NCBI GenBank assembly: GCA_051362555.1
Contig: CM120643.1
Coordinates: forward strand, 18,666,848 to 18,730,847
Length of the DNA: 64,000 nucleotides
From: Lingula anatina
Taxonomy: Eukaryota; Animalia; Brachiopoda
Reading direction: 5' to 3'
Position 1 is the first letter of the stretch. Each line of letters opens with the position of its first letter. The position numbers and the translations under genes were made by a program. Below are positions 1 to 64,000 of this stretch, piece after piece. The notes under the pieces were generated by a model. The model saw nothing but the letters and a program-made list of their open reading frames with translations, did no database searches and was not told where the DNA came from.

Positions 1-1075
1 GCTGACGTCAAAACAGGCAAGCAATCCGCCGTTGCGAGCCTCGTTCGGAAAACCCATGCTGTTTTGATCAAAACGCCAGAACATGTTGGTGTTGGTTTCG
101 TAAGTCGCATCTAAAATGATTTTTAAGAAGGAGGAGTGCAACCTTTTTCATTTTGACTTTCTGAGCACAATACCATTTTAGCTAAAATAAGTATCGTCGT
201 AACTAACAATAACCTCTCATAATGAAAATTGTTTCTATTATTATAATAAATCAAAATTGAAAAAGAAATTCTAAATAGTAAGCAAAACTTAAAGTTACAG
301 CGCACTTTCTATTAAACGTATTCATAGGCCTACTCATCAGCACAGCGATCTTATTAAATATTTTAAGTTAAATAATCTAAGATGGATTTTTCTTCTACTA
401 TGTAATCCGTTTCTAAAAAAATAAATCACCAAGAGAGACCATCGACGTACATGTCAACCAAAGATTGAACCATGATCTTTATAAGTATCATTATTCTTTT
501 ACAACACCCGCCTGCATGAAATGTTCATTATTTTATGTACATTATTAAATATATTTCATATAGCATTAATTATTATTATTATTATTATAATTATAAACAC
601 TCACCGACAGCTGTGAAGGGAAGGGGAGCCGTCGCCAAAGTCGGAGCAGGCGTTGTTGGAATAGCTGTAACATCAAGAAAAATGAATTATCAGCAACGTA
701 TTGCTACCAAATTTATCATAACATGAAAAGTAGGAAATTTTTGTCAGTGATAAGTAAGTTTTCTTTGATTTATATAAAATAAAAATAAATGACCTTACCT
801 TCGTGCCAATGGCGTACTACCTGTATTTGGTGTTCCTCTTCTTTTTCATCAAGGATCTGGATACTTAAGTAGGGTATAGAGAACAGAACAGAAGAGAAAA
901 TACGAAAACAAAAATACATGCACAGCGACCTTCCCACAGCATTCGTCAACATATACGCATACACATTCGTCAGCATATACACATAAAACACGCCTCTCCA
1001 CATCACATTCGTTCGCATTCCGAGCAATTTCTCACTGATAAAAAACACAACAATGTTGGATTCGGAATTCAACAT
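1..1075 (-). CDS. 5' coding exons of an unidentified gene, possibly secreted or membrane-anchored, continuing off the left edge (exons ~1075/919-799, 664-605, 110-<1)
   Basis: Three minus-strand segments with canonical GT/AG sites and matching phase-1 junctions read ...MYFCFRIFSSVLFSIPYLSIQILDEKEEEHQIQVVRHWHE / AIPTTPAPTLATAPLPFTAV / DATYETNTNMFWRFDQNSMGFPNEARNGGLLACFDVS, open to the edge. A possible non-coding exon donor lies at ~1360. No family recognised. Confidence 0.5.
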
Positions 1076-4000
1076 GTTTTAATCTGATGATGCGAAATTC
1101 CATGCAAATCTGAAAAAGAATAAACGAAGAAAGAAGTCATGGTGAATTTGGCAATTGTCAATAAAAGATGACGGGTTCGACTTTATGTATTAGGTTCTAA
1201 TAAATAGGAAACAAAATCTGAAAATGTGTTCATGTTACAAGTCTACTACACTGAGACTTTATCAATAACTAAATTTAAATCGCACATTCTTAAAACAATA
1301 TTTATATTAAATTTGTAGAAATTTTATTAAAATTATTATTGTGACCAAAAATACGTCTTACCTCCTATCAGCGTGCGGCAAACTGTGCGCCACCGTTTCG
1401 CAGTTTCGTAATATCGATTAATGGGCTAGTCTATAGCAATTCCCGCCAGGGGAACAGGTCCAGTTGTACAGCGATTAAAAAATTCCTTTTACTGAAAAAA
1501 TCAAATATATATATATTATGCCTTTGTGTTTGACAGTTAAATGTAAGGTGTGCTTATGATTAGGGTTTCGTTCTCTATATGTCTGTCGCAGAGGCAATAC
1601 ATTAAGAGTACTAACTTCTTTCCTTTCCTCCCTGATTCTGGTTAATTCTGGTAAGCTTAAAACCTTGACATTTCATTTGCATGCATCACAGAATATCTTT
1701 AATCGAGCTTATTGATCATTTAAATAATTAATTCTTTTGATCAAAGATATCGATCAACACGACAGTCGAAATAAACACGTTTTTGCTAAATGGCATTTAA
1801 AGTTGATACCATATCGATTTTTGATAACAATGGTGTTATTGATTCTATTCAAATAACAATGGTAGTGTTATTGATTTGAGAACTAATGACGCCCATTGAT
1901 AATTGCCAATACGTCGTTTATTGAATTTTCTTTCTGAAAGACGGCAAGTAACCTGTAATGCATATTGAATCTAGTAACATGTTAAATTTAAGGTAAAGGT
2001 ATAGTAAATAATGCATTGTGCATTAGACCTTTATAAAGCATAGAAATTGGTTTTCCTCAAAATATTAGTTAAAAAACTTAAATCACCAAGGTACCGTTAT
2101 ACCCATCGAAAACCGTTGAGAAACTAGCAATCTATTAACAAAATTTCGAGTTCTTAATTTCAAATATTTGTTCTTTCAAAAGCAAAATTTCCTAGCCCCG
2201 ACCCCCATTCTTAGAAAAACGGGTTTATGAATCGTGATTCCCTGCAATTTGGCATACGATGATTAACGAAAAAGCGTTAAAATTCCAGAAATGTATTTTT
2301 TTGCTTTTGTGTGCCTTTTACAGGTATATTGCGGGTATAGACTATTTGGTAGAAAAATCAATGCCACCAATATTAAAAAAACCGAACCGAAGATTGGTGA
2401 AGGGACATGTTGTTCACAGACTAAGAATTTCTAAATATTACACACTTATTTTTAACCAATCTATCAAATAACATTTCACATACTAAGAACTCCCACAAAA
2501 AGTGCATTTAAATTCTTTAAGAGATTTTATTTGAAATATTTTTGACTAACTCAAATATATTGGCGATTTGAAGAGTATACGTTCCACTTAGGTGTATTTT
2601 TTTAACTACTTAAAAGGGAATCGTTTTTTTTTTCTTGAAAATTTATATATTCTTTTTCCTATCTATTTATCTATCTCGGTTAATTTCATTAATTTATTGC
2701 CAAAAGAAAAAAGAACGAACCCGGACGAGATTTTGAGTTTCACGGAACTGATCCGTCTCTACTGTGCAAGCTGCTGAGTGATGACGTCATTTCTATGCTA
2801 GCTGGACACAACAAAGAAAAGTACAAAGAACTAGGCAGATAAATAACTGTGAATAACTCTTGAAAAAATAATCTGAGACCCTAGAAGGAATAACTGCTAT
2901 TCAGAGCCAAGAAAAGATGCTTAAACAGTAGCGCAAACCTCCGACTCCTCAGCCGTTTAGACGCTCAATGCATACCCTCCATCTCGTATCCCTGTTGTTT
3001 TGGAAGAGATCTCCTAAACACGATTCAGCAGCTTAGACTGAACGGTGATTCTGGATACCCATCCAATTTGACACAAGCGATATACTTGTGATCAGGCACT
3101 GAAACAAATAAGCCGAGATGGCTTGTATCATTCACAATGGTGAGATACCATTGATGAAAAATCAAACAAAAGCGAGACACCTTGGTTGACCGACCCCCTT
3201 CTTCCTCCGTTTTTATTTATTAATTAATTTATTTATTTATTTTAAATTTTTTATATTAATTTTTCTCTTTTGGACTTGAAGCTGATGTCGGTCACTTGTT
3301 GACCGAAAAGCGCTTTCTGCAACCAGTCCACCCTCTCCTTCCCCTCGAAACGCAGTACGACTAGACTGCCATGTCTACCTTGGTCCACGATTAGAGGCGA
3401 GACACCTCAATCCATCACGGTATGCCCTTTCAGGGCACCTTATGACACTGCATGTTATGGTATAATAGTTCTTTATCTTATTTCTTCCAAATTGAATGAG
3501 ACTAAAAAGTTCACTCTCTCACTCCTCCTACAATGTAATAGAAAGTTCCCACGCTTCTTCTATGAATTGAAGTCATATAAACAAATTAAAAATAAATAAA
3601 TAAATAAAAATTGAAGAAAGGTCCTCAGACTCGATAAACTAGTCTTGAATAGTCACACAACACGAAAATAATAGCCAAAGAAATATTTCTATAACCTAAA
3701 ATGTTCTCTTTTAATGTTGTTTAACTTCTTGCTGGATTTTTACCCTGGCTGACCCTTTGGGCATCACCTTTGACCTAGGTATCACTGCTGCGCATTTGTG
3801 CATAGCTTTGACCGATATTCGAGCAAATGCATCTCTACATGTACGAGCAGTGAATGTTGTTGGTGCTCAAAATGTTAATATCCGCGTTGGAAAATATCCT
3901 AAAGTCATAATTTCTTTGTTTACGTTTCCGGTAAAGCTACTTATCTCCCCCAATCCAGACCTTAAAGATGCTTAAATATCCCTCTAATAAAAGTAACTAC

Positions 4001-4808
4001 TTTCGATTAATTCCCTCTGGAATGCACAGTAGTGTTAGTAACTAAGCAATTAAGAACTAAACCATTTAATTCTAGGTGGTATAAAACATTCAATCTAAAT
4101 GCAGGAACCGGGCAATGAATCGTTAGCTGGAGTAATTTTTTTTATCGAGAAAGAAAATTCGATTTGGCGGAAAAAAATCAAGTAGGATACCTATCGGGGC
4201 CATTGTCTGAGAAAACGATTGGGGCAGTTGTTGAATTCTTACATTATATATAGACAAGTTATTTGTACCGTTTTCATATGGGCACTAACTGAAGGGAAAA
4301 TAAGAGAGTTCTGATGAACTGGGAGGGAATTCATTTTTATCTGTTTTCAAAAATCTCTTGGCTGGGCGCCATTGCCACCCCCCTCCCCGAAGCATATACC
4401 ATTGATATTGTCAGTTGTAAGGTTGACTCGTTTTATTTCACACATTCTTTATTCTTTTTTTTGTCAATCTATTCTGTATTCAGCAAATGTTTTTAATAGA
4501 ACACCATTTTGCACAATAATAAAGCTAATAGCGGTCCGTTCTCCTGGGCCTCATACTTGTGGATGTGAACACATTTGAGAGCAAGGTAATATAAACACGG
4601 GGTTTATTCTAACTGGTAGTACGTATACATTATAAAGCCTGCTCAGACTTTTTTGAATTTTCTTCAAAAGCTGGAAGAAAAACATATTGGGGTAGAAGTA
4701 ATCATGAAAAGGTATTTTATATACATGACTGCTCTTGTGTAAACCTATCATAGTCGATCTCACAAGCAAAGCGGAAGAGTAATACGATATATTAAAGAAT
4801 GTGACTGC

Positions 4809-7800
4809 ATGAGTGGCAGCTCTGGGTATATAAGTCGTGGCCTACCCGCATGTAGGGTGCCCCGAATGCCGAGAATGTTCTTAACAGAGGTTTCCACGAT
4901 GTCAGGAAAAGTCCACTTAAGGCTGTATCTGTGGTGTTTGGTGTCCATCATTGGCGGGTGCAAGGCACAATGGTGTCCTGAGCCTTGTCATTGTGATTTT
5001 ACGTCCTTGTCCCAGGGACTTGTCAACTGCTCCTACAGCCCAATCCTTGCCCTTCCCTTGGATAAATCTTTGCCACTTAATACAACTGTACTGGATCTAC
5101 GCTACACCGGTCTGTCTGAGATCCCACGGCACGCATTTAGTCACCTGGAGAATCTAAAAATACTGTATGTCGGAGGCAACAACATAAAACACTTTCATGA
5201 GGATAGTTTTGCAGGTTTATGGAATTTGGAACACTTAGACTTGTCTCCACTTCATCTGGACACGAATTTCGACAATGAAACATTTCCCGTCAGCTTGTTC
5301 CACGATTTAGCGCAGTTAAAAGTTCTGATATTTGGGAAAATGAGCGTCACCATGGAGGTGCAAAATGGTTATTTAGACCAAACCTTAGCTCCCTTACATC
5401 GATTGCAACAGGTGTTTTTTCCGGGTCTACCACGGCGTAATTTGGTGCTTGGTCCCGGTTATAGAAATCTCACATCACTTAAAACAGTTGTGTTTCACGG
5501 ACATGGATCTGAAGTACACCTAAGAAAGCATTCTTTTGCCATGGTAAAAAATTGTCCTATCGAACGACTAGCTTTTATCCGATGCGGTCTTGACACCGTA
5601 GAATACGGCACAATGTCTTCATTTCCACAATTGAAAACACTTGACATAGAAGAGGCATCCTTTATATCATTCAGAGAGGTTGAAAATTTTATCTGTGACC
5701 TGAACAATACCTCGATTGAAGTACTCCGCATGAACAACATATTCTCATGGGGAATGAGGAAACCCGAAGATAATCAGTGGATCGTGCGTGCTAAAACCTT
5801 TCATTGTTTGAAATCCAAAAAACTTAAGTCACTTGAATTACTTGGTGATAAAATATTAAAGATTGACGTTGAAATTTTACCTTTTCTGTCGCATTTAGTA
5901 TATTTAGATTTGTCTGGTAACGACGTTTTAAAATTTTTAGAAAATGAGACACAATCACACGGTTGGAAACAAATACTTGCTTATTCACAAAAACTTTCAA
6001 ACATAAGACTTTTCAGGATGGACTACAATGTTTACCGCACGATAATGGTGAATGCCCAAGATGGCCCATCAAACTCCTTTTGGTATGGCCATCCAAAGCT
6101 ACCTTTAGAACCAGCCAAAAATGTTAGTAAATTGGACAAAGTACATCAAGGTCCCATACAAAACTTTTCTGATGCTGAGAGTCCAATTTTGCATGTAGGA
6201 TTGCCTGAAAATTTAGAATTCTGGTCCTCAAGCTGGTGGGCTTCGGGTGATAACAAACTTTTACAGTGTGATTTTTTACATGGGTCCATCTATTTCTTTC
6301 CCAACAAACTCAGATATCTCAAAATAGAGGACCAGAATTTGAATTTAAACAAATTTTGTCCCGTAATATATGGCTTAGATAGACTAGAATACCTGGATTT
6401 TTCTTATAATGGTGTTAACTTCCTTTCAAAAAAATTTTTTGATAATTTCATCTCACTGAAATACTTGTATTTAAAAGAAAACAATTTAGGACCTTTGATA
6501 GCTACACGTGGTCTACATCCAATGCAACTCCCACACTTAGAAATCCTTGATTTATCAGTGAACAAAATCAGCACGATACCAAAAGACTTTTTTGGCTATC
6601 TTGTATCCTTGAAACGGCTGGACATCAGCGACAATCGAATATCAAAATTAACTTTTACCATGACAAACTTACTTTCCATAGAATACATAGATATCAGCAC
6701 TAATCAACTAACTGACTTCTCGAGATCTGAGTTGGACTACATTAGGAAAAAGAATGCCAGTAGTTTAGATGTAACTCTGAACATGAGTAACAATCCCATG
6801 GACTGCACCGTTTGCAACGGCATAGGATTTCTCCACTTGATTATCCATTCCAACATGACGACAATATTCTCCAACGACTCCACTTGCTACGGGAATGGAT
6901 CTAAAACAAGCTTAGAAAGTAGCCTGAGTAGACTTGAGGGGGAATGCGATAGCTCTCCACAAACTAACCAGAGCGACAGCTCTCCACGGACGATCATTTC
7001 ATCAAACCATTGGCTTTCCTTTGGAGCATCTCTTGGTAGCATATCTGCTGTGGCCTGTGGTCTTATAGTAGCTTACATTTACCGTTGGAATATCAAGTAA
7101 GTTGACGTGTGAGTGTGTGCAAAAAGTTAAGTTTTATATTGATTAAATATAATAATAATAATAATAAGAAGAAGAAGAATAAGAAGAATAAGGGTATATT
7201 GTGCTCTTTTGCTAGGGTAACAAATGAATATAGAAAATATAGTATTAAAATGAATATTAAATCAAATGATTAAAAAGTAAATGGTAAGTCATCCATTTAA
7301 AACTAACAAATGTATAGACAATTCATTCAAACGTGTATAAGCAGTATGGTATAAGTGTTTCTATATCATTAAGTGTGGTATTTCAGTAAAACAATGCAAT
7401 GCTGTGATGTACCTTTTTTATTATTTTTTTCTTCCAATTTTATAGATACCGCTTCTTCCTTCTTCGCCGCCATTTTCGAAAGAGAGGTGCCATTACTGCA
7501 ACACCTGGTCACGTGTACGCCTCCTATGACGACAACGATTATTACTGGGTAACGCACGTGCTGTTACGTCATCTAGAAGATGAGGATCAACTTGATGTCA
7601 TCATAGATCAAAGAGATTTTGTTGGTGGCGCTCCCCTTTCAGAGGCCATCGTAGAGGCCGTGGACCACAGCAGGAAAACAGTACTTGTTCTGTCTGAGAG
7701 CTACGTGCTCAATCCTTGGTGTGAGTTTGAGTTTCAGATGTCCCTTGCTCGTGGTTATCAATCAGTAATCCCGGTTATGTTTCAACCCGTGCCATTTGAT

Positions 7801-7950
7801 GCTATGACGAAATCGCTGCGAAAGTACATTAGGGCAAGAGGGTATATAAAGTGGACTGACAATCCAGAGGGACAACGTTTGTTTTGGAAACGCCTCTCTG
7901 ACGCCATCTTCGATCAGAATAATAAGCTTGGGCAACCACAGGAAGATTAA
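4809..7950 (+). CDS. Toll-like receptor A, single-cysteine-cluster type; exon 1 4809-7096 (start may be 4866), exon 2 7446-7950
   Basis: Hydrophobic signal segment, LRRNT CPEPCHC..C, many LxxLxLxxN repeats, LRRCT NPMDC..C, TM segment ...VACGLIVAYIYRW. Phase-2 intron AA|GTAAGT...ATAG|A joins in frame to a TIR domain (VYASYD, RDFVGG, SRKTVLVLSESYVLNPWCEFE, YIKW, LFWKRL). Confidence 0.95.
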
Positions 7951-8949
7951 TTGACTGAAATCATGTAGCTGAAAATATACTATAATGATTGTTTTCTGGT
8001 ACTTATTTCATTCTTCTCTTACAACAGATAATTATAAAAAATCTGCCTATTGTAAAAAAAAAAAAAACTTAACGAAATGGTTTTCATACTATTCAAGCTT
8101 TCTTTTACTGTGAAGTGGAGTTTTGTAATACCACAACGTCTTAGAAACTAGTTGGAGATCCAACCACGAACTCAAAGGGACAATCTTTTCCTATCCTGTT
8201 CTTTAATATCTGAATGCAAGTTAAATGTCACTACTGCCTCATGTCCCAAGCACAATCCAAACAATACTGGGCTATGTAAATACTTTAATTAAAGGGTTTT
8301 TATATGATATATGTGCATAAGATTTTTATCAATTTTTAAACTGTAAATAATGAACAAAAATGGAAGCAAGACGTGAATGTCAAGGCAACAAACTTACAAT
8401 ATTTTTCCTGTCAATGTTAAGGAGGTGGAAATAAAACGGTTCACCTACAGAGCAATACATAGACTTGTGGGAACAAAGAGCTCACTTTTTTATGTAAAAT
8501 GCTAATAATTCATATTGTAGCTTTTATCATACAGGTTTTGCAACAAAGATCTATGCATTGATGGTGAAATAGTTGATCAATTGTGGATAGAAGTGAAACA
8601 ATGGACACATCAGTGGGCCTCAATTTAAAATAACCGGTAACCTTTTAAACTTTATTGTGGGAAGTAGTTACTATGTGTATAGTCTTCTGATTTTAACATA
8701 ACATTAAGTCAGTTGTGAGAAGAAATAACACAAGATTCGCATCAAGCACTGTAATTATTTTTGTGCAGTAGAGTGTGTATGTGTGTGAAATTGAGTATAT
8801 ATTTTTATTATATTAACTGTATGTCATATTTGATGAGAAATAAATAGCACATTTATTCATAAAAGGAAAAATATTTAGTAGAAAAATAATGTTACACTTA
8901 AAATGCTGCCCTCTTTCAAGAGTCAATATATTTACGTTGTACCAACTTA

Positions 8950-9120
8950 ACAAAGACTGTCCAATCATAAAGTTCGATGGGTGAAGAGGGAATTCCCCAC
9001 AGCTGTTGGCGAACAAAAGATCTGTACACGCACGGGTTCTCCAAGTTTATTCAGCAACATGAACAGGAGGAGAAAAAAAGCACACCTGGGGATTTGTTAC
9101 AATTGTGTGACAGTATAAGT
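8950..9120 (+). promoter_or_regulatory. Repeated intergenic module, copy 1: CCAAT (8961) + palindromic kB site GGGAATTCCC (8988-8997)
   Basis: The motifs are seen directly and the module recurs five times in the TLR array. Regulatory function is inferred from the match to the Rel/NF-kB consensus GGGRNWYYCC. Confidence 0.6.
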
Positions 9121-9654
9121 TAATTTAAATACATGAAGTTTGACATGCAGAAGCCTGTACTACCCGGTATATGCATTTTTGAGATGCCACTCTCTCACTG
9201 TTCACTGATGCCAACTGAAACTTGGAAGCTTCGGAAGCCTGTAAAGGTCACAAGACAAAGAAAGGCAAAACAAAACACACATATCTCAATGATCATATTG
9301 ACGGTGACTGAAGGAAAAAAGTCTTCTGCTTAACCTTGAGGGTAGGGGGTAGGGTAACGCTTTAGTAAGTTTGGTCAGACAAAGACTTATGCCCATGTGA
9401 TAATTTACACTTTATTTAGCCAATCTTTTGTTATAAAAACGCATGATAATATTTCAACAACGGGATAAATGCATTTTAATGAGGGTCAAGAGCAGTAAGT
9501 AAATCGGAAATTTGAATACCGACGGAGCTATTAAAAATGAAAAATTATAATAATAACAATAAAATCCTGTTTAAGATTAAGATAGATTAAGATTTAATAT
9601 TAAGATAGTTTAAGATGTAAAAATAAAGTGTTCACTAACATAGTGTATTAAAAA

Positions 9655-10090
9655 ATCTCTTGGGTTCGGTGGAGTCACACACACCCTCCCGACTGATTGA
9701 TTTTGTATTTTGTAAGAGTTCCTTATTTTATTTCACCTTTTCTTTATTTTCTTCAATGCGATATGTATTCAGCAAATCTTTAAAAACGCCATTTTGCAGA
9801 ATAATAGAGGCCTGGTGTACGATTCCAGTGGGGTTCTTACTTGTGGTTGTGAACACAAACCAGCGCAAGGTACACACAGAGTTCTTTTTACAGGCTATAT
9901 GCTATTTTAAACCCTTTACAGACCTTCTGAACTTTCTTTTAATACAAGTTAATGGTTTCTGCACAAAATCAGGAAGAAAAATATATTGGGGAAGTAACCA
10001 AGAGAAGGTACTTTATTTACTGAACTCCTCTTGTATAAACCAATCAAGGCCGATTTCAATAGCAAAGCGGAAGAGTAATACGATACATAA
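9655..10090 (+). repeat. Duplicated TLR proximal upstream segment (paralogous to ~4350-4790 and ~14580-15020)
   Basis: Shared blocks such as ttcagcaaat, ccattttgca, cttgtgg..gtgaacac, ggaagaaaaa.atatt and gcaaagcggaagagtaatacgata. Confidence 0.8.
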
Positions 10091-10884
10091 ATAGGCGCCT
10101 ACCAAGTTACACAAATATCCATATACAAGTAATTAAATATCTAGATGAACTTAAACACTTTGACCTTCTTTCAAACACGGTAACCGTGTAGAAAATGGCT
10201 TTTTGACACGTATGGCTTAAACAGAAAGTAGACAAAAACTTCATAAAATACTGAAGTGTAAGGCTTAGAGACAGTAGTATACAACTTTGGCATAGCAGGA
10301 TATCACAACAAAATTTGAGAACGTATAAAACTTTCAAAGTTTATTTTGAGAAAGAAAAATACCTTGGTATGATTCAAGATTCAAGATAAAGAGAAAAGTC
10401 GAACCCTAACCAAATTTAGAATCAGTAGCCACAATTTGCAAATTGAAACAGGTGCAAAGGATAAACCCACACCAAATGAATAGAGAAAATGCCAAAATTG
10501 CCACACTGCAGTTATAGATAACGAAGAGCACCTTTTAATTACCTGCCCTCTGTAGAATCAAGGAGTTATAACAGCGCTCCTTGGTAGAATGAATACAGAA
10601 GGGCACTCTTTCTAATAGAATAAAGCGGCCACACATCTAAACAACGAAGATAAATTCTCCATCATAATGAACAACCCAAAGGAGGAAGTGATAAGAGCTT
10701 TGGCCAAATTCCTTAACCTCGCTTTTAAGAAAAGAAACTGTGCTACATTATCCACTTTGCGTTTTTGGTTAATAATTGATGAATAATTACTAAAAATGTT
10801 AAGGTTTACCTCACACAGTAGAAAAAAAGGCTCGTGCATAATTTTTATCTATATCTTAGTCATGAGGCAATACTTGTAGTATGC

Positions 10885-11052
10885 CAGGGGCGGATTTAGG
10901 GCGTCTTCTGGGTCTTCCGGAAGACGGTCAGATTTTCAAGTTTACATTGACGGGTATCTAATTTTTTCTGTCGGAAGACGGTCAGAAATGGAGGATGGAT
11001 CAACAAAGATAATTTGGAAGACTGTCAGAAAATAACTCTGGATCCGCCCCTG
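10885..11052. mobile_element. Short MITE-like element
   Basis: Terminal inverted repeats CAGGGGCGGAT...ATCCGCCCCTG and three internal GGAAGAC(G/T)GTCAGA repeats. No clear TSD. Confidence 0.65.
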
Positions 11053-11280
11053 ATTATGGTGCTAGCTTACGATCAGTGCTGTGAGCAGCTGACTCGGCAT
11101 TAAGACGGCACCAGGCTTATGATTATGAAATACAGGGCATGTACGTGTAATATCGGTGCATTTCTATAAATTTAATTTTGGCGCTATTTATCTATGTATT
11201 ATTATTATTATTGTTATTATTATAATAACTTTATATCTGTACATTTTCACCAGCTCAGTATGAATAAATCATCAACGGAG

Positions 11281-11650
11281 TATAAAAGAATGTGCCTGCA
11301 TGAGTGGCAGTTCAGTAATTTTTGGGGTAGGATATGCAAATCATCCCCTTCTCGCAAAAAGGGAGCCCAGAATGCCGAGAATGTCGATAATGGAAATTTC
11401 CACAATGCCAGGAAAAGGATACTGTATCTGTGGTGTTTGATGAATTTCATTGTAAGCATAAGAGGTTCAAGGCACAGAAGTGCCCAGCGCCATGTCATTG
11501 TGATTTTCCGTCCTTGTCAGAAGGAATTGCCAACTGCTCTTACAGCCCAATCCGTGCCTTGCCCCTGGATATACCTATTTCACGTAACACAACTGCCCTG
11601 GATCTACGGTACACGGGTCCAACTAAGATCCCACCCAACGCTACCATCGC
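11281..11650 (+). pseudogene. Truncated, frameshifted TLR relic (signal peptide + LRRNT + first LRR)
   Basis: ILYLWCLMNFIVS and FKAQKCPAPCHCDFPSLSEGIANCSYSPIRALPLDIPISRNTTALDLRYTG lie in different frames. TLR homology stops at ~11640 and joins directly to the intergenic kB module. Confidence 0.85.
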
Positions 11651-11820
11651 AACAAAGACTGTCCAATCGTAAAGCTCGATGGGAGAACAGGGAATTCCCC
11701 ATAGCTCTTGGCGAACAAAAGATTTGTACACGCACGGGTTCTCCGAGTTTATTCCATAACATGAACATTGGGGAGAAAAAAGCACTGAGGATTTATTACA
11801 ATTGTATGACAGTACAATAT
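11651..11820 (+). promoter_or_regulatory. kB module, copy 2 (GGGAATTCCC 11690-11699)
   Basis: aacaaagactgtccaatc...gggaattcccc...gcgaacaaaagatttgtacac, paralogous to copy 1. Confidence 0.55.
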
Positions 11821-12087
11821 ATCTTAAATAATGAATTTTGACATGTAGAAGCCTATACAAATCTATACATTTTTATGAGATGTCACTCTTTTACTGTTGC
11901 CGACTCTTAAACTTGGAAGCTTCGGAAGCGTGTAAGGGCCAACATTAAACTAATGGCAAAACAACACACATACATGTACATGTAACACCCGAACACAAAC
12001 GTTACTGTCACAAGTGCATAAGGTCTAACTGTGGAAACGTTTTACTCACTTTGAAAACTCACACATCACTAGTTTTGTTGCCTACCA

Positions 12088-12129
<42 letters not shown>

Positions 12130-12239
12130 AGTATGATAATCTTCTGCATATAGCAGTTAATTATTTGTTGAGCGACTTAAGTTTGCTTGACACTGAATAT
12201 GAACAATAGGGATACACCATAATGACAGTAAGATTGGCA

Positions 12240-13330
12240 TTACATAAAACTTTTTTCCACTCATGTCAGTGTCTAGTCACAGTAACGATGGTTGTTACGC
12301 CTGACCTTTTCTGGCTGCTACCAGGGCTCTCAAATGGCAGGGCATTCCTTGGGATAGGTTTTTAAAGTTCAATCTGGAATAACATTCCAGGCATTGGCCA
12401 AAATCTGTCCAATATGACCCAGTTTTGTTGTAGGACATGTAGGCCATTGATTCGGCAAGTAATGGCTGACCCACATATTGTGTATGTGGTTCAACTATGG
12501 CGATTTTGATGACCAAGATAGCTGTTCATTCCCTTGGTTCTGTAAGTAATCCGCTATTAAAAGTGATCTGTGTGAGCCGGCAATCTCACCGTGCAACCTA
12601 AAATTGTTCCCAAGTTGCCCCCTATCAAATGATAGCCAAGTGGTTCCCAGATTATTTCTTTATTTGATCTGGTTCAGGTTTTCGTCGATGACTACCATTG
12701 GTGTTTTGGCACCAATGTGGTATCCACTCCAAATACTGACGCTGTTAATGACCTTAGTCACTTAGGACGCGACACACGCTTTGTCGTTGGCCTCTTCTGG
12801 ATGTCTGTAAACTCTGTTTTGGCTGTTGAGCGGTACAGGTGAAATCTGACCTCAGTAAAGAAAGCCACGAGATTTCAGTGTTCAACCCAGAAACAGTCAA
12901 GGCCCCCAATTCATTAGAGAAACATACAACGATGTTTTGCTGTTAACAGTGGGTTCCTCGGAGGTCGTCTGGTATTCTAAACTGCTAAAACCAGTTTGGT
13001 GTTCGCTAAGGGCCTTGAAAAATGCGTTTTGGTGGCAATGTACCCTTCATTCTGAACGGACTGGGTGTTTTTGTTTAATTGCAACAGCATAACTCGAAAG
13101 ACAGTGGGTCCTGTACCCTGGTGCTAAGATTTCAATACATTGGTTGTACATCAGTCTGGGCATTACTCTATAAAACTTTGCGGACCGTTTCGTTTGGCGC
13201 AATTATCTGTCTGGCTATGCCTGCCTTTTTCGCGCCATTCTGCCACAGATTAACAAATTTGTAAAGCACTACATAGCTCATTTTACACACTGCAAACCCG
13301 ACCACTTGCATGCAAAATTTCAAATTCTTC
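12240..13330 (-). mobile_element. Decayed Tc1/mariner-like transposase remnant
   Basis: Minus-strand fragments FFTEVRFHL (cf. Tc1 VLFTDESRF) and SVSIWSG (cf. SVMVWG), with many stops and frameshifts. Boundaries approximate. Confidence 0.5.
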
Positions 13331-13534
13331 TATGCAGTAGTTGCCGACATATAGATACTTTTTTTGACAGAACCATGCTTTGCCAAAGCCATTTTTTACC
13401 TGCCCAAAGGAGCACTACCCAATTAAATCACTGCATATTACATAATGCAGCAGCGCAACAAACCTGGTATTCAGTTAATTGGTAGCGACACACCTGACTA
13501 CACACTTCTACATTCACATATCTCATATGAGATC

Positions 13535-13570
<36 letters not shown>

Positions 13571-13686
13571 AAAAAAGAACGCATTTTCACCTAGGCATAC
13601 CTTCGAAACCCGAAATATTCCATATTAAATGTCAAGTCTGTATATTGTTTGACAAACATGCCCTACTCGCAAATAGAGAGTCCACA

Positions 13687-14215
13687 ATGCGGAAAATGTC
13701 GATAATAGAAATTTCCACAATGCAAGGAAAGAGTTACTTTAGGCTGTATCTGTGGTGTTTGATGAATGTCATTGTTAGTGTTGGAGATATGAAGGCACAG
13801 AGGTGGCCGGCGCCATGTCATTGTGATTTTACGTCCTTGTCACAGAAAATTGTCAATTGCTCTTACAGCCCAATCCGTGCCCTGGATATACGTATGCCAC
13901 GTAATACAACTGTACTGGATCTACGCTACACCGGTCTGTCTGAGATCCCACCACGCGCATTGAGTCGACTCGAAAATCTGTATGCACTGTATTCAGGAGT
14001 CAACAGCATAAAACACTTTCATGAGGATAGTTTTGCAGCTTTATGGAATTTTGAGCACTTGGGTTTGTCTCCGCTTCTTTCAGACACGAATTATAATTAT
14101 GAAATATTCCCAGTGAGCTTGTTTCGTGATTTAACACAGCACAGATGCAAAAATGTTATTTAGACCAAACAAAAGCTCCCTTACATCGATTGTTATAGGT
14201 GTTTTTTCCGAGTTA
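13687..14215 (+). pseudogene. Truncated TLR relic (signal peptide, LRRNT, ~3 LRRs)
   Basis: Clear paralogy to the TLR N-termini. The first LRRNT Cys is changed to Trp (QRWPAPCHC), an internal deletion at ~14140 shifts frame to a stop at 14163, and homology ends at ~14215 where the sequence jumps to the 3'-flank repeat. No TM or TIR. Confidence 0.85.
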
Positions 14216-14349
14216 CCAATACTGCATTTCGTATTTGATGAGAAATAAATATAATATTAATTCGAAAAAAAAAAATTAGTGGAAAATATCCCTGTACTAA
14301 ATGAGTTTGCCTTCATTCAAGAGACAATATACTTACGTTGTATAACCTT

Positions 14350-14480
14350 AACAAAGACTGTCCAATCATAAAGTTCGATGGGTGAAAAGGGAATTCCCCA
14401 CAGCTGTTGGCAAACAAAAGATTTGTACAAGTCCAAGGAGAGAATTTGTTACAGTTTTGTGAAAGCATAAGTTATTTGAA
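14350..14480 (+). promoter_or_regulatory. kB module, copy 3 (GGGAATTCCC 14389-14398), ~0.8 kb upstream of TLR B
   Basis: Paralogous to copy 1, with an internal deletion downstream of the kB site. Confidence 0.6.
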
Positions 14481-15176
14481 TTACATGAATTAAAAAATGT
14501 AGAAGTATATAGAAATAATTTTTTTGGTGAATTTGGGGTGAGAGGGGTTGAGAACATGTTAACGCTTAACATATCTTTTCAAAAAACCTCTTGCTGTGGT
14601 TGCAAGCGCACTCCCCCTCCTTCCTGCTGCATTCGCCATTTTGTTTGTTCTAAGGTTTCCTTATCTTTTTTTTCTCACATGCTTTACTTTGATCAATGCG
14701 TTCTGATTTCAGCAAATGTTAAAAAACAACATTTTGCAAGATATTAAAGAGGAGCGGTGTTCCATACTCGTGGGATTGTGACTTGTGTTTGTGAACATAA
14801 ACGAGCGCAATGTAAACACAGTGTTGATTCTACACACTAAACGTTTTTTATAAGTCTGTTGAAACCTATAGAAGTTTTCTTTTAATAAATGTCAACCGAT
14901 CTCTGCAAAACCAGGAAGAAAAATATATTAGAGAAGTGGCCCAGAGAAAGCAATATATTTAGTGAACTGTTCGTGTATAAAGCAATCCTAGTCACAATCA
15001 AAAAGGAAGAGTAATGCGATATGCTAGATAAGATGAATGTTCAGGTAGCCCATACATAAAAGCCTGTGAAAAGCCTGTCGCCATGATTTGGCCCCATCTT
15101 AAGAAGAAGAGAGTTTCATTGTATATTAAAAGAGAATGTGACTGAATGAGGGGCATTTTAGAAGTATTTTTTGTGC

Positions 15177-18100
15177 ATGAAAAGAATGTCCAGAATTGAA
15201 ATTTCCACGATGCCAGGAAAATGTTACTTTATACTGTATCTGTGGTGTGTAATGAATTTCATCGTTAGTACTGGAGGTTTCAAGGCAAAGAGATGCCCGA
15301 CGCCATGTCAATGTGATTTTACGTCTTTGTCACATGGAATTGTCAACTGCTCTTACAGCCTAATCCGTGCCCTGCCCCTGGATATACCTATACCACGTAA
15401 TACAACTGTACTGGATCTACGGTACACCGGTCTGCCTGAGATCCCACCGCACGCATTTAGTCACCTGGAGAATCTAAAAGTACTGTATGTCGGAGGGAAC
15501 GATATTACACACTTTCATGAGGATAGTTTTGCAGGTTTATGGCATTTGGAACTATTAGATTTGTCTCCACTTCACTCGGACATGAACTTTGATTATGAAG
15601 CATTCCCTGCAAACTTGTTTCGTGATTTAATCTTGTTAGAAGTTCTGATATTCGGAAAGATGGGCATCAGTGTACAGGTGCAACAAGGCTATATAGACCA
15701 AACCTTAGCTCCCTTGCATCAATTGCAAAAGGTGACCTTTCCAAGTCTTCTGGGAGGAGATTCACCATTTGGTTGCGGATACAACAATCTTACTTCACTG
15801 AAAACAGTGGTGTTTCATGGAGTTGGATATGTAACGAACATAAGAAAGCACACCTTTGCCATGTTAAAAAACTGTCCTATCGAACGGCTAGCTTTCATTA
15901 ACTGTGGACTGGACACCATAGAATATGGCGCATTGTCTTCATTTCCACATTTGAAAGCATTGGACATAGAGTTGGCCTACTTTATATCAATCACAGAGGC
16001 CGAGAAGTTTATATGTGACCTGAACAATACAGCAATTGAAGTTCTTCGCATGAACAACATATTCGCATGGCGAAATGGGAAACCAAGTGTTCCACAGTGG
16101 ATTGTGTCTGCTAATACTTTTCAATGTTTGAAACACACATCACTTATGACATTGGAATTATTGCACAATAGAATTGAAGCAATCGACTTTCAAATTTTAA
16201 ATATTCTGACTAATTTAGAATATTTAGATTTGTCTGGTAACAACATTTTATTTGTCTTAGAAAATGGAATAGAGCTAGTTAGATATGAAAGAATGTTTAC
16301 CCAAATGTTAAAGACAAACCTAACTCTTTGCAGGATAGACCACAATATTAATCTCGCGCATATGGTGACATCTCAAGATGTTCCATCAAACTCCTTTTGG
16401 TATGGCCGTCCAAAAGTTCCTTTAGAACCAGCTAAATACTCGTATGCCAGCCCAACCCACAAAACCAAAACCCACAAAACACATGATTTTCGTTTAGAGC
16501 TCCCAATTTTGAAAATAATTTTGCCTGAAAATTTAGAATACGTGTCCGTAAGCTGGTTGGCTACACATAATAATAATATTTTCCCATGTGGGACATTTAA
16601 GGGGTCTTTTTATTTCTTTCCAAACAAGCTCAGATATCTCAGAATAGAGGAAGTGAATTTAAAAACTATTTGTGCCCCATTTTATGGCTTAGATTGGCTA
16701 GAATTTCTGGATTTATCTTATAATGGTGTTTACTTCCTTCCAAAAAGTTTTTTTGATAATTTCATCTCACTGATTTACTTGTATCTGAAAGACAACAATT
16801 TAGGACCTTTGTTAGCTAAAGGTGGTCTACATCCCATGTATCTTCCGCTCTTAGAAATCCTCGATTTATCAGTGAACAAAATCAGCACAATACCAAAGGA
16901 CTTTTTCCGCTATCTTGAATCCTTGAAACGACTGGACCTCAGTGACAATCGAATATCAAAAATATCTTTTACTACGACAAATTTTCACTCCATAGAATTC
17001 ATAGACATAAGCACTAATCAACTAACTGCCTTATCGTTATCGGAGTTGGAACACATTAGGAATGTGAATGCCAGTAATTTGGATGTTGCTTTGAACATGA
17101 GCAACAACCCCATGGACTGCAACGTTTGCGACGGGATAGGATTTCTCCACTTGATTATCCATTCCAACATGACGACAATATTCTCCAACGACTCCACTTG
17201 TTATGTGAATGGATCTAAAACAAGCTTATTGAGCAGCCTGAGTAGACTTGAGAGGGCATGCGACAGCTTTTCACAGTCAAACATTTCATCAAACCAGTGG
17301 CTTTCCTTTGGAGCATCTCTTGGTAGCATATCTGCTGTGGCCTGTAGTCTTATAGTAGCTTACATTTACCGTTGGAATATCAAGTAAGTTGACTTGTGAG
17401 TGGTAAAAAGGTTTAATTTAATAGTCATTAAACATATATCGAAAGTGCTCACAAAATAGAATTTAACACAGAAAAATTGTGATTATATATAATAATGTTT
17501 ATTGTACTCTCTTTGCAATATAAACCAAGCATAACGAATGGATATAGAAAATACAGTATTAAAATGAATATAAAATGAAATAGTTAAAATAAAATATAGT
17601 TAAGTCATCCATTGAAAACTAATAATCAATGCAAAGACACAAATCATTGAAACGTGTGTCAGCAGTATGTGTAAAAAGTTATTTAACGTTAAGTGTAACG
17701 TTTCAGTAAAACATTTGTAATGGTTCCCGAGTACCTATTTGTTTTTTTCTCTCAATTTCATAGATACCGCTTCTTCCTTCTTCGCCGCCATTTTCGAAAT
17801 AGAGGTGTCATTACTGCAACACCTGGTCACGTGTACGCCTCCTATGACGACAACGATTATTACTGGGTAACGCACGTACTGTTGCGCCATTTAGAAGATG
17901 AGGATCAACTTGATGTCATTATAGATCAAAGAGATTTCATTGGTGGCGCTTCCCTTTCCGAGGCCATCGTAGAGGCCGTGGAAAACAGCAGAAAAACAGT
18001 GCTTGTTCTGTCTGAGAGCTACGTTCTCAATCCTTGGTGTGAGTTTGAGTTTCAGATGTCCCTTGCTCGTAGTTATCAATCAGTAATCCCGGTTATGTTT

Positions 18101-18286
18101 CAACCTGTGCCATTTGATGCTATGACGAAATCGCTGCGAAAGTACATTAGGGCAAGAGGGTATATCAAGTGGACTGACAACCCAGAGGGACAACGTTTGT
18201 TCTGGAAACGCCTCTCCGACGTCATCTTTGATGAGAATAATATACTTACGCAACCCGAGAAAGATGAATTGACTGAACTCATGTAG
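15177..18286 (+). CDS. Toll-like receptor B; exon 1 15177-17383 (start may be 15186), exon 2 17764-18286
   Basis: Same architecture as TLR A, with a phase-2 intron at the identical position (WNIK|YRFFLLRR) and an intact TIR ending DELTELM*. Confidence 0.95.
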
Positions 18287-19004
18287 ATGATGAAATTTGG
18301 TTTTATACTGTTGTGTATTGAATATATTCCATCACTGTATATTACGGACTAAAAGCGTAGTTTGTTTTCCTGTTCTTAAACATCTGGACGCAAATGTAAT
18401 GTTACCATCGCCTATTAGCATAATACATACTTTACTGAGGTATGCAAAGGATACAGAAGTATATATATAATATATTTGTAAAAGATCTCTATAAAACACC
18501 AAATGGTGAACAAAAATTGAGTGTTAGAATACCATGGCAACAAACTTACAAAAAATTACTTGTTAATGGGGAGGAAGTGAGTTTTAAGTAGTTCAGATAA
18601 ATGACAATATATAGAATTTTGGGTAATAGAGCTTACTTTTTAAATGCAAAATTATTGATAATCAATACTTCTATAAGATTTTAAAACTAATAAGTGCGCA
18701 TTTATTGGCTGCGAAATAGTTGGGCATTTTGTGGATAGAAGTGAAACAATGGATACATCAATCGACCACAGTTTAACAGTATCCTATTTCGAGATTACTG
18801 TGGAAAGTAGTAAATATGTGAAAAATATTTTGAATTAAACTTAACCTTAAGTCGATTTTTTCTCTTTCTATATGCGGAAGTGAGTATATCATTTCGTACT
18901 TGATGAGAAATAAATAGAGCGATTGCAAGAATATTAAGTAAAAAAATAATTCTGCATTAATATTGCCCTTATATAAGAGTCAATATACTTACTATGTACC
19001 ACCT

Positions 19005-19180
19005 TAACAAGGACTGTCCAATCATAAAGTTTGATGGGTAAACGGGGAATTCCCCACAGCTGTTGGCGAACAAAAGATTTGTACAGGTACGTGTTTTCCT
19101 ATTTAATTCCGCAAAATGAACAGAGAGAGAGAAAGATACATCTGAGGATTTGTAACAATTGTGTGACAGTTTAAGTTATT
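19005..19180 (+). promoter_or_regulatory. kB module, copy 4 (GGGGAATTCCCC 19044-19055)
   Basis: Paralogous to copy 1. Confidence 0.6.
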
Positions 19181-20049
19181 TGAAGTAAATGCATATTAAT
19201 ATGTAGATGCCATACATTAATACATATTTTGTGCCGTCACTCTATTACTTTTCGCCTTTGCCGACTCTTGTATCCAGTTGTAACGGATAGTCCTATGGAA
19301 ACAGGAAAATTGAATCTTTCATTATTATTAGCACAATATTATTTAATAATACAATATGCACGGCGATTAACCTAAAGAGGCTTAGCACTGTTCTTAAAGT
19401 ATAATTAAAGCCTGAGAGAAATTTGATATAAACATTTCTCACTTTAATTTTTTAAAAATCTTTTACGAAAGAAATAATTATGTTTAAGACACTTGTTAAA
19501 AAGGTTTTTATACATGTACATACTAGGCTTGGAGCAAGAGAAGAAAAAAGCCATCAAAACCACATAGCATATTGCTGCCCCTGAAACATGTATGTATTGG
19601 TGCACGTGGTAGCTGGAAAAATGTTAAGGATGTCAGGAAAAATTGGGAATTGCTTTTTATTTTATTATTATTTTTTTTTTTTTTGAGGCTCCTTGGTATT
19701 TCATGTCATTGTTGTTCCCTGCATCCAGATGGGAGATGGGAGAAGAAGGTATTAAAAACAATCCATGCATTATTGTCTTAAAAACATAATTCCTCCGACG
19801 ATTCTACTTCCTCTTTCGTTTTTATAATTATTCATAAGCAACACGTATGTTTATTTGTAAGTAGCAGATATTTATTGGGCGAGTGGGAACTAGACTGGGA
19901 ATAACTGAACTTGTAAGTACAGGCTTTCACAGGACAAAATATTGATGTTGAGTAGAAGTAGAAATATGCAGCATTTTACTCAGGAGTAAATTGTACCTTC
20001 AATAAGCCTGACCTTCATTGAAGTATTAAAACTCGTTTTATCCAACGCA

Positions 20050-20220
20050 ACAACAAAGGCTATCCAATCATAAGGAGCGGGAGTACATGAGGGAATCCCC
20101 CACAGCTGTGGGCGAACAAAAATGTGTACACGCATGGATTCTCTAAGTTATAATCAAATAAAAAAAGTGCATAAGAAAGGTGTGCTCGAGGGTTTGTGCC
20201 GGTTGAGTGAAACATGATAA
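20050..20220 (+). promoter_or_regulatory. kB module, copy 5, diverged (GGGAATCCCC 20091-20100), ~1.15 kb upstream of TLR C
   Basis: Flanks are diverged but CCAATCATAA, a consensus kB site and GGCGAACAAAA are retained. Confidence 0.55.
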
Positions 20221-21253
20221 GCAATTTGACGTTATAATCATACAGAGGCCTGTATAGACCATTTGTATAAGACGTCACGCTTCCATTGTTGCTGATGGCT
20301 TGTCACTGATAACATGATGATGACTAAGCATCCCTCTAGAAGTTAACTGAAATCCTCAATGAGCTCTGATGGAAGACTTCAACCTTTTTTCTAGAGAAAG
20401 TTTGTTATGTAGCACAGTGTATAGTTACATGTCTATAACTTTTCAAAAAATATACATAAAATTATACATGAAGTGAATATGAAAGAAGTTTAGCTAATCC
20501 TATATCAGGTGCTAGGCATAAAAAAGAGAAGAAAAGGGCCACTAAAACCTCATAGGATATCTTTGCTTTTGAATCTATACATGTATATCCTCTAACAATG
20601 TCACAGATAGATTTTAACTAGACATTCAAAGATATGTCTTTGCATGCTCTTGCTAGTTCTCTGCACATTCATGCACAGCAAAAATTTATGTATGGAATAT
20701 ACAACATCACTCATCTGGCCTCTAGCAAAGAAAACACATGTATATGGTAGTGGTTCTTTGAAAAAAAAATCGTTCATAATGCCAGGACAAATCGTGAATA
20801 TTTAAGAGGCAACCGCTTTACTATTGAGATTCCATTACTGTTCCAGTATCTTAATAATAGAAAAAAAGTTATCACTTACATTTGAAACTCGGGGTGGATG
20901 TAGTGATATCATCGCAAAAGGTCTATATATAAACTGTGGTTTGGCTGACAGCATAAAAAACTATTCGTATTTTGAATGAAAACGAAACGGGAAGAATGTC
21001 CTTTCAATTCATGTGAATCTACAGTACTAATACCAGGAAAGTGAAACATGAGAAGCAGCAAATAGTTGTCAGGTATTAGGGGGAAAAATGAAGACAAGGG
21101 ACCAGGAAGGTGCACTACGTACGTGTCATAACAGATGTAAGAAGATGTGTAAAGAAAAAATAGGTGGGGCATGGGGAAGCACATCAGTCGTCAAGGGTGT
21201 CAGTTCAGTAATACTAGTATTCTTGGCTACCAGTAGGATATAAAGATTCGAGA

Positions 21254-24200
21254 ATGTCGAGAATGGAAGTTTTCCCAGTGCCAAGAAAATGTTATTTTTT
21301 GCTGTATCAGTGGTGTTTGGTCTCTGTCATTGTTAGTACTGGCGGATACAAGGCTCAGAGGTGCCCGGCGCCGTGTCATTGTGATTTTACGTCTTTGTCA
21401 CTGGGAATTGTCAACTGCTCTTACAGTCCAATCCGTGCCCTGTCCCTCGATATACTTATTCCACGTAACACAACTGTGCTGGATCTACGTTACACCGGTC
21501 TGACTGAGATCCCACCGCACGCATTTAGTCAACTGGAGAATTTAAAAGTACTGTACGTCGGAGGGAACGATATTACACACTTTCATGAGGATAGTTTTGC
21601 AGGTTTATGGAATTTAGAACACTTACATTTGTCTCCACTTCATCCAGGCACAAATTTTGATTATGAAGCGTTCCCCGTGAACTTGTTCCACAATTTAACA
21701 ATGTTAGAAGTTCTGATATTTGGAGAAATGAGCACCGGCGCGCTGGTGCAGCAGGATTATTTAGACCAAACAATAGCTCCCTTACATCGATTGCAACAGT
21801 TGTATATTCCAGGTCTACTTTGGCACAATTTGAGATTTGGTCCTGGTTACAGCAATCTCACGTCACTTCGAACTGTGATGTTCAAAGGAGATGGAAGTAA
21901 AACATACCTAAGAAGACGCGATTTTGTCAATTTAAAAAATTGTCCTATCGAACGTCTGGCTTTCATAGGCTGTGGACTTAGCGGTGTAGAATACGGTACA
22001 CTGTCTTCATTTCCTCAATTGAAAACACTGGACATTGAGGTTGCTAACTTTATCTCAGTGAGAGAGGTCGAGCAGTTTATCTGTGACCTCAAGAATACCT
22101 CAATAGAATCACTTCGCTTGTGCAACATATTTTCAAGACAACAAGGGAAAGCGCCGGTTTCACAGTGGGTTGTGTCTGCTAACACTTTTCACTGTTTGAA
22201 AAACACATCACTTAAGACGTTGGAATTATTGCGTGATAGAATTGAAGCGTTTGACTATCAAAATCTTCTTTTTCTGACTCATTTAGAATATGTAGATTTG
22301 TCTGGTAACAACCTTTTATTTTCCTTACAAAATGGTTCAGACATAAATGGTTGGCGTCCTATAGCCCGTACACTTCTATTACTTCCTAACTTAGTCTTTT
22401 TAAGGATTGACAACAATCTTCATGACACAACTAAGGTGACTGCCCAAGATATTCCACCATACTCCTTTTGGTATGGCCGTCCAGAGGTACCTTTAGAACC
22501 AGCCAAACATGTAAGTCCTTTGCACAAAGTACATCAAGACCCCTTACACAACTTAGATTTACAGTACCCGATTTTGAAAGTTAGTTTGCCTGAAAATTTA
22601 GAATTTTGGTGTACCAGCTGGTGGGCTTCGCTTACTTATGATATTGTCAATTATGACACAGTCCAGGGGTCAATTCTATTCTCTCCAAACAAGCTTAGAT
22701 ATCTCAAATTAGAGGGCATACCACTTAAAGCCCTTCCTTACGTCATTTATGGTTTAGATAGACTTGAGTTTCTGGATATTTCTCATGGTGGTTGGTACTT
22801 TGTTCCAAAAACTTTTTTCAATAATTTCATCTCACTGATATACCTGTATTTGAAAGATAACAATTTAGGACCTTTGATTGCTAAAGGTGGTCTACATCCA
22901 ATGCAACTCTCACATTTAGAAATCCTCGATTTATCAGTGAACAAAATAAGCACAATACCAAAAGACTTTTTCCGCTATCTTGTATCCTTAAAACGACTGG
23001 ACATCAGCGACAATCGGATATCAAAATTATCTTTTACCATGACAAATTTTCACTCCATAGAACTCATAGATATAAGCACTAATCAACTAACTACCTTGTC
23101 GACATCGGAGTTGGACTTCATTAGGAAGATGAATGCCAGTAGTTTGAATGTTACTTTGAACGTAATCAACAATCCCATGGACTGCAACGTTTGTGACGGG
23201 AGAGGATTTCTCCACTGGATTGTCTCTTCCAATATGACGATTATATTCTCCAACGACTCCACTTGCTACGTGAACGGATCTAAGACAAGCTTAGAGAGTA
23301 GCCTGAGAAGACTTGAGAGGGAATGCGACAGCTCTCCACAGACGATCATTTCATCAAACCAGTGGCTTTCCTTGGGAGCATCTATTGGTAGCATATCTGC
23401 TGTTGCCTGTGGTCTTATAGTAGCTTACATTTACCGTTGGAATATTAAGTAAGTTAAAGTACGAGTGTATGTTAAGGGGATAAAATTTCATGTTGATTAA
23501 AAATATCTAAAATGCGAACGAAATACAATTTTACACAGTAAAGTTATATATTTGAGACTCAAGAAATAGCACAACTATTCTAATGTTCCCTTATATATGA
23601 ACGACCACTTTTGCACTAAATGCTCATATTTCATTGGCACGATAAATTGGTATCAAAAAGGTGTGGTGACTGTAGCTACCTGATTCATAAGGCAAATTAG
23701 TGCTGATTACGGAATAAGACAACATAGAAATACTTTCACACGTGGCACTTGTATAGAAACGGCTCTAAATTGTTTACAATACTGGCGTTGACAATACAAT
23801 TAAAGCCGGTGTAACGAAACTGAGGGTCTATGTAACAGAAAGTTCACCCTCCATATAGTTATAATGGTTAGGGATAGTCTGACCTAAGTGGGTCAAAATC
23901 TAGGGCGAGGCTCACCTGCACAAATGAATAGGAAGCGGACTCTCTGTTATGGGGGACTCTCTGTCACGTTTCACCGGATATATTGGTGCCCAGTGCACAC
24001 TGACTCTTTTCTTTCCGAAATCCTACTGTGGGTTTTAAGCAGACTAAAAAACTCAATGTGACTCTGCCAAAAACTTGAAAAAAAAAAAAAAAAAAAAAAA
24101 AAAAACAATACTGGGTCAAAATTTTATTAAGACACCACAAAAATGAGCAACCTTTCAGAAGTACAATTAGACCCTTATAAACAGCTTAACTATCCATAAG

Positions 24201-24921
24201 AAATTGAATCAGCAAAAACCTTTACTTAGAATACAGAACTATAACAACCAGTTCACATGTGAAGTGACTTACATTTGAAAGGCCCCTATACTGTTTTTGA
24301 GACACCTTCGATGTAACGCGCTATCGGGTATTTAGTAGCACAAGAAAAAATAAATCGGATATGTGTAGAAAATAAAGAAATCTTATTTTACTCCGTTAAT
24401 ATTTTAGATACCGCTTCTTCCTTCTTCGCCGCCGTTTTCGAAAGAGAGGTGTCATTACTGCAACACCTGGTCACGTGTACGCCTCCTATGACGACAACGA
24501 TTATTACTGGGTGACGCACGTGCTGTTGCGTCATCTAGAAGATGAGGATCAACTTGATGTCATCATAGATCAAAGAGATTTCATTGGTGGTGCTTCACTT
24601 TCCGAGGCCATCGTAGAGGCTGTGGAAAACAGCAGGAAAACAGTACTTGTTCTGTCTGAGAGCTACGTTCTCAATCCTTGGTGTGAGTTTGAGTTTCAGA
24701 TGTCCCTTGCTCGTAGTTATCAATCAGTAATCCCGGTTATGTTTCAGCCTGTGCCATTTGATGCTATGACGAAATCGCTGCGAAAGTACATTAGGGCAAG
24801 AGGGTATATAAAGTGGACTGACAACCCAGAAGGACAACGTTTGTTCTGGAATCGCCTCTCCGACGCAATATTTGATGTGAATAATCCACTTGAGCAAGTT
24901 GATGAAGACGAGATAACTTAA
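21254..24921 (+). CDS. Toll-like receptor C; exon 1 21254-23448, exon 2 24408-24921
   Basis: Same architecture; intron 23449-24407 (GTAAGT...TTTTAG); intact TIR ending DEDEIT*. Confidence 0.95.
23806..23977. mobile_element. MITE-like insertion in the TLR C intron
   Basis: Imperfect inverted termini CCGGTGTAACG...CGTTTCACCGG, resembling the termini of the element at 47151-47268. Confidence 0.5.
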
Positions 24922-26799
24922 CTTATGTGACTGAAGGTTTTGTTTTTTTGTACTGTTTTGATAACATGTACTTGTGGCTTATGTATTGTAGATCTGATCG
25001 AAAAACTGTGTGGATTTATTGAGCAAGTCAACCGGGAAATTAACAATATTACTGTTGTCGCATGAAGTGGCACCAACTTAAATGATCTAGTTGTTCATTA
25101 AGTTCCTACCAGACACTTGCGATCAGTAGATCGACTGTTACTTAAACCTGAAAGAAATGCGCCTTTAAACTCATGGGGACATCCCTTTTAAGTCAGCTGG
25201 TCCAGTGGGTATATGCTACCAATTTAAATCCACTCAATTGAATTAACTCATAATTTTAAAAAGGAGTTCAAAACCTTTTCAGGAAATGTTATTAATTATT
25301 ATCTTAATTGTAATTGGCTTTATGTTAGGATTTGGTAGTTTTTTTTTGTACTGTACATGAATCGACTGACAATTTTAAAAATGATTTTGACACATCTTTT
25401 TAGGAAATGTATTTATTTATTATCTAAATAGTAATTGGCCTTATGTGAGGATTAGATTGTTTTTTAATCTACAATGTTAAGCTTTTTAAATATTTTTTAC
25501 ACATCTTGGTAATTATTATCTTAGGTTGTTGTTTTATGTAGAGTTTACTGAATATTTTAAATGGATTTTAGACATTAAGGATTATTATCATATATTATGT
25601 CTTTGTTGCATCAATGGATATTTTAACCGAAATGAAGTAGAAATAAGTGCAACACTGTAGTCGTATGGACGTTTCTTGTGTCATTCTTTTCATTTTAATA
25701 TTGTTAATATGTAGTGTAAAGTTTAAATTGCTGGAAGAATCTTTAAAGCTGTTAAAGCGCCAATATTTGGACCAAATGTTTAACTTGAATACTAGTCCAA
25801 TACGGTCCTCACTGGCGGATCCAGAATTCTGATAAGGAAGTGGAGAAGAGGTCACAAAGAAAATAGTTTTGCATACTGAATTGCACAGTAGACGAAGACA
25901 ATTTTACATTGTGAAAAATACAAAGGAGGTAATGTACAGGGTTTGAAAATTGTTTTGTTTTAAGGTGAGGGTGAAGGGTGTGAACTTCACAAATAATGTT
26001 GAGGACACGTCATCTTGAAATCAGAAGTTATCATAGTTCTAAAACCGTACAAAATGGCACCGTTCGACCTCTAAAATAAGAATTTTTTCGGAACCCTTCA
26101 TCGGGTCCCGAACACCATGGCAAGGGAGTGGGGGGGGGGGGGGGGTCAACTTCGCATCCGCGGATCCCCCTTTCAAATAATCCTGGAACCGCCCCTAATC
26201 CCCTCCCTATCAGGAGGCTCCAATAGAAGTCTCAGTACGTTTCTTATCCTGGTCATATGCTGGATCCTTGGGTGCAGACTGAGAGTTTGGATAGTTTTTG
26301 ATCATACACATATAAAATCAGAAATAAGAGAAAAAGGTAAAAATAGACCATGTTAATAAGTATGTTAACGAGCTCGACTAATCCCACTTTTTGGATTTTT
26401 TTCAAATAAAAATGGCTACTTTTAAATTCAGTAACTATGCGCAACAAACATCAAATATCTTATACAAAGGAAATCGAAATGGTTAACCAACTCTGGTTTC
26501 AAAGAGTTAAACAACGTAATTTATCTGGCTTAATAAAAGTACCCCCCCCCCCCCCCCCCGAAAAAAAAATTGAGTGTCAAGGCTACCCATAGTTTTAATT
26601 TTACTATTACTATGCAACTAATCATTTTGCAAATTGGAGATATGAGTAGTAAAACATTGGCCTACCTAGCTTTATATAGGCCTAATCATTGAAGTAATCC
26701 AACACTTTTAATATTTTAATGTGGCTCCTAAGTGACGATACATTTTTTTTACCAAGCGGTTGACATAGAAGGGAGTTTTGACCCGCCGAATTGCCAGAA

Positions 26800-27900
26800 G
26801 GTTGGGTTTTTCCTAAGAACAATTCACAGTGTTAGACAACATCATAACCAAACAGGCACATGGGTAAAATTGCCTGGGTAGGGCCGACCGAAAGAAACCA
26901 CAACCCGAGGAGAGAGAGAGAGTTTTGATACGCCTTCCTCGCAGAAAACGTTTCATGACTTTTGAGGAACTCGGCTGCAACAATTAACAAGAAATGGACA
27001 CACCATGTCTCTGAGTATACCGTCAGAAGACGTCGCCACCATCGCCGTTATTTCAGCAGGGTTAATTTCTGTTAGGAGACCGGTGACCACTGCCAGTAAT
27101 CGTCTACGGAGTCAGATGTACTGGAACTCTGGCATGGACACCAGCCAATAGCTGGGCATTGAGTATACCGTTCGGGTGAAAGCAGGTGAAGCGTTGTCAG
27201 AATTTATGGAATCTGGAGAACAGCTGCTAAAAGTACCTTACCAATTGTCTGCCTCTGGTCGACAGGCCCACCCCACCTAAGTAATGAGTAGGATGTTTTG
27301 GCTACTTTTGTGCAGGCGAGCTGGCAGTGGTTAACGGGAACCTTAGTACAGGCCCTTGCATCCATGCAAGTACTGGAAAGGAAGCTCTGTCGATAATATC
27401 TTTGGGAACTCTGATCATCCATTTCTGTTTCACCATGATACTCCACATATAACCAATGCAACAGAGGGCCGGTTATATGCCAATCAGATCCAGACCCTCT
27501 AATTGCAGCTCAATCCCTAGATGAGAATCTCATTAAGAATGTGTAGGATATCCCTGGAAATGGATGGGGCCGTAGCGATAGTCCGAAGGTTCATTGGTCC
27601 GAATGTTCACTATAGAACCTTCGGACCAATGAACCCTTGATTAAAAAATCGATGAAAATGTTAGGCCTACCACTTTTCGGACCAGTGAACCTTCGGACCA
27701 ATGAACCTTCGGACTATCGAGACGCCCCCAAATGGATAACTGACCAAACAAAAATGATTTGATTCTATCTTAATTTGCACAGTATGTGAAAAGCCATCAC
27801 TGTGCAAACTTTTCAGATTTTTTGACTCCATGCACAGACGCGACAGATGCGTCCTCCAATCCTGACGATTGGAGGACGTATTAGCCTATATGAAATACTA
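26800..27900 (+). mobile_element. Decayed Tc1-like transposase remnant
   Basis: Fragments GRPKETTTR.E..LIRL.RRKRF (Tc1 GRP-type N-terminus) and AQSLDENLIKNV.D (cf. SPDLNPIENVWD), disrupted. Boundaries approximate. Confidence 0.55.
27566..27729. mobile_element. MITE with 8-bp target-site duplication, nested in the Tc1 relic
   Basis: Subterminal inverted repeats CGATAGTCCGAAGGTTCATTGGTCCGAA / TTCGGACCAATGAACCTTCGGACTATCG, flanked by AAATGGAT at 27558-27565 and 27730-27737. Confidence 0.85.
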
Positions 27901-28212
27901 AAATGTGACTTTAATTTTTACTATGGTTAGTTTATCAATTGGTTGTAAAATTTGTAAAATTTCTAGAAGTTTAATAAAGAACATCGGTTCATTACATGCT
28001 TTCCTGTATCACTTCACGCATTGCATTAGAGTGACACTTTTTTTGCTCGGGGAGTAAATGTGCGACTGTGTAGATCTGAGAGGGTCCATTTCTCATTGGG
28101 ATGTAAACATACACGAGCGGACTTCGGTCTCGGTTCGCACAGGACATTTCGACTCTTCGACATTGAAAAATGAATGTACTGAGTGAAACAAAGCATCTTG
28201 CAAAAGGTAAAC

Positions 28213-28217
<5 letters not shown>

Positions 28218-28260
<43 letters not shown>
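28218..28260. repeat. (TA)n microsatellite
   Basis: Seen directly. Confidence 0.95.
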
Positions 28261-28264
<4 letters not shown>

Positions 28265-28279
28265 AATAACTCTGTGGGT

Positions 28280-28443
28280 CAGGCCCGTAGCCAGCAATTT
28301 CAAAAGGGGGGGGTTCGCTTTCTGAAAAAGTGGACCTTTTTCCATAAAAACTTCATGTACCTAGATCAAATTTTACCCAGAGTGGACCTTTTCCCAGGAA
28401 AAAGGGCGGTTCTTTCGAACCCCACCCCCCGGCTACGGGCCTG
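28280..28443. mobile_element. Short MITE-like element
   Basis: TIR CAGGCCCGTAGCC...GGCTACGGGCCTG, with GGGT on both sides. Confidence 0.7.
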
Positions 28444-29565
28444 GGGTTAACTGCTAAAGGTTGCGAAGTCTCTAAGAGTTTTGCTTCGGCATGTTGCTTA
28501 ATTTCACTTTTCGACTGTTCAGTGCTACAATGTACTCACTCACCTCACGCAGGTATATTTAAGGACTCCACAGTTCACTCTGTGTTACCTCAGTTTTTGG
28601 TCGTTCTTTGGGTGGTTTTAAGCAGTGAAGATGGGGTGAAGGTGATTGCTGAGCGTGGAGAGGACTTGGAAGGGAGTTATTATGGGTAGGAGCACGACTG
28701 TCGCCTTGATGCATGGGTAAATTAAAGTAGTAAATATATACTTGCCGAATAGTAAAAAGCAGTTGTATTCAAATTATTTGAAAAAGTCATCATTGTATGC
28801 TTTCACGCTGCTAATGAAAGCCCTTTGGTATGAACATGCAAAAGGCCAAAGTTTTAATTGCAGAGGGAAAAGTTTTCCAAGGCACAATAGGGCACAGTAA
28901 CAGCTTGCATTACCGCCCCCCTTCCTTCACCTGACTGTATATCCTTTCACTACTTTTCAGTGTTGTATATATATGTACAGGTTTGGTTGCAACTTTGTGG
29001 ACTATCAAACATGCTAACAAATGCCATGTAGCTCTGATTTAAAAGAAAGAAAGTATACACCTCTGTAATACACACTTGTCTTTTTTCTCAATTACTATAA
29101 TAGTAGGCATATATTAAACTGTATACTCAGTATATAAAATGTTATTTATTTAGCAGGCCTACAACCAGGGGTGACATGTGGCTAGGGGGTTCCAAACAAC
29201 TGCCCTTTTTGCAGGGAAAAGCTACTGTAGGTCTGTCCTTGATCTAGATACACACAAGTTTCATGGTAAAATATCCCTTATTTCAGAAAATACTCTGCCG
29301 CTTTAATATTGCTGGCCATGGGCTTGACAAGAGTACTAGATACTAACCTATCATATGTTCAACAATCCACAGAAGAATCCCCTAGTTAAATTTGTACTTC
29401 TGTCACAGCAGATAAGGCAGGTCAAAAAGTAATGCTACCATATCCACTGCTAGAAGACCAAGAAGTTACTCATGAACTAAATAAGTGGAGCAAATACCGG
29501 TACCAAAGACAAACCACCAGTTCAAGGGAGATGGTGTAATTTGCTGAGCTTGATTATGTGCACAT

Positions 29566-30833
29566 CAGTGTTTCCCCTGGCTTTCAAGCTCTGCGAGGTG
29601 GTAGGCAGTCCGCGATCCCAGCAATACTAGGGGGGTCCGGGGGCATGCTCCCCCGGAAAAATTTTTAAATCGAGGTGCAATTTGGTGCATTTTAGGGTAT
29701 TTAGAACTGATTTTTTTTACATTTTATGTGGCACTGAATTGTCTTGTTTTAGATGTTTTGAGGAGTAAATTCAGTAATGACATAACAAAGGTTTGGACAA
29801 AATTTATTTTCCAGTCTGTGCATTCACTCAGTTTAGTCCTTTTCAGTTTATAGAACATACTCTTTCAAAAAAAAAAAAAAAAAAAGTTAATACTTTCAAA
29901 AAAAAAAAAAAAAAAAAAGTTAACTACTTTAATACTTACAAGAAACGAGAGAAAGGGCTTACTACATTGAATTATTTTTAAATGGTCAATTGACTTTGCG
30001 TGTGGGAGCGCTTCATCCTAATATAAAACTGCCGCAAAAGTTCTCTCTCTTGTCGTTCAGCGCAAAGCGACTCCCGCTACTAGTTATACGTAGTTTGAGA
30101 TGTAATTTATAATCAACAACTTCAAACACCGTTAAATGAATGCTTCGGAATTAAAGAGATGAAAATCACACTTATCATCAATTTTAGTTCTTCTTTTATT
30201 CATTTATATGGTTCTATTCAGTCATGGAAATTCATATTCAATGCATAGGTTTCCACGCGAAATACTGACGTGTTCCAGTTTTACAACGCTACTGCTTTCA
30301 CAAAACTCACCCGTAAATCCATAGAAAATCTTCTCCAAGTTTATAAATCAACGAAGTCCACTTTATTTGCTCCTTTTTTATCAGTGAATATTCGTAAACT
30401 ATAAAAACAAACAACAGGCGGTCTGAATTTCGGAACATGAAGTGATAGAGAAAGTGTATTCTTGACACGTGATTAAATGGTGTCAAGAACAGTTGCCTCG
30501 TTTCGCTCTGTTTCTTATACTTCAAATAAGGCACAGAACTGCGAAAACGAGGCACTCACAGGGAGATAGTAACTGCTGGTTATTTTTAGGCATACGCGCA
30601 TGCGTCTTTCCGTTACTACTAAATCAAGTGCTCAGGAGCATGGGATTACGTATGTAAACAGAAAATGCCATATTTGCTCAGAAATAAATATAATTTTCAG
30701 TTAGCATGAGTGAAAATATACTTTGTTGTTCCATTTAGTCCAGCGAGGCGGTGCTTTTGACAAATTTCAGCGAGGCGCTTGCAAATATCATCGAGGCGGG
30801 CGCCTCGCTCATTTAAGTGCAGGGGAAACACTG
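29566..30833. mobile_element. 1.27 kb non-autonomous DNA transposon
   Basis: Perfect TIR CAGTGTTTCCCCTG / CAGGGGAAACACTG, subterminal CGAGGCG repeats, CACAT directly flanking both ends, no transposase ORF. Confidence 0.8.
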
Positions 30834-31237
30834 CACATTAAGTCAAACATCGTACATTAGACCTTTATATAGCCAAATAAAAACATAAGTAAATAAATAA
30901 ATAAAATGATTATAGGTAAGATTGATAATTTATGAATAATAATTAAAAATGATAATAAAGAGATAACAAAAACAAAAATAGAGAAAGATTTTTCATGGAA
31001 AAATCCAACATTATTGTCAGTTAAGGCAAACCCTATCCAAAGTTATTTTGAAAATAACAATTAATTCTTGAAGATTAATTTAATTCAAAAATAAAATTCC
31101 ATAATATAAATTAATTGTATTGTATTGTATTGTATTTTGCCTAATTGTTGTAGGTCCATACTCTCAGGGTGTTTTCTAGCTAGTATCACAACTTATGATT
31201 ATAATAATGATAATAGTACATAGTATTACAATTTCAG

Positions 31238-33898
31238 GCTCAGCATTACCTCCACTGACTCCAGGAAGACTGAGGCTGTATAGTATGAAATTTTGCCCCT
31301 TTGCACAGCGAACAAGACTGGTTCTGGTACATAAGAACATCCCGTAAGGCAAAAAGAATTGTTTAAAGGCATGCAATTTAAACCTTTATATAACACAAAA
31401 TAAAAATAAAAAATCCTGGCAGTTTCTGCAATTTTTTCTTTGTCACCAAAATATACTACCTTAGACATTAAGAACATTAACATCTTTAATTAAGCCTGTT
31501 TTCGAGTTCTAAGTTTTGCTGCCATAAGAGAACTTTGTGTGGCTCAATTGAAAACTGTAACCTTTTTAGACCAATAGTTACTATGTTATACTATTGTAGA
31601 AAACCCAGAAGTTTGGTCCAAAAGTTCACAACGACTGAAAAAAAATTAAGAAACAGGGACCCAGTATATTTTGACCCTTACTGAAATTGACCTATACTAT
31701 ACTGATGTGATCATTATTTTGCTTCAGCCATGAAGTGATTAATGTCAACTTGAAGCACAAACCCAAGTGGTTGTTTGAAAAGAATCCAAAAGGACTGGTG
31801 CCAATACTGGAGCAAGACAACAGGATTGTGTTCGAGTCTTTGATATGTGATGAATACCTAGAGGACATGTACCCAGAGAAGCCTCTCAGACCCAGTGATC
31901 CATATATTAAGGCCAGGCAGAACATTTTGGAAGGTTACTTTGAGCAGGTAAATCAAATACTGGGTAGCGCAGCACTCATGCAGTTGGCTTTGTTATTAAT
32001 TAGAACCTTCTCTGATCAGTTCTACAGGGTGGTCCATAAATATGATCTATTTTACTTTCCATCTCAGTTTAAATGGGCATACAAAGAGGCTTTAGTTGGA
32101 AATGATACACAAAAACAGGGCTTTCAAAACATCAAACACTCCAAATAAACAAGATCTATTTCAAATTCAACATCATACACGCACCCAGTCTGAGAAAAAA
32201 AAAAAAAAAGGAACTAGAAATCACATTTACACCCCCACATCTAATGGTGATGATTATATAAGACAAATGATTTTAGACACCATACTTGTGTCATCTCAAC
32301 AACTATGATATAGCACTCTTCCTCAGTTTGTATGCCCCTTTAAAATACATGTGTAGGTCGTTTGTTTATAGACCACCCTGTATAGTATGTAATGAAGCCT
32401 GTACTTCTGATCTCATGGGAGCTACTAGTAACACAGTAGACCAATCCCCCTCTTAGCTCTGGAAGCATAGGTATATAGGTTCAACAAAACATGACAAACT
32501 AGAAAAGCACTCAGAGAGCGCAGACCTCTGCCAAGGCAGCAATTTTTGATTATTATTGATTATTGATTGATTATTGATCCGGATCACCACCAAAAACTAA
32601 TCATCTCTTCCTTGACCCACTTCTGACAGTTCCTGAAAATTTCATCAAAATCGGTCCATAACTTTTTGAGTTATGTTGATGACAGACAAACAGACAAACA
32701 AACAAACAGACAGACAAACGGGTGAAAACATAATCTCCTAGGCGGAGGTAATCATTGTAATACTGTCACTGTGTCCTACATGCATCTGTTATTATCATAA
32801 GTGAAATTGTCCTCGTCTATTATTTTACATTTGTTTTGAGAAGGGAAGCAAGTTTTTGCCCTTTTGCCCCCTCCCAACACATACCTCCAAAAAAGATATA
32901 TCTGTATCTGACAGTTAGGCTTCGTTCACATGCAATGTCTATTTTCTAAATTCTATTTTCTATTTGCGGTATGTCTTATGATCACGTTCTGTGCCCTGAA
33001 TTTCCCGCCGCGTAATTACTGGCAGCGCGAGCCAGTTACTTATAGTAACTTATAGTAACTCACCCGGCTGCCAGTAATTACGCCGCGGGATATTCAGGCC
33101 ACAGAACGTGATCATAAGACATACCGCAAATAGAAAATAGAATTTAGAAAATAGACATTGCATGTGAACGAAGCCTTAGTGTTTATCACCATTTTCCTGC
33201 GACAACTTCAGATGTCTCACATGCCTTTTTTTTTGCCATTCCAGATCTGAGCCTTTACCTTGAAGTCCTGTCACATGCTATATATCTTTTGTATATTTTT
33301 ACAGGTCCTTCGTAGCCTGTACAGCACTATGTTTACAAGGAACCCCGAGAAGAAACTGAGGGGAAGGGAAAATTTACTGAAATCCCTGGAGATATATGAA
33401 ACTGAACTGGAGGGGAAATTCTATGGAGGTATAAGTCTGAACTGAGAGTCAAGTTGGTAAATGTGGGCATGAATTGACTTGGTATCACCAATAGCCATGA
33501 CATGGATTGACTTGTTAGACTTTGTTGTTGGAGCAGTGTAATAGGACTTTACAGAACTCTGAGTTTTGTTGTTTTTTAATAAAAAATGTTTTTGTAACTT
33601 TTTTGATATTTTTTCCAATGATTTTGACCAATTTTGACCATTTCTAGGTGATGAAGTTGGCATGCTGGACTTTCACTTGTGGCCATGGATAGAGCGTATC
33701 TACACCATATCACACATCACAGGGCTAGAATTTTCTCCGGAAAAATTTCCCAAGATGAATGCTTGGATCCAAAGGATGTACCAAACACCCGCAGTCAAAG
33801 CCACAGCTCTGCCAGGAGAGGTACATGCTGCCTTTTTGAAGTCATTAATGGACAGATCCCCTAACTATGAGATAGAGGTACCAGCTTCCCGACTGTGA
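31238..33898 (+). CDS. GSTO1: Glutathione S-transferase omega class; exons 31238-31343, 31728-31947, 33305-33428, 33648-33898; first coding exon not resolved
   Basis: [30 protein letters not shown] (omega CPFA active site), [31 protein letters not shown] and [13 protein letters not shown]. All splice phases are consistent. The symbol denotes the family; 1:1 orthology is not shown. Confidence 0.93.
32497..32752. mobile_element. Non-autonomous Helentron/HINE-like interspersed repeat in a GSTO intron
   Basis: Asymmetric inverted repeats ACCTCTGCCAAGG (~32525) / CCTAGGCGGAGGT (~32737), internal (GACA/AACA)n microsatellite and ATTG-type repeats. The class assignment is inferred. Confidence 0.5.
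32918..33175. mobile_element. Near-perfect palindromic MITE, PIF/Harbinger (Tourist)-like
   Basis: The 258 bp element folds back on itself (GGCTTCGTTCACATGCAATG...CATTGCATGTGAACGAAGCC) and is flanked by a TTA duplication at 32915-32917 and 33176-33178. Confidence 0.9.
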
Positions 33899-36800
33899 TG
33901 AATGAGGCAGATGTCAGCCATAATTGGTTGTATGCAGTGCTCTTTTCCTCCACCTTGCACTGGAAAGACTGTCTACAGAGAGTAGAAATTTAAGTTTAAT
34001 GCAAGTAAAAAGTCGCATTGTTCACTTTTTACATATTAAATTGTGGGATGCAAAATCATTGCATACAACCTCAACTTGATTTACAACGAGGTGAACTTAT
34101 CCCAGACTGCAATTTTGTGTAATACAATAGGCATAGGGGCATTGGCTAAATTGCTAAATAAATGGCTGCATTGGAGCTTGCACCAGGTATTTTAAAAATG
34201 AAATTGACCAATGGTTTATAAGGCAAAAAGAGATGAACTATGGGCGTGAAAGTCCCCATAAAATGGAGAGTCAGTAACAGAGCATGTTTTCAAAACTTTA
34301 CTGCTGTGACAGGAATGGTAGTCTTAAAATCGGAAGTACAGGGTCCCATTTTATTAGTACAGGTTAGTATATGGGACGAATGTCACCTGTACAAAGTAAT
34401 GGGGAACGTGCTATGGTTTTTAGCAGACTACCATTCCTGTGACATTGGCATTTAGCATGGGGCCATTGTTTTAAATGTCACTAAGCACAAAAATCAATGT
34501 GGTTATGGTCATTTATACCAACAGAACACCATTATTTAAAAACAACAGTATTATGAAGCCACTGTAGTATTCTGATTTAAGGCAGTTGATTCATGACACC
34601 AATTTTTTCCAACAGCATTAATTTAGTAGATAGAAGATAAGTAGGAACAAAGTAGATCATTATTATGAGCAGTCAGGTGGGTCTTAAGAGTTAATACCTA
34701 ACAGATTAGATAAAAAGAAGTATCTTATAAAACATTAGCTCTGATTTTTAACTAACAATGAATCATTTGGTAAGTGTTTTGAGTGATAATTCATTCCCAA
34801 TCATGGAGGCCACCTTGATAAAGTTTTTTTTTTTGCCTCTGCCTTAAATTGCAAAAGTTATATTTTATGGAGCTAGACTCTTAGTTGATAAAAAAGTATA
34901 TAAACCATTATATATAAGACAATGAAAATGAATATTTATTTTGTTTTTAACATAGATTCCTGTCTTACACTTAATGTTGCTATGGTAACCATGTTTTGAT
35001 GTTATCTAAAGCTGTGATGTAAATTATTTTTTCATGAACCAGATGTTTGAAGGTTATTTTTATATGGAATGCAATCTAACATGTTCATTATATAGAACCT
35101 GATGAAATTACGTATCCTCATCTATGTTGCAAAATTTAAATGAATTTAGACTATCTACTTACAAATAAAATTTTTACAATTTGGAAGATTCCATTTATTT
35201 TCTAGCCAACAGTCATAATAAAAATTTCACAGCTGTCTTTACACTGTCAGAATTTAAAGCTAAATTACCAAAATAAATAAATAAATAAAATAAAGAAAAT
35301 TACAGCAACAGAATATCTTCAAAAACTAGTGGAATGTAACAATGGAAACTTTTTATTCACATAAAAAAGTAACAGAAATTTTGTTTTTTCATTTGTACCA
35401 GCAGTAACAGAAATTTAATCTACCATCAAAACAAATCTTGAGTTTTAAAACTTTTAATAACATCTATACTTATCATTTGCATAATAGATATGAATGTGAA
35501 CTAGAAACATTCACTAGCAGTATATGTAGACCATACCATAAGATGAGAAGTGGTCTGAAAATGAGAATGTTTTGTTTTGCCAGCATTCACCCGCAAAGGT
35601 GTGTTGGGATGTGGGGAATTACCAGATCTCTATACCGGGGTCTTGTATTATAGCAGTAATGTTAAATAGCATAAGGCCTGAGGAAGGCCAATGTTTTTTC
35701 AGCTAACAAAACAAATTTTCCGTTCAAAAGCCTCACTGCTTAAAAAAGTGAATGAATGGTACATTACAATGATATGGGTGAAATTGTAAAAACTGAAAAC
35801 CCTGAAAACTAGCTTGCAATTTCTCATTGCATTAAGCATGTGGGAAAAAAATGAGAGTGCAAGTCCTGAAATCGGTCACAGTCCTGAAAACTGTAAAATA
35901 TGCAAGGAGTCATATTTAATCACAAATGAAAACAGTACTTGAAATCAGTAACTATACAATGACCCATTATTAGTTTCTACAGCATGGACTAACACACCAA
36001 TATGTCATACACTTTACTTGTATTGCTTATATAAAAATATGAAATATTTATTTTTAAAAAATCAGTAAACATGTCAGACCAATTCCACAAGGGGGTTCTT
36101 AGTCTTGGTCAAAACCATTGATGTGAATGAATTTGTGCATTTTTTGCCTAAGGTCAAGACCTGAGCATTAAGATGACATTGAAAACACTGGGGTACATAA
36201 CATGTGTGATGCAGTCTACTTTTGTGGTTCATATCAAGAATTGGTAATACATTCTTGTTCATATTTACAACACCTTTTAAGAGTATTTAACAGTTATAAA
36301 AGCATAATTAATACAATGCACACTATACCACGACAGTACTAAACAGTGAAAAAGTTTTTTTTTTCTGAAAATTTTAATGATATCTGCTCATTCACCAAGG
36401 TATACCATATTAACCAAGCTGGTTGAGATAATTATGGGTTTCAACACAGTTTTCAAATGTTAAATCTATTTTCACTTTCACCATTGAAATTCACCATTCT
36501 GCAATCTTTTTTTATGAGGCAGACACAAAAATATTTAATTTTCGAACTGAAAAAAAGTTTTTTAAATTGTCTTATGTAAATAGGATACGGAGTACCTTGG
36601 TGAAGAAAGAAAAAGTGTGAAAATTATCTGGAAAATAATGCACAATGCATGCTTTTGACTGCATTTAGCAGTTGTAGTTATGCATCAAACAAAACCAGCC
36701 ACTAGCTGACAACAAAATATTCCCATGCATATACATAAAAACCTATGGTCCTCATGTTGGATTCAGCAAAATACCTAAAGATTTCTAAGTGGCCTTCTGA

Positions 36801-38160
36801 AAAAAGTTTTTGATTTTATTCATCTGTACTTCTGGTTACACTCAACATAACATTGAATGTCAGAAGAAATGCAACAAAACAAGTTAACCACACCAGTCCC
36901 TGTGTTCTTATCCCCTCTTCTGCCTCCTGTAAACAACAAATCCGTGACTTTAAAAAGTTGATTTTGATGCTCTCTGCCAAAACTCACCTACGGGGCTGTT
37001 TCATTAAAGGACTTTTGATCAGTCAAAAATTATCATAGCAAACACTGTTTTCAAACTTAGTAAACTAAGTCGTATGTCATCAAAAATCTTAAGATCACTT
37101 CTCTTAGTCACGACATGAGCCTAGTGAGTTTTACTGTGAACAAATTGTTTGAAAAACTCGTTTGAAAACATCTCTTACACTTATGCTGTAAATCCAACTT
37201 ACGTAGTCAGATATCCAAGTTTAGCAGTCTAAGCTAAACCTAAAGAATTGAGAGTATATTGAAAAACAGAATCCTTGACACTTCTGTGAGGCATCTTCAA
37301 AATTAGCTAACCCATTTCTCATGTAATAGCGTTAATTAGGTTTTGGCAATCAAGCAACAGACAAGGGAGGCCATTTCCATAGCTTTCTGTGACAGGAGTG
37401 AAAAATACTGCTTTGATTTTTTTTTCACAATGATGTCAATGGAATGTTTTAACATGTGAAAAATTCAGGAGGATTCAATACTTTTTTCAATAATATAACT
37501 ATGCTAAATTTTGCCCTTCCAGTCATTCCTTATAACATTTGAATGACTTGTCAGAATATTCAAACATATACCTGTCTTGAAGTTCACTTTCCTTAAAAAG
37601 TTAACTCTCATTAAATTCCCTTCTTGTCCCAGAAAAAGTGCTCTAATAAATTCAGGAGTGAAATAAATTCATAAGTAAAACATTTTTCAAACTTCTGAAG
37701 CCAAATTTTACATAAAAAGTACTTCTTGGCTTCATTGCATCTTTCACACCATTACCACCTCTTATATCTTCAATGATATTATTAATAATACAGTAATTAC
37801 TAAATCTTTTCAATGGGGGGAAAATTGTGAATTTTACAGATGTTGTATTTTTTAAGTTGTAATTTCTTAAAATTAGAACATTTCCATTCAGTGGTAGCAA
37901 AAAAAAAAAAAACTCTATATGTCTATTCTATGTATTAAAATCACCACAAATGCTATATAGAAATATGAATTTCCTGAATAATGTATCTAAAAGTTTGATC
38001 ATTTTCGCCCATTTAAAAAGATCAAGCAGTTACTGTACTTACTGATAATTACACATTAATAAAACATTTTAAATGTTCCATTGCTTTCAGATAAAGCATT
38101 CAAGTTTTTCATCCACACCCAATCAGATCAGGAGTCTTTAATGTTTCTTATATGTTTTTT

Positions 38161-40647
38161 TCACATATTAGACTGCTGTGCCAGGAATGTTCGTATTCTA
38201 TGCAGAAGCTCTTTCTTCACATTATCTGGAACCATTGCTGAAAAATAAAATAAAATAATAAATAAATAATTAAGAAACCAAAGTAAGCAAAACATACCTC
38301 AAAAATGGGTTTAAGAGAGTTATAATGCAATTGTCTGAACAGTCTTGGAATAGGGCGTAACTTAGTGATAGGCATAATTTAGTGATTCAAGAAAATTATT
38401 GACATATCCATGAAAATTAATTTTCACCTTTTCCTTCCTTAATTATTTTAAAAAGGTCTTATATGCAATATGTCTTAAATAGAATGTCCAATCCAATACA
38501 AAGGTTACAGCAATTACAGTCTAGACTGCTTCATAAAAGATTGGCACAAGTTGAAAACACTTGAAATGCCTAGCCACTACAGTTGGCAAAAAATCAAAGA
38601 CCACGAGAATTTGTTCCACAGACTTATTATCATCATTATTGTTTACTATTAAGAAAAATCAACAGCTTAAGATTCCTTGTGAAACAACTTCATGGCTTAA
38701 GTACACTAAGACCAATTCCCATCTTAAGATTCTTAGAAATTGTGCACCTCTTAATAATTCACGAGAGATACAAAAAGACCTGTAACTTACCTCTACCCCT
38801 TGGTGTTATTTCAGCAACCAAGTCATCCACAGTGATATGCTCAAGACCTTTCTGTTTGACCACATCTAAACAAAACAAAATAAAAGGAAGAGAAATGATG
38901 CCATGCATAAACCCAAACAGCCATATTTCCTTCCTTGTCATAACACAAACAACGATTTTTCTGATCTTTTGCATTATAACATCTTTACGTCATTTAGTAT
39001 TAAATTTAATAAAACCATGAACTACAAGATGAATAAACCATCCATACCTTTACAATATGCTTTCAACTGATCTCTCCATCCACATTCTATGAGCCTTGTT
39101 CGCAGTAATTCTTTTAACCTGTAACATGAAGATTGGCACATGGTCAAACCAAGATTTCCTATGATATTTTGATAATTTTATGTTACCAAAAAGATGGCTG
39201 CATATTCAAAAAGGGGCATATTACTGCCAGAAAATTGTTCTTCTTCAGCTAAACATCTAAATCCAAAGCAGTCCACTTAACTTAAGTAAGCAGTCTGTGC
39301 CATAAACTTTTCAGCTCTCTGGGTATTTGGGCAACCAGTTTCCCAAAACCTACTAGACTGAATAAAGATCGACTGGTCTGGATATAAAAAATTCAATCCG
39401 ACTGGACATAATAGTAATGAGTAATACCCATAAGTGTAATTTATTGCACCTTTGAGTAGTTTGTACTTTGTCCCAATAGTGTGACTAACCCTAACCTGTA
39501 CTAATCATATGGCACCCCAGACTTCCATTCCTGGATCCCAGTGTATTATAGATGCACTAATGATGCAGTTTTCATGCCCTCCCTTAAGCAGTAAAAATAT
39601 GGTTAGGAGTAAAGGCAGCCTGTATTTTCCTTCAAGTAGAATTAAAGTATATGTTTTTATGCAGTGATTCATATGTTGTTTAGAACTAGTACATTTTTTA
39701 TATTAGTTTAGATACTACAATGTACATCTAGACTAGTTGTGTATGGAAATCACTCTGTGAAGTACTTGATGTATTTGTATTTGATCATGCTCAGATGCAG
39801 GGTGATTGTCAATGAACTTCTGATTCTTATTCCTAGGACTATTATTCCTGTCACACCCTTTGAAACATTGGGCATGTACTGAAAAATGTTATACAGGGGC
39901 ACAATTAGAAGACTGCTACTGGATCAAAGTAGACTCAATTTTTTTTTGTTATAAACTTAACAGTCATGAGGCTAGGTTAAAAAAAAAACATTTTATTGCA
40001 GATCTAGACGAATCTCAAGAACCATCAGAATTAAATTAAAAAACTTGGAATTCTGCGTTTCCGCAGAAAAAGCTCATGAATGTCTGCTATGTACAGCTGT
40101 CTTGTGAAACCAATCTCTGGTGACTAATCCCACGATTATTTAAATCATAGCATTCCTTACCTCTCTCTCTCCCCAGTCTCTACCAGTTTCTGGCTAATGG
40201 ATGCCCGCATCTGTGCATCTTTAAGTCTTCTTTCTTGAAGGCTAAAGCAATGAAAATTTTAGAAATGTTTTAAATCTCAATACTAATATCTGTTACGTTG
40301 ATCATTATCATATTTCAAAACTGAATTACAATTAACATATGACAATATGAATATAATTATTTGAAACTGTGAAATCATATTTTTGCATCTCAGACGTTGT
40401 TTAGATCAAGTAATAATGTTCAGAAGTCGATTTATCTGCTTTCGTTTGTCGTTACCCCCACGCCCGATGGAAAGGATGTGTCCGTTATTTAAACCAAGCA
40501 TAACAAAATTTTAATTGGTTTTTATGCCAGAAACATAATGGTATATGAAAAATAAAACTAACAGATCGCACTGAAAGGCGTTTGGTCCTTAAATACTTCT
40601 TTAAAAGTAAAGAATTTCGTTAAAATTGGAAGCACTTACTCTGCCAT
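38161..40647 (-). CDS. ENY2: Transcription and mRNA export factor ENY2 (Sus1); exons 40647-40640, 40241-40161, 39118-39048, 38865-38791, 38237-38161
   Basis: Spliced translation [103 protein letters not shown] matches the ENY2 family. Confidence 0.96.
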
Positions 40648-41163
40648 GGCTCTGACGTCTCTATATCTCGAAGATGGCGCGGTTTTCAAGATAAACCATC
40701 GAAATAATGTATTTGTGGCTTGTTATTCGCAAGAATTCCAGTGTTTGAAGTAACGATAAGAATACTTAGTTGTACTTAATGCAGTGTTCTAAACAATACA
40801 TATGTAGTGGACGAATAGGAAACAAATTTACTTATCCAATAGCTTGTCATGGAGTCTTCTTTATTAGGTAAAAAAGTCTCGAAATACAGCATCAGCTCGA
40901 TTCGTTCCTTAAATTGGCGGAAATGTATTTCAATGAAAGCTCTAAATTTGGAAAAAGCAGAAAAGAATACATTGTCCCTCCAATTGTTTACACTTAAAAT
41001 AACATTTTGATGATTAGATCTGTATTTGTTTGCTACGTATAAATGTGATACCAAGGTGCTTTGTGAACCCCAGAGGAACTAGTCAGAAAAGAAACGGAGC
41101 GCCATTTGCGAATATTTACAAACCGCTCACGGTAAATACAGTTAACACACAACGCGCACCAGC
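40648..41163. promoter_or_regulatory. Probable bidirectional promoter, ENY2 / CENP-T
   Basis: Divergent ATGs ~0.5 kb apart; YY1-like AAGATGGCG (~40671) and CGCCATTT (~41100), E2F-like TTGGCGGAAA (~40914). Function inferred. Confidence 0.6.
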
Positions 41164-44100
41164 ATGGAAGAAGATACACCAAGATCGTTGATACGGTCTG
41201 TCCTGTCAACAAGAGATGTTAGTCAAAGTGTCATGAGGCCGCGTAAGCAGTCTGGAAAGGGCAGCATGTCTGAGACTGATAACAGAAGGAAATCTCGAGG
41301 AGAAAAACGGAAGTCCATGACCTCCAACGATGAGGAAGAAACACCAAGAACTTTGGTTTGCATTTTATTTTTGTAATTTTGCGAAAAAATGAAGTAATTT
41401 TTTAAAACCGTATTCGACAGATAACAGTATATTTAAAATTGTCTTGGAAAGGAATATCTTATCTTAGAAGATATAAAAAGAAAAACGGAATTTAACCCAC
41501 TTATTTATCATTTTACATACATTCTTTATTGTTACAGTTAATAAATACCATTTTCTTTTATGGCAGATAAATAAGTTCCTGCAAGGTCACCAAACAGTTG
41601 TTCAGTCTACAAGGAAAAGGTCAAGGGTCACTTCAGAGAGGACACCAGAAACTTGGGCACAACAGAAGGCTTCTACTAGCAATGCAAGACGACGTGTCTC
41701 CTCTGTACCAGATTTACGCAGAAGATCAATTACAAATCGGATGCGCCAAACACCAGGAAAGGACTCAACACCAAGAACAACTATTCGTGACTTTCTTGAA
41801 AATGGTACACTTGTAGTTAATTTTTATTTACTGCATGTACTAGTACAGCAGTGCTTATTTCAAATCAAGTATGACAGCATATTCAAAAAGTGACCAAACA
41901 AATATTAGACTCAAGATCTCTTTTTTCTCTTTTGCGTTGTTTTTTTACCATGTGAATCTTTCTACAAAAAAGGACATATATAAACTATATGTCTTTTATA
42001 TTGCCAGAATTCAGTGTCTGTTGAGTTTTTGTTGCATTTGTAAAGTAAATAATGTACATCTTTTTTCTCAAATAAAAATCACTTAGAATTTTTTTCTTAT
42101 TAGCTCGAATTTGTTTTTCATTTCTGTCTGCAGCATCAGAAGAGACACCATTCCATCCTCCAGCAAGACGGGAGTCACCAAGAAAAACTCCACAAAGTTT
42201 GCAGAAACAGACTCAAAGATCAGCCATTAAAAACCGGTATACCTGTAGAGAAAACTCTTAATATATTTATTTTGACAAGTAAACACTTTACCTACTAGAA
42301 CAGAGGGACAACTATCTAAAGTAATCACTTTCAAAAAAAAAATCCAATAATGTTTTTGGTTTTCGAGGCAAGGCTTTCCCCAGAGAGCTGTACGGCTGTT
42401 ATTTGGACTACCATTAGCCTTAAAAGACAGCTTACATTTCCAAAGACTGCTAGACTGCTTCCAGAGTTTTTGGGTTGGTTGGTTTGGTTTACTTGGGTTG
42501 GGCTTCCTGTAAATCGATGACCTTTTTTTCAACTTAATTTATCTTTTCTCTCTGAAAGATCCAGGCTTAGTGAGAGTGATCATGGTCAGTCAGATGTGGT
42601 TCCTTCTTTGAGGCACACTCCAAATATTTCCCGAAAAAAGAAACGCCAGATTTCCCTGGATGCTTTTGCTGCAGGAGTACAGACACTATCACAAAGAGAA
42701 AACAGTGGTAGGTTTTAGAAAATTAATACTTATTTTTTTAAATTTCAAGTTTGATGTGATCAACATCTAAAAATGGTTACCTATAAGAACACTAGATGCT
42801 TTAAAAAAAGTATTATCTAACATATCTAATATTTGTTTCTTTAAACCTACTATTAAGTGAAATTTTTAACTTTTTTCTTACCTTTTTAGGGAAATATTCA
42901 TAACTTAATGATGGCCTTAATTTTTTTGACAATTTGACAATTTTAAGGAAAAAATGTTTTCTAGTCAAGTAATATACTAATTATATTATACAAATGGACA
43001 ATTTCTTCTGAAAACAATCATTGTTATAAACAATCATTCTCACTTCTTTTTTTCTTTGACACAAAAGATGAGGAAATCTCTGATTCAGCTTTAGGAAGTA
43101 TTCAGGAAGAGGAAGAAGAGGAAGAGCATGAAGTAATTGATCTTCAGAATTATGTTATTGTAGCTTTAAAAAAATTGAAACTGTTTGTAGGATATTGTTT
43201 GCTTTAAAATATTCTAATTTTTCTTGTCTTAATGTTTTAAAGATGTGTTCCCTCCAGTATTAATAGTGAAATTCCATTAAAATGTTACAAAACAATGCAA
43301 CCATTCATTTGACTAAAGCTTTTTTGCAAAATCTCAAGTAAAAAAAGTGAATATATACTTGGTATTTTTAAAGGTCTGATCTTTTGTTATATCTCTGAAT
43401 TATTCTGTTCCAGGCAATGTACAGAGATCGGCTCATGGACATTAATAAAAATGATAATGATGCTGATGACATTGATAAATTTAAATCTAACCAAAGGAAA
43501 CGCACTCCAAAATCTAAACTATCCAGGAGTCTGGGTGGCAGGGACAAAATTCATGATTTAGGTGAAAAGATTGTTGAGGAGGAGGATGGAAATGAGGATC
43601 AAGAAGAAAATGAGGAAGATGTTGATGAGGAGCAAGAGATAGATGAAAATGAGGTTGATGAACAAATTGAGGTAGCAAGTGTTGATGGGGAGCAAGAGGA
43701 TGGAAGCAAAGATGATAAACAAATTGAGGAAGCAGATGTTGAGGAGCAAGAGGAGGATGAAAATGAGGATGGTGGACAAAATGAAGAAGAAGGTGTTGAA
43801 GAGAGAGAAGCTGAAGAGGATGGAGTATTAACTGATGATGATGAAGATGAAAATGAGGGAGATGCAAGTAAAAGATCAAGACAGGAAAATGAACAAGATG
43901 ATTATGATGAAGAAGAACAAGATGAAGAGAGTGAAAATGAGGAGCAAGAAACATCATATAGGTATTCTTCAACATTTGAATTTTAATTCAGAGCATATAA
44001 TCTTGTATGATAGTCAGGTTTTTGTTCATTTCTTTGTATTAATAGTTTTCTTTTGTTCATTTGTGATTATGTGGTTGTTCAGAAAGGTATTTACATTTAA

Positions 44101-46232
44101 TTGTAGCCTCATAGTATGTAATAATCTGTTGCACTGACGAATCCTTCAAAATTTGAAAAACAAACATACATTTATAAACTAATGTCAATGAAAACATGGT
44201 ATTTGTTTTGAAAAAATACCTGGAAAATATAATTCATTCAGTCTACGTTATTTACCTTTATATATTTTTCTTAGTTTATCTCAATAATATGAAAATATAC
44301 ATTGCCAATATTATACTTTGCCTCAGGTCACGGCATGCCTCTAACAAAACACTGGGTCCAGAGTACACTCCACTTCACATCCCAGCCAACATCCCCCAAA
44401 GACCAAGGTCCATGTCCACTCCCAAAGCCAAGGTCATGCCCAGTAGCAGGAAAGACGTACGTCCAGCACTAACCAGTGTTAGTCTGGGTGCAGCTGATAG
44501 GATGGGAATAGGGTAAGTAGGCCTTGGTAGCTGAAGGATGAAGATCGGGTAAGATGGCATTGGCAGCTGATAGGATGGGGATAGGGTAAGTTGGCAGTGT
44601 CTGCTGATGGGATGGGAATAGGGTAAGTAGGCCTTGGAAGCTAGCAGGATAGGGAATTGGCAGATGGACGTTGTACCCTAGGACACGGCATGTTTTGGTA
44701 TTGCAAGTTTGATGTTGGTCTCCTATCTGCCTGTCTAAAAGTGGACTAGCTCAAAACTATGAACCTTAAGATATAGTGACCTACACCTAGTTTTGCAATT
44801 AATAAGATGGATAATAAGTTTATATTTGTTTTGGTTTAAGTGCTGGCAGATTATTTTTTTGAAAAATGTCAGCTGTTCAGGCGAGTTTGAATTAGAAACT
44901 ACGACGACCATTTTAAATGTCAATGGAAAATCAAAAGCAGCAGTTGTTTCAAAGACACTATTTCTCCATTTATTTCAATGAACAAGGGTTATGTTCCTTT
45001 TTTATTTTTGCTGAATAGATTTAAAAAATGAAAAAAAGTACTAATTTGCAATGAAAACAATAAACAATCATTTATTTGAATGTGATTTATGTATTTTTTC
45101 TCCCTATTTGGTAATTAGTAAACCCAACCAGGCAGAAAAAGAAAGAAAAAAGCCAACAAGAAGAACTCCAGCAGAGGGAGGGAAACCAGTTCGTCTCCCC
45201 ACAGCTCTTACCAAGGGCATATTCAGCCATTTTGCCAAGGGTCGAATAACAAAAGATGTTATTAGGGAAGTGGAGAAAGTGTGAGTTATGCAGTACCTGT
45301 TTATACCAGTTGGCTAATTAGTGCTTGCCATGTGTGCATTTGAAGTACGAGTGGACATAGCATTCACCTTGCTTACAAGTTATGTGTGTGAAATAATGTA
45401 GCAAGTTTTTAATTTGTTCAGCGTGGGTGAATAATGGATACACCACCCCTTACCAGCCTCTGGGTTTTATCATGAATAAATTTTATTTGTTCAAAAGATT
45501 TATTTGAAAATTACAACCAAAATTTTTTAAGTGCTAAAAATGATAGTGTCATTACAAATTTAAAGCTTTCCAAAATATGTACCCACTTGCATTTCTAATT
45601 TAGTTCAGACCAGTTTTGGGCAAATCTCTCTGACGATTTGGCAGCCTATTCACAGCACGCCAAGAGACAAACCATAGAAGAGTCAGATGTTGAACTGCTC
45701 ATGAGAAGGTAAACTGTCTTTCAGATTCTAAATTAAAAGTACCAACTTGATCATGAGAAGGTAGACTGCCTTTCACAGAAACTGAATTTAAAATACCAAC
45801 TTTATCACAATAGAGTTGGCTGCCTTTAAAACAAGAGAGGAATAAAGTTTGACAGGTCTGATGCCAGCTTTTACACTCATGGAATTCTTGCAGGACAGTT
45901 TTTCTGTACATGACTTTCAGAGCCATTTTACATTTATACTTTTTAATAAAAAAATCCTCATTTCTCAGCAAGTTCCATTTATTTGAAAAACGTTTATTAA
46001 AAGAGGCAATAACTTGAAGAAGATAATTTTTCTACAATTCATGATAGCATTTTATTAAATTATTTTAATTTTGATCATTACAATTTCATTTATTTTGCTA
46101 TATTACAGGCAAGGTTTTGTAACAGACTCCCAGTCCATGTATACTCTAGTGGAAAAGTATCTACCACTGGAATACAGGCAGGAGATAATTCCCATAGCAA
46201 GATACAACAATATAGTGGTGCCAAGGCAGTGA
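41164..46232 (+). CDS. CENPT: Centromere protein T-like; exons 41164-41355, 41567-41804, 42134-42236, 42559-42707, 43068-43132, 43414-43961, 44327-44512, 45119-45280, 45604-45708, 46109-46232
   Basis: N-terminal TPRxxI motifs, a long disordered/acidic middle, and a C-terminal histone fold (IFSHFAKGRITKDVIREVEKVSDQFWANLSDDLAAYSQHAKRQTIEESDVELLMRRQGFVTDSQSMYTLVEKYLPLEYRQEIIPIA) typical of CENP-T. All phases are consistent. Confidence 0.92.
44490..44650 (+). repeat. ~37-bp minisatellite (~4 copies) spanning the CENP-T exon 7 donor
   Basis: Unit gctgataggatgggaatagggtaagtaggccttggta, with donor GT copies at 44513, 44549, 44586 and 44623. Confidence 0.85.
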
Positions 46233-46823
46233 CAATGATCTATAGAATTTTAAATTACTAAATATAATATTATGACAAAAGTTGATTCAAAAGTTTGTAG
46301 TGGAAAATATGTTTAATTTACATAATGAAATCAGTAATTTTTTGCACCAAATTTGCAATATTTTTATACCAAAATTGTTAAATCAAAATTTAAAAAACAC
46401 AGGTTAAAATAAACCCATTACTGGCAGTGCTATAAGTTAATTAAGGCAATCACTTGCAAGTTTTTAACTGTGAAGCCTATAGATTATAAAGTCATGGACT
46501 AAATAAATGCTTCAAGTTAGCAGTCAAAGCTACCTGGAAAACCATTACAAAATGCCTTATGTTTAATTATCAATAGTTCGAAGCACCAATAAAAAAAAGT
46601 GACAAAAATTTCTTTTGAATCGAACCTCTTGGCAATTCAAATTATCATTATTCAAAGCATTATTCTCTAAAACCTTAAACCATAACAAATACAACTTCAT
46701 TAAAACTTGAAAAGAATGTTACATGATCAATAATTTTTGGTTTTCAAAAAAAGGTTTTCACCCTCGTGAAAAACCTTTTACCAAACACTTTTTCAAAGAC
46801 ATGGCACTTTGTTTCAAACATTT

Positions 46824-49800
46824 TCATAAAGCTTCAATGTCGTGATTTTGACTTGATATAGAGTTCCCATCTCTTTCTGTTGAACTAATCACACTTTCCG
46901 CTTGCCGTCTCTGAGGGCATTCAGGAATTCCATGTTTGCTGATGCGATTGATATGGTCTAATCCTATTAAAAAGAAATCAACGCAATTAAATACCTAAAT
47001 TTAACATTTAGTAATATATTAAGTACAATATGAAATTTATTATGAGGAAGTTGAGACAATTATCTCTGTTATATCAAGAAAAGCCTTGCAACAAGTGCTT
47101 TATCTGAGGCAGACTTAAACCGATTCCAGCAGAAAAAAAACAGAGTGTGCCGGTGTACCATGAAAATCTGACTCCCCCTATGAAATTTTCACTTTTCATT
47201 TTTATGGGGGGAGTCAGATTTTCATTATGAAAATCTGACTGGGGGAGTCAGATTTTCATGTTACACCGTGTTCTATGTGGAGCATTTGTGCAAATGACTG
47301 TTGTGACTCTGCACAGAATACAGAATGGTTGCAGCCTATTGTTTGTTCAGGAGACTGCCCATGGTATTTGAAAAAGTACCTGAACAGAAAATGTTAAAAC
47401 TTAATAGATACCTATGAAGTACAAGCAAATGCCCAGGCTGTAATGTACTTATAATAAATTATAAAAGCCAGTTATTTTTCGTGACACAAATAAAATCCAC
47501 ATACAAAATGCTGACTGAAATTAATCTCTCGGACAGCACAAAAAAGCTGCACCTTCAAATATCTGGTGACCGTCCTTTATTTGACCTACAGCAATGGCTC
47601 GATCTCTTTAATGGGGAAATCATCAACTTTTCAGAAACAAAATTTTGGAATTATCATAAAAATTATCTCTATAAAGCATTTGTGGTGCTTTTACTTTATT
47701 GAATAGAACTATAAGGTACTAGTAGCCTGCTTTTCAGTTTTGTGACTACTACATACTCAATAGGAATGTTTTAATTCTAAGAATTTATGTCTCAAAAATA
47801 CAGTATGACTGTAAAATTCATAAATTTACGCATTGAAAAGATTGAATCATTACTGTTTTCATTTTCCCTTACATCTTGATCCTCTAGGATTCAGTTACGT
47901 ATTTGTTAAGATAGACTAAGAATATTTGTTGGATTCTGCTTTGGCAGCAGGAATAATGTCAAAAACAGTTACAATTTGCAAGAATGACTTAGGAATACTT
48001 TATGAATATTAGGATTCAGTGTGATAGAGAAAGCTAGGTGTCTGCCGAATGCACCTACAATTCTGATTCAAAATTAATGTAATCTCGACTATTCTTCCCC
48101 TCACCCTTGCTTTACAGAATCGTAGTCTAATCGCGGTAAGATGAATACTTCACAATTCTTAGATTAATTTGAGAATACATAAGAATGGCTAAAAATTGCT
48201 AGGAATTAGTTACGATATCTAGGAAGGTACCATGGATTTGGTAAGAATTTACTAAAAATTTTTTTCCATTCAGAGGTCAGGACCAAAATTTTGAACAGCT
48301 CAAAACTTTTGACCCGGTTTCACAATCTTTCAAACTATGCAAGAACTGAGTATAAATTAGAATCAGTTAAAAGCTTAAAGAATTTACCATAATTATAGTA
48401 AGAATCTTGGACTTTATCAATTTGTGGCAGTTCGTGGAATTCTTAGTCATTGTGGAATAGGGATATTAGACTTGTGACTTTATGTGAAACGGCCTAATGG
48501 CATTTGTTTGGGTTAAACTTTCATCCAACTCCCTCACCCTTACAAGAGTATTTTGAAAATATTTCCAAAATACATATTTAAAATAATTTTCTGGAAGTGG
48601 ACTTAAAATCAACAAACCAAAGTGATAGCTCTCATCTCCTTGTGTGAAACACTCACCTCCACAATATCCACATTTCCTGGCTTTCTTTGTCTTTGGTTCT
48701 GGTGCCTTCTCTGATGGCAACTGTTCCTGCACAGATCCTTCCATCTTGTAGGTATCATAGTCTACATGTTCACCTTCACTGGGCGATGGTTCCCACTTTT
48801 CAAAATCTTCACACTTTGAGGTATCAATCATGCTGATGTCATAACGAACATCAGCACCTTCTTTGGCATTGTTTTTCACTATGTAATCATTATCATGAGT
48901 GTGATGAGGGATACTGGACATAGAAATCTTTTCAGAACTACACCTCTCTGTTTGTTCATCTTGCTGTCTCTGTTTTGGATATGAAGCAGTCAAGCAATTC
49001 AACACATAATTTTCATCTTCCAGAAATTCTATAGCAGTGGCAGTCATCTTTGTCTTGTATTTGTCTTCTCTTGATTTCCCATTTTCATTTTTTTTCTTTC
49101 TTGGCAATTTTTCATATTTTTTCTTGCTAGGTGCACCTGTAGACTTCTTCCTTGGGACATAAGGATCAGCTTGATAATGTTTTGATTCAATGGTTTCAGA
49201 AGTTGTTTCCAGTTTCGAGACATGATTAGAGGGTACTTTTTGGCATTGGTGCTTTCCAATATGCCTCTCAATAACATAAGCCATCTTGTCCGGAGAAGAG
49301 ACTGGCTTCTTTATCTTCTTTTGCACCCTTGTTGTAGAAGGTTTACAAATGTCTGGAAAATGGAGCACCGCCATAAAAGCAGTTTGGGCCGAGTTCTGCA
49401 CAGCTTCTAATTTGGTGCTCCCTGCACCCTCAAACGTCATATCATTTATTGTTAGGACTGCAACATATGTAGGTTTCTTTTCCAGTCCATAATTAGAGAC
49501 AATTCTGTACTGTAATTCCTCCTTACATGGAGCCAAAGAGACCAGAGCCTTTTCTATTGCATTCCATTTTGCGTCGACAGAGCTGCCACCAATACCCTTA
49601 AATATTTGACCTTTTGCCTTCATGGACACAATAAATACAGGGATATCATTTACCCACTGTATAATAACTTTAGACCATTTTACATTTGGTATAGTTTCAT
49701 CCGGATCTTCACAAATAATAGCACCCTCAGCCTGCAATTCCAAAATTGTCTCCGAGAGACTGTACAAAGAATTATGCCCATGTTGTGCACAGATTCTGGA

Positions 49801-52800
49801 ATGCTCTGTGGTTGCTTCTGCTTGACTGTGCTCCGAGTTGGTTGTATTTTGTGCAAAGTCTTCGGAAGAATCTGTCCCCGCTTCTGAGAGACCCCTCTCA
49901 TCAAAGGGATTGGCCTCTTTAAGAACAAAGATATATTGTTAAGTTACACATTACTAGCATTTAAAAAAGTGCTAAACAAGCATGACTTACCCTAATTTTG
50001 ATATTTTTTGTACCTTTGTTTTAGAAAATGGGAAAGTGCATTGAGTATTGGCAAGTGGGAGAAATTTACAACTAAACCCAGGAAAAAAACCTATATGCCT
50101 TTCTTATGCCTTAAAATCACCAGCATTATGGATTTGAAAAAAAAAAATCCTTAACAAACTTATAAATCAATTTTGAGTAACCTTATCCTATATTCTAATG
50201 CAACTCCTTAAATAAGCTGTTTTAGAAATGTGGAAAAAAAAAAAAAAAAAAAAAATTAAGACCTAGTGAAGTAAAGAATTATATCCACAGATCTAATAAC
50301 TTGTCTTGTTGAGAATCCATCTTATTTCTCAAAACACTTGCACAAAGTATTTTATAACATCATCTTATAAGTAATAATTTAAATAAAATAACCCCATAAG
50401 AATTCAAAAAATCCCCTTAAATCGAGTTTTGAAACATAAATAATTATTATACATACAGAAAAATCAGCAGAAAAGTAGTTTATAGCTACACAGTATATAA
50501 AAAGAATAAAATTAGTAAAAATAATCCACAAAAGAAAAATAGTAACATACCTTGCAGTCCATTAATACTGTCACTTTCATATCCCACATATTCACTGTCT
50601 GTGAAGTCCATCAGGTCTTTGGCCGTGAAACGTTGCGCTAATCTCTCTAATCTACTGTCTTGTGTCTTCCTGAGTTCCCTAACATTTCTTTCAGTATGCG
50701 TTATCTTTTCTTCAGGAGCACCAATGCCAATTTCCCCCTCGGCTGCTTCGATGAGTGACAAGGTGCTACCCTCATGCTTCAACATCTGATGAGTTTTCCT
50801 GTCCTGCTCTTTGAACATTTCTGCAAATTTCTTTTGCTGTGCAACATATTCCCTCCAATTGCCCATTCGGATGGTCCTTGTGACATCTGGGTGTTCATCC
50901 TCTATGGCACATTTTCCATCTTCCCTGGTCTTACACGCAAGGATTTTTTGTATCATGTCATCTCTTCTTATGCCATTTTTGTCAAATTTGAAATTATCTA
51001 AACTTCCTGGGGTTGTAACAGTTTCTACACCCTTTTCTGCATCAGGTGTGATACGCTTGAGAAATTCTTCTTCCGTTATGTTTTCTAGTTGGAAGTATGT
51101 CTCAACTTCCTTGCGCGCAATGTCAAAGAGATTGTCCGAAGATTTTTCATGTTGTAGGTTGTCTTTTATGAAATAGATAGGAGGAACTTTGTGGGTTATA
51201 TTCCTCTCAGCAAGGAGGCCTCTGTAAAATAAAATGCCATAAACTAAAATCACATTCGTATTTTACATCAACAGACTAAGCATGATAAACATTCAAGTCA
51301 TGAATTAAAAGAAAGGGAGCTTGCAATAGGGTCATTGACATGTACAAACTGATGCTGCCTAAAGTGGTTCAAAATAAAGAAACTTAGAACATTTTGAATG
51401 CATCTTGTTGAGACTGATAGTAAAAGACATCAAAATATCAGATTTCCTGTGGAAAAAGTAGGGAGAGCATTTAAAAATTTTAAAAGTATACAGTGGTATG
51501 GTAAATAATTATTAAACAAACTGAAGCAGTATTTTTTTTACCTTAAATGCCTATTATGTTGGGTAAGCTTTTCTTGTAGAACATTATCCCTTTCAGTACC
51601 TGTTGCAACCCAATGAACTTTCATAGCGCTAAACTCAATGGGGATGTCAACCTGTTGATCAAATAGAAACAGGTTAAAATTCACACTCACACTACTTAAA
51701 AAAAAAAAAAAAAACTTTGTAAAGTATTAAAACATATATTAGCCTTGTTGGCTCTCAGACTGAACAGTCAACAAAACTGTTATTGCTGGTCTTATAATAT
51801 TAAAAGAAATAAGACTTGAAGAGAACAGATTAAAAAAAAAAAATGGCAGGGGACAAAATATTATTTTCTGTCAAAAGGTTCAATCTTTAGCATTCAGTTT
51901 GAAGAGATGGATATAAAGCTTTATAGCCCCAATTTTATGTAGGAGAATCATGAGAATTACTTGAAGAGGCCATTCGATTTTGGTTGGTACATACAATATG
52001 GCCTTATGGGCAGAAGTCATACCTGGAGCAAGTTTTGGTTACTTTGGTTGCTTTGCATAAAAGTTGTCCATTTTTAATATTATCTCATGAAAAAATTATA
52101 AATTTCTTGAACACATTACTTCTTTGGGATTTCCCTGTTTTTTTTTTGTTTTTTTTTTGTGATTGCTGCCCTCAGGTCAACAATCATTTGAGGGTTGTTC
52201 TGGTGATAATTGTACTTGAGGTGCCCCAAACAGATAAAAATCTGGGGGTGGGTTCAAGTCTGGTGAATGCAGTGCCCACTCAATGTTACAATTTCCGCTG
52301 ATCAGTCACTAATAAAATCTCTCTCTCAGCCAGGCTGTGGAGTCATTTGATGTGTGGTACCACTTTCCATCTTGATCTATCCCTCTGAATCCTCCCAGTG
52401 ATGTCCAAAACTTCCTCAGTACTGCCACATTGTGATTTCAGGAGAGACTGATTGGTACGAAATGTGATGTTGAGTGAGCATGGAATTCACCAAACTTGAC
52501 CCCCCCTCCCTAATTTTTTTCTGTGGGTATATCTCAGAGATAAAGTGCACCAGAACAACCCTCAAACAATTGGTGAACTGAAGGTTACAATCACAGCCAA
52601 TATCAGGGCAATCCCCAAAGAGGAATGTGTTTGATTAATTGGCAGTTTTTTTAGAGACACTGGATTTAATAAAATTTTCATGGGTTTTGTTTTTTGGGTC
52701 ACCCTGTAACATGCAATTAATAAGTGCAGCACCTTCACAGCTATTATCAACTGTGGCTGGTTTCCACTCAATGATACTTAGTTCTGAGGCAAGGTTTAAG

Positions 52801-55316
52801 AGTGGGTGAGGGTGGGTGGATCTCTTGTCTGACAAGATTAGAGAAAAATCTCCCACCCTGACATTTTCAAAATTGATAGAATTTCTCCTATAGGACATCC
52901 TATAAGAAATTTTAGTAAAGGTAGTTCAGACCCTGACTCATTGTGCCTAACCTTAGCAATGTGCACATCTTCCAATTCGTCCCCAAGCTGTCCACTGTTG
53001 ATGATATCAGAGATGTGAGCATGCATGTTGGCTGCTGCCTTGAGAGCTTTCTGTTTTGCTTGTTCGGTGGAGGAACTTCTGGTGTTCATGTTTTCCATAA
53101 GAGACTTGCTCTGGAAATACAAAATAAAAAGTGATGTGAGGGGTGAAGAAGAATATGTCCTTCATCAAAAGGCTACACCTGCTTGTGAAGCAGGTGAAAA
53201 TAAAGATAACTTTGAATTAGATTGCAAGTATATGACTTCCTATTGCAAAGTTCAGTTCATGGTGGAAAGTGGGCAAAAGGTCAATTTTAAGGTCACAGTT
53301 AGATAGCCAGTATATGACTTCCTATTCAGGTTCAATAGTAACTATGGGTGTATCTCTGCCAGTTTTGGAGATATAAGGGAAAGAAAATTTGCAAAGTTCA
53401 GGGGATGATGAAAAATAGGCCAAAGGTCAATTATAAGGTCACAGTTAGATTGCCAGTACATGACTGCCTATTCAAGTTCAAAAGTAACTATGGGCCTATC
53501 TCTGCTAATTTTGGAGTTAGGTCACATTTTATTTTCGCCACTTAATATTGCGACATTGTACTATTTGATATAGCGAAACTTGTAAACCCTATGGAAAACA
53601 AACAAACAAACAAACAAAAAAAAAAAAAAAAATGGACACACCTCCAGTGTTGTGCATGACAAGCTCTATGTGGTTTCTAGCATTAACAGTTCCAGAATTA
53701 TAGAGTTTTCTGTTTCGACATCTAATGGCTGCTTTCCCCATGAAAATGCACTGATTGACCCCAAACTTATGAAGATGAAAGATGACCCTAAGTGTAACAC
53801 CTGTCCATAATATTATAGGTCTGGTCTGTGTAGTTTCTGAAAATCCGCACAACATAAAAGTTTTTTGCAAAAATGTCCTATTTAAGAAAATTTTGGCCCG
53901 TTTGACCTCGAATTAAAGGTCTAAGGTCAAATCCAAGGGCATATTTGAAATCTCCACATATGACTTTCATTCAGCCATCTGTAGAAATTTTTTTCCATAA
54001 TTCCTTCAGTTTGGGAGATATTAAAGTCATAATAACTCTTTGTTTTGGCCAAAAATACGATTTTCCTGGAAAAAACGGCAATTTTCCCGTACTTACCAAT
54101 GGTCAACGACCCCATTCCTGCATTCAAAGTTAATCCAGGGTTTTTTTCCTAACTGTACGGTTTTTTGTTAAAATCTCTTAAGAGATTTTAACTGACGGAG
54201 CCCTCTCGTATCGAGCGATAGTTTCTGGTGACCTACTTAAAACCGCGGGAAAAGCAGACAACAACAACACTATAGAACAATATTATAAGATTCATAAGAT
54301 ATGTTCGTCTTTTTGCTCAAAATGCATTTATATCTACAATGTGTGCAATTCTGGGCTTTTCGTTATCCGACGCACTGTACAAAAACTCGCAACTTACGTC
54401 TGAGGGTTTCCCGCCATGTTATTTTGGTCTCGAATGGACGCGAGAATCCGCGTGACACCTAAACGTCATTGGCAACGGATGCACTTGTCGACCGCCGAAA
54501 AAGGGATCGAAAGCCCAAGTGACAAGCACAGATTTTAGTTTTACTACAATAACAGTCGTTTTAGTGGGAAAATGCAATAGAATATATTTCCAGGCGTTGT
54601 TTACAATGTATTTCTTGCGGAATTTTGAATCTCAAAGGAAGAGTTATTATTGCTTTAAGCATTCAATTTTGCAAATTAGACCCTTGCACCAGCAAAGCCC
54701 AAAATTTACGTGGAATGAGTTGAGATTATATGTGACCCAAATCCAAGAGATGGGTACACAGGCTCTTGTAGTCTAGGAGAAGCGGCAATGGTGACATAGT
54801 GGCGGAGCCGATGGATATGGCAGACGAAACAGGTTGGGACTAAAACCATGTGTACCACCAGTGCCAATGCTGAGTGTGTTAACAAATTGATTTTGTTTGG
54901 AACTAAGATATTAGAAAATAAATTTATTTGGCATAGACCTGTACTTGAGTTAATTCTACCATTTTACAAAATGTGTTCAACTTGGTCATTATTCAAATAT
55001 ATTTTACCCTTATAAATAAAAATAAATCATATAGTAACTAATTATACAGACCATTTAAAGACTATTTAAGACACTTTTATTAAACTTACCATTTCAATCA
55101 CACTATACTTTATATACATCATAAGTCTTGCGACAATATGAATACTGATTAAATCTTGTAACCAACATAAATATAATAAAGAAAATAGTCTTAAATCAAC
55201 AACTATGCCACTTACTTTAGCTATGTGGTCAGGAAACCAGTTTTTATTCCTGAAAGAGATAAACGATGAATGTGAATTGGGAGCTTGATGATGTGACACA
55301 CACACGCATAATTTAT

Positions 55317-55376
<60 letters not shown>

Positions 55377-56848
55377 GCTATTATAAGACAGCTTTTTGAG
55401 GATTTGGTCATTTTTTTAAAGTCATCACACCTAGACTTTATGAAAGGTGTTGGACCATCTGACATGCACGACAAATTTCGTCACGTGACCTCCATACATG
55501 GCTACAAATACTGCTCTCAGGATACTTGAGTTTGAAGTTGATTTTAACATCATTTAAAGCCTCTATAGTAAAAAAAGTTTGAAATTTCAAATTGACTTTT
55601 TATTTTAATGTCTCATAATTCAGGGTTTTGTTATTATCACTATTGTTTGATTTTTAATTATGTGGTCAATATTGAAATTTTTTAGATATATTTTGTACAG
55701 ACACATACACACACATATAATAGCTGAATAAATTTATTATTTATGTTTAGCACCTTGTGCATTTATACTTCTTCACCCTAAAATATGAATGGGAATATTA
55801 TAATCAGTACTAGTATGTGTAAAAATTATCCTTAAAAAAAAAAAAAAAAAAAAAAAAAACCAAGATTCACAAATGTAAAACCAGAATTCACAAAACTTGC
55901 ATGTCATGGCACTGCCACCATCTATGTTTATAATCTGATTTTTATGTATTATAAACAGTACATGTAAAAAAATCATCCTGGCCCCATTCCACAAAGAATC
56001 TTAAATCTGCAGTTGACTAGCTGAAGCTGAGTGACCTAGCTAGGTCGACTATGCTGCATCATCTAGGAATGTTTCACAAAGAATCTCAAGTCCCAGCTCG
56101 GTGTGCTTACCGCATTTGACTGACACAAGAAACTCCTCTTCAAAAATGAGGTGTAAAAATACCTAAAGTTTCACTACACATGACATTTCATGGCCTCTTT
56201 CGACCAAGAACGAACAATAAAAATAAGTCAAAACAAAGTTTAATTTTGAGCTTGAAACAATTACAGAATGTAGTGTTTTAATACTGACCAGTATTCACGT
56301 TTACAAAAATATAATAGAGTTTTCTAATGACTTGTATCTATTACTTCTCGAGATACATTATTGCAGATGACGGAAAAGCCGTCACAACTAGTGCCATTCT
56401 TGGAGATGATAAAATGGTGTATACGAAAAAGGAGCCATGCGCATTAAGACTATGAAGTCAAGTCGGACTTTTGCAGAGTCCCCGCATATTTTTATGGCTC
56501 CAGGTTCTTTCTGAGCCTTTTTTTCTTCATTCAACAGAGGTGTTTTAGTCTGATTCTGGTAACTTCATACATCGGATTTACGAACGGAAGGATGTAGGCT
56601 GGAAAAATGAAGGTAGCTAAGTGTACACAGGCAAATCAACTAATTCACATTGCAACTTACTTTTTCTTACCCTTTACTGTTTTCTCGACCATCTTTACTG
56701 CTTTTTTCAGCATTGTGTTATTTTTCATTAGAACAATTGAGCAATGGAGCGGGCGAATTGTGTTACATTTACAAACAACACCATGTTGTGACGAAAGTTG
56801 GTAAAATCCACCTAAAATCCCTCTCCCTCGTGGTAAGGACGCAGCCAT
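46824..56848 (-). CDS. RBFA: Mitochondrial ribosome-binding factor A-like protein with long C-terminal extension (~853 aa); exons 56848-56661, 55249-55216, 53110-52952, 51651-51542, 51221-50551, 49916-48657, 46963-46824
   Basis: Presequence-like MAASLPRGRG...RPLHCSIVLMKN..LKK..KKKNKNWFPD and RBFA core HISDIINSGQLGDELEDVHIAKVDIPIEFSAMKVHW...HLRGLLAERNITHKVPPIYFIKD (cf. VPPIVFVQD of metazoan RBFA). All six introns are GT-AG and frame-preserving. The last two exons are less certain than the core. Confidence 0.85.
47151..47268. mobile_element. Small palindromic MITE in the last RBFA intron
   Basis: CGGTGTACCATGAAAATCTGACTCCCCC...GGGGGAGTCAGATTTTCATGTTACACCG, with internal repeats of the same motif. 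Confidence 0.8.
53225..53530. repeat. Two to three ~145-bp tandem units in an RBFA intron, probably part of a larger interspersed repeat extending to ~54240
   Basis: Recurrent tatgacttcctatt, aaaggtcaatt.taaggtcacagttagat and gtaactatggg..tatctctgc. Confidence 0.6.
55323..55374. repeat. (GT)n microsatellite
   Basis: Seen directly. Confidence 0.95.
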
Positions 56849-57141
56849 GTTTGTTTCGGGCTGCGGGCTTTTCTCCTCTTGAATGGACAAAATTATTCAA
56901 ACAAATCACTTTACATCACCAAAAATAAAATAATAATAAATAAACATTTTTTTCTAAACATACACCTAGTATTCATCACATATTTTGCCTAAATTTGCTT
57001 GTAAGGGCTTAAAGGATGAGAAAGAAACCAGAGGCATTAACTGCTTGCCTGTTATCCGCTCTCAACTTCCGGAGTCAACACGTCTGCTCAAGAAGTGACT
57101 CCTGTGCTCTTTTCGGTTTTCGTTTTGGATATTATTGAACC
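56849..57141. promoter_or_regulatory. Probable bidirectional promoter, RBFA / TCF25
   Basis: Divergent ATGs ~0.3 kb apart, with an ETS/GABP-like ACTTCCGG at ~57065. Confidence 0.6.
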
Positions 57142-57715
57142 ATGTCTACTAGGGCATTAAGAAAACTTCAAGGGGGGTCAGATATTGTGGTTCCAGAGAT
57201 AAGTGACGATGACAGTGGAAATGAAGAAATAAAACTGACGGCTAGTACTACGAAGAAAAAGAAGAAGAACAAGCCAGATGCCCCTGCAAATCCATTTGAT
57301 ATAGTGAGTTAAAGCATGGTGTACCATATAGCTACAAAATCTTTGAAAGTACCCTTTGTGTGTCAAACAGAAATTTCAAATATTAAAACTAGTTATAATT
57401 TTCTATCCAGATTGAGGTTACGTGTGTGTGTTGTATGTTAACACAATATTTATGCGTTAATTAGCATTCCTGTTTACGATTTTTCATTTGTACGCTGTGC
57501 TAATCCATGAAAGCAGAGGCCTCAAAAAGTGTAAAATGACCACCAGTTTGTGCACCCACTGCAATGCTGGGGCTCTCCAAATTTATCTTAATTACCTCTA
57601 ATCTCCAAAACTGGCAGTCCTGTGTGCTGACAAGTAATCCGGTCAATGGAGCTATGAGAAGGTTTGATGCATATGCTTGTCTACCAGCTCGTGCTATGTG
57701 TGCTGGCTTTTGTTT

Positions 57716-57756
<41 letters not shown>

Positions 57757-60700
57757 TTTTGGGGGGGGGCATCACTGATTTTAACCAAAAAGATGGTAAA
57801 TTTATGTAAGTCATGTTTTTAGTAATCTGTGCCCACCTTCAGTTAAATGCAGATGATGATGTGGATGATGAAAATAATGAAGACAAGGAAGGAGATGCTG
57901 TGGAAGCAAGCGATGCCCACTTACCAGTACTAGACAAAGACACCAAGGTCTCCATCCAGGAACAGACAAAGAAAAAAAAGAAGAAAAAAAAGAAAAAGAA
58001 GCAGCACGATCCAGATGATAATAAACATAAGGAGGAGGTAGAAAATGTAGTCCCAAGCTTTCTGATTATTTATTATTATTTAATTTTAAGAGGCACTGTA
58101 ACTATCAATGTCTTTATCAACTACTTGTAGTGTAAGTCAGTGTAAAAAACCTTAACGTCATAAGAGTAACTGGAAATTATAAGATACCCATTTGAGATAG
58201 TGTATGTACCATTTGAAAATCTAGTTATGAATTTTATGTTCAGAAATTGAATTAAAGAAAAAAATGTTAACACTTAATGGAACAAAGAGTATAGTTTTAA
58301 ACAATCATTAAGCACACATTAGCCACTTGTTAAATTATCTACAGAAGAGTGCATGTGATGCTTTTTGATCATTTAAAACAGATAATTGCCATTTATTTGT
58401 GTTGTCCAAAATAATTTATCATAAACCACTGTTTTGACACAGTTATTAATCGTACTTATATCAGAAGTCAGTGCTCAGGGTGTTGGAGGAATTTCTAAAA
58501 GCAAACTTATAATATGGGTGAAGAACTTCTTAATTTCCCAGATTGTTTCAGAGTTAATGTCAACTTGACAAGTGTCAGGAAAGGAGGATCAAATGCCATT
58601 CACCCAGGAAAATTCATTAAGTATTAGTTTTTCAAGGTAAAATCTTACATTGGGCACCTTCAGTATCTGTATGTTGGTAAACAATTTTTTTTTCATTTAT
58701 GAAACATTGCTAGGTGACAGATGAAGTAGAGGCCAGTGTCAGAGAAGTAAATGAAATCTTGGGAGAGTTGCCAGTTTCACAGCCTGGTGGTGACAACAGC
58801 CATGTTCACATGGACACAAGGGCCTTACTCACTGTTGAACACAGGTAGTGACTTCAAAACTTTGAATTAACGATAAAAATAATTGTAATAATTTTTAAAT
58901 GAACTTAGTTTTTTTTTAAACATTCTGTGATTTTTGGATTTGATTATGCAAAAAAAAGTAGAATCCTAGTTGTTTTCAACCTAGTATTAGTATAATGATC
59001 AAATATTATTTGATCATGAATTCTTTACTTGTTTGCTTTAAAAAGGGAAAAAGAAATGATTAACTGAGAGAATTTTTTTTACATATAATATATTATTATT
59101 GGTAAGAAAATTTACTAGTTTTGTTATTATATTAACTTAGAGTTGTTTTTTTATAATTTTTGTTTCAAAATTATTTAATTATTTGCAGAAATTTGAATTC
59201 TGAGAATGAAATGAGGAGAATATTTGGTTCTAGAGTGGTTCAAACAGAACAGAGGTACTTTCATGAATTGTTGCTATAATAATAACAGTATTATCATGAA
59301 ATTCAAGGTTTAAAGAATAGTTTAAAAGAACTTTTTTTTAAAGTTAAAATTAAAAAATTTAATTTTTGGTATCGCCCAAGCTCCTGGCATATATTTTTTG
59401 TGATTTGATTTCAAAATTTGAAATAAAAAAAAAATAATAATAATTAACTTATAATATTACAGTGCATTTGGATATATAACTAAAAGTAGAATTTAGGCAA
59501 AAAAGATTTTTAAAAATTGAGTAGTAAATAATAAATGATTAATAAATAAAGCTACAGAATATGTCAAATGTAAAAGAAAATACAAGAAGCATCTTGGCAT
59601 TGCAAGTTACAGTGCTTAATTTAAAATGCTTTGAGCAAAAATGTTCATTAGTTTAGTAGTTGGATCATAAATGAAAATTATCAAACACAAGCCGAAATAC
59701 TTTCATACTGTTAGCTGAGGGCCAACCATCAGACTGATGTGAGTGACGACTGACATAAGCTGATGGTATAAATTTATTTTGGCTTGTGTTTGATAATATT
59801 CATTTATTAAAATGCTTTGTTTAAAAGCTGTGTCATTAAATGTCATACCAGGAGACGTGGAGGGCGTGGCCAGAGAAGTTACCAGAGGTCTACTTGGCTT
59901 GCTCAACCCAGGGAGAACTGGCCCCCCATTGGCAAGATAGGTAAGCTGTCTGGACCTTTAACTTAGTTACTAATCACTGGTCACTTGGACTACAGCTGTA
60001 GTAGACACCCAGAAAATAAAGTATTTGATTCACTGGTCACTTGGACTACAGATGTAGCAGACACCCAGAAACTAAAGTATTTGATTCACTGGTCACTTGG
60101 ACTACAGATGTAGTAGACACCCAGAAACTAAAGTATTTGATTCACTGGTAGCTCTGACTGCAGCTTTAGTAGACATCCAGAAACTCATTAAGAGTATTTG
60201 ATTCACTGGTAACTCATATGAGAGTTCCACTTACATTATCTAATGGTATTTTTCTTCATTTTTGTTATACCCAGGTCTTTCTATGAGGCTGATAGAAACT
60301 AAAAATGGTTGCCAATACTTTACTTTTGATCACTCCAAAGAGTACCAGAGAATTCAGTTTCAATTCCTAGAAGCTGTAGAATCCTTTAACCCAGAAAATA
60401 TTGTGGTATGTGTCTTTTTGAAGGCTTTGTTTATTCATATATTATCATTCAAGCTTGTGAATATCAAAGCACATTGGTGTGCTATGGATAGTATCTTGCT
60501 AATTCATTAGTAAACACATTTAGATGTAACCCTTTTTTTTGAATTAGTTCTTTATTTTGTTCAGCTGCCTTGGCTTATAATACAGTATTAAATATGAAAA
60601 AATATTAATAAAGAATTGTATTTAACCAGGATAAAATGTTGAAGAATAGTTCATAAATGTAAGTAAAATGTACAAGTTATTTAATATATATTGCTTGAGA

Positions 60701-63700
60701 TGAAAATTTAAGTATTACACTTTTCAGTTTGACTAATTAGAATTACTGATATCTGACATTTTCTTAGTCCAAGTTGTAACATATTATGTATTTCCAGAGC
60801 GTGCTCAATCTTCAGCCCTACCACATAGACTCTCTACTACAACTCAGTGATGTGTGTAAGATGAGTGAAGATATGCAAATGGCAGCAGAATTATTGGGTA
60901 AAATATAAAGTAAAGCTCAAGTGCCATAAAGTAGCATGGATATGTTCTCGCTCTGAGAATATTTTTTTTTTATGTTTGAGAGTCACAAATTTTCAAAATT
61001 TGCAATTAAACCAAATCAGAGAGAAACTAACATCCTGAAGTAGAATTAAATGTTTGAGTTTGGCATAGATTGCTATTAATAAGAAGACTTCTCAATATAT
61101 GGTCTAAAAGGATTTTAAGTACAGTTTACTGACAATAAATGTTTCAGTACTTTGCTGACCCAAATAGGCTATCACTGAAAATGAGGGATGGTGTTGAAGC
61201 AATAACAATTTGTACAAGGAGCTAATTTATGAAAAGTCACAAATTGTTTGCAGTTAATACTGCAGTGCTCTTGTTCAGTGTTTTTACAACCAGACAGTGG
61301 AGTTGCAGTTTATTAAGTCATTGATTTGGTGATTGCAATCACTAATGCATGGTTCTAAGTTATACCACAATTATTGTTTGTGAGGCATGATGCTTGAATT
61401 GTATATATCAGTGAGAGACCTACTGTTGCTTAATGAAATGTGTTCTGCGTTCAGTTTCAGCTCACCTATTATATTCAGTAAACTCCTTGTAAAAAAATTC
61501 TTATCCCCCTCCTCATTTTAGTTCTTTTCCTGCAGACATGAAGAAGGATTGTAGCTAGTGAATCAATGGCTGGATTGATTGTAAGCTTTAAACCATGATT
61601 GAATTGTACTCATTTCAGAAAGAGCCCTTCTGTGTTGTGAGGTCAACTTCCACCCTTTGTTCAGTTTAACCCAGGGTAACTGCAGGTTGGACTACAGGCG
61701 GAATGAAAACAGGTGCCGTATATATTGTGAAATGCGGCCTTTTATGCATTTATGATTAAACAAGCACAAATTTTCTTCTGTTGAAAGAATAATTTAAATT
61801 CTTCTTTGTCTTCTGTTGAACATTTAAATTCACCGAGTTGAACTTTGAGCTGAAAGTTTCATTCTTGTATTTCAGAGGGTTTTACCTGGCTCTGTTCAGA
61901 CATTTACACTTTGTTGGAAAGAGGGGATGTTATAGAACAGCCTTGGAATTTTGTAAATTGTTACTAAGGTATGTGACCAAAATGGCAAGGCAAATTAAAA
62001 ATATGAAGTCCATGAAGCACTGAAATTGAATTAGTTGAAATATGACTAACAATTTGATTTAATTCTTGTGATGAATGTAACATGTAACATGCAGGCTACC
62101 AGTGTTATAGATGATATGTAGTGTGTTTTAACCTATATATTATATTTATTTTGAATCTTTTTTTTTTCTAATTCAGTATGGTTATGAAAATTTAAAAAAA
62201 GCGAGTATTAATATATATATATATATATATATAATTTTTTTTTCAGTCTAGATCCCGAAGGTGATCCATTGTGTGCATTGTTAATGATTGACTTCTATGC
62301 CCTAAGAGCAGAGCAGTTTACCTTGCTCATCAGAATGTACCAGGAATGGGAAGTAAGGCATTTTAATATTATAACTGGTGTATCAGTTCCATTCTTTTAA
62401 TTTTTTAGAGTGAAGAAACATCATGTACTTTATATTTCTGTGTTTGAGATAATTTATTTTCTGCTTCTTCCGAATGCAGCAAGTTCTATTGCAGGATTGA
62501 TGATATTTTGTATATATGACTTTATTAACTTCTTTTTGTAAGTTTATTCTGTAACAATAACCATCAACAATTCATTGTTTTTAATATCAACAAAGCACAA
62601 GATTAGAAATATGATCATATAACAGACTTTACGAAAGGCCAAAAAATCTGTCAGACATTCGGTCTGACAAGCTTGAAAATTCTGTCAGACCGAAACAAAA
62701 TCTGTCAGACCGAAGTAAAGTAATAGAAATATGAACCATTATTCATGTTTTCATGTGTATTTTCTAACGTTTTAAATCATTGACATTAAATCAAATATTA
62801 AATTTTTGATATATATTTATTTGTAAAAAAGTAAAATAAGAAAGAAAAAAAAAAATAGACAAAAAATTACTTGCATAACAAGTTGTTTTTTTAATTAATG
62901 AAAAAGATACTGTGGAATGACACAAGGACTAAAAACAATACAAGTATGAAGAATGTGTAGCTAGTAATATCAAATGTATGTCCATAAAAACGTCTGTTAA
63001 TCAGATAACCATTTCACACGTTGTTTTTGGCAATAACATATGCATTTGAAACAGCACAGTAAGGCAGTCTCTTTCATCCAATTGAAGCTTTGACAGGGAC
63101 TGTCCAGCCTGAGTCTTAAGTTCCTCCTTCATTTTATTTCTTTTTTTATAAAATATTTATGAAATATTTGTATATTGTTATTATATTAAAGTTTCATTGC
63201 ATCCTGGCTATTTTAGGCTCACAGGAATCTGTCTCAGTTGCCAAACTTTGCCTTCTCCATACCCTTGGCCATGTTTCACAATGCCAACCAAGAAGGAAAA
63301 GATACAGAGGAGGCTGATCAAATGGTGCAGTGCCTTTATACTTTTTCTTCTGCATAATTATCTAGATTTACAATGTCATTACAAAAAAAGAAAAAAAAAT
63401 GGCCCCTCATCAGACGTACTTCTGCTGGTCACTGATGGATCATGTAAAATGTCATGGTCTTGTGGAAGTTGTTATACATTTTGTCTGTGAAATGTATTTG
63501 CAGCATATATGCATGTATAATAGGGATGTTCTCAATACTGTTATAAGCTTTTTACTTGGCATTGTTTATAAATGTATACATTGTCATGTCGAAAAACAGA
63601 AAATAAACTTATATTTCAGTTACACTACTACGGTAATTCAACTATTATTCTAGATCTTATGCTGCTGCGGTAATTAAGCTATTATACTAGATCTTGTGCA

Positions 63701-63889
63701 AATAAGGAAAATTTCTATAATTTAGAATAACTTATGTATATATTAATTATCTCCTTAACCTTATCTACAGCTTCAAGACTCCCTCCTGATGTTTCCTGGC
63801 CTGTTGATTCCTCTCCTTGACAAGTGCAGTATAAACCCTGATGCTGAGGTGGCGGCCCATCACTTCTTTGGGACCAGCTGTCAGTTAAG
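57142..63889 (+). CDS. TCF25: TCF25 (Rqc1/Nulp1) ribosome quality-control factor, 3'-partial; exons 57142-57303, 57843-58037, 58714-58844, 59189-59254, 59852-59940, 60275-60405, 60798-60897, 61619-61712, 61876-61968, 62247-62352, 63217-63324, 63771-63889
   Basis: [123 protein letters not shown] and LLMFPG are TCF25 hallmarks. Confidence 0.95.
57718..57753. repeat. (GT)n microsatellite
   Basis: Seen directly. Confidence 0.95.
59974..60212 (+). repeat. 56-bp tandem repeat, ~4 copies, in a TCF25 intron
   Basis: Unit tcactggtcacttggactacagatgtagtagacacccagaaactaaagtatttgat. Confidence 0.9.
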
Positions 63890-64000
63890 GTAGGGAACAA
63901 GTGCGTCTACATGTGCATGCACGCTTGTGTGTACATCAAACTAGTCTGTGGTATCTGTTCTTAGTTATAGGTCAGAGTGAAGGGTGTGTGTATGTACATG

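What the first reader, a model, noticed from the sequence alone, without database searches (positions are those of the whole stretch)
46824..51221. Mitochondrial RBFA extended in frame into two dsRBD-like segments and a zinc-knuckle-like motif (~853 aa)
Seen: after the RBFA core the frame continues to a strong donor at 50550 (CAAG|GTATGT, phase 1). This matches a phase-1 acceptor at 49916 opening a 1260-nt exon, which in turn splices in frame to a terminal exon. The large exon contains VFIVSMKAKGQIFKGIGGSSVDAKWNAIEKALVSL and LQYRIVSNYGLEKKPTYVAVLTINDMTFEGAGSTKLEAVQNSAQTAF, both resembling the beta-beta-beta-alpha part of double-stranded RNA-binding motifs (GxG..K..A...AA..A) with a degenerate KKxAK. 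Known: RbfA/mtRBFA is a small KH-fold assembly factor of the small ribosomal subunit, and the human protein is well under half this length; I know of no dsRBD-bearing form. Inference: a lineage-specific mitochondrial RNA-binding fusion that may link 12S rRNA maturation to handling of mitochondrial dsRNA.
Basis: partly seen in the sequence, partly recalled or inferred. Interest (0 to 1): 0.8.

Follow-up and report, generated by a model that had tools for sequence, protein, structure and literature searches.

The report
Mitoribosome factor carrying captured ADAR2 domains
In the lamp shell Lingula, the gene for the mitochondrial ribosome assembly factor RBFA is spliced onto two extra exons that more than double the protein, adding two copies of a domain likely taken from the RNA-editing enzyme ADAR2, which lack its double-stranded-RNA contact motifs and so likely serve as a protein-binding surface, plus a predicted zinc knuckle.

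Summary
The fusion is real. Seven minus-strand exons give an 853-aa frame, matching Lingula anatina RefSeq XP_013394854.1, named 'uncharacterized'. RNA reads span joint 50551>49916 in 3 of 7 runs (54, 61, 5 reads) and joint 48657>46963 in 7 of 7. The first joint was not seen in three runs of a divergent lineage. The N-terminal part is mitochondrial RBFA (E 4e-11 to the 343-aa chain). Both added segments match ADAR2 dsRBM1 best and are predicted to fold as dsRBDs sharing one helix. Both lack KKxAK and GPxH, which 19 and 18 of 21 relatives keep, so they resemble non-RNA-binding type B domains. The C-x2-C-x4-H-x11-C knuckle region is conserved between lineages (2 of 58 residues changed) while the linker drifts (19 of 60). 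No second RBFA-dsRBD protein appeared, but searches for other RBFAs were insensitive. Verdict: a likely lineage-specific variant of RBFA whose added part is untested.

The parts
56661..56848 (-). Exon 1: ATG and likely mitochondrial presequence (no acidic residue before position 55; R-x-L-x-x-S motif at 32-37)
   Evidence: aligns to the same motif of mammalian RBFA; in RefSeq X1; not covered by the read lays
55216..55249 (-). Exon 2 (34 nt)
   Evidence: joint 53110/55216 in 16, 2, 3, 15 reads
52952..53110 (-). Exon 3, start of the RBFA KH-like domain
   Evidence: joints; Pfam RBFA on the spliced RefSeq protein
51542..51651 (-). Exon 4, RBFA core
   Evidence: joints 51221/51542 (20, 1, 0, 19 reads) and 51648/52949 (18, 0, 4, 14)
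50551..51221 (-). Exon 5: end of RBFA core and C-terminal extension; ends at a phase-1 donor with no stop
48657..49916 (-). Exon 6 (1260 nt, phase 1 at both ends): acidic spacer, two dsRBD-like segments, long low-complexity linker, first half of the knuckle
49534..49680 (-). Segment A (aa 467-515): predicted beta-beta-beta-alpha of a dsRBD, no confident first helix; no KKxAK, no GPxH
49345..49569 (-). Segment B (aa 504-578): predicted complete dsRBD whose first helix is the last helix of segment A; keeps the trailing F-P motif of ADAR2 dsRBM1; no KKxAK, no GPxH
46917..48672 (-). C-x2-C-x4-H-x11-C motif (aa 803-823), split by intron 6
   Evidence: pattern, conservation; no Pfam match; zinc binding inferred
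46824..46963 (-). Exon 7 coding part and stop
   Evidence: joint seen in 7 of 7 runs

Best explanation
This is Lingula's spliced, expressed mitochondrial RBFA gene, extended by two exons that encode two likely ADAR2-derived, predicted dsRBD folds without dsRNA-contact motifs and a predicted zinc knuckle, which likely act as a protein-docking tail while the front part would do RBFA's usual job on the small mitoribosomal subunit. Shown: exon chain, splicing, RBFA homology, best match of both segments to ADAR2 dsRBM1, loss of the motifs, and conservation of the knuckle region. Predicted: the folds and the shared helix. Inferred: (1) a piece of ADAR2 was copied behind RBFA, joined through a phase-1 intron and tandemly duplicated; (2) the protein is imported through its presequence; (3) the KH-like core binds the 12S rRNA 3' end and h28 as in mammals; (4) the degenerate dsRBD pair and knuckle, tethered by flexible linkers, bind assembly partners or other RBFA copies, as type B dsRBDs do. 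No partner is identified.
For: Splicing. RBFA orthology: E 4.1e-11 and 2.8e-7 to the 343- and 350-aa mitochondrial RBFA chains, from the presequence on. ADAR2 origin, from PDB searches not selected for ADAR: segment B E 7e-7 to isolated dsRBM1 against 4.3e-4 for the next family; segment A matches only ADAR2 chains (4 of 4 hits; dsRBM1 3e-4, dsRBM2 1.4). All 21 non-self hits among 1.84 billion representatives carry dsrm. Of the 18 clusters looked up, those with an informative name are ADARB1, ADARB2 or insect Adar. Profile scores dsRBM1 vs dsRBM2: A 18.9 vs 5.0, B 40.5 vs 18.9 bits, overlapping at residues 510-515. Fold: B Z 9.4 to dsRBDs, with pLDDT 75-87 over its core; A Z about 8. Motif loss. 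Constraint: three indels in exon 6 all keep the frame; 0 stops in 33 changed codons; knuckle region pN/pS 0.18 against 1.6 in the linker. Type B precedent: PMC5716075 passages.
Against: No partner or function was tested. Constraint on the dsRBD segments themselves could not be measured, since one search listed 40 of 217 differences and none fell in 49114-49750. The linker evolves neutrally or faster (19 non-synonymous, 3 synonymous; the non/syn contrast with the knuckle region is p 0.056). Joint 5>6 was not seen in X7, X8, X9 (divergent lineage) or X4 (low depth). Segment A is low-confidence in the two-segment model (pLDDT 42-61), and both folds were guided by alignments of ADAR-type relatives. 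Each segment keeps one lysine of KKxAK and B has two lysines in its loop, so weak RNA contact is not excluded. Lingula's own ADAR2 was not retrieved, so the donor is assigned by family similarity only.
Confidence: 0.5

Rival explanations
1. The added part is tolerated baggage: a captured ADAR2 fragment that stays in frame because it is translated with an essential protein, but has no job of its own and may be trimmed after import.
For: The linker aa 736-795 has pN/pS 1.6. The RNA-contact motifs are gone. Identity to ADAR2-type dsRBM1 is only about 30-38%.
Against: The knuckle region changed 2 of 58 residues against 19 of 60 next to it (Fisher p 6e-5). Both segments keep the fold-defining F-x-G-x-G and alanine pattern despite deep divergence.
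Confidence: 0.25
2. The tail is an extra rRNA clamp: the dsRBD pair and knuckle hold or fold expansion helices of Lingula's long 12S rRNA while RBFA sits on the subunit.
For: Lingula 12S rRNA is annotated at 1270-1271 nt (PMC8146825 passages); about 950 nt in humans is recalled. dsRBD-fold chains occur in mitoribosomes (3j7y_c, 3j6b_5). Tethering could make weak binding enough (inference).
Against: Canonical RNA contacts are lost and segment B is net acidic. The 12S length runs between flanking tRNAs in that paper's tables and may overstate the mature rRNA.
Confidence: 0.13
3. One reading: a dsRNA-binding fusion that links 12S maturation to handling of mitochondrial dsRNA.
For: dsRBD fold predicted; presequence present.
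Against: KKxAK and GPxH are absent in both segments. All Lingula mitochondrial genes are reported on one strand (PMC8146825 passage), which gives no special reason to expect much dsRNA (inference).
Confidence: 0.08
4. Exons 6-7 are a separate gene, or are joined to RBFA only in some Lingula lineages.
For: Joint 5>6 has 0 reads in X7, X8, X9, and 3 X7 reads enter intron 5.
Against: 54 and 61 joint reads at a flanking depth of about 40, and 5 in a second study. No pile-up of read starts was listed at 49916. Both RefSeq isoforms contain the join. The exon-5 end is too divergent in X7 to lay at 95% (depth 0.1), so a missed joint is plausible.
Confidence: 0.07

Closest known systems
Mammalian mitochondrial RBFA (343 and 350 aa chains, PDB 7pnx_a, 7pnt_a; PMC9200640 passages)
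   Same: Presequence-like start and KH-like core align. Of the rRNA-contact residues named in the paper, the serine and one arginine are kept and a second arginine is a lysine (read from the alignment). Both carry a mitochondria-specific C-terminal extension.
   Different: 853 aa against 343-350. About 465 residues come from two extra exons, with dsRBD folds and a Cys/His motif not described for the mammalian protein in the passages read.
ADAR2/ADARB1-type dsRBM1 (PDB 2b7t, 2l3c, 2l3j)
   Same: Best sequence match of both segments, including the trailing F-P motif.
   Different: KKxAK and GPxH lost; two dsRBM1-like copies abut and share a helix; no dsRBM2-like copy and no deaminase domain in the window.
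Type B dsRBDs (TRBP/PACT/Loqs domain 3, Staufen dsRBD5; PMC5716075 passages)
   Same: dsRBD fold without the region-3 lysine pair.
   Different: Different ancestry by sequence; no protein partner known here.
dsRBD-fold mitoribosome proteins (chains 3j7y_c, 3j6b_5; recalled as mL44)
   Same: dsRBD fold used in a mitoribosome setting (Z 8.6 and 7.2).
   Different: Structural subunits of the large subunit, not an assembly-factor fusion; no sequence match.

Membership tests
Mitochondrial RBFA | RbfA KH-like domain | tested here: met
   Pfam RBFA E 4.7e-8, 33.7 bits, just under the 34.7 cut-off; E 4.1e-11 to mitochondrial RBFA
Mitochondrial RBFA | N-terminal mitochondrial presequence | tested here: inconclusive
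   No acidic residue before position 55 and an R-x-L-x-x-S motif aligned with the mammalian one; no targeting predictor or import assay was run
Mitochondrial RBFA | Binds 12S rRNA / pre-small subunit | not testable with these tools
   Inferred from homology (PMC9200640 passages)
dsRBD (Pfam dsrm) | [quoted passage not shown] | tested here: met
   Pfam 27.6 bits against cut-off 23; predicted model Z 9.4, rmsd 2.1-2.8 over 72-73 residues
dsRBD (Pfam dsrm) | [quoted passage not shown] | tested here: inconclusive
   beta-beta-beta-alpha confident (pLDDT 74-86); first helix not (34-53); Z about 8
Type A (dsRNA-binding) dsRBD | KKxAK at the start of helix 2 | tested here: not met
   A reads S-V-D-A-K, B reads K-L-E-A-V; 19 of 21 relatives keep KKxAK
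Type A (dsRNA-binding) dsRBD | GPxH in the beta1-beta2 loop | tested here: not met
   Absent in both segments; present in 18 of 21 relatives (motif defined in PMC11120146 passage)
Type B dsRBD | Loss of region-3 lysines | tested here: met
   definition in PMC5716075
Type B dsRBD | Mediates a protein-protein interaction | not testable with these tools
   Needs pull-down or biophysics
ADAR2 enzyme | Adenosine deaminase domain | tested here: not met
   No A_deamin hit on the protein; tblastn of ADAR proteins hits only the dsRBD stretch of the window
CCHC zinc knuckle | C-x2-C-x4-H-x4-C spacing | tested here: not met
   Spacing is C-x2-C-x4-H-x11-C; no Pfam family at E up to 10. It may still bind zinc.

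The most novel reading that the evidence does not exclude
Lingula recruited a piece of its RNA-editing enzyme ADAR2 into a mitoribosome assembly factor and rebuilt it as a fused double dsRBD on a shared helix, which with the zinc knuckle clamps the enlarged 12S rRNA or its assembly partners: a nuclear compensation for an unusually expanded animal mitochondrial genome.
Probability: 0.15. Interest if true: 0.75.

Novelty: new variant of a known kind. Interest (0 to 1): 0.45.

Why it matters
RBFA's C-terminal extension blocks the mRNA channel and binds METTL15 in mammals (PMC9200640 passages). A natural version carrying about 465 more residues offers a test of what can be added there and why. It is also a clear case of a domain from an RNA-editing enzyme being moved into a housekeeping mitochondrial gene, duplicated, and stripped of its RNA contacts. 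Two dsRBDs sharing a helix would be a structural curiosity. The value is limited by one genus, no measured function, and a real chance that the tail does little.

Tried and rejected
Run search: no RNA holder listed by the index; nine raw-read runs were offered by species label and 7 of 9 were laid (X3 and X6 were not). No whole genome is held, so Lingula paralogues and its own ADAR2 could not be searched. Searches for other RBFAs with the N-terminal region returned only this protein among 619 candidates of 466-1484 aa and none among 417 shorter ones; since mammalian RBFA scores 4e-11 yet did not appear, these blanks are uninformative. Homodimer prediction of aa 440-590 gave no answer (score 0.00, alignment not used, controls not folded) and is not used as evidence. 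Atlas by features: nothing for the whole protein; dsrm clusters at 0.88 or less for aa 440-585, a lead only. Its structure rows included LeuA-type regulatory domains (TM 0.44-0.45); a similar chain ranked 22nd for segment A (Z 7.0) and was not among the 50 rows for the two-segment model, so a single fused LeuA-like globule is not supported but not excluded. ALMS and GA-like Pfam rows are below cut-off and were rejected. Artefact by chance ORF was rejected. No second copy of exon 6 lies in the window. Paper searches: RBFA + dsRBD + mitochondrial gave 1 review, listing only; RBFA + invertebrate + double-stranded RNA gave 0; the three accessions gave 0. Subscription papers and InterPro annotation were not searchable. 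Earlier-findings look-ups near this place, by words and by sequence were blank.
Full report
Observation. The minus strand carries seven exons (56848-56661, 55249-55216, 53110-52952, 51651-51542, 51221-50551, 49916-48657, 46963-46824) with GT-AG introns, giving 853 codons and one terminal stop. Exon 6 is 1260 nt and phase 1 at both ends. A 419-codon open frame arose in 0 of 2000 shuffles of it. The protein is Lingula anatina LOC106162216: RefSeq isoforms of 848 aa (XP_013394854.1) and 770 aa (XP_013394855.1), both named 'uncharacterized', with only the RBFA family precomputed in that database. The window differs from the 848-aa record by five substitutions and two in-frame indels. So the exon chain is already an automated gene model. 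I found no paper on it, within the limits of that library.

Transcripts. Seven of nine listed runs were laid. Joint 50551>49916 has 54, 0, 0, 61 reads in X1, X4, X7, X2 and 0, 0, 0, 5 in X7, X8, X9, X5. Joint 48657>46963 has 12, 4, 7, 6 and 10, 15, 13, 4. In X1 and X2 the first joint is as deep as exon 5 (about 40), and the middle of intron 5 has depth 0, so the long form is the main form there. X7-X9 come from a divergent lineage (343-418 of 532-606 laid reads are under 90% alike, intron repeats included). They cover exons 5, 6 and 7 but show no read on the 5>6 joint, and three X7 reads run into intron 5. The end of exon 5 barely lays at 95% in X7 (depth 0.1), so a missed or shifted joint is plausible, but the tables were cut (154 loose ends not shown) and this stays open. 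Cryptic species have been suspected in L. anatina (PMC8146825, passages).

The RBFA part. Residues 31-227 match the 343-aa mitochondrial RBFA chain at E 4.1e-11, and Pfam RBFA scores 33.7 bits against a cut-off of 34.7. The first 54 residues have no acidic residue and carry an R-x-L-x-x-S motif that aligns with the mammalian one; import is inferred. In mammals the KH-like domain binds the 12S 3' end and h28, and the C-terminal extension blocks the mRNA channel and binds METTL15 (PMC9200640, passages).

The added domains. Pfam dsrm hits exon 6 at E 4.5e-6. HMMER over 1.84 billion representatives gave 22 hits: this protein and 21 others (E 9e-8 to 9e-4). All 21 carry dsrm, none carries RBFA, and 6 carry an adenosine deaminase match at E up to 0.01. 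Of 18 clusters looked up, those with an informative name are ADARB1, ADARB2 or insect Adar. Against the PDB, segment B matches isolated ADAR2 dsRBM1 at 7e-7, with the next family (ILF3) at 4.3e-4. Segment A matches only ADAR2 chains, dsRBM1 at 3e-4 and dsRBM2 at 1.4. Profiles from 16 of the hits score dsRBM1 above dsRBM2 for both segments (18.9 vs 5.0; 40.5 vs 18.9 bits; the hits were selected by this query, so this test is partly circular), and the two matches overlap at residues 510-515. The simplest reading is a tandem duplication of ADAR2 dsRBM1-derived sequence (inference).

Fold. AlphaFold2 with 14 relatives models B as a full dsRBD (pLDDT 75-87 over its core) that uses the last helix of A as its first helix; A is low-confidence in that model. 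The structure search returns dsRBDs at Z 9.4 (rmsd 2.1-2.8 over 72-73 residues), and Foldseek lists dsRBDs throughout (18 matches at E up to 0.001). Folded alone, A gives a confident beta-beta-beta-alpha without a confident first helix (Z about 8). Both models lean on ADAR-type alignments.

RNA contacts. Canonical binding uses helix 1, GPxH and KKxAK (PMC11120146, passage). Of the 21 relatives, 19 keep KKxAK and 18 keep GPxH in the first such motif. Lingula A reads S-V-D-A-K and B reads K-L-E-A-V; neither has GPxH, and B is net -1. PMC5716075 (passages) calls such domains type B, unable to bind dsRNA and used for protein contacts.

Constraint. One search listed 40 of 217 differences; 36 lie in coding sequence and change 33 codons: 9 synonymous, 24 not, 0 stops. 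A net three-base deletion at 49754-49760 in X8 and X9 keeps the frame, as do the two indels against RefSeq. Residues 736-795 changed at 19 of 60 positions (pN/pS 1.6); residues 796-853, holding the C-x2-C-x4-H-x11-C motif, at 2 of 58 (pN/pS 0.18; Fisher p 6e-5 for changed residues, 0.056 for the non/syn ratio). None of the four putative ligands is among the listed changes. No listed row fell in the dsRBD segments, so their constraint is untested. The motif has no Pfam match and its spacing is not the canonical CCHC (recalled as C-x2-C-x4-H-x4-C).

Spread. No other RBFA was retrieved, but these word-based searches also missed mammalian RBFA, so they say nothing. The full HMMER search with exon 6 found no orthologous tail outside this protein's cluster, which favours a narrow distribution as far as other brachiopods are in that library (unknown).

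Mechanism. Most likely (0.5) the core works as ordinary RBFA and the tail is a tethered protein-binding module. Rivals: tolerated baggage (0.25), an extra clamp for the 1270-nt 12S rRNA (0.13; length from PMC8146825 passage), dsRNA handling (0.08), or a separate or lineage-limited transcript (0.07). Papers were seen as passages (PMC9200640, PMC5716075, PMC11120146, PMC8146825, PMC6651903) or listings only (PMC12562304, PMC4595640); no supplements were opened, and those of the Lingula genome paper could list this domain pairing.

Verdict. A real and expressed new variant of a known kind, with a traceable donor family and an unusual predicted shared-helix layout, but without evidence for the proposed dsRNA role. 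Interest 0.45.

Noticed in passing
window 54385-54440 (-), intron 2 of RBFA: A stretch resembling a first exon (ATG in a context like exon 1's, followed by a GTAAGT donor). Splicing to exon 3 would be out of frame and could give the RefSeq 770-aa isoform that starts at Met79 and lacks the presequence. Reads here are mixed with repeat-derived ones; no such joint was listed.
   Followed up: partly
window 45600-46571: A plus-strand spliced transcript (joint 45706/46107, 14 and 11 reads) converges on RBFA's 3' UTR; both strands have depth in bin 46248-46571, so the 3' ends may overlap.
   Followed up: no
window about 57160 onward (+): A gene starts head-to-head about 310 nt from RBFA's ATG; its first residues recall TCF25/Nulp1 (recalled; Pfam blank on 40 aa). 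Likely a shared promoter.
   Followed up: partly
window 4743-24918 (+): Tandem cluster of LRR exons (741-785 codons) each followed by a TIR-like exon, probably Toll-like receptors (one LRR and one TIR exon scanned).
   Followed up: partly
window 31711-32145 (+): Glutathione S-transferase N-terminal domain exon.
   Followed up: no
P0015 and P0023 (one search hits): P0015 also has abutting, partly truncated dsRBD repeats with degenerate motifs. P0023, an ADAR2-like frame, begins just at strand beta1 after intron-like sequence, hinting that some ADAR2 genes have an intron between helix 1 and beta1, which would explain helix-less copies (inference from protein letters only).
   Followed up: no
window 54159-54192, 47653-47856, 52158-52595: Short palindromic or inverted repeat elements in introns; the first two attract many reads from elsewhere in the transcriptome.
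   Followed up: no
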